Assembly: GCF_000143415.4 (NCBI RefSeq)
Contig: NW_003314558.1
Coordinates: 1 to 13,127 of the forward strand
From: Selaginella moellendorffii
Taxonomy: Eukaryota; Plantae; Lycopodiophyta
Direction of reading: 5' to 3'
Length of the DNA stretch: 13,127 nucleotides
In this document: in pieces, positions 1-13,127 of the stretch
How the letters are laid out: each line of letters starts with the position of its first letter
How positions within the stretch are numbered: position 1 is the stretch's first letter
Translations under genes and position numbers: made by a program
Notes under the pieces: generated by a model
Told to the model about the DNA's origin: nothing
What the model saw: the letters and a program-made list of their open reading frames with translations, nothing else
Databases searched by the model: none

Positions 1-168
1 TCTCGGGTTGTCATGCCAATGTATTTCCTTTCCCTTTAGTGAATTTTTCATTATAAATTTTCTCTAGTTTTTCCTCTTATCTGAGATTGCCATAGCTGAT
101 CTCTAGCATTCTTGAGTTCCACTGGATCAAGCAATGTGGAGTGCTTTTGGCTAATTGCAATTCCAAAA
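1..168 (+). mobile_element. 3' end of the preceding Penelope-like element copy (3' half of the hammerhead plus 3' tail)
   Basis: Matches 11390-11557 with one substitution seen. It starts at the UC of the GUC cleavage triplet and ends at a telomeric tract. Confidence 0.85.
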
Positions 169-196
169 CCCTAAACCCTAAACCCTAAACCCTAAA
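169..196 (+). repeat. Plant telomeric repeat tract (CCCTAAA)4
   Basis: Four perfect CCCTAAA units. Confidence 0.95.
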
Positions 197-614
197 AACT
201 GGACACATGAATGCTACAACCCTTTCCAACACCTTATGGACAAACCTTCAAGGAAACAAGGAACCAACTTAAGCTTAGCATAATGGACCACCATCGAGAA
301 TCCAGTCAAAGCTACTACAATGCTACTTCATGCAAGTAGACTAGCTTCACTATCAACCACTTTGGGGTTGATCATCATTTAACTAAGCAACTTCGTAAAC
401 ACATTGCTCATTATCACATGGATATGATACAAAATCACAATGACTTGATCATCAATTGAGCAACACCACGAGCAACACCCATGTCATTACTTCAAAGGTT
501 TATGTGAGCATCAAGTGCTAACTCAGTTCGGCAAAATGCAACATAAATGCCACACTCCACCAATAGAGATTTACAACACTGAACACCACCAACTTCAGCT
601 CCAGGACTGTTCCA

Positions 615-723
615 AGTGTCCGTAAAGACTAGTCGACAAGTAACTTTCGATACCCGAAGTCACATTCGTGACACTTGACTTCGGGTATCGAAAGTTACCT
701 GTCGACCAGTCCTTACGGACACT
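615..723. repeat. Fold-back inverted repeat, 48-bp arms and 13-nt loop, made of head-to-head LTR 5' ends
   Basis: 615-662 agtgtccgtaaagac...cccgaagtca versus 676-723 tgacttcggg...ggacact, 3 mismatches. 615-675 is also a direct repeat of 3613-3673. Confidence 0.9.
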
Positions 724-1350
724 CTTACCTTACTGCTATGATGGCAGGAGGTCTGTACTGCTGGATCCCTTTAGTAGCCCCTCTTGTGCTAGTGGAGTTA
801 ACTGGGCATTTCGAGTGTACTTAGACCGGACGAGCATAAGGACGGAATTCCTACGTGTTATTAGCTAAGCATACTTAGCCCGGTAAGGAGTTCCCGTCTC
901 GTTATGTCTTGCACTGGCTAGTGACAAGAACCCTCGCGTATTGAGATTAGTCCCTCAATATCGCTACATAATAGCTTACCGTGTCTGCCAAACACCCTCG
1001 CTATCATGCCCTTTGTGTTAGTTTCATTTCGGTCCCAAATGCTATTTATGGAAAGTGTCCAGATTTGGTCATTTGGCATATCTACGGAATGTAGAGATCG
1101 GTCTGAACACAATGGTGTTCGTCCCATGTCCAAATTCGCAATCTAAGGACATTCCATATTTAGTAAGTTTCGAGCTTGTCCTAGAGACTAACTCCTAATA
1201 CTAAAGGAGGCTTGGGGTGGAAGCCCAAAGCGTGTGTTCCTCAAGGGGGGGGGTTGTGGGGGGTTCCAAATGTATAGTAGGGATAGCGGGTAGGTCGGGC
1301 ATGGCCGACCAACCTAAGGCATAGTCTAGCTCCTACTTGCGTGCCTGTCC
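676..1350 (+). mobile_element. LTR-derived segment (+ copy, missing the first ~11 nt); left arm of an ~680-bp inverted repeat with 2971-3660
   Basis: Highly similar reverse complement of 2971-3660, whose end carries the TG start and polypurine tract (PPT). The LTR may extend beyond 1350. Confidence 0.7.
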
Positions 1351-1829
1351 ATTCAAATGTAGCACATGTGGTTTTGACCCTTTATCCTATGGTGATTTAC
1401 CATAGGATAACACCACAAAACGGAACCAAAACCCTTTTTGTGCCACGTGATAGATGCCACATGTCACATGCCACATGTCCATGCCACGTGTCCATAGGAA
1501 CCCGAGGTTCAAGGCCTTGGGCCACTGAACGAAGAAACGGTGCCAAACTCCTAAGCGTGAAGCCAAAGAGTGATAGAACCGAACCACGGAGCAACTCCCG
1601 AGCATACAGCCCAAGGAGTGAAGGGACAGGAGCCCAGAGCGACTTGGAATAGTCCTAGAGCAACCAGCATCCCAATGCCAGGACCAGCATGCAAAACGGA
1701 GCCAAACAGAGTCTAGCGCTATTTCGGCATACCGGTGGCCTAACTGTAAGGAACCAACTCGCCGAGGTGTCGTAGGCTAAAGGAACCCCGAAAGCATGAC
1801 CAAAATGACAAAGAGTTCATCGGATGGGA

Positions 1830-2105
1830 CCAAGTCGAAGATCGAGTCCAAGACCGACTCTAGGACCGAGTTCGAGATAGAGTCCGGAATCGAGTCTGAG
1901 ACCGACTCGGGGACCGAGTTCGAGTCCGAGTTCGAGACCGAGTTCGAGACGGAGTCCGAGATCCGAAATCGGGTCCGAGACCGAGTCCGAGGTCGAGTCC
2001 GAGGTCGGGTCCGAGATTGGGTCCGAGATCGAGTCCGTGATCGAGTCCGAACCCGAATCCGAAGTCGGATCCGAAATCGGGTCCGAGATCGAGCCAGAGA
2101 CTAAG
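1830..2105 (+). repeat. Degenerate hexamer tandem repeat (CCGAG core: GAGTCC/GAGACC/GAGTTC)
   Basis: Dense 6-bp periodicity; atccgaaatcgggtccgaga occurs twice (about 1961 and 2069). Gives spurious (ES/ET)n and (RV/RD)n ORFs. Confidence 0.9.
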
Positions 2106-2970
2106 TCCAAATACTAATACGGGTCAAGGGGTGAAAGCCCAAAGCGTGCGTCTCCCAGGGGGGGGGGGCTGCAGGGGGTTCCAAAAGTATAGTAGGGATA
2201 GTGAGGTCCAGGAACCAGTTTTGAAGGGACTCTCCAGTTGGGCTTCCAAACCGACTTGAGGTTGGGACTGGGACTAAGGGGCCTTGGGTGGGAGTGAGCA
2301 TGGACTTGGCTGGTGCCGGAGGGGCCATCCAAGGAAGTGCTCAAGAGCAGCTCCCACTCCCGAAAGGGAAACCGATTGCGGTGCTCCCGGCTCATGTGGA
2401 GTGGTGCCCCACTTGAGTACCATGCGGCTCATTGGTCCTCGCCCTTCCTAGGGGCTTGGGCCTTCCTTCGGGACGGAAGTGGGGGGCGAGAGGTACCCAT
2501 ACCGGGCCGTTAGGCCACGGTGTTTCGCCCCGGCGTCCCGAAGCAAGTGTTGCACTCAAGACTTGGGATTTAGAGGGTCCCATGATCAAGTCTTGTGGTA
2601 CCAAGGGATGTTAGGAACCTGGAAGCTTGGTGTGCTTGGCTGCTTGTGCTTGCGGGGAGTGTAGCCGAACCTTAAGTCCAGTCTAACCCGGGGAGGGGGA
2701 TTGGGAGTGATTTGGGAATCCGTGGAAGGATGGCTAACACTCCGTTGCCCGTGCAGTGAGTAGCTGAAACCAAGTAGGAGTTGGTACCATAGGCGAGAAC
2801 CTTGGCAAGGGAACTTAGCAAAAGCCAAGGCAGTGTTGGACGGATAGACGAGGTAAGCTGGCAAATTGGAAAGGAAAAATTTGTGGCTTACACTAACGCG
2901 AGGATATGGGTACTCCACCAACTAGCATGGAATGGAACTTGGGCTTAGACCCAAGCCGGACACAGAACAA

Positions 2971-3671
2971 GGACAGGCACGCAAGCGGGAACTAGACTAT
3001 GCCTCAGGTTGGTCAACCATGCCCGACCTACCCACTATCCCTACTATACATTTGGAACCCCCCACAGCCCCCCCCCCCCCCCCCCCCCCCCCTTGAGGAA
3101 CACACGCTTTGGGCTTTCACCCCAAGCCTCCCTTAGTATCAGGAGTTAGTCTCTGGGACAAGCTCGAAACTTACTAAATATGGAATGTCCCTAGATTGTG
3201 AATTTAGACACGGGACGAACACCATTGTGTTCAGACCGATCTCTACATTCCATAGATATGCCAAATGAGCAAATCTGGACACTTTCCATAAATAGCATTT
3301 AGGACTGAAATGAGACTAACACAAAGGGCATGATAGCGAGGGTGTTTGGCAAACACGGTAAGCTATCATGTAGCGATATTGAGGGACCAATCTCAATACG
3401 CGAGGGTTCTTGTCACTAGCTAGTGCAAGACATAACGAGACGGGAACTCCTTACCGGGCTAAGTATGCTTAGCTAATAACACGTAGGAATTCCGTCCTTA
3501 TGCTCGTCCGGTCTAAGTACACTCAAAATGCCCAGTTAACTCCACTAGCACAAGACAGACTGATAAAGGGTCCAGCAATACCGATCTCCTACCATCGTGG
3601 TAGTAAGGTAAGAGTGTCCGTAAGGACTGGTCGACAGGTAACTTTCGATACCCGAAGTCACATTCGCGACA
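2971..3671 (-). mobile_element. 5' portion of a 3' LTR of an LTR retrotransposon on the minus strand
   Basis: The minus strand reads purine tract then TGTCGCGAATGTGACTTCGGG starting at 3671. The distal LTR boundary was not determined. Confidence 0.65.
3068..3092 (+). repeat. Poly-C homopolymer (25 nt)
   Basis: Counted directly; the homologous positions are G9 (1245-1253) and G11 (2158-2168). Confidence 0.9.
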
Positions 3672-3684
3672 CTCTCCCCCCCCT
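3672..3684 (-). other. Polypurine tract preceding the minus-strand LTR
   Basis: ctctcccccccct on + is an all-purine tract on -, directly abutting TGT. Confidence 0.65.
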
Positions 3685-5547
3685 AGGGAAGATCGACATC
3701 CTCGTCGATGCATACTCGAGTCTAGAATACCACCAAGGAAACAACTCCAGAAAAAGTTCACGGTACTCACACTATGTGAGAAATGCACCAACTTAAATGA
3801 GTTAGGAGGCAACCTCTTTGTCTAACGCGGATGCGCTACCAGCTTAGACACCTTCCGGCCGTCGCCGACAAGGAAATGACCAACGGAGTCAGCCACCCTT
3901 GCTGCTCTGGGAGTCACCCAGCTTACAAAAGTGTGATACGCCCCTGCCCGCAAGGACATAGAGAGAGAAGCCAAAGGCCCCAACCCTCCTAAGCAAAGAA
4001 ACCAAACCCGTCGGTAAGGTTTAGATAGACTACTGTAAACAGACAGTTAGAGTTGTTTACATGGTCACGCCCTTTTAACGAAATAAGGAACATCGACAGA
4101 GAGGCGGGTTATGTGACCAGTCTACAGTAGCTACCCCATGACTAGAGATTTCAACATGCACACAAAGTGCCGAAGCCAGTCTGCTTATACTAGCCCAAAC
4201 TCAAAGATCAATAAATGGACAATATCAAAGTCATAGACAATGATATCTTAGAGTCTTAATAATCAATGAATATATCTTAGATTAGAACACAAAAGTATTC
4301 CAAGTAAGTTATCATCCGATAAACTAGTAGTAGAGTATAAGAACCACCAAGATCATCATAAGTGGTAAACATAGGATTCACCATCAAACAAAATTCAATA
4401 GCAAGTATATCATCAAGTAAACTCAATGATAAAGTTTAACTATTAAAGATTGCAGACAGAATGCCAAACAACTTACGAAAGATAACTCAAAGAACACAAA
4501 GTATCATTGACTGGCAAGCAAAATGCTCGCGAATGTATCACCTAAAGGAAATAACATCCCAATGGTTCAGAACTAACTCGAGCAACAATCAACAAAACAG
4601 AATGAATGTGGCAAGGCCAACAAACACTCGTTTATGCCAACTATCACGCTAGCTAATCCAAATAGATCCCAGTCAACAACACCAAGGAACTCAAGTTGTG
4701 TAAGTAAGTGTCAGCAACATTCTATTGATGTCTCAAACCCAAGAGACCAATCCAGAGCAAACCACAAAGAACATGTGGTATTGCGAAAAGCCAAAAGCCA
4801 TCAAAGAGAATAACTAACTATCACGAAAGATCATCAATCATCCCATCAATAAAGAGATGCATAATCATCGTATAAGAAAGAATCCACTACCCCAAAGAAT
4901 AGCGAATCATTCTATATCAACAATAATCAGGCAAAACTTTTTGATAAGGATAATCAACTATCCTAGATCACAGTCAATCATCACTAATGATTGCCAGATG
5001 CAAATACTAACTTCAATAGCGAAGCTAATGAGCGAAAATGCCTTCCCCAACAACTTCTAACCAATGGTCCACAAGCATGAAAGTTCAAGGAACCAAAAGC
5101 TCGAAGAAGCTTATAGCTAAGTCTTGCCTAATAATGATCACGAGTCTTGCATGAACTAACATTAATGCTAAAAAGAAATCATGGTACAACCCACAATATC
5201 CTCTTCAACACTTCCATAAGCTAAACTTCATAATGCCAAAGCTAATGAAGAGCAGATTTGCATCAATCCAAAAGCCAAGCATAATGAAACTATGCTCAAC
5301 AAGTGACCACTAAACGATCTTCCATGAATCCATCTATAGCAAGACGTAACTCACTTCATAACAAGCACAAGAAGAAACATTAATGATCGATATAGTCCAA
5401 CTCAAATCCAACAAGGATTCAAATGTTCCAATATCAATCACTAACTCTTCTGCTTGGAGAGTTAGCATAGTCCACGACTGAATCACTTTTCAAGGAAAAG
5501 TCAAAACTTAACCCCTACTAAATAATCTTGTCTAGAACACAACTAAG

Positions 5548-6493
5548 TTCCCTACTCCGAAGTGTGTGAATGATGTGCAGCGCTTCTTGGGCAAGGTGCA
5601 GTATCTCGGGCGTTTTGTGGATCATCTTTTTGATCGCACTGCACCATTGCGAGCGTTGCTGAAGTTATCAACATCATCTTTCATCTGGTCTCCGGATTGT
5701 GAGCGGGCGTTTGGGGATCTCAAAAAGTTATTGACAACTCCTCCGGTTTTGGCATATCCTGACTACACTCGACCTTTTATTTTGCGCGTGGATGCTTCTG
5801 ACATTGGTCTTGGAGGTGTGTTAATGCAAGAGAGCTCGAGTGTGCATAGTCAGTGCCATCCCATTACATATATAAGCCGTACATTACAACCAGCGGAGAT
5901 GAACTACTCCACGACAAAGAAGGAGTGTTTAGCAGCAGTTTGGGGTTTCGAGAAACTTCATGCATATCTACATGGTTCTCGGACATTACTTGAAGGTGAC
6001 CATGCTGCTGTTACTTCATTATTAAAGCGAAAGAACCTGGTTGGTCGTACTGCTCGGTGGGCTTTGAAGCTTCAGATATATGATTTTGATGTTGTTCACC
6101 GCCCAGGGAGTTCTATGGCTGATGCTGATGCCCTTTCTCGAGCTCCTCTTCCTTCTTCATTCTCTTCTCATGTTTCTGACGAGCCTGTCGTTCCAGCATC
6201 TGTGGATTTTCTAGACAAGGATTCTGTGCCGTCGGCGGTTATTATACTTGACGTTCAGTGTCCACAAGGTGCAGAGCAAGATCTATCGTCGCTTGATGAG
6301 GTTCGCAAGGCTCAAAAGATTGAGCCATGGATTCGAAGGCTTCGAGATGGGTTTCAGAATCTTGCATCACTTGCTGATGACTTGCCTTTCCAGCATTTAC
6401 ATTCTCAATATTGTCTTGAAGGTGGCCTTCTTTATTTTGTGGGGACAGATCCTAATGATCATTTACGGCTGGTGGTGCCTTCTATTTTTATTC
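5548..6493 (+). pseudogene. pol: Ty3/gypsy pol fragment: RT C-terminus/connection, RNase H and linker
   Basis: FPTPKCVNDVQRFLG, PPVLAYPDY, LRVDAS..GLGGVL, NYSTTKKECLA, EGDH, RWALKLQ, ADALSR. The RT catalytic core is absent. Confidence 0.92.
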
Positions 6494-6850
6494 ATGCCAG
6501 AGATTGTGCATGTGCAGCGGTTGAAATGCTTCATACAAAGGGATCAGGAGCAGTTAATACCATCTACAGATTCGCCGATGCCTCCTCCTGATGTTCCTCC
6601 AGATCCCGGCCCGTCTACAAGAGAACCCTGATGGTCTTCCATTATCCCGAGAGGGGGGGATGATGTGAGGGCCAAGTGTACGGTTACGATGCCGTATACT
6701 AATATTAGCGTAGTGGGATTTTGGTAGCCATTGGATTGGTTTCAATTCGGACCACTCGCTTCTGTATATAAGCTAGGGTTTTTGGGCTAATTGAGATGCA
6801 CATTTCTATATTTGATCATTTACGGCTGGTGGTGCCTTTTATTTTTATTC
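6456..6850 (+). repeat. 38-bp direct repeat (6456-6493 and 6813-6850) flanking the displaced segment
   Basis: tgatcatttacggctggtggtgcctt(c/t)tatttttattc, 1 mismatch. Confidence 0.92.
6494..6812 (+). mobile_element. Displaced 3' end of a gypsy element: integrase C-terminus, PPT and start of the 3' LTR
   Basis: PEIVHVQRLK...REP* (stop 6629-6631), PPT gagaggggggga 6649-6660, TG start at 6661 or 6664, TATATAA 6765-6771. Confidence 0.75.
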
Positions 6851-7312
6851 TGCGGTTTCTCCATGCCTACCATGATTCTCCTGTTCTAGGTGGGCATATG
6901 GGATATCGTCGTGTAATTGAGAAGCTACGCAGGTCTTTCTATTGGCCGGAGATGCGACGTGATATTATCCGGTATGTGCGTAGCTGCGTTTGGTGCCAAG
7001 CTCGTAATACTCCCCCTCGGGCTGCGGAAGGACGGTTGGAGTCAATTGCAGTTTCCCGTCCGTTTGAGTTGGTGGTGTTTGATCTTATGGGACCTTTTCC
7101 ACGGTCAACTGCTAGCAATGAGTATGTTATTATTGCTTCTGACTATTTGACTCGTTGGGTGGAAGTTGGTGCTCTTGCTAGTGCCTCTGCAACTGCTGTT
7201 GGATACTTCCTCCTCAATCGAGTGGTGTTCCAGCATTCTTGTCCAGAGCGGATTCTTTTGGATAATGGTCCCGCATTTATGGCTGAGGCGTTTCATGTTT
7301 TGACGTCTCGGT
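6813..7312 (+). pseudogene. pol: Ty3/gypsy integrase fragment (HHCC zinc finger plus first two Asp of DDE), 3'-truncated
   Basis: HDSPVLGGHMG, FYWPEM, YVRSCVWCQ, PFELVVFDLMGP, DYLTRW, DNGPAF. It breaks off before the catalytic Glu. Confidence 0.92.
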
Positions 7313-7667
7313 CATGCCGATGGTGATGGATGACGAGGTCAAGGGTAGGATTCGAGTAATACGACAGGCTCTGAAGCAATCGGTGGTGGTTCAATCGTTG
7401 GCTGCACTAGAGGGGGAAGGCATTCTTAGATGGTGGCGACAGCAGCTCATCGAGGATCTGGATTGGGACCCCACAGCATGGAAACGAGGAGCGAGGAGCT
7501 TCTTCTCCTTCGGCGTCAAGGAAGCAAGGGATGGTCTCTTGACCAGCAGGGAGGAGGCCCGAGGGGAGATCCCCAAGCTCTGGAAGAAATGGATCGAGCA
7601 AGGAGTTGAAGCAAATCAGGTGGTGGGCAACACGCTTGCGTTCTGGAAACTACCGGTACAGGAGAAA
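7313..7667 (+). pseudogene. Probable non-LTR (L1-like LINE) ORF2 fragment running into the start of a zf-RVT-type region
   Basis: Trp-rich open frame with FSFGVKEARDGL...LWKKW...FWKLPVQEK, resembling the FSVKSAY...W..W...P.K pattern of plant LINE ORF2. Cut by telomeric repeats. Recognised by eye only. Confidence 0.5.
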
Positions 7668-7685
7668 CCCCTAAACCCTAAAACC
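7665..7685 (+). repeat. Short telomeric tract (2 CCCTAAA units plus partial units)
   Basis: aaacccctaaaccctaaaacc at the junction between the LINE-like and gypsy pieces. Confidence 0.85.
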
Positions 7686-7973
7686 GTTTTGTGGATCATC
7701 TTTTTGATCGCACTGCACCATTGCGAGCGTTGCTGAAGTTATCAACATCATCTTTCATCTGGTCTCCGGATTGTGAGCGGGCGTTTGGGGATCTCAAAAA
7801 GTTATTGACAACTCCTCCGGTTTTGGCATATCCTGACTACACTCGACCTTTTATTTTGCGCGTGGATGCTTCTGACATTGGTCTTGGAGGTGTGTTAATG
7901 CAAGAGAGCTCGAGTGTGCATAGTCAGTGCCATCCCATTACATATATAAGCCGTACATTACAACCAGCGGAGA
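7685..7973 (+). repeat. 289-bp duplicate of gypsy pol 5611-5899
   Basis: cgttttgtggatcatc...ccagcggaga in both places, no differences seen; same translation DHLFDRTAPL...LQPAE. Confidence 0.95.
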
Positions 7974-7982
7974 CCCGGTTTA

Positions 7983-8138
7983 CCCTAAACCCTAAACCCT
8001 AAATCGCAGGATTGCAGCACTGCGGGGTGTCTTTGACCCTAAATGCCTAAACGACCCTAAACGCCTAAACGTGCCTAAATCCTAAACCCTAAAACCTAAA
8101 CCCTAAACCCTAAACCCTAAAACCCTAAACCCTAAACC
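7983..8138 (+). repeat. Interrupted telomeric tract capping the 5'-truncated PLE
   Basis: (CCCTAAA)3 at 7983-8003, a 33-nt non-telomeric spacer at 8004-8036, variant units (TGCCTAAA, CGACCCTAAA, CGCCTAAA, CGTGCCTAAA, TCCTAAA), then mostly perfect units to 8136. Confidence 0.95.
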
Positions 8139-8627
8139 AGTGGTGAACGTGACGTTACCCATGGACGGCAGGGAAACAAGCAGGGGCGGAATGTGGTTAC
8201 TGGGACTCCTCCCACCCATTCCGATGCCCCGGGTTTTTCTTCAAGGGGTCCCTTGCACCGGCAATCTCTAACCGTGCTTGGTTCCCAGCCAGCCATGACT
8301 GGCAGAGCTGGCCAACGCCAGTCTCGAGGAAACGGTCGACCCCCACGGTCCCAACCGAACTGGCCAAGCGGCCGAGGGCGCCAGACTACACCACGACCTC
8401 CTCCAGCAGCCCAACAACACCAGCCAACTCAGAACCAGAAACCACCTTCACCTCCCAGAGGACAAGAGATGCAGCCCTCACAGCACCACAACAACACCCC
8501 ACTCCACGAACGAACCCAACGCTATGGCTTGGGAAGAAACTCGCCTCCACAGCAACACCCGCACTCTCAGGTTACGGCAGTGCCTGTGGACAGAAAAGGC
8601 AAGGCAAAAGTTTCTGGCTACCTTTGA
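8139..8627 (+). CDS. C-terminal remnant of PLE ORF1 (Q/P/R/G-rich, low complexity), 5'-truncated
   Basis: The frame is open from the telomeric tract (last stop TAA 8133-8135) to TGA 8625-8627, and it overlaps the RT frame, which is -1 relative to it. Confidence 0.6.
   Translation, partial: SGERDVTHGRQGNKQGRNVVTGTPPTHSDAPGFSSRGPLHRQSLTVLGSQPAMTGRAGQRQSRGNGRPPRSQPNWPSGRGRQTTPRPPPAAQQHQPTQNQKPPSPPRGQEMQPSQHHNNTPLHERTQRYGLGRNSPPQQHPHSQVTAVPVDRKGKAKVSGYL
8171..8230 (+). promoter_or_regulatory. Candidate programmed -1 ribosomal frameshift signal (slippery G GGA AAC, 5-nt spacer, stem-loop)
   Basis: The heptamer 8171-8177 is phased to ORF1. Stem GGGGC/GCCCC plus GGAAUG/CAUUCC plus inner UGGGA/UCCCA spans 8183-8230. 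The -1 frame has no stop from 8153 to the RT stop. Confidence 0.7.
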
Positions 8628-10471
8628 TTGCCCCGCATGAAGCTTTACTTCATTTTGCTGGCAATCAAAAAGTTTCCCAGCTAGAAAATAGAGTGGATAT
8701 TGGTGCTGTTCACAATTTGTCTTCTTGCATGTTGAGTGCCGCTGAAAAGCGCCTCCTTGCTCTTGGGCTCTCATTCATTCCTAATCCAGTGCCTCTCACG
8801 GCCAAAAAGATTATGGAATGCTTAGATGACTTTCAACGCTCAGTCTGTCTTCGTCATTCGTTTAAGGACAGCAACAGTCTTATACCAGAGTTTCGGGTTC
8901 CCAACCCAAACTTTGATCCTCCCCCTGCTTCCTGGCACATGGAGTCACGAGTTGCCCGCATTCGAGAGCACCTTCTCCAACGTCTTTCCTGTTGTAAAAG
9001 ACCTCGATCTTTTCTAAGAGGATGGAGACGTGATGCAGTCCTTGCGCTGCGACACGTTCATAGTATTGTGATTAAGCCAGCCGACAAAAACCTCGGCGTA
9101 GTTGTTCTGGACCGCACGTGGTACATTCAAGAGGCTATGCGCCAACTCAATGATCCTCTTGTCTACAAGAGAGTTGAGTCGATTCCACATCAACCCATGC
9201 ATGAGCGCCTCCTCGAACTTCTCCTGAAGTATAAATCTTGCTCGTGGCTGGACAAGAACACAGCCAAGTACCTCACCACTTTGCCCTCACCTCCACGTAA
9301 AGCTTGTTTGTTGTATTTTCTTCCAAAAATACATAAGCAGCCAATTCGTGGGAGACCAATTGCTAGCTATGTTGGCTACATTTGGGAGCCACTTGCAAAA
9401 TGGCTTCACCGCCAACTTTTTGGCATTCTCCTCCAACAGGAAACCTTTCTTATGGACTCCCACACCCTCCTTCATGATCTTCATAAACAACAGCTCCCAA
9501 AAGACTGCCTCCTCTTCACTTTTGATGACGAGTCGCTCTACCCGAGCATTCCCACACGTGAAGGGCTCTATCGCCTCCATAAATTTGTATATACAAATTT
9601 TGGAGATTCAATGCAAGCACGCTTTATCATGGCTGCTGCAGGACTCATCCTTGAACACAATTATGTTGAGTTCGATGGGAGTTATTTCCTTCAAATCCGA
9701 GGCACTGCTATGGGGTCAAACTTTGCTGTGGTGTATGCTTGCCTTTTTCTTTGCTCCCTCGAGGACGAGTTTAAGGCCACCTCTCCTAAATGGCCAATAT
9801 ATCTTAAGAGATATATTGACGATGGTGTCGGAATTTGGGATGGATCAAAAGAGAGCTTGGAATCTTGGTTGGCTAGCTATGGAAGCCTCTGCAATTCTAT
9901 AAAGATCACCTCAGTGATCTCATTTGAATCTATGGATATTCTAGACATCCATTTTTTCAAAGGCCCACGCTTTGAGAAATGCAGGTGCCTAGACTCCACC
10001 ACCTTTCAAAAGCCACTAAATGCATACCAATATCTTCCATGGAACTCAACGCATCCTCGACACCAAAAGATTGCCTTCATTCGTGCTGAACTTCGGCGTT
10101 ACCTCCTACGAGAGAGTAACCCTGAGAGCTTCTGTGCAATTCGCAAGCTTTTCTATACTCGTCTCCGTGCACGTGGATACCCAAGAGCCTTCCTTATTGA
10201 AGCTTTCCGGACAATCCATTATACGGACCGAGATAATGTGCTCTACTCTCCATCACGCAAATCCAGTAGCAATAGTCTACAGGCCCCCCTCATTTTCAAG
10301 CTGCCTTATACTCTCCATAGTGCAGCACTTGATGTGGGGAACACCCTAAACCCTAAACAGGTGATTTCTGAAGTTCCATCAGACTCACTCCCCAGAGTGA
10401 TCACATGCTGGACACGGTCCCCAAACCTTGCTTCCCACTTGGTTTCAGCGAGACTCCCACCATATGGATAA
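8624..10471 (+). CDS. Penelope-like element reverse transcriptase lacking GIY-YIG endonuclease (frame open from 8153; probably made as an ORF1-RT frameshift fusion)
   Basis: VHNLS..L...E..LL.LGLSFIP, IVIKPADKNLGVVV, LYFLPKIHK..IRGRPI, FDDESLYPSIP, QIRGTAMGS, RYIDD (YIDD 9812-9823), thumb KP...QYLPWNSTHP, RLRARGYP; ends NLASHLVSARLPPYG*. Confidence 0.93.
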   Translation: MIAPHEALLHFAGNQKVSQLENRVDIGAVHNLSSCMLSAAEKRLLALGLSFIPNPVPLTAKKIMECLDDFQRSVCLRHSFKDSNSLIPEFRVPNPNFDPPPASWHMESRVARIREHLLQRLSCCKRPRSFLRGWRRDAVLALRHVHSIVIKPADKNLGVVVLDRTWYIQEAMRQLNDPLVYKRVESIPHQPMHERLLELLLKYKSCSWLDKNTAKYLTTLPSPPRKACLLYFLPKIHKQPIRGRPIASYVGYIWEPLAKWLHRQLFGILLQQETFLMDSHTLLHDLHKQQLPKDCLLFTFDDESLYPSIPTREGLYRLHKFVYTNFGDSMQARFIMAAAGLILEHNYVEFDGSYFLQIRGTAMGSNFAVVYACLFLCSLEDEFKATSPKWPIYLKRYIDDGVGIWDGSKESLESWLASYGSLCNSIKITSVISFESMDILDIHFFKGPRFEKCRCLDSTTFQKPLNAYQYLPWNSTHPRHQKIAFIRAELRRYLLRESNPESFCAIRKLFYTRLRARGYPRAFLIEAFRTIHYTDRDNVLYSPSRKSSSNSLQAPLIFKLPYTLHSAALDVGNTLNPKQVISEVPSDSLPRVITCWTRSPNLASHLVSARLPPYG

Positions 10472-10493
10472 GCTACCTTGGACTTGCCCAAAG

Positions 10494-10812
10494 CTACCTC
10501 TTACAAACTCGGAGTGGAATATTCCTGGAATATTCTGATGCTTTGAAATATTTTTTTTGAGGTTAGCTATTAAACATGATGAGGAACAATTAGGACGTGC
10601 TGCATGGCTGATATCCATCACCATCACCGTTCACAATATACTGCTATGAATAACCTACCTCTTGCAAAGTCGGAGTGGAATATTCCTGAAATATTCTGAT
10701 GCTTTGAAATAACTTTTGAGGTTGGCTATTAAAAATGATAAGGAACAATTAGGACGTGCTGCATGGCTGATATCCATCACCATCACCGTTCACAATATAC
10801 TGCTATGAATAA
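10494..10812 (+). repeat. Tandem duplication of ~160 bp in the PLE 3' UTR
   Basis: 10494-10653 and 10655-10812: ctacctctt.caaa.tcggagtggaatattcc...tgctatgaataa twice. Confidence 0.92.
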
Positions 10813-10853
10813 GCTTCACACCACTAAGCTTGTTTATTTCCTATTTCAGTCTT

Positions 10854-11105
10854 TGAAATTTTCAACTTTTTTGAAATTTCAATTGATTATTATATCTTGT
10901 GCCTTGCACAGTGATATCATTGAAGTTTACATCTATTCTCTACAAACCAAATTTGAGGGAAATATACTGAGCTAATTAAAATCACCACCACCTCTTCTCT
11001 GAAATTTTTCTGAAATTTCAAGGGACTATCACATCTTGTGCCTTGCACAAAGATGTCATTAAAACTCATATTTTATTTTCTACAAACCAAAATTTGTAGA
11101 AAATA
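10854..11105 (+). repeat. Older diverged duplication of ~110 bp in the 3' UTR
   Basis: tgaaatttcaa...atcttgtgccttgcaca...tctacaaaccaaa at about 10854-10964 and 11000-11105. Confidence 0.75.
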
Positions 11106-11121
11106 AACTCATAATAATAGC

Positions 11122-11157
11122 AATCAATACCACCATCATAATCAATACCACCATCAT
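11122..11157 (+). repeat. 18-bp perfect tandem duplication
   Basis: aatcaataccaccatcat twice. Confidence 0.9.
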
Positions 11158-11342
11158 AATATATAAGATAAGTGGCTAGTGACAACCAAGTCTGTGAGGC
11201 TGTTCCTCCAAGCTTGCCTGCTCACACTCCACCACAAGATCTTTGAAGTTCTAAAACAGTTGGATATTTTCAAAGCTTCTTGAATATTCTTAAGGCATCT
11301 GGGTAAAAATAGAGGAAAAGAGGGGCTAGGTTAGACCATTTT

Positions 11343-11404
11343 CATGGCGACTACACCCGGCTGATGAGTCCCAAAAAGGACGAAACCGGTCTCGGGTTGT
11401 CATG
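11343..11404 (+). ncRNA. Type I hammerhead ribozyme (minimal PLE type, palindromic stem III)
   Basis: Stem I ACCCGG/UCGGGU extended by CAUGGCG/UGUCAUG; CUGAUGA 11361-11367; stem II GUCC-caaaaa-GGAC; GAAA 11382-11385; stem III ACCGGU; cleavage triplet GUC 11389-11391. Confidence 0.93.
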
Positions 11405-13127
11405 CCAATGTATTTCCTTTCCCTTTAGTGAATTTTTCATTATAAAGTTTCTCTAGTTTTTCCTCTTATCTGAGATTGCCATAGCTGATCTCTAGCATTC
11501 TTGAGTTCCACTGGATCAAGCAATGTGGAGTGCTTTTGGCTAATTGCAATTCCAAAACCCTAAACCCTAAACCCTAAACCGGTAAACCCTAAACCCTAAA
11601 CCTAAAACCCTAAACCCTAAACCCTAAAAACTGGACACATGAATGCTACAACCCTTTCCAACACCTTATGGACAAACCTTCAAGGAAACAAGGAACCAAC
11701 TTAAGCTTAGCATAATGGACCACCATCGAGAATCCAGTCAAAGCTACTACAATGCTACTTCATGCAAGTAGACTAGCTTCACTATCAACCACTTTGGGGT
11801 TGATCATCATTTAACTAAGCAACTTCGTAAACACATTGCTCATTATCACATGGATATGATACAAAATCACAATGACTTGATCATCAATTGAGCAACACCA
11901 CGAGCAACACCCATGTCATTACTTCAAAGGTTTATGTGAGCATCAAGTGCTAACTCAGTTCGGCAAAATGCAACATAAATGCCACACTCCACCAATAGAG
12001 ATTTACAACACTGAACACCACCAACTTCAGCTCCAGGACTGTTCCAAGTGTCCGTAAAGACTAGTCGACAAGTAACTTTCGATACCCGAAGTCACATTCG
12101 TGACACTTGACTTCGGGTATCGAAAGTTACCTGTCGACCAGTCCTTACGGACACTCTTACCTTACTGCTATGATGGCAGGAGGTCTGTACTGCTGGATCC
12201 CTTTAGTAGCCCCTCTTGTGCTAGTGGAGTTAACTGGGCATTTCGAGTGTACTTAGACCGGACGAGCATAAGGACGGAATTCCTACGTGTTATTAGCTAA
12301 GCATACTTAGCCCGGTAAGGAGTTCCCGTCTCGTTATGTCTTGCACTGGCTAGTGACAAGAACCCTCGCGTATTGAGATTAGTCCCTCAATATCGCTACA
12401 TAATAGCTTACCGTGTCTGCCAAACACCCTCGCTATCATGCCCTTTGTGTTAGTTTCATTTCGGTCCCAAATGCTATTTATGGAAAGTGTCCAGATTTGG
12501 TCATTTGGCATATCTACGGAATGTAGAGATCGGTCTGAACACAATGGTGTTCGTCCCATGTCCAAATTCGCAATCTAAGGACATTCCATATTTAGTAAGT
12601 TTCGAGCTTGTCCTAGAGACTAACTCCTAATACTAAAGGAGGCTTGGGGTGGAAGCCCAAAGCGTGTGTTCCTCAAGGGGGGGGGTTTGTGGGGGGTTCC
12701 AAATGTATAGTAGGGATAGCGGGTAGGTCGGGCATGGCCGACCAACCTAAGGCATAGTCTAGCTCCTACTTGCGTGCCTGTCCATTCAAATGTAGCACAT
12801 GTGGTTTTGACCCTTTATCCTATGGTGATTTACCATAGGATAACACCACAAAACGGAACCAAAACCCTTTTTGTGCCACGTGATAGATGCCACATGTCAC
12901 ATGCCACATGTCCATGCCACGTGTCCATAGGAACCCGAGGTTCAAGGCCTTGGGCCACTGAACGAAGAAACGGTGCCAAACTCCTAAGCGTGAAGCCAAA
13001 GAGTGATAGAACTGACCACGGAGCACTCCCGAGCATACAGCCCAAGGAGTGAAGGGACAGGAGCCCAGAGCGACTTGGAATAGTCCTAGAGCAACCAGCA
13101 TCCCAATGCCAGGACCAGCATGCAAAA
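11390..13127 (+). repeat. Copy 2 of the long direct repeat (matches 1-1696), including the LTR fold-back at about 12047-12155
   Basis: Near-identical sequence and duplicated ORF-track translations (668/12100, 918/12350, 1341/12774). Confidence 0.97.
11558..11628 (+). repeat. Telomeric tract of 10 units including variants CCGGTAAA and CCTAAAA
   Basis: 71 bp, versus 28 bp at the homologous site 169-196. Confidence 0.95.

Follow-up and report, generated by a model that had tools for sequence, protein, structure and literature searches.

A probable 5′-truncated copy of a known endonuclease-deficient Penelope-like element on a self-overlapping scaffold of Selaginella moellendorffii

We consider it probable that the stretch of Selaginella moellendorffii DNA analysed here (the window; the entire scaffold GL377862.1 of the v1 assembly, 13,127 bp with 0 N) carries one 5′-truncated copy of a known endonuclease (EN)-deficient Penelope-like element (PLE), that its 11.4-kb period is only an overlap of the scaffold ends, arising by duplication or from merged copies, and that there is no hammerhead-delimited unit. 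The preliminary description had proposed such a unit, with the PLE and its cargo running from hammerhead to hammerhead in tandem. The combination of features on which it drew, an endonuclease-less Penelope reverse transcriptase (RT) together with a hammerhead and with telomeric tracts that share one polarity, is borne out and matches the published biology of telomere attachment by EN-deficient PLEs.

Results

Organisation of the scaffold

The window was compared with two other PLE loci of the species, L001 and L003, and with L004, an internal locus of the 829-kb scaffold GL377652.1 which matches the non-coding part of the cargo at ~89%. The features of the window are as follows.

1–165, + strand: left copy of the PLE 3′ tail, 96% identical to the PLE tail of L003
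166–196, + strand: left-copy telomeric tract, 4.4 × CCCTAAA, 43 nt shorter than that at 11555–11628
197–614, + strand: A/C-rich non-coding fragment of dispersed repeat E (208–588 is 88.8% identical to L004 1926–1544)
615–3673, no strand assigned: inverted-repeat structure of repeat E, arms 676–1350 and 2971–3660, 92–95% complementary
615–723, no strand assigned: palindromic hairpin within that structure
1745–2892, + strand: inserted 1148-nt repeat module, 97–98% identical to L001 3273–2127 and L003 14176–15322
3674–5560, + strand: A-rich non-coding part of repeat E; homology to L004 stops at 5546
5561–7320, + strand: broken Ty3/gypsy pol fragment, sense (Pfam RNase H, integrase zinc finger, integrase core)
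7320–7668, + strand: LINE (non-LTR) ORF2 fragment, sense, joined straight to the gypsy fragment
7669–7682, + strand: short telomeric tract, 2 repeats
7683–7973, + strand: gypsy RNase H scrap, 289 nt, 100% identical to 5611–5899, with telomeric repeats on both sides
7974–8003, + strand: variant repeat, then 3 telomeric repeats
8004–8090, + strand: 3′-terminal scrap of a 1.5-kb non-coding hammerhead element, 88–89% identical to L003 1802–1867 and 8590–8718
8091–8138, + strand: telomeric tract capping the PLE 5′ end
8139–11554, + strand: EN-deficient PLE, apparently 5′-truncated, 97–98% identical to the L001 and L003 copies
8193–8627, + strand: ORF1 remnant, the last 144 of 902 codons by comparison with ORF1 of L001
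8624–10471, + strand: RT ORF, intact, 580 aa counted from the ATG at 8729
10494–10812, + strand: 159-nt tandem repeats of the 3′ UTR, part of the PLE
11342–11416, + strand: type I hammerhead (Rfam HH9, 45.9 bits, E 2.8e-9)
11417–11554, + strand: PLE tail, 3′ of the hammerhead
11555–11628, + strand: telomeric tract at the PLE 3′ end, 10.4 repeats including variant units
11629–13127, + strand: right repeat copy, a second version of 197–1696, reaching the scaffold end

As the window is a complete scaffold, positions 1 and 13127 are assembly edges. The sequence past the hammerhead does repeat, as had been described: positions 1–1696 correspond to 11390–13127 with 2 substitutions and 4 indels. One of these indels is the 43-nt change in the length of the telomeric tract; the other three are of 1 nt, and two of them lie at most ~115 nt from the right scaffold end. 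Within this repeat, 1–165 corresponds to 11390–11554 with 1 substitution. Because the repeat enters both scaffold ends, its extent and phase are not set by the window; the hammerhead-to-hammerhead phase is fixed by the scaffold edge, and the 11.4-kb periodicity is only a 1.7-kb overlap between the two ends. A recent DNA duplication and an assembly collapse are equally possible as its source, and the duplication itself may be real, although it lies beyond what the window can show. The v1 assembly contains both haplotypes together with duplicate small scaffolds (PMC3680112), and whole-genome shotgun assemblies are known to be troubled by PLE arrays (PMC8557442).

Some features of the scaffold count against our preferred explanation. 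The scaffold starts 2 nt ahead of the predicted cleavage site, and the chance that a random scaffold end would fall within the 75-nt hammerhead motif is ~0.7%; we attribute this start to a putative stop of the assembler within the 54 nt over which all hammerhead copies are identical. In addition, the two repeat copies are nearly identical and include the same junction of PLE tail, telomere and flank, which would also fit a real and recent co-duplication of PLE and flank, one element of the proposal in the preliminary description.

The (CCCTAAA)n tracts, six to seven in number, are C-strand repeats that all read on the + strand (166–196, 7669–7682, 7982–8003, 8035–8138, 10344–10357 and 11555–11628), with 18 telomeric-repeat matches observed against 0.01 expected by chance. 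As for the terminal telomere, which the preliminary description had suggested locating, there is no terminal telomeric tract on the 13.1-kb window scaffold, and a 363-nt (CCCTAAA)n tract opens the L003 locus, above its PLE, at the true end of a 658-kb scaffold.

The Penelope-like element

The RT ORF, which yielded 949 homologues, is 98% identical to XP_024523476.1 and carries the motifs IKPADKNLG, GTAMG and RYIDD, an arrangement of PLE type (N-terminal DKG-type motif, YIDD core, thumb). Its identity to P0080, a protein with both RVT_1 and GIY-YIG domains, is 33% over 541 aa. Pfam found no GIY-YIG domain in the RT ORF or in any + frame of 10300–11560, the control P0080 scoring 1.2e-5, and the ORF stops ~70 aa past the region aligned with P0080, ahead of the EN region. 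All three RT copies (window, L001 and L003) are intact, with dN/dS of 0.31–0.35. Among named proteins, the nearest relatives come from conifers, Ginkgo, Closterium and Puccinia, and there are no rotifer proteins among the best 120 RT matches. Judged by its sequence, the window element is an EN-deficient PLE, with putative placement in the Coprina type.

The PLE of L001 is full length (~6 kb), with a 902-aa ORF1 that overlaps the RT ORF and gives only weak matches to helical-domain Pfam entries. From this ORF1 we infer that the window copy is 5′-truncated; it is missing most of ORF1 and any known promoter. The ORF1 named in the preliminary description is only these final codons. The PLE 5′ ends of the window and L003 are telomere-capped and lie ~19 nt apart, whereas L001 runs on into ORF1. 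The elements of L003 have the same polarity as those of the window, and its layout is the same, with a 3′ hammerhead and reverse-complement telomeric repeats. A 1.5-kb non-coding hammerhead element is also present in both L001 and L003. What the window has in common with these loci is limited to the PLE, the 54-nt core of the hammerhead and the 1148-nt module. Comparison of the three copies identifies the mobile unit as the PLE bounded by telomeric tracts (8139–11554 in the window), not as 11.4 kb of DNA.

The hammerhead motif

A full hammerhead had been placed at 11343–11404, in good agreement with the Rfam motif, whose catalytic core (CUGAUGA...GAAA) is intact with C17 present and for which cleavage is predicted after C11391, between 11391 and 11392. 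The HH9 score is below the Rfam gathering score of 52 because loop 3 is missing. Helix I has 5 + 6 bp with a 5-nt bulge, helix II has 4 bp, and helix III consists of a single A–U pair with a palindromic CCGG loop; the short-helix-III form is the ‘canonical’ metazoan-like type I hammerhead (PMC4209133). The 54-nt core is identical in 5/5 copies and 16/16 pairs form across the copies, one of them compensatory, which is not significant. Folding placed the active monomer at −12.5 kcal/mol and the minimum free energy structure at −23.3 kcal/mol, ~11 kcal/mol apart, and hammerheads of this type are reported in the literature to need two ribozyme copies (a dimer) for cleavage.

The hammerhead 3′ half at position 1, taken in the preliminary description as a unit boundary, does not serve as one. 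A complete scaffold ends here, and positions 1–27 retain U16.1, C17 and the 3′ strands of helix I but nothing of the catalytic core. The five hammerheads observed across the genomic copies are all intact and uncut; each is followed by ~125–140 nt and then by telomeric repeats (138 nt in the window, between the hammerhead end at 11416 and the tract at 11555). This arrangement indicates that the copied RNAs had not been cleaved there. Cleavage would also strip the telomere-complementary 3′ tail needed for priming, which counts against a hammerhead-cut template. With five uncut hammerheads, and three copies that have the telomere-bounded PLE alone in common, the proposed 11.4-kb retro-unit finds no support.

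The DNA between the telomeric tracts

The ~8 kb of cargo had been described as retroelement debris. That is correct for ~2.4 kb of recognisable gypsy and LINE coding sequence, but the other 5.4 kb is a non-coding dispersed repeat. Its inverted-repeat region (615–3673) is collinear with L004 6720–5623 except for the inserted 1148-nt module, which contains a 12-nt tandem array at 1839–2093 and was not found in the L004 copy of the surrounding repeat. Positions 2893–5546 are 88.9% identical to L004 6375–3734, and the A-rich part (3674–5560) has no ORF longer than 67 aa. A candidate MIR2871 in the inverted-repeat region was rejected, its Rfam match being far under the gathering score.

The gypsy fragment matches RT_RNaseH_2 (1.5e-34), Integrase_H2C2 (2.1e-19) and rve (6.6e-5) and has an internal duplication spaced 357 nt apart, while the LINE fragment is 67–69% identical to residues 465–589 of S. 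moellendorffii XP_024517766.1, a protein with RVT_1 and zf-RVT domains. The scrap at 8004–8090 includes its element's own degenerate telomeric repeats. Across 197–8138 we found no intact accessory ORFs and no further Pfam domain; apart from non-coding repeats there are only pol fragments of gypsy and LINE origin, all of them broken. When the same cargo-plus-PLE unit was sought elsewhere, L001 and L003 proved to lack the window cargo (beyond the 1148-nt module), and its non-coding part was located at the internal locus L004. A plant terminon-like reading sits poorly with a cargo that has no intact accessory ORFs and a composite unit that does not recur in L001 or L003. Every recognisable retroelement scrap reads in the sense direction, a hint of RNA-templated assembly over DNA rearrangement that in this respect speaks against our preferred explanation.

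Discussion

In the mechanism drawn from the literature, with which the anatomy of the window is consistent, PLE RNA would finish with a hammerhead fold, then a tail of ~140 nt, then C-strand telomeric repeats, which would base-pair with the G-rich overhang at the tip of a chromosome. The PLE RT would then extend the chromosomal 3′ end, with synthesis often halting early, and telomerase would re-cap the new end. The window may record several such attachment events of one polarity, running from proximal (right) to distal (left): a telomere-healed break in the dispersed repeat, the PLE, the scrap of the 1.5-kb non-autonomous element and the 289-nt gypsy scrap. Each event would be divided from the next by a telomeric tract, with the mosaic of LINE, gypsy and dispersed repeat distal to them. 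The periodicity would then reflect a very recent duplication of a segment of PLE plus flank, most simply at the DNA level, or alternatively two haplotypes or copies merged in the 2010 Sanger assembly. We see no sign that a mobile 11.4-kb unit is delimited by hammerhead cleavage.

It is possible, though we lean against it, that the periodicity is an assembly artefact and nothing else, each haplotype having one junction of PLE tail, telomere and flank, and reads from the second haplotype or from a near-identical PLE 3′ end having been placed at the other contig end. The window is a whole small scaffold whose repeat reaches both ends, in an assembly with both haplotypes and redundant small scaffolds; the copy differences are of allelic size, two of the three 1-nt indels lie near the right end, and PLE copies that are 97–99% identical could seed misjoins. 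Each Sanger read is placed only once, however, so that copies differing at the telomeric tract and by substitution imply two distinct sequences, and a true tandem would also yield a self-wrapping contig.

Duplication of the PLE and ~8 kb of flank at a chromosome end by way of RNA, whether through read-through with LINE and gypsy template jumps or, at the extreme, through a hammerhead-processed circular RNA serving as a rolling-circle template with priming at its internal telomeric tract, strikes us as decidedly improbable; if true, it would parallel terminon growth in a plant and offer a route by which a telomere-attaching RT could capture host sequence. Retro-duplication with no hammerhead cleavage is in our view unlikely. 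Here the PLE RT, having copied pieces of LINE and gypsy RNA, would jump onto a read-through transcript from within or upstream of the PLE, spanning the uncut hammerhead, the tail, the telomeric tract and ~5.4 kb of flank, and would copy it back to the chromosome end. The LINE, gypsy, gypsy-scrap, 1.5-kb-element and PLE fragments are indeed all sense on the + strand, although this orientation argument is based on few independent fragments (chance ~1 in 8). The repeat/gypsy (5546–5565) and gypsy/LINE (7306–7320) junctions are abrupt, with none of the telomeric repeats that divide separate events, but illegitimate DNA recombination also gives abrupt junctions. The 289-nt gypsy scrap matches the larger gypsy piece at 100% identity, and the tract shrinks from 10.4 to 4.4 repeats between copies, as expected from slippage; against this, the window copy is without most of ORF1 and any known promoter. 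We give very little credence to the remaining proposal, that hammerhead cleavage at both ends frees an 11,389-nt RNA, possibly circularised as in retrozymes, which propagates a plant terminon-like unit. By construction, the period is the same as the distance between the hammerheads; the scaffold begins 2 nt ahead of the cleavage site, and a circular RNA that contains a C-strand tract could, in principle, serve as a rolling-circle template for telomere extension. Yet the window has a single complete hammerhead, and the window opens with U16.1 and C17, two bases that precede the cleavage site, which means that the scaffold end is not a cleavage product. The 5/5 uncut genomic hammerheads continue into tail and telomeric repeats, cleavage would leave a linear RNA whose 3′ end is not complementary to the telomere, and the active fold is disfavoured in the monomer of a reportedly dimer-dependent hammerhead. 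The cargo does not accompany the PLE elsewhere, and accessory ORFs are absent.

Our preferred reading, a single truncated PLE on a scaffold whose ends overlap, can be set beside known systems. The HeT-A/TART arrays of Drosophila likewise consist of head-to-tail terminal additions of one polarity with variable 5′ truncation, but they have an RT of the non-LTR class, no telomeric repeats between units and no ribozyme, in an organism with no telomerase. Retrozymes, known as plant LTR elements (type III hammerheads) and metazoan non-LTR elements (type I hammerheads), resemble the window in their retroelement-associated hammerhead and possible dependence on two ribozyme copies. Their monomers, however, are non-coding, measure well under 1.5 kb and lie between two hammerheads, whereas the window has a spacing of 11.4 kb, an RT gene inside, and one complete hammerhead plus a 27-nt edge stub. 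The 1.5-kb non-coding hammerhead element of L001 and L003 resembles a non-autonomous partner.

The terminons of bdelloid rotifers (Arkhipova et al., 2017), as far as they are summarised in PMC6431247, resemble the window in having an EN-deficient PLE RT of the telomere-attaching kind, reverse-complement telomeric repeats after the hammerhead, telomere-capped 5′-truncated copies, and head-to-tail or interspersed arrays with foreign DNA between units. On the same account they differ in their Athena RTs, described as rotifer-specific (PMC8557442), in their many intact co-oriented accessory ORFs, and in units of up to 40 kb that recur as families. The extra DNA of the window, in contrast, is non-coding repeat and broken LINE and gypsy sequence that does not recur with the PLE, and its telomeric repeats lie ~140 nt past the hammerhead and not immediately adjacent.

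Both the EN-deficient PLEs of S. moellendorffii and their hammerheads are already published. Their presence at telomeres was reported by Gladyshev and Arkhipova (2007), as cited in PMC8557442 and PMC12477314, and canonical type I hammerheads in the terminal repeats of these PLEs by Cervera and de la Peña (2014; PMC4209133). Coprina-group PLEs, like the element described here, have a PLE-type RT with no GIY-YIG domain and an upstream ORF1 in the full-length copy, a 3′ canonical type I hammerhead, C-strand telomeric 3′ repeats and telomere-capped 5′ truncations. They occur in the same species, where one copy (L003) lies under a true terminal telomere, and there is no essential difference between them and the window copy, which is 5′-truncated.

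The scaffold and its terminal repeat

An exact-protein look-up placed the reverse transcriptase (RT) gene in a single record, GL377862.1 of the S. moellendorffii v1 assembly GCA_000143415.2, and found no other assembly carrying the window's RT protein. This record is 13,127 bp long with no N, and its range 1–13127 is the window, so that positions 1 and 13127 are assembly ends. That alters the reading of the hammerhead '3′ half' reported at position 1: 27 nt of the motif are indeed there (U16.1, C17 and the helix I 3′ strands), but the catalytic core is not, and position 1 is the edge of the scaffold. The preliminary description had also stated that the sequence following the hammerhead is repeated, and it is: 1–1696 recurs at 11390–13127 with two substitutions, a 43-nt difference in the length of the telomeric tract (4.4 vs 10.4 repeats) and three 1-nt indels, two of them near the right end. 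The period measures 11,389 nt ahead of the telomeric tract and 11,432 nt after it.

An 11.4-kb periodicity is present in the sequence record. However, because the repeat runs off both scaffold ends, the record fixes neither its phase nor its copy number. The 11.4-kb hammerhead-to-hammerhead unit proposed earlier is a product of the points at which a 2010 scaffold starts and ends, and the mobile unit is instead the Penelope-like element (PLE) between telomeric tracts. The original observation is partly confirmed and its interpretation partly supported.

The Penelope-like element

C-strand plant telomeric repeats occur in the window on the + strand only (18 matches vs 0.01 expected by chance). 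The tracts and the features between them are as follows.

Features of the window, with the palindrome GGAATATTCC also in two comparison loci, L001 and L003
166–196, + strand: telomeric tract
197–5546: dispersed repeat with no notable ORF, 83–89% identity to L004, an internal locus of an 829-kb scaffold
5561–7320: broken Ty3/gypsy pol fragment (RNase H, integrase zinc finger, integrase core)
7320–7668: LINE ORF2 piece, 67–69% identity to XP_024517766.1 residues 465–589
7669–7682, + strand: telomeric tract
7683–7973: gypsy scrap of 289 nt, 100% identity to 5611–5899, telomeric repeats at both sides
7982–8003, + strand: telomeric tract
8004–8090: 3′ end of a 1.5-kb non-coding hammerhead element
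8035–8138, + strand: telomeric tract
8624–10471: RT ORF, 580 aa from the ATG at 8729
10344–10357, + strand: telomeric tract
10516, 10677: GGAATATTCC
11555–11628, + strand: telomeric tract
L003 646, 954, 1260, 7434, 7742, 8048, 11751, 11910: GGAATATTCC
L001 4229, 11788, 11947: GGAATATTCC

The RT shares 98% identity with two annotated proteins of S. moellendorffii and has hundreds of relatives across conifers, Ginkgo, Closterium, fungi and metagenomes; as a query against PDB sequences it gave zero matches. It aligns at 33% identity over 541 residues with P0080, a PLE relative that runs on into a GIY-YIG endonuclease domain, whereas the window ORF ends short of that region. Pfam detected GIY-YIG in the P0080 control and none in the RT ORF or in any + frame segment downstream. 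The earlier designation of an endonuclease-less Penelope RT is therefore right. The RT is intact in all three genomic copies, with dN/dS of 0.31–0.35, and its 3′ part contains two perfect telomeric repeats in each (window 10344–10357; L001 11616–11629; L003 11579–11592).

The two other copies lie in L001, from scaffold GL377752.1, and L003, the final 21.7 kb of GL377664.1 (658 kb), with locus position 1 at the scaffold end. L003 starts with 363 nt of (CCCTAAA)n, oriented relative to the elements just as in the window, and this is a true terminal telomere. Common to the window and these loci are the PLE with its flanking telomeric tracts (8053/8137–11623, 97–98% identity), the 54-nt hammerhead core and a 1148-nt module (1745–2892). 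In the window and L003 the hammerhead is followed by a 138-nt tail and a telomeric tract, beyond which the sequences part ways. At the 5′ end both copies are capped by telomeric repeats, ~19 nt apart, and the L001 PLE extends further upstream, where a 902-aa ORF1 overlaps the RT ORF. Given these boundaries and the L001 ORF1, the family unit is a two-ORF element of ~6 kb between telomeric tracts. By comparison with L001, the window PLE is a 5′-truncated copy, and the 'ORF1' of the preliminary description (8193–8627) is the last 144 of 902 codons. The near-coincident capping of two independent copies inside ORF1 (window 8139 and L003 about 9366, against about 9390–9409 in the uncapped L001 copy) suggests a preferred 5′ end, set either by an RT-only RNA that starts internally or by a strong stop of the RT.

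At 12112–12121 in L001 an 8-nt filler (GACCACTA) joins the PLE 3′ UTR to the tail of the 1.5-kb element, so this PLE copy lacks its own hammerhead. The junction was rejected as a hammerhead-defined 5′ end, being 37 nt beyond the cleavage site and carrying the filler. Some ~2 kb downstream of the first hammerhead of L001 recurs after the PLE at 98% identity (4671–6627 vs 12121–14071). L001 also has two 5S-rRNA-like matches ~400 nt apart, at 19286–19374 and 19686–19774 (−), each with an internal deletion and, at 33–34 bits, slightly under the gathering score of 38.

The 1.5-kb element is found in L003 (364–1867 and 7138–8655, 99.5% identical, one copy lying directly beneath the terminal telomere), in L001 (3267–4783) and as the 3′ scrap at 8004–8090 in the window. 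It has no ORF above 175 aa, internal repeats of about 306 nt, degenerate telomeric repeats at its end and a 54-nt hammerhead core identical to that of the PLE. It is a candidate non-autonomous partner of the endonuclease (EN)-deficient PLE, a retrozyme-like plant element with a hammerhead of type I. Both the 159-nt tandem repeats in the 3′ UTR of the PLE and all internal repeats in the 1.5-kb element contain the palindrome GGAATATTCC, which is often doubled, giving a heat-shock-element-like nGAAnnTTCn ×4 pattern; it may be a promoter or binding site common to both elements.

The hammerhead

The window contains one hammerhead (Rfam HH9, 11342–11416, + strand, 45.9 bits, E 2.8e-9, under the gathering score of 52). 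CUGAUGA, GAAA and C17 are all present, and the core as placed by Rfam agrees with the cleavage site predicted beforehand, between 11391 and 11392. Helix I consists of 6 bp and an outer stretch of 5 bp, with a 5-nt bulge; helix II has 4 bp, and helix III has only one A-U pair, which closes a palindromic CCGG loop. The predicted structure corresponds to the 'canonical' type I architecture of PMC4209133, according to which the unstable helix III blocks efficient cleavage of a single copy and two copies are required. The active monomer fold is predicted at −12.5 kcal/mol vs −23.3 kcal/mol for the MFE structure.

In 56 kb of sequence there are five hammerheads, all complete and all on the + strand, each followed after about 125–140 nt by telomeric or degenerate telomeric repeats. 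Since the copies carrying them derive from RNA priming at the telomeric tract, their templates were uncut at the hammerhead; cleavage would also take away the tail needed for pairing with the overhang. When the PLE was compared with the 1.5-kb element, covariation amounted to one compensatory pair among three distinct sequences, which is not significant (the observed value was equalled or exceeded in 156 of 500 shuffles).

Sequence between the telomeric tract and the PLE

The DNA between the tract at 166–196 and the PLE had been regarded as cargo amplified with the PLE as one unit. This is not borne out: Pfam found no accessory domains in its ORFs, and it is absent beside the PLE in L001 and L003. 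The protein matched by the LINE piece, XP_024517766.1, carries RVT_1 and zf-RVT. For the 289-nt gypsy RNase H scrap there is a larger identical gypsy piece 2 kb away, and the scrap has the look of a piece of heterologous RNA that was copied onto a chromosome end. Rfam matches to MIR2871, sR46, MIR156 and 5S-like sequences scored far under their gathering scores and were treated as chance or repeat hairpins.

Among the junctions in the window are telomeric tract to AAACTGGACACATG, repeat to gypsy at 5546–5575 and gypsy to LINE at 7306–7320. In L004 the order is window 1358–1744, 2893–5546, 1.8 kb of further A-rich repeat, then 208–588. It follows that the tract at 166–196 marks a healed break within the dispersed repeat, that the 1148-nt module is a separate insertion, and that the repeat–gypsy junction at 5546–5565 is a novel join. 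An insertion of the 1.8-kb segment into L004 was rejected, as its composition is that of the repeat itself, of which it is a true part.

The 1148-nt module contains a 12-nt tandem array and is 97–98% identical between the window, L001 (2127–3273, −) and L003 (14176–15322). Each of the three telomere-associated loci has it close to the PLE; the L004 copy of the surrounding repeat lacks it, and it probably represents a mobile or subtelomeric repeat of small size. Positions 615–3673 form a large inverted repeat with arms of about 690 nt, 92–95% complementary, and a palindromic 48-nt hairpin at the outer left end; the related arms in L004 are in direct orientation.

Possible origins of the terminal repeat

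The terminal repeat probably reflects either a DNA-level duplication of a segment comprising the PLE and its flank or an assembly collapse. Collapse is supported by the nature of the v1 assembly, which holds both haplotypes and redundant small scaffolds (PMC3680112), and by the known trouble that PLE arrays cause in WGS assemblies (PMC8557442). A rather unlikely route is retro-duplication at the RNA level, from a read-through transcript with template jumps. It is suggested by the sense orientation of every recognisable retroelement scrap, by mosaic joins that lack telomeric repeats where separate events have them, and by the unequal telomeric tracts of the two copies. If the duplication is real and RNA-mediated, it would mean that such RTs are able to pick up unrelated sequence and amplify it at plant telomeres. 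That the repeat marks a hammerhead-delimited unit is very improbable. The sole fact in its favour is that the scaffold begins 2 nt before the cleavage site, but those 2 nt are the pre-cleavage U16.1 and C17, and the start falls inside a 54-nt stretch identical in all hammerhead copies, likely a place where an overlap assembler would stop.

Comparison with known systems

Among retroelements, EN-deficient PLEs are the nearest relatives of telomerase, with S. moellendorffii as their standard plant example. The scaffold appears to show the piecewise building of a chromosome end, with telomeric tracts between scraps of the PLE, the putative non-autonomous hammerhead element and a gypsy fragment; this tract-delimited mosaic and the possible non-autonomous partner are the main points of note. 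The plant terminon-like system suggested in the preliminary description holds for the 3′ end of the window PLE, which works as in Terminons, but the locus has no accessory ORFs and its composite unit does not recur in L001 or L003. Athena RTs, the Terminon type, are described as rotifer-specific (PMC8557442). Nor is the locus a retrozyme. Three papers describe EN-deficient PLEs as elements of 4–6 kb with two ORFs that attach to G-rich overhangs via reverse-complement telomeric repeats adjoining the hammerhead, and give S. moellendorffii as the known plant example (PMC8557442, PMC6431247, PMC12477314); the PLE hammerheads of this species were described in 2014 (PMC4209133). The core of the finding is already known. 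The ~6-kb, two-ORF, telomere-bounded unit agrees with the published features of EN-deficient PLEs, and the locus, in which the testable defining features are present, is a member of the published S. moellendorffii family.

Follow-up and report, generated by a model that had tools for sequence, protein, structure and literature searches.

Telomeric tracts, a Penelope-like element and co-oriented transposon fragments at a proposed chromosome end of Selaginella moellendorffii: possible copying of non-cognate RNAs from the telomeric 3' end

On a small scaffold of Selaginella moellendorffii, telomerase-type CCCTAAA tracts alternate with copies of a resident endonuclease-less Penelope-like element (PLE) system, and the locus is proposed to represent a stratified chromosome end, former or current, whose tip lies to the left. 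Fragments of gypsy and LINE retroelements are found among the telomeric tracts, in the same sense as the PLE. To explain them, we tentatively suggest that the reverse transcriptase (RT) at work at the tip, either that of the PLE or the ORF2 protein of a LINE, may occasionally copy unrelated transposon RNAs from the telomeric 3' end, with template jumps and re-capping by telomerase, in a telomerase-positive land plant. The window referred to throughout is the entire 13,127-bp scaffold GL377862.1 (NW_003314558.1). The loci used for comparison are L001, which carries a copy of the non-coding repeat X, and L002 and L003, which hold two other copies of the window's PLE. Script-based comparison with the loci took in the window at full length, and later RNA-family, protein and alignment searches its positions 1-8080 and those from 8200 onwards.

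Telomeric repeats are present on the + strand of the window far above chance, with 18 near-exact 14-mers of the CCCTAAA repeat against 0.01 expected by chance (TRF was also run). The order of fragments and telomeric tracts that an earlier note had described to the left of the PLE is real (Table 1), subject to the corrections given below. The polarity argument of that note is likewise correct: positions 1-362 of L003 are a true scaffold-end telomere, and there the PLE has its sense orientation on the C-strand.

Table 1. Features of the window in order of position
Feature	Coordinates	Strand	Remarks
3' tail of upstream PLE	1-165		joined to telomeric tract 166..196
Telomeric tract, CCCTAAA x4.4	166..196	+	caps repeat X at left end
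Repeat X, non-coding, dispersed	197..5546	+	A-rich on + strand
Piece A: gypsy RT end, RNase H, integrase start	5548..6493	+	RT_RNaseH_2 E 1e-34; 316 open codons
Piece B: last 44 pol codons, polypurine tract, LTR start	6494..6812	+	
Piece C: zinc finger and most of core of gypsy integrase	6813..~7313	+	zinc finger E 2e-19; 169 open codons
Piece D: internal L1-type LINE ORF2, between RT and zf-RVT	7314..7667	+	118 open codons
Telomeric mini-tract, 17 nt	7668..7684	+	between pieces D and E
Piece E: gypsy RNase H, 289 nt	7685..7973	+	telomere repeats on both sides
Three telomere repeats preceded by nine non-canonical bases	7974..8003	+	right of piece E
PLE-family 3' docking cassette, 5'-truncated ~70-nt copy	8004..~8075	+	in 8004..8138, followed by degenerate, then perfect telomere repeats
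Endonuclease-less PLE, 5'-truncated	8139..11554	+	
Telomeric tract	11555..11628	+	joined to PLE 3' end

The truncation of the PLE was judged against a full-length copy with a 902-aa ORF1. What is left of the element comprises an ORF1 remnant (8193-8627), an RT ORF (8624/8729-10471) and a non-coding tail that contains a hammerhead ribozyme, and no ORF of 80 aa or more is present downstream of the RT stop. The 615-aa RT ORF has 935 relatives, and the best matches listed carry the PLE-linked domains PF28514 and PF26215, some of them also RVT_1, a domain to which the ORF itself gives a weak match in a local Pfam search. A close Selaginella protein, P0002, lacks the GIY-YIG domain (PF01541), which endonuclease-bearing relatives among the matches listed do carry. 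The ribozyme matches Hammerhead_HH9 at 11342-11416 on the + strand with 45.9 bits (E 1e-9), below the Rfam gathering score of 52. The family looks active, judging from three open copies of the RT that share 98% identity at a pN/pS of about 0.3.

The stretch next to the PLE, which had been taken for plain telomeric repeats, instead begins at its left with a truncated copy of the family's docking cassette. Ultra-short, 5'-truncated and telomere-capped copies of this cassette also occur in L002 and L003. With capped copies at these loci and in the window, the model of telomere-primed reverse transcription and intermittent telomerase capping put forward in the earlier note holds for the PLE family's own RNAs. 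The terminal arrays of endonuclease-deficient PLEs of the Athena/Coprina type are matched in every respect considered: a PLE-type RT, no GIY-YIG domain, a hammerhead ribozyme, a 3' end joined to telomere repeats, capped truncated copies and sense polarity on the C-strand.

Between repeat X and the cassette lie the five foreign pieces. Every coding piece has its open frame in the sense direction on the + (C-rich) strand, like the PLE, and none is a complete element, as had been claimed; what has to be abandoned is their treatment as separate elements. In the parent element, A leads directly into C, the two overlapping by 38 nt, and B is inserted between them, flanked by a direct repeat of this length (6456-6493 = 6813-6850, 97% identity). 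In B, the pol stop codon (6629-6631) is followed by the polypurine tract (6650-6660) and by the first ~150 nt of the LTR with a TATA-like motif; the right end of the piece lies ~40 nt beyond this motif, a distance that led us to consider whether B might stop at the 3' end of the gypsy RNA, and an A-run is absent. Piece E is identical at 289 of 289 positions to 5611-5899, inside A, a donor in the same orientation 2 kb away in cis. Since A continues into C and E is an exact duplicate of part of A, four of the five pieces represent one gypsy lineage and not five independent elements. A nested insertion of B was considered and rejected, as complete element ends are absent and the duplication measures 38 nt rather than 4-6 nt. 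The parent LTR of B was not found, and a word-based protein search with piece A for the parent gypsy returned nothing above 51% identity, a blank that says little because the length filter of this search excludes full polyproteins. On the G-strand, the 7974..8003 segment that adjoins E could form a six-base snap-back hairpin.

Piece D was placed in a LINE by an exhaustive protein search, an earlier atlas look-up having come back blank. Its best-placed match, at 70% identity, spans residues 467-582 of a LINE protein of S. moellendorffii that is 739 aa long and has RVT_1 and zf-RVT domains. The piece is 3'-truncated, stopping just before the zf-RVT domain of ORF2, lacks poly(A) and abuts telomere repeats, sharing AAA with the telomere unit at its right end (a 3-nt overlap). 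Elsewhere, where both partners of a junction are readable, the overlaps are 0-1 nt. At the 3' (right) ends of both D (7667|7668) and E (7973|7974), telomere repeats adjoin the piece; the remaining pieces are connected directly to one another. An origin of D and E by breakage and healing of a resident element was rejected, because it cannot yield pieces that carry telomere repeats on their 3' side. Among the pieces there is no gene and no sequence of clearly non-repeat origin, and introns and poly(A) are absent. The junction-spanning ORFs at 7314-7733 and 6796-7323 are on record in no other assembly.

At L002 and L003, all pieces that were identified as bounded by telomere repeats left and right are cognate. 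The gypsy RT piece of L002 and the LINE of L003 are sense, but at these two loci, the ones examined, they are telomere-capped on the left only, an arrangement that ordinary breakage and healing explains; the LINE of L003 has a poly(A) end, beyond which lies ordinary DNA. The cargo of the window is absent beside the PLE copies of L002 and L003, the composite being seen only in the tandem neighbour within the scaffold, and a protein search with the PLE2 tail ORF revealed no loci beyond the two already compared.

The account favoured overall, which is held tentatively, is a stepwise extension of the telomere end that includes two additions templated by non-cognate RNAs. The G-strand 3' end would have been extended leftwards step by step, the first addition being 289 nt of gypsy pol (E), followed by the 17-nt telomere cap. 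A second addition, the chain D-C-B-A, would have started inside LINE ORF2 (D) and undergone three template switches with overlaps of 0-3 nt, from D to gypsy integrase (C), from there to the pol end, polypurine tract and LTR (B), and finally back to gypsy pol (A), at a point 38 nt downstream of that of departure. At a later time, a DNA-level event would have duplicated the entire 11.43-kb block in tandem. RNA templates copied by a reverse transcriptase are favoured over DNA by a small margin, because the pieces are all sense on the C-strand and all retroelement-derived with open frames, start internally and are joined with almost no homology; DNA-level repair copying fits the patchwork about as well. 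As to the enzyme, the chain led by D is no less likely to be the work of the LINE's own ORF2 protein, in cis, than of the PLE RT, and E would require action in trans by the PLE RT or a gypsy RT. Because D and E both start inside their RNAs and lack poly(A), the account has to suppose either broken RNAs or internal priming. The proposal of the earlier note, that the PLE RT or another RT writes other transposon RNAs onto chromosome ends, therefore survives in part. Polarity, cognate capping and the 3' telomere joins of D and E stand, whereas foreign RNA as the template is plausible and the PLE RT one candidate for the copier; against these speak the small number of priming events (two, E and the chain D-C-B-A), a single gypsy source for four pieces, a donor in cis, the duplication and the cognate nature of the doubly bounded pieces at L002 and L003.

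The strongest alternative, a real possibility if on balance a doubtful one, is DNA-templated repair by break-induced or microhomology-mediated replication with short template switches, in which no foreign RNA is copied. In this scenario, an eroded end would have invaded nearby DNA, on its own chromatid or the sister, copied E from A, received a brief telomerase cap, invaded again at D and copied processively leftwards to generate the tandem 11.43-kb unit, X|A|B|C|D being older resident transposon debris. The perfect identity of E to a same-orientation donor so close by then needs no coincidence, a single donor region of 2 kb would contain the sites of both supposed invasions, and the 3-nt overlap at the D|telomere junction also speaks for copying of this kind.

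Further evidence on the same side comes from the duplication. After the tract at 11555..11628 the unit restarts, with 11629-13127 matching 197-1696 at 99.7%; the tandem unit measures 11.43 kb, and the telomeric tracts differ in length, at 31 and 74 nt. The two copies at the scaffold ends differ by one mismatch, three single-base gaps and this difference in tract length. Tandem duplication of the block at such identity implies that one or more of the unit's junctions arose by joining at the DNA level, and the telomere|D junction could itself be such a join. If it is, D-C-B-A would be older resident DNA and not a terminal addition. Repeat X, which holds an internal fold-back and a 1.15-kb insert, tells of rearrangement as well. 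Compared with the copy in L001, with which it shares 89% identity, X has lost both ends and its parts stand in permuted order, and it is broken at 5546 where the L001 copy continues, so that a DNA-level rearrangement occurred here in any case. No telomere repeat is present between X and piece A (at 5547), such that the right side of X is not telomere-bounded. However, repair copying leaves unexplained where co-oriented, open-frame and incomplete pieces came from, without target duplications and with the 38-nt back-step at B. The overlaps, mostly 0-1 nt, are also low for microhomology-mediated copying, and the uniform sense polarity would be due to chance. With random orientation, co-orientation with the PLE has a chance of 1/8 if three independent units are counted and of 1/32 for five.

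The same figures weigh against an origin by end joining, in which double-stranded retroelement cDNA or DNA fragments would have been ligated to an uncapped end that telomerase subsequently healed. A parallel exists in the Ty1 cDNA that is patched into yeast breaks, and reverse transcription of LTR elements is known to yield aberrant gypsy cDNAs as by-products, with internal rearrangements resembling A-B-C; both the retroelement-only content and the junction overlaps of 0-3 nt would fit. Ligation would not select for orientation, and a uniform one is nevertheless seen in all pieces; D, moreover, heads its chain although LINEs, to our knowledge, do not normally make free cDNA. This origin is regarded as improbable. 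Also unlikely, and to a similar degree, is a Terminon-like composite, an 11.43-kb unit of X, pieces and PLE that would be transcribed and re-added to telomeres as one RNA, with the pieces as co-oriented cargo whose first origin is a separate question. The units do stand head to tail with telomeric tracts of unequal length between them and share the same 5' join at 197, and co-oriented cargo has been described for rotifer Terminons (PMC5537684). However, the PLE copies of L002 and L003 lack the cargo, there is a single neighbouring repeat on one small scaffold, the cargo consists of fragments rather than working genes, and a DNA-level tandem duplication accounts for the same facts. A misjoining of repeats in the assembly, conceivable for a small unplaced Sanger-era scaffold of just 13 kb whose ends repeat each other in a two-haplotype assembly, is very improbable, as the D|telomere|E|telomere joins fall within less than 400 nt, inside single Sanger reads, the end copies differ in the way real copies do, and sequencing runs from 2024 contain as much as half of the words sampled from 5400-8300, the part covered being unspecified.

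Several known systems bear comparison with the favoured account, the extension of a telomeric 3' end on RNA templates. Telomere-joined, 3'-truncated and without poly(A), piece D has the sequence features of an endonuclease-independent telomeric LINE insertion and may be one. In the primary papers on endonuclease-independent L1, insertions are reportedly often 3'-truncated, devoid of poly(A) and accompanied by extra cDNA at the junction. Such insertion at chromosome ends was the subject of studies in 2002 and 2007 (reviewed in PMC4700185), and the resemblance lies in LINE cDNA that starts at a chromosome end and not at a nick, as D, 3'-truncated, leads its chain. Those observations were made in repair-deficient cultured mammalian cells, whereas here the process would have taken place in a natural plant germline, with switches to gypsy RNA and telomerase capping.

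For the PLE, the closest precedent is the telomere-primed reverse transcription with capping of Athena and Coprina (Gladyshev and Arkhipova 2007, via PMC8557442 and PMC5537684). These share with the Selaginella family an endonuclease-less PLE RT, a hammerhead ribozyme near the 3' end and a 3' end set on reverse-complement telomere repeats, and their copies are 5'-truncated, telomere-capped, arranged head to tail and sense on the C-strand. In contrast to Athena and Coprina, for which additions of their own RNAs only are described (PMC8557442, PMC5537684), the window holds gypsy and LINE fragments without a docking cassette, in the same polarity and between telomere tracts. The Terminons of bdelloid rotifers, which carry co-oriented cargo (Arkhipova et al. 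2017; reviewed in PMC5537684), are likewise large telomeric units bounded by telomere repeats, with an Athena-type RT at one end and extra co-oriented sequences. However, their cargo consists of whole ORFs in many copies, unlike the transposon fragments and the one tandem pair seen here. In the Y'-Ty1 chimeras of telomerase-negative yeast survivors (Maxwell et al. 2004, reviewed in PMC4700185) and in Ty1 cDNA capture, an LTR-element RT copies or co-copies other RNAs, chimeras arise by template switching and the products are found at chromosome ends. The difference is that these products enter by recombination or end joining with telomerase absent, and are not primed from the telomere 3' end.

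If DNA repair is the true explanation, the locus would be an ordinary, though neat, case of an eroded end that was extended by break-induced copying and healed. If the templates were RNA, it would constitute a natural, germline-fixed record, from a plant, of a telomere-associated RT at work on non-cognate RNAs. Such a record would link telomere extension by PLEs with endonuclease-independent LINE insertion at uncapped ends, so far seen in mutant mammalian cells, and with the origin of the co-oriented cargo of giant telomeric elements. It would also provide a concrete mechanism for the gathering of transposon fragments in subtelomeres, which would in part be written from the cell's own transposon transcripts.

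The segment at 5548-8138 is real and unusual in its detail. Every coding piece in it reads sense on the + strand, and all are incomplete as elements, bearing out the earlier description of co-oriented, incomplete pieces stitched with telomeric repeats. Five retroelement pieces, as had been proposed, are present; four of them (A, B, C and E), however, come from a single gypsy lineage, making the foreign material one gypsy and one LINE. The stretch 6456-6493 recurs at 6813-6850 (38 nt, 97%), indicating that A and C were one continuous parent stretch into which B was set with a 38-nt back-step, and E is a copy of part of A, its exact donor lying 2,074 nt away in cis. A word-based protein search with the 316-aa query, which cannot see full polyproteins, did not find the gypsy parent, and ORFs spanning the piece junctions have no record elsewhere. 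Piece D has no match in Pfam or Atlas; an exhaustive protein search gave one relative (E 8e-46, 70% identity), a 739-aa S. moellendorffii protein with which D aligns over residues 467-582, and since this protein bears RVT_1 and zf-RVT domains, D is read as L1-type LINE ORF2. It stops just short of the zf-RVT domain, and its right end has AAA in common with the telomere unit. Overlap at the D-telomere junction is 3 nt, and 0-1 nt where both partners are readable elsewhere (A-B, B-C and both ends of E).

Features of the window and of L002 and L003, two further loci of the same genome with Penelope-like element (PLE) copies
Feature	Position	Strand	Description
X	window 197-5546		non-coding dispersed repeat left of A
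Mobile element, 1.15 kb	window 1745-2892; L002 2127-3273; L003 14176-15322	L002, minus	L003 copy inside LINE
A	window 5548-6493	+	gypsy pol, RT end through RNase H to integrase start; RT_RNaseH_2, E 1e-34; 316 open codons
B	window 6494-6812	+	last 44 pol codons, stop, polypurine tract, ~150 nt of LTR with TATA-like motif
C	window 6813 to ~7313	+	gypsy integrase zinc finger and core
D	window 7314-7667	+	L1-type LINE ORF2 fragment
Telomere repeat	window 7668-7684		17 nt, between D and E
E	window 7685-7973	+	289/289 identical to 5611-5899 within A
E-cassette spacer	window 7974-8003		nine odd bases, then three telomere repeats
Telomere repeat in PLE RT gene	window 10343-10358; L002 3318-3333, 11616-11629; L003 330-365, 7138, 11579-11592
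Gypsy RT piece, ~285 nt	L002 14073-14357	sense on C-strand	left-capped
LINE, 5'-truncated	L003 12868-15966	sense on C-strand	left-capped

Beside the 3' end of E, the G-strand (window 7968-8003, minus strand) reads GGTTTA-GGG-TAAACC, a perfect six-base snap-back hairpin, which suggests that the telomere end snapped back on itself and primed its own extension ahead of the gypsy copying. An odd repeat unit containing CCGGT, related to the hairpin unit, occurs in tracts at window 11578-11590, L003 12838 and L002 14052.

Scaffold GL377862.1 of the Selaginella moellendorffii assembly GCA_000143415.2 is 13,127 bp long, and the window spans all of it. Its + strand carries six tracts of the plant telomere unit CCCTAAA, and near-exact telomeric 14-mers number 18 against a chance expectation of 0.01. 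L003 lies at the end of scaffold GL377664.1, and its first 362 nt consist of the C-strand telomere repeat that the window also carries; the same PLE as in the window is sense on the strand bearing this terminal repeat, which places the chromosome tip to the left in window coordinates. With the G-strand 3' end growing leftwards, reverse-transcribed additions are expected to be sense on the + strand. The polarity argument of the earlier note is therefore correct, the true terminal telomere at L003 1-362 having the PLE sense on its C-strand. Short telomere tracts of the opposite, G-strand orientation lie farther into the chromosome (L003 17779-17806; 16001-16014 in L001, a further locus, with a copy of repeat X).

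The PLE system resident here belongs with those that lack an endonuclease and attach to telomeres. Its RT is of the PLE type and lacks GIY-YIG, its tail contains a hammerhead ribozyme scoring below the Rfam gathering score, and telomere repeats directly adjoin its 3' end. Three open RT copies, 98% identical and with pN/pS of ~0.3, make the family look active. The window copy (8139-11554) is 5'-truncated; in L002, a full-length copy carries a 902-aa, coiled-coil-like ORF1 (7191-9899). Truncation in L003 (~9365) lies 15 nt from the window's point (8139), and this near-shared position may mark an RT stop or else a subgenomic start; both truncations (compare L002 9394-9409) fall just upstream of the ORF1/RT overlap. 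The family's conserved 3' segment, the docking cassette, finishes with telomere repeats that are first degenerate and then perfect, and 8004 to ~8075, previously taken for a telomeric tract, aligns instead with it. Nine cassettes occur across L002 and L003, several of them ultra-short, 5'-truncated and each telomere-capped, and one truncated copy sits within 5548-8138. Such alternation of truncated cassettes with telomere repeats directly records abortive telomere-primed reverse transcription taking turns with telomerase, and matches the reviews' account of Athena/Coprina (PMC8557442, PMC5537684). The proposed telomere-primed reverse transcription with telomerase capping thus holds for cognate templates; foreign templates are plausible. 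In two PLE families a 16-nt telomere repeat lies in frame near the C-terminal end of the RT gene (peptide NTLNPKQ); the true terminal telomere of L003 passes directly into this motif in a copy that is 5'-truncated, and cDNAs ending there look as if they were ready-made telomerase substrates.

To the left of A, repeat X shares 89% identity with its L001 copy, relative to which it is permuted, and is broken at 5546 and near 208; its join to A has no telomere repeat. Positions 1-1696 recur at 11390-13127 (period ~11.43 kb), the flanking 1.5 kb being 99.7% identical and the telomere tracts 31 versus 74 nt, which points either to a tandemly repeated 11.43-kb unit or to an array of this kind wrapped around in assembly. 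The 1.15-kb non-coding mobile element, with a 12-nt satellite, is 97-98% identical at three subtelomeric loci, in both orientations. Inverted repeat arms of ~700 nt (615-1350 and 2971-3673, 91-95%) enclose a 1.6-kb centre; the near-perfect 109-nt hairpin at 615-723 weakly resembles MIR2871 (35.6 bits, gathering score 99), and a C25 run lies at 3068-3092.

For the gypsy and LINE pieces, the telomere 3' end would have been extended on foreign RNA templates. This reading is held tentatively, at somewhat below even probability; it is favoured by the uniform sense polarity (chance 1/8 with three independent units, 1/32 with five), the retroelement-only content, the open frames and an active RT at the same end. 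It is not established because only two priming events are involved, the donor of E is close enough in cis that templated DNA repair needs no coincidence, the same unit is tandemly duplicated at the DNA level and, in a comparison of orientation and capping at L002 and L003, the pieces telomere-flanked on both sides are all cognate among those identified. At these two loci telomere repeats cap the foreign pieces only at their left ends, and both pieces read sense on the C-strand; in L003 the LINE runs into poly(A) and then ordinary non-telomeric DNA, as breakage plus healing predicts. That origin, as resident elements broken and then healed, is ruled out for D and E by the telomere repeats on their 3' side; they, or the DNA holding them, were joined onto a telomere. 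DNA-templated, break-induced copying of the foreign segment, a rather doubtful but serious alternative, explains the exact cis donor of E, and the tandem duplication proves DNA-level copying within the unit, its junction being either X-A or telomere-D. In the latter case an eroded end would have invaded at D and copied leftwards, D-C-B-A would be older resident DNA, and of the additions only E would remain, a short patch copied from a template. Lower odds go to end-joining capture, a Terminon-like retro-unit and assembly error.

If RNA templating is right, a natural candidate for the enzyme that copied the D-led chain is the LINE's ORF2 protein, working in cis, whose odds are no lower than those of the PLE RT; the chain would then be akin to L1 insertions made independently of the endonuclease at uncapped telomeres (reviewed in PMC4700185). 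PLE additions with capping are the known part of this picture; the new part, plausible here, would be a plant telomere end extended by copying non-cognate templates.
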